Shown here: piece by piece, positions 1 to 5,268 of the stretch
How the letters are laid out: each line of letters opens with the position of its first letter
Numbering within the stretch: the first letter of the stretch is position 1
Assembly (NCBI GenBank): GCA_964510585.1
Contig: CAZECW010000014.1
Coordinates: 1 to 5,268, forward strand
Length of the DNA: 5,268 nt
Direction: 5' to 3'
From: an uncultured archaeon
Lineage (GTDB): Archaea > Asgardarchaeota > Jordiarchaeia > Jordiarchaeales > Jordiarchaeaceae
The notes under the pieces: model-generated
Seen by the model: the letters and a program-made list of their open reading frames with translations, nothing else
The model's database searches: none
Told to the model about the DNA's origin: nothing
Translations under genes and position numbers: made by a program

Positions 1-80
1 TCGAAACAGTCTCTAATGGTTTGGCGTGAATTATGGAAAGGAACCACAACAGAGACTTCAACTTTTTTACTACTCGACAA
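1..80 (-). CDS. 5' fragment of a family-2 (GT-A fold) glycosyltransferase, truncated by the window edge
   Basis: The minus strand from TTG at 80 reads MSSSKKVEVSVVVPFHNSRQTIRDCF. This matches the GT2 N-terminal pattern (VSVVIP.YN....I..CL). A GGAG Shine-Dalgarno (90..87) lies 6 nt upstream. Only 26 codons are visible, so it is not in the ORF track. Confidence 0.75.
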   Translation of the reverse strand, partial: MSSSKKVEVSVVVPFHNSRQTIRDCF

Positions 81-90
81 GTTTATCTCC

Positions 91-102
91 TTCAATTAAT
101 TT
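91..102. repeat. 12-bp direct repeat TTCAATTAATTT, copy 1 (copy 2 at 1309-1320)
   Basis: Exact 12-nt match at 91-102 and 1309-1320; the flanking bases differ. The sequence is AT-rich, so its significance rests on placement. Confidence 0.5.
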
Positions 103-120
103 GAAGTGAAAACATCAAAA

Positions 121-126
121 TTTAAA
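121..126 (-). promoter_or_regulatory. possible TATA box for the glycosyltransferase gene
   Basis: TTTAAA on the minus strand, about 30 nt upstream of the GGAG SD. There is no convincing BRE. Confidence 0.3.
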
Positions 127-166
127 GATTAGCTCAAACAAATCCTTAGTCCTTCTTTAATTTTTT

Positions 167-598
167 CTAAACTGTACTTTTGAGATATGTTTTTATTCCG
201 TTGACCACAAACTTGGCGTCTTCAATGACTATTATGGCCTTTTCTCTCGTGTAATAGTCCATGGGGGTCACCCATTTACCAGCCAGCTTTAGGGGATACC
301 GTGTGTAGACGACTTCTCTCTGTATGTTTTTTCCTTTTTCAATCAATTGTAAGTACTTGTTTTCTCTTAATAATTCTGGTTTTGTTTTCCTCAGAACCGC
401 AGCTAAGCCGCTGATTGCTCGGTGATTTTTCGCTTCGTTGCCACCGAGTTTGAGGATCATTGCGTTCGCCGCGCTTTCAACAGCCATCGAAGAGTGGAAG
501 ACTGCAGCGTCATACTCTCCAGTCTCGAAGCGTTTTTCCGCCCTCAAAAGATTCACCTCGGCAATCTTCAATAACACATTTACCTTACTCTCAACCAT
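167..598 (-). CDS. HEPN domain protein, putative toxin partner of the adjacent MNT
   Basis: 143 aa with the HEPN N-terminal helices (A..NL.RAEKRFETGEYDAAVFHSSMAVESAANA), a KNH loop histidine (H59) and a TRYP motif (R100, Y101). It overlaps the MNT stop by 19 nt. Confidence 0.88.
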   Translation of the reverse strand: MVESKVNVLLKIAEVNLLRAEKRFETGEYDAAVFHSSMAVESAANAMILKLGGNEAKNHRAISGLAAVLRKTKPELLRENKYLQLIEKGKNIQREVVYTRYPLKLAGKWVTPMDYYTREKAIIVIEDAKFVVNGIKTYLKSTV

Positions 599-1212
599 AT
601 TCCCTCTTCCACCAAGTAATCATGGCTAGACTTAATCTGCTCAACCCTATCGTGTAATATCTTACCAATCTTTCCGGTTTTATCAATTAAGACTTCGTAG
701 CCCTCTGCGATGCCGTAAATGATTCCACCTTCATATGAGTAAATATTATCTAAGAAATCTTCTTCCGTGAGGATAAGTGGCTCGATGGGTATGTGGTACT
801 TATATTCTAACATCGAAATTTTTAGCATGGTTCCTTTTTTCGTCACATTGTATGGTTCACTGACAACAATTATTATGTCTAAATCGCTGTTTTCACAAGC
901 GTTTCTCTGAGCCACACTGCCGAAGAGAATTACCGCCTTCACAAATGGTAAATTTGCAACTATACATGCTATTCGCTTAGCTTGAGAAATCATATATAAA
1001 CTGAGTTCATAGGTAGAAATGGGAATTTCTTTTCTTAAACTGTACCACCTGCCACTCTTCTCTAAAACTCCCTTTTCTTTTAATTCTCCAAGTTTAATGG
1101 CCAGCCACCTATCACTCAACTCAGTTTCCTCCTTTAATTCACTGTAAGTATGTTTACCATGCTTTAAAGTCAACACAATTCGACCCTCAGAAGTTAAGGA
1201 AACCAAATCCAC
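580..1212 (-). CDS. winged-HTH fused minimal nucleotidyltransferase (MNT), putative antitoxin
   Basis: Residues ~1-60 look like a wHTH (TYSELKEETELSDRWLAIKLGELKEKGVLEKSGRWYSL). The rest carries VILFGS-X10-DLD (G98, S99, D110, D112) and a third acidic residue, E144. The GTG start lies 8 nt from a strong SD (AAAGGAGGT, 1229..1221). Confidence 0.9.
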   Translation of the reverse strand: MDLVSLTSEGRIVLTLKHGKHTYSELKEETELSDRWLAIKLGELKEKGVLEKSGRWYSLRKEIPISTYELSLYMISQAKRIACIVANLPFVKAVILFGSVAQRNACENSDLDIIIVVSEPYNVTKKGTMLKISMLEYKYHIPIEPLILTEEDFLDNIYSYEGGIIYGIAEGYEVLIDKTGKIGKILHDRVEQIKSSHDYLVEEGIWLRVR

Positions 1213-1220
1213 TCCATGTA

Positions 1221-1261
1221 ACCTCCTTTAAGTAATTAAGGGAAACAAGAGAAATAAAAAA
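1221..1261 (-). promoter_or_regulatory. SD and candidate TATA box of the MNT-HEPN operon
   Basis: SD AAAGGAGGT at 1229..1221. TATA-like TTTTTTATT at 1261..1253 would place the start site near 1230, just ahead of the SD. Confidence 0.5.
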
Positions 1262-1290
1262 CTTTACTAAGTAAAGCAATTAACTAATTG
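1262..1290. promoter_or_regulatory. two abutting palindromes, candidate wHTH operator
   Basis: CTTTACT-A-AGTAAAG (1262-1276, 7-bp arms) is directly followed by CAATTA-AC-TAATTG (1277-1290, 6-bp arms). Both sit immediately upstream of the candidate TATA on the minus strand. Confidence 0.5.
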
Positions 1291-1308
1291 TAGAATAGGA
1301 TTGTTGGG

Positions 1309-1320
1309 TTCAATTAATTT
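1309..1320. repeat. 12-bp direct repeat TTCAATTAATTT, copy 2
   Basis: Exact match to 91-102. Confidence 0.5.
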
Positions 1321-1345
1321 TTAACCTCCGGTCTCCTTCTCTGCA

Positions 1346-1353
1346 TATAAAAA
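1346..1353 (-). promoter_or_regulatory. orphan TATA-like box with no substantial ORF directly downstream
   Basis: TTTTTATA on the minus strand; the predicted start site is ~1323. Only a 9-codon ORF (1313..1284) follows. Confidence 0.35.
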
Positions 1354-1611
1354 TTATAATTATTTCTTCGTTTCGTTTACTTCGACTAATTTTTGTTCAG
1401 CAAATTTTCCCCGCCTACTTTGGCAAACAACATAATGACCACAAAAAAAGGTAGGAGAGCTGGTGCTTCATATTGACGTCTGGTGACGTATCACAAATAG
1501 AAGCTTAGTCTAAACATATGGATAAATAGACTGTGGAATCGATTAATTATGCATTCTGCGCCATGCTGTCTTATTGTAGTGATTGCAGGGCTACTGTTGT
1601 TTCTGGGTTTC

Positions 1612-1626
1612 GGGAAGGTTTATAAA
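1612..1626 (+). promoter_or_regulatory. BRE + TATA promoter of the HEPN-MNT operon, leaderless geometry
   Basis: Purine-rich GGGAAGG is followed by TTTATAAA (1619-1626). The ATG lies 22 nt downstream with no SD in between. Confidence 0.75.
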
Positions 1627-1627
1627 T

Positions 1628-1646
1628 TTTGTTAATTATTAACAAA
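1628..1646. promoter_or_regulatory. perfect 19-bp palindrome, candidate repressor operator
   Basis: TTTGTTAAT-T-ATTAACAAA (9-bp arms, 1-nt centre) fills the space between the TATA box and the start codon. Confidence 0.65.
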
Positions 1647-1648
1647 TC

Positions 1649-2023
1649 ATGGGAGGCGTTTCTATCCACGCGAAAATTGCCGAGGAAAGTTTTATGGGGG
1701 CTGTCGATGAACTTGAAAAAGGGAGATACTCGAATGTCGGTCTTCTATGTCTGAGGGCTTTAGAGCAGATGATTGAGGCTTGTGTCTCCAAGGAGGAGCT
1801 GCACTTTCATGAGAACCCGAGAACCGCACATAAGAATCGTCGCGATTGGCTTAGGAAGCATCACCCGGACCTAACGCTGTACTGGGATCAGCTTTGGGGA
1901 ATATATGGAGCTTTGGGTTATGGAGGCATAGATGGTGGAAGAGCCAAACAGGCTCTGGAAATTCTTAGGTTGTGTCTGAGAGAGTTGGGTAGGAGGGAGA
2001 GTGTTGCAATTGGGGGTCTATGA
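1649..2023 (+). CDS. HEPN-like protein (divergent), putative toxin
   Basis: 124 aa, all-helical pattern with a HEPN-type N-terminus (AEESFMGAVDELEKGRYSNVGLLCLRALEQMIEA), a TAH histidine (H61) and an LGYGG tyrosine (Y91). It overlaps the downstream MNT by 23 nt. Confidence 0.75.
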   Translation: MGGVSIHAKIAEESFMGAVDELEKGRYSNVGLLCLRALEQMIEACVSKEELHFHENPRTAHKNRRDWLRKHHPDLTLYWDQLWGIYGALGYGGIDGGRAKQALEILRLCLRELGRRESVAIGGL

Positions 2024-2582
2024 GGAAGTTTTGCGTGTTGTCAACCGGATGAAAAATGTTGAGGGAATTGTGGGTTTGTTTCTTTATGGGAGTTTCGCGC
2101 GGGGGGATTATGATGAGGGTAGTGATGTGGATCTTCTCGTAATCTTTAAGGATGGGAGAACACTCAGGGAGGGATTGGAAAAGATTTATGGAGTAACAGC
2201 TGAGACGGACCTTTTCATCCAAGCGGTAGTATTGACACTGGACGAGTTTAGAAATTCACCATTGTTCAAGACTGTGCTTCGAGAGGGGAAAGTATTTTAT
2301 GCTGGGCCTGAGTTTGGGTGGATTCTTAATCATGTGTTTAAACCGTACACGCTTATAACGTATAGTACTTCGAATCTGGGTAAGAGCGAGAGGGTGTTGT
2401 TTGCTCAGGAGATGAGAGGGAGGCGGACTGGCAAATATGTATATCAGGGGCTTCTAAAGGAGTGTGGTGGTTTCAAGGTGGGGAGGGGTGTTGTGATGGC
2501 CCCATTGGAGAACCTAGAGAAAATAAAAGGTTACCTTGAGAAGAGAAAAATTGACTACACGCTTAGATATGTTTGGATCTAA
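2001..2582 (+). CDS. minimal nucleotidyltransferase with an additional C-terminal ferredoxin-like domain
   Basis: LFLYGS-X10-DVD (G30, S31, D42, D44); the MNT core ends near VLREGKVFY (~aa 100). Residues ~113-193 form an extra domain. SD AGGAGG at 1991-1996; the start may be GTG 2001 or TTG 2004. Confidence 0.9.
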   Translation: MLQLGVYEEVLRVVNRMKNVEGIVGLFLYGSFARGDYDEGSDVDLLVIFKDGRTLREGLEKIYGVTAETDLFIQAVVLTLDEFRNSPLFKTVLREGKVFYAGPEFGWILNHVFKPYTLITYSTSNLGKSERVLFAQEMRGRRTGKYVYQGLLKECGGFKVGRGVVMAPLENLEKIKGYLEKRKIDYTLRYVWI

Positions 2583-2587
2583 TTTTT
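2583..2587 (+). terminator. possible archaeal oligo(T) terminator
   Basis: TTTTT immediately after the MNT stop codon, within the 9-nt gap to the convergent vapC. Confidence 0.3.
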
Positions 2588-2591
2588 GTGC

Positions 2592-3008
2592 TCACTCGAT
2601 GTATACTAAATTTACGCCTATCTTTTTTGCTACTTTCCCCTGTGTTTTATCACTTGTGATTAACCTGGCGGTCAGAGCCTTTGCCTGTGCCAGAAATAGA
2701 CTGTCATAAATGGGGATGTTATACTCTATGGAAATTTTTAAAGCCTTCTTGAGGTATTTCTTGCTTGGTTCTAAAATTATTACTTCCTCATCTGCAATTT
2801 TTATCATGTACTCGTAGAGCTCGAGAGCCTGTTCTACTGTTATTAACCTGTATTTTTCAACGTATTTCCATATTGCATTAGTTCCTTCTAGGATAAGCAT
2901 GTCTACTGCGTGGGGTTTTAAGCTTGGATTTAGGTAGGGAACTAGTTTTTCCCAGTTTTCTTCTTTCACTAAAAATTTTGAAAGGGCTGAAGAGTCAATG
3001 ACTATCAC
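2592..3008 (-). CDS. vapC: PIN-domain ribonuclease toxin (VapC family)
   Basis: 138 aa with an intact PIN acidic tetrad: D5 (IVIDSS), E41, D102 (IYDSLF) and D120 (LITSD). The GTG start overlaps the antitoxin stop by 14 nt. Confidence 0.93.
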   Translation of the reverse strand: MIVIDSSALSKFLVKEENWEKLVPYLNPSLKPHAVDMLILEGTNAIWKYVEKYRLITVEQALELYEYMIKIADEEVIILEPSKKYLKKALKISIEYNIPIYDSLFLAQAKALTARLITSDKTQGKVAKKIGVNLVYIE

Positions 3009-3234
3009 GGTCTTCTCTCACCAGTTTTTGTGCGGTTCCTTTTGGTGCCGCTGGGAGGCTTTGTATATAAGCTACAGCTTCCTGCAGGACTTTTCTTTTC
3101 TTATATTCCTCGATTTTACTTTTTATGAATTCCCTTATTTCCTCGCTCCAGTTAATCTTGTCCTTCAATTTATCCATTTCGTTTTTAATTTCTGGCGGGA
3201 TGCGAATGCTGAAAACACTCAAGTAATTCACCAA
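2995..3234 (-). CDS. vapB: ribbon-helix-helix (CopG-like) antitoxin, VapB family
   Basis: 79 aa with an RHH strand and helices (VFSIRIPPEIKNEMDKL..INWSEEIREFI), directly upstream of the PIN gene. The start is uncertain: TTG 3234, GTG 3231, or TTG 3222 (5 nt after a GGTGA SD). Confidence 0.88.
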   Translation of the reverse strand: MVNYLSVFSIRIPPEIKNEMDKLKDKINWSEEIREFIKSKIEEYKKRKVLQEAVAYIQSLPAAPKGTAQKLVREDRDSH

Positions 3235-3241
3235 AAAACTA

Positions 3242-3278
3242 TTTAGTATTACAAATTATAAAATTTTCGTACTACAAA
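3242..3278. repeat. two 14-bp imperfect direct repeats flanking the vapBC TATA box, candidate VapB operators
   Basis: TTTAGTATTACAAA (3242-3255) and TTTCGTACTACAAA (3265-3278) are 12/14 identical with a 23-bp period. Each has a GTA-N-TAC palindromic core. Confidence 0.65.
3256..3269 (-). promoter_or_regulatory. BRE + TATA promoter of vapBC
   Basis: Minus strand reads CGAAAA TTTTATAA, 21-24 nt upstream of the TTG 3234 and GTG 3231 start candidates. Confidence 0.8.
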
Positions 3279-3613
3279 ATAAGGCTTCACAGTCTCCCCA
3301 ATATACGAATCTCATTTCTTCAACCTTTTAGTGCACCAGTTTGTAACGAAAAAAGAGATGGTCGAGGAGACGCCAAAAATATTGTTCTCGGCTAATTAAC
3401 GTCTCCATTTGGTACTAATAAAAAGGGGAGGTGGAAACAAAAAATATTTTCACTGGGGGGCTGGCGCACCTAGACTTCTTGATCTCGGGTCGACTAAAAC
3501 TGCTTATAAGCCCATATTTCGTTGATTCTTAAGGCTATTCAAATAAAATGATTGTCTCCTCTTAAAATATGTTCGGCGAGGTTGTTGTGTTTTTTCTGGT
3601 TCAATAAGGCTGT

Positions 3614-3676
3614 TTCCCTCAAAGAGGGAAGCTTGATGATAGAGGCCTTAGCGAAACCCCATCAGAGGTTCATCAA
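3614..3676. other. adjacent inverted repeats (possible RNA stem-loops) downstream of the membrane protein gene
   Basis: TTCCCTC-AAA-GAGGGAA (3614-3630), then TTGATGA (3633-3639) with its complement TCATCAA (3670-3676). Function unknown. Confidence 0.3.
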
Positions 3677-3728
3677 ATCTGTGAAAAAATAGGTTGTAAA
3701 ATGTTTGTCGTAGCTTTGGAGAGGTGTT

Positions 3729-4781
3729 TCACAGGGTGAATGTTACGTAGTATAGCCATTTTTCTAGGAAGGTGAGTATTGCTAGTGGTATTTGGGCTAT
3801 TAGGGGAATTAGGGCTTTCAATGTGCTGGTTTTTTTGGAGGGGTTGAATGTGTATAGTGTGAGGCTGGGATAGTTGATGGTGATTTCCATGGTTTTTGCC
3901 AGTTCTTGGACGTCGCCTAGTTTTTTGTCGATTTCGCCGAGGTGTTTTAGTATGTCTTGGGGTTTCTTTTCTTTTATTGCTTTTAGGAGATTGGTGGTGA
4001 TGGTTTTGGCTTTGTTTAGGGGTTCTTTTTCGTTTTGTAGGAGGGCTAGATATAGTGTGGTTAGGGGAGGTTCTAGGTTGAATTCTTCTAGTTCTCTTAT
4101 GGTTTTTGATAGGGCGTGGTTTAGTAGGATGTATAGCATGAAGTGTAGTTGTTCTATTTTTTTGATGTCTTCTTTTGTGTATCCTTCTTTTATGCTGTTT
4201 ATTATGTTTAGGCAGGCTTGGCTTAGTGTTTCCTCACTGTCAAGCAGTGGTTGGATAAGGTATAGTATTCCAAGGGCGGAGATTAACATTATGGCTATTC
4301 TCTTTAGTGTTAGGAATATTGTGGCGTATTGTTGGAGCATGTTGTACCATATTAGTATTGTTAGGGCTGCGAGTGCGATTAGGACTAGGTACTGTAGGAT
4401 TAGGGCGGTTGAAGCGATTTTCTTGCTGCTCCTCCACTTCTGGATTATTTTTGTGCTGTTCGTTTCCTCCTGGGATTCTTTTAGGATGATTCTGGTTAGG
4501 GTTTGGGAGATTTTTATGCAAACTAGTGCCGAAGCAAATAGTACAGCAGTGAAAATTAGCGCTTTGACTGCGAATTCCCTTAGAAATATTATGTTCTGAT
4601 TTATGAAGAATGAGTACCACTTCCCATCGTAGGGATTGTAGGCGAGTGTCCACAGAAAGTGGGGATAAAATGCATAGTTGGTTGCAGGATAGAATAATAT
4701 GAATGCAACTATAAGCGCAAATAGACTCGCATATTTTGGCTCCTCTGCGAATCTCCTGAGGAAGGAGGATATTGGATGCAT
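3729..4781 (-). CDS. hypothetical multi-pass membrane protein
   Basis: 350-aa ORF with hydrophobic segments at about aa 18-32, 74-89, 123-146, 162-177 and 323-339. A charged helical region spans ~180-320. A BRE/TATA lies at leaderless distance. No family recognised. Confidence 0.75.
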   Translation of the reverse strand: MHPISSFLRRFAEEPKYASLFALIVAFILFYPATNYAFYPHFLWTLAYNPYDGKWYSFFINQNIIFLREFAVKALIFTAVLFASALVCIKISQTLTRIILKESQEETNSTKIIQKWRSSKKIASTALILQYLVLIALAALTILIWYNMLQQYATIFLTLKRIAIMLISALGILYLIQPLLDSEETLSQACLNIINSIKEGYTKEDIKKIEQLHFMLYILLNHALSKTIRELEEFNLEPPLTTLYLALLQNEKEPLNKAKTITTNLLKAIKEKKPQDILKHLGEIDKKLGDVQELAKTMEITINYPSLTLYTFNPSKKTSTLKALIPLIAQIPLAILTFLEKWLYYVTFTL

Positions 4782-4804
4782 GCTTGTTGCTTTGTCCTAG
4801 CGTG

Positions 4805-4819
4805 ATAATAAATTTTACG
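4805..4819 (-). promoter_or_regulatory. BRE + TATA promoter of the membrane protein gene, leaderless geometry
   Basis: Minus strand reads CGTAAAA TTTATTAT, ending 23 nt before the ATG at 4781. Confidence 0.6.
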
Positions 4820-5219
4820 TTCTCCCAACCAGTCTTCTCTTGTGGAGAATAATTATTATTCTTACATGTTTTTCCAGAAAAAGGGGTTGGAAGAGTTTGA
4901 AACGTGTTATGTAGTATTTGGATCATTGTGTTTTTATGGTGAGAGGGGGACGAGGGTGAATTTTGGTTGTCTGATTTTTGGTTATTTGCCTTTTTCTTTC
5001 CACATTTTTTATGGTTTGATTGATTGAGTGTTTTGCTGTGTTTTTAGTTTAGGTTACAATGTGTAGGAGGGGATGTTGGGTTTAGTTTGGGGTGTTTTGT
5101 TTTTTGGTTGTTGTGATGCTTGTATGAAAATTGGAGGCTTTTGTGGCAGATTCATCTTTATAGAGCGTTTCGTCCATAAACTAGGGGGGATGGTACTATT
5201 TTAGTCATGGGTGGGATAA

Positions 5220-5268
5220 TTTAAGTGTGGAAGACGCCGAGAAGAATGGGAGGGGACTGTTTTTTATG
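5220..5268 (+). promoter_or_regulatory. possible start of a plus-strand gene at the window edge
   Basis: TTTAAG at 5220-5225, GGAGGGG at 5249-5255 and ATG at 5266-5268. An alternative ATG at 5246 is also open to the edge. It cannot be verified without downstream sequence. Confidence 0.25.

Follow-up and report, generated by a model that had tools for sequence, protein, structure and literature searches.

An archaeal HEPN-fold/MNT gene pair whose nucleotidyltransferase carries a ferredoxin-like, probably operator-binding, C-terminal domain

Few mobile two-gene modules of archaea are as abundant as the HEPN/MNT pairs. The locus described here raises the question of what an additional domain does when it is attached to the minimal nucleotidyltransferase (MNT) of such a pair, and which part of the module reads the conspicuous palindrome in its promoter. 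The window, that is, the whole stretch of 5268 bases that was analysed, corresponds to one entire short contig (C14) from the genome of an Asgard archaeon, and the closest relatives of this contig are Jordarchaeaceae MAGs with shared synteny. It contains three toxin–antitoxin (TA)-like pairs and one membrane protein gene. Module 1, on the minus strand, consists of a wHTH-MNT gene (580–1212) followed, with a 19 nt overlap, by a PF05168 HEPN gene (167–598). A winged-helix domain, HxlR/HVO_A0261_N-like and with a weak match to the ORF80 family, forms the N terminus of the module 1 MNT, so that the same contig shows a second way of equipping an MNT with a DNA-binding domain. The studied module, on the plus strand, comprises the gene for a 124 aa HEPN-fold partner, a putative toxin or substrate-binding subunit (1649–2023), and the gene for a 193 aa protein in which the MNT is followed by a C-terminal domain, CTD (2001–2582, GTG start). 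As the original prediction had it, the HEPN gene comes first, opposite to the order in module 1. Next, on the minus strand, lies a VapBC-type pair made up of a PIN gene (2592–3008) and a small RHH-type gene of 79 aa that overlaps it (2995–3234); the Jordarchaeaceae orthologue of the latter is labelled RHH_12. The gene for the membrane protein (350 aa) occupies positions 3729–4781, and in a Jordarchaeaceae relative (L001) the VapBC-type pair and this subsequent gene are syntenic.

The MNT domain corresponds to residues 1–112 of the 193 aa protein (2001..2336, plus strand). Its residues 15–100 match the Pfam NTP_transf_2/Polbeta profiles above their curated cut-offs (PF01909, 42.3 bits with a cut-off of 21 bits; PF18765, 39.8 bits with a cut-off of 26.9 bits), and the GSx10DxD site (G30, S31, D42 and D44; codons 2088–2093 and 2124–2132) is invariant among 20 homologues. 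In the AlphaFold2 model (mean pLDDT 86.9) the α/β fold of the MNT is present up to about residue 112, and the domain is complete and apparently active. The roughly 80 extra residues that had been pointed out after the MNT core are indeed there, with every segment quoted at the time, and make up the CTD (residues 115–193; 2343..2579, plus strand), a ferredoxin-like domain for which we propose operator binding. Its modelled elements are a strand (115–122), a helix (128–139), a small two-stranded hairpin (140–149), two strands (158–161 and 164–168), a second helix (169–181) and a last strand (185–192). The β-α-β-β-α-β order originally read from the letters is therefore reproduced by the AlphaFold2 model, with the hairpin RRTGKYVYQG as an insert, and the fold class of the CTD is confirmed at the level of the model. 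Likewise, the position of the Cas2-type acidic residue is taken by a serine (Ser122, after Tyr121), as had been noted; relatives have S, T, N, D, E or K at this site, and the Cas2 proteins of the same phylum (Asgard) retain the YD motif. The function originally suggested for the basic RGRRTGKY loop is not supported: the loop sits in a variable-length insert that is missing from many family members, and it thus cannot be the core of CTD function.

The promoter region of the module is compact. A TATA box, TTTATAAA, is recognizable from the sequence at 1619..1626 (plus strand), ∼27 nt 5′ of the ATG at 1649, and a TTTATA-type element is aligned at the equivalent position in related loci. The box would act as the promoter, and at this distance from the ATG the transcript would be leaderless or nearly so. 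A Shine–Dalgarno-like GGAGG, read in the same way (1992..1996, plus strand), is located within the upstream gene, 4 nt 5′ of the GTG start of the MNT gene. The two ORFs, 1649–2023 and 2001–2582, overlap by 23 nt, and the overlapping arrangement is kept in related loci. The HEPN-fold gene, first in the operon, would be transcribed from the TATA promoter as a leaderless mRNA, and translation of the MNT would be coupled to it via the 23-nt overlap with the internal GGAGG.

Between the TATA box and the ATG lies a perfect palindrome of 19 bp, TTTGTTAAT-T-ATTAACAAA (1628..1646), the proposed operator. Its 9 bp arms were matched in none of 500 shuffles, and its core, GTTAATNATTAAC (1631–1643), has a single occurrence in the 3.78 Mb genome, at this very site. 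Loci of the main family from several phyla (Asgard, Thermoproteota and metagenome contigs) have the same palindrome at the same position, sometimes with one or two changes; the DNA flanking it is not conserved, and further upstream the sequences of these loci cannot be aligned. Diverged subfamilies display other palindromes at the same place and with the same geometry (TTTTCATAT-A-ATATGAAAA, TTCTTAT-T-ATAAGAA and, in a Thermoproteales locus, a palindrome with 14 bp arms). Such a position, kept while the sequence diverges by subfamily, is the pattern expected if the module encodes the very protein that recognises the operator. Moreover, one Thermoproteota genome (G315) has three HEPN-like/MNT-CTD modules (L218, L239 and L240) with three operator classes, TTTCTTAT-T-ATAAGAAA, TTGTTAAT-T-ATTAACAA and TTATTT-GA-AAATAA, and this set of palindromes suggests orthogonal autoregulation of paralogous modules. 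A metagenome scan for the 14-mer TGTTAATNATTAACA placed 4 of the 80 loci listed upstream of the module already known; the remaining matches among those 80 were chance-like and AT-rich, with no new CTD architecture. The core GTTAATNATTAAC is also identical, letter for letter, to the consensus recognised by HNF1, a homeodomain factor of vertebrates, and vertebrate HNF1 sites were all that a search of the literature yielded for the operator sequence, which we take as a coincidence.

The assignment of the upstream gene to HEPN stands as far as the fold and sub-threshold profile matches go, and fails as far as recognition by Pfam is concerned: the 124 aa partner matched no family in Pfam (at E 1) or NCBIfam. 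Its model (pLDDT 91.8) is a HEPN bundle with a four-helix up-down core and an insert between helices 2 and 3; Foldseek agrees with this fold, and PF05168 is found below threshold in 4 of 25 partner homologues (best E 0.0038), and the HEPN nature of the partner is based on these two observations. An hhalign comparison of the partner profile with the HEPN protein of module 1 gave 2%. The partner family has its own signature, HFHxxPRTAHxxRRxW and LWxxYGxLGYGGxxGxRA, and residues H7, E13, E39, Q40, E43, H52, F53, H54, H61, W67, Y86, Y91, G92, G93 and R98 are invariant over 22 divergent partners with identities as low as 45%. The Rx4-6H motif of HEPN proteins is found where core helix 3 ends (PMC3710099). 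The canonical motif is absent at this place in the partner, which reads Tyr86-Gly-Ala-Leu-Gly-Tyr91-Gly-Gly. R64/R65…H71/H72 was considered as the HEPN catalytic motif and rejected, being located in the insert helix with a histidine that is not kept in distant subfamilies. Since the canonical Rx4-6H is lacking and His71/His72 are lost in distant subfamilies, the RNase or toxin nature of the partner is not a given; it combines a HEPN fold with a conserved site of a non-canonical kind, and RNase activity cannot be assumed for it. Tyr91 (codon 1919..1921, plus strand), an invariant residue of the Gly-rich loop (LGYGG) that connects core helices 3 and 4, is a candidate nucleotidylation acceptor. 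Thus, unlike classical HEPN proteins of the PF05168, COG2250 type (AF_0298, 2hsb; ST0689, 1wol; TT1696, 1ufb), the partner stays below the profile threshold and displays a family-specific set of invariant residues (HFH, PRTAH, LGYGG).

The two genes are strictly paired. In every locus examined (pairing was scored jointly in the first 26 loci, plus loci found later), the partner gene is followed by the MNT-CTD gene, either overlapping or directly adjacent, so that the proposed survey of co-occurrence with the HEPN gene came out in favour of a consistent pair. In two of these loci the end of the contig falls inside the MNT gene, and two loci are frameshifted. Paired loci come from Jordarchaeaceae, other Asgard archaea, Bathyarchaeia, Nitrososphaerales and Thermoproteales, and their neighbourhoods are otherwise unrelated, which fits a mobile module. 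The expectation that the fusion would be uncharacterised rather than unseen proved right as well: the 193 aa protein has close homologues in ∼39 clusters, nearly all of 192–193 aa, and hundreds of distant ones. Homologues of the partner form 165 or more clusters with 63–94% identity, and close homologues of both proteins are found in Jordarchaeaceae, Njordarchaeota, Bathyarchaeia and Nitrososphaerota. On the same Bathyarchaeia contigs, the partner is 65–72% and the MNT-CTD protein 53–55% identical to the proteins of the window. In four loci of Thermoproteota (L225, L228, L230 and L232) the partner frame appears to continue into the MNT-CTD frame, with a partner-like HFH…PRSAH that either sits immediately 5′ in a different frame or is fused; a true fusion, a frameshift or an error of assembly could each account for this. 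The window genome has a single copy of the partner gene family. A second, diverged MNT-CTD gene (210 aa) of the same genome is located on contig C163 (L007:1480–2112, minus strand), and beside it neither a HEPN-like partner nor a GTTAAT operator was found.

The MNT and its partner are predicted to form a complex. The ipSAE of the prediction is 0.77, compared with 0.24 for the best control, and it passes a mark attained by 58 of 80 solved complexes and by 2 of 110 mismatched pairs; as HEPN-MNT complexes are already present in the PDB, resemblance to these structures may account in part for the pass. Contacts agree between runs to at least 96%, with a partner pLDDT of at least 89. The predicted interface involves residues 38–42 of the MNT, i.e. 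the loop ending in the catalytic D42, and residues 60–88, and on the partner side residues 58–69 and 76–93, including the invariant Tyr91-Gly-Gly; it is free of CTD residues. The predicted complex is consistent with tyrosine nucleotidylation as in type VII systems (PMC7641770, PMC11586414).

Collectively, these data are, in our opinion, somewhat better explained than not by a mobile, type VII-like HEPN/MNT operon in which the CTD is the operator-binding part of an autorepressor. The module would be a two-gene operon of the HEPN/MNT (type VII TA) kind, self-contained and mobile by horizontal transfer, with the HEPN-fold protein as its presumed toxin. The MNT would bind this protein by its catalytic face and neutralise or regulate it, probably by nucleotidylating Tyr91, a step that we infer. 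The CTD, which makes no contact with the partner in the predicted complex, would be the sequence-specific DNA-binding part of the module; a CTD dimer would sit on the inverted GTTAA(T) half-sites of the 19 bp palindrome and repress the operon, a role equivalent to that of the wHTH, RHH or AbrB domains of other antitoxins, including the wHTH of module 1.

The same pair of proteins could instead be a two-subunit nucleotidyltransferase and no TA system at all, with the HEPN-fold protein as the substrate-binding subunit, as in HI0073/HI0074 or as the C-terminal domain of kanamycin nucleotidyltransferase; the target would be a small molecule, an RNA or another protein, and the CTD would still autoregulate the operon or recruit the enzyme. 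We consider this unlikely. The distribution of the module is patchy and mobile, as is typical of TA modules, and in the window it is clustered with the wHTH-MNT/HEPN pair and the VapBC pair. Its tight gene coupling and apparently autoregulated promoter are also TA-typical. Furthermore, the partner is more conserved than the MNT-CTD protein, and toxins are commonly better conserved than antitoxins. Finally, the loop with the invariant tyrosine lies in the predicted interface beside the catalytic loop of the MNT, as in type VII systems.

For the type VII-like operon, the part that reads the operator is indicated by genes that encode the CTD without an MNT. A stand-alone CTD gene of 79 aa (L055) has GTTAATGATTAAC at −54 and GTTAATTATTAAC at −16, and its frame is open for just 87 codons. 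Two tandem-CTD genes (L061 and L213, 265 and 257 aa, with a mutual identity of 43%) each have two upstream copies of GTTAA[T/A]GTAGTTAAC, the second immediately 5′ of the start, and a CTD gene of 114 aa (L057) is preceded by ATTAATTATTAAC. In each of the two loci (L061:2400–2500 and L213:600–720) these copies are two identical 15-mers, and the half-sites can also be read as direct repeats 9 bp apart; such repeats would suit two domains per chain. Of 4597 control windows, each 120 nt long, 6 contain paired GTTAA/TTAAC half-sites 3–4 nt apart, an enrichment figure that is optimistic, given that the pattern (GTTAA, gap 3–4) was fixed after the cases had been seen. Two or three independent CTD-only families have the half-site motif; the stand-alone CTD gene of L214 and the second MNT-CTD paralogue (L007) have no such half-sites. 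The proteins encoded beside the CTD-only genes differ, and nothing in common was matched among them. Overlapping the 3′ end of three of the CTD-only genes are genes for products of 397 aa (L055:2733–3926), 288 aa (L061:3291–4157) and more than 173 aa (L213:1482–2000), none of which has a Pfam match; each such pair may be another two-gene module, with the CTD protein as its regulator or antitoxin.

The CTD is the sole part common to the CTD-only genes and the module, and it is therefore the most economical candidate for the DNA reader. By analogy, the MNT of module 1, which carries a wHTH instead, fits the CTD as the DNA-binding part. MNT-HEPN pairs were noted to lack a DNA-binding component, and it was suggested that one acts in trans (Makarova et al. 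2009, PMC2701414); the remark on the missing component, too, fits the CTD as the DNA reader. The nucleic acid-binding role originally put forward for the CTD is thus the best reading, with the comparative evidence favouring sequence-specific binding of operator DNA.

Several observations point the other way: the ferredoxin-like fold of the CTD is not a classical DNA-binding fold; L214 and L007 are without the half-sites; the 80 metagenome loci listed for the 14-mer added no other CTD architecture; and protein P0181, with the architecture wHTH-MNT-CTD, has both kinds of domain, which would be odd if the CTD alone binds DNA. The CTD might be an oligomerisation or ligand-sensing domain of the ACT/RAM kind that controls the MNT, the palindrome being bound by some other factor. 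We regard this as distinctly improbable. The CTD-only genes share GTTAA promoter repeats with the module and share no other protein with it, and in the 79-residue CTD protein there is no room for a second domain. In addition, an operator that is unique in the genome makes a general host factor unlikely as the protein bound to it. Binding by the CTD itself remains the reading that we adopt.

The CTD defines a large family. A search of 1.84 billion proteins with the CTD profile yielded 609 cluster representatives at E 0.001 or better, the clusters being defined at 50% identity. An MNT domain precedes the CTD in 77 of the 139 top matches. The other architectures among these 139 include stand-alone CTD proteins of 67–135 residues, and there are proteins with two CTD copies (P0216 and P0227), a NucS_C-MNT-CTD protein (P0287) and a glycosyltransferase fused to the CTD (P0274). 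The domain is encoded in 63 of 301 sampled Asgard genomes and in 22 of 351 sampled Thermoproteota genomes. Its consensus contains two glycines and Y-x-L…K-x-x-F-x-x-x-L-x-G-R…G-L-L…G-x-K-L-G-x-G-x-x-x-V-P. In one Asgard genus, proteins of ∼190 aa (L199, L202–L206, L208, L210 and L211) have an N-terminal CTD and an unknown extension of 100 residues; this group has conserved upstream palindromes of another type, TTCATTAA-AA-TTAATGAA and TTCATTGAA-TTCAATGAA.

Searches for kinship of the CTD with described families gave little. When the full protein, the CTD profile (A3) and a broad CTD profile (A6) were compared with PDB sequences, MNT matches and noise alone were obtained, and NCBIfam returned noise for 23 stand-alone CTDs. 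Across 139 family members, Pfam gave, beyond the MNT and fused domains, faint matches to Propep_M14 (8 members) and PaaX_M (2 members). PaaX_M itself, searched in 151 Asgard genomes, produced one spurious sub-threshold match, in an HTH-CBS protein. Structural neighbours were taken from whole-model searches that report ranges and from an Atlas part-search. Atlas matches with TM 0.81–0.89 belong to the same kinds of archaeal clusters, which are unnamed except for the nucleotidyltransferase part, and in the part-search the TM between the CTD and a ChrB_N/PaaX_M cluster is 0.57. PaaX and ChrB are transcription regulators. The CTD thus resembles Cas2, VapD, PaaX_M and ChrB_N in its β-α-β-β-α-β topology and comparable size, but differs from them in that it contains an additional hairpin insert, conserves no catalytic acid and shows no significant similarity to them by sequence or by profile, and the structural likeness is no better than that to unrelated ferredoxin-like domains. 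That the CTD is a true member of the Cas2/VapD/PaaX clan with a role in binding or sensing the ends of RNA or DNA, perhaps as a degenerate nuclease, is a very unlikely reading in spite of the shared topology, because hhalign of a 146-sequence CTD profile with 25 Asgard Cas2 proteins gave a probability of 7.6% over 11 columns, all in strand 1, the end of that strand has no conserved acid, Cas2 ranked no higher than unrelated ferredoxin-like folds in the structure search, and six isolated CTDs had no Pfam match even at E 10. Of the Cas2/PaaX label originally given to the domain, only the fold class is therefore borne out, kinship with the Cas2-like clan being unproven; a more suitable label is that of an undescribed ferredoxin-like domain family, probably operator-binding. 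Beyond this locus, we consider it nearly as likely as not, and offer it as a proposal, that the CTD is the founder of an undescribed, widespread archaeal family of ferredoxin-fold DNA-binding domains (at least 609 clusters from Asgard, Thermoproteota, DPANN-like and methanogen-related lineages), which would comprise stand-alone repressors reading inverted GTTAA half-sites, tandem two-domain proteins reading half-sites repeated 9 bp apart, and MNT-fused autoregulators, with diversifying specificity and orthogonal operators of paralogues.

Compared with the type VII HepT/MntA systems (Shewanella SO_3165/3166 and the HEPN-MNT pairs of Aphanizomenon and Legionella; PMC7641770, PMC11586414), the studied module is similar in having conserved adjacent HEPN and MNT genes at all loci examined. 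However, its gene order is reversed, its MNT has the extra 80-residue domain, and its partner, unlike HepT, has no match to Pfam HEPN/DUF86. Furthermore, type VII toxins have RX4HXY with an acceptor tyrosine, whereas the partner lacks this motif and has as its sole analogue the invariant Tyr91 of its Gly-rich loop, which occupies the equivalent position. The module also has a conserved palindromic operator; in the type VII antitoxins known so far, a DNA-binding domain is absent. With the wHTH-MNT of module 1 and with RHH, AbrB and HTH antitoxins it would share the principle, proposed here for the CTD, of a neutralising component fused to a domain that binds its own promoter; unlike theirs, the proposed DNA-binding domain is C-terminal, ferredoxin-like and outside the described DNA-binding families. 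What is new here is thus the reversed order, the non-canonical HEPN partner and the built-in candidate autorepressor domain.

A strongly conserved HEPN-fold partner without the RNase motif provides a test case for the roles of non-canonical HEPN proteins. Transcriptional control of HEPN/MNT pairs has been an open point, and the studied module would offer one solution, in which the MNT carries a new small domain that recognises a palindrome over the promoter. If the CTD binds DNA, several hundred archaeal proteins now termed ‘hypothetical’ would gain a function, and, if so, the domain would represent a new protein–DNA recognition fold with simple, portable operators, both for study and for use in archaeal genetic tools.
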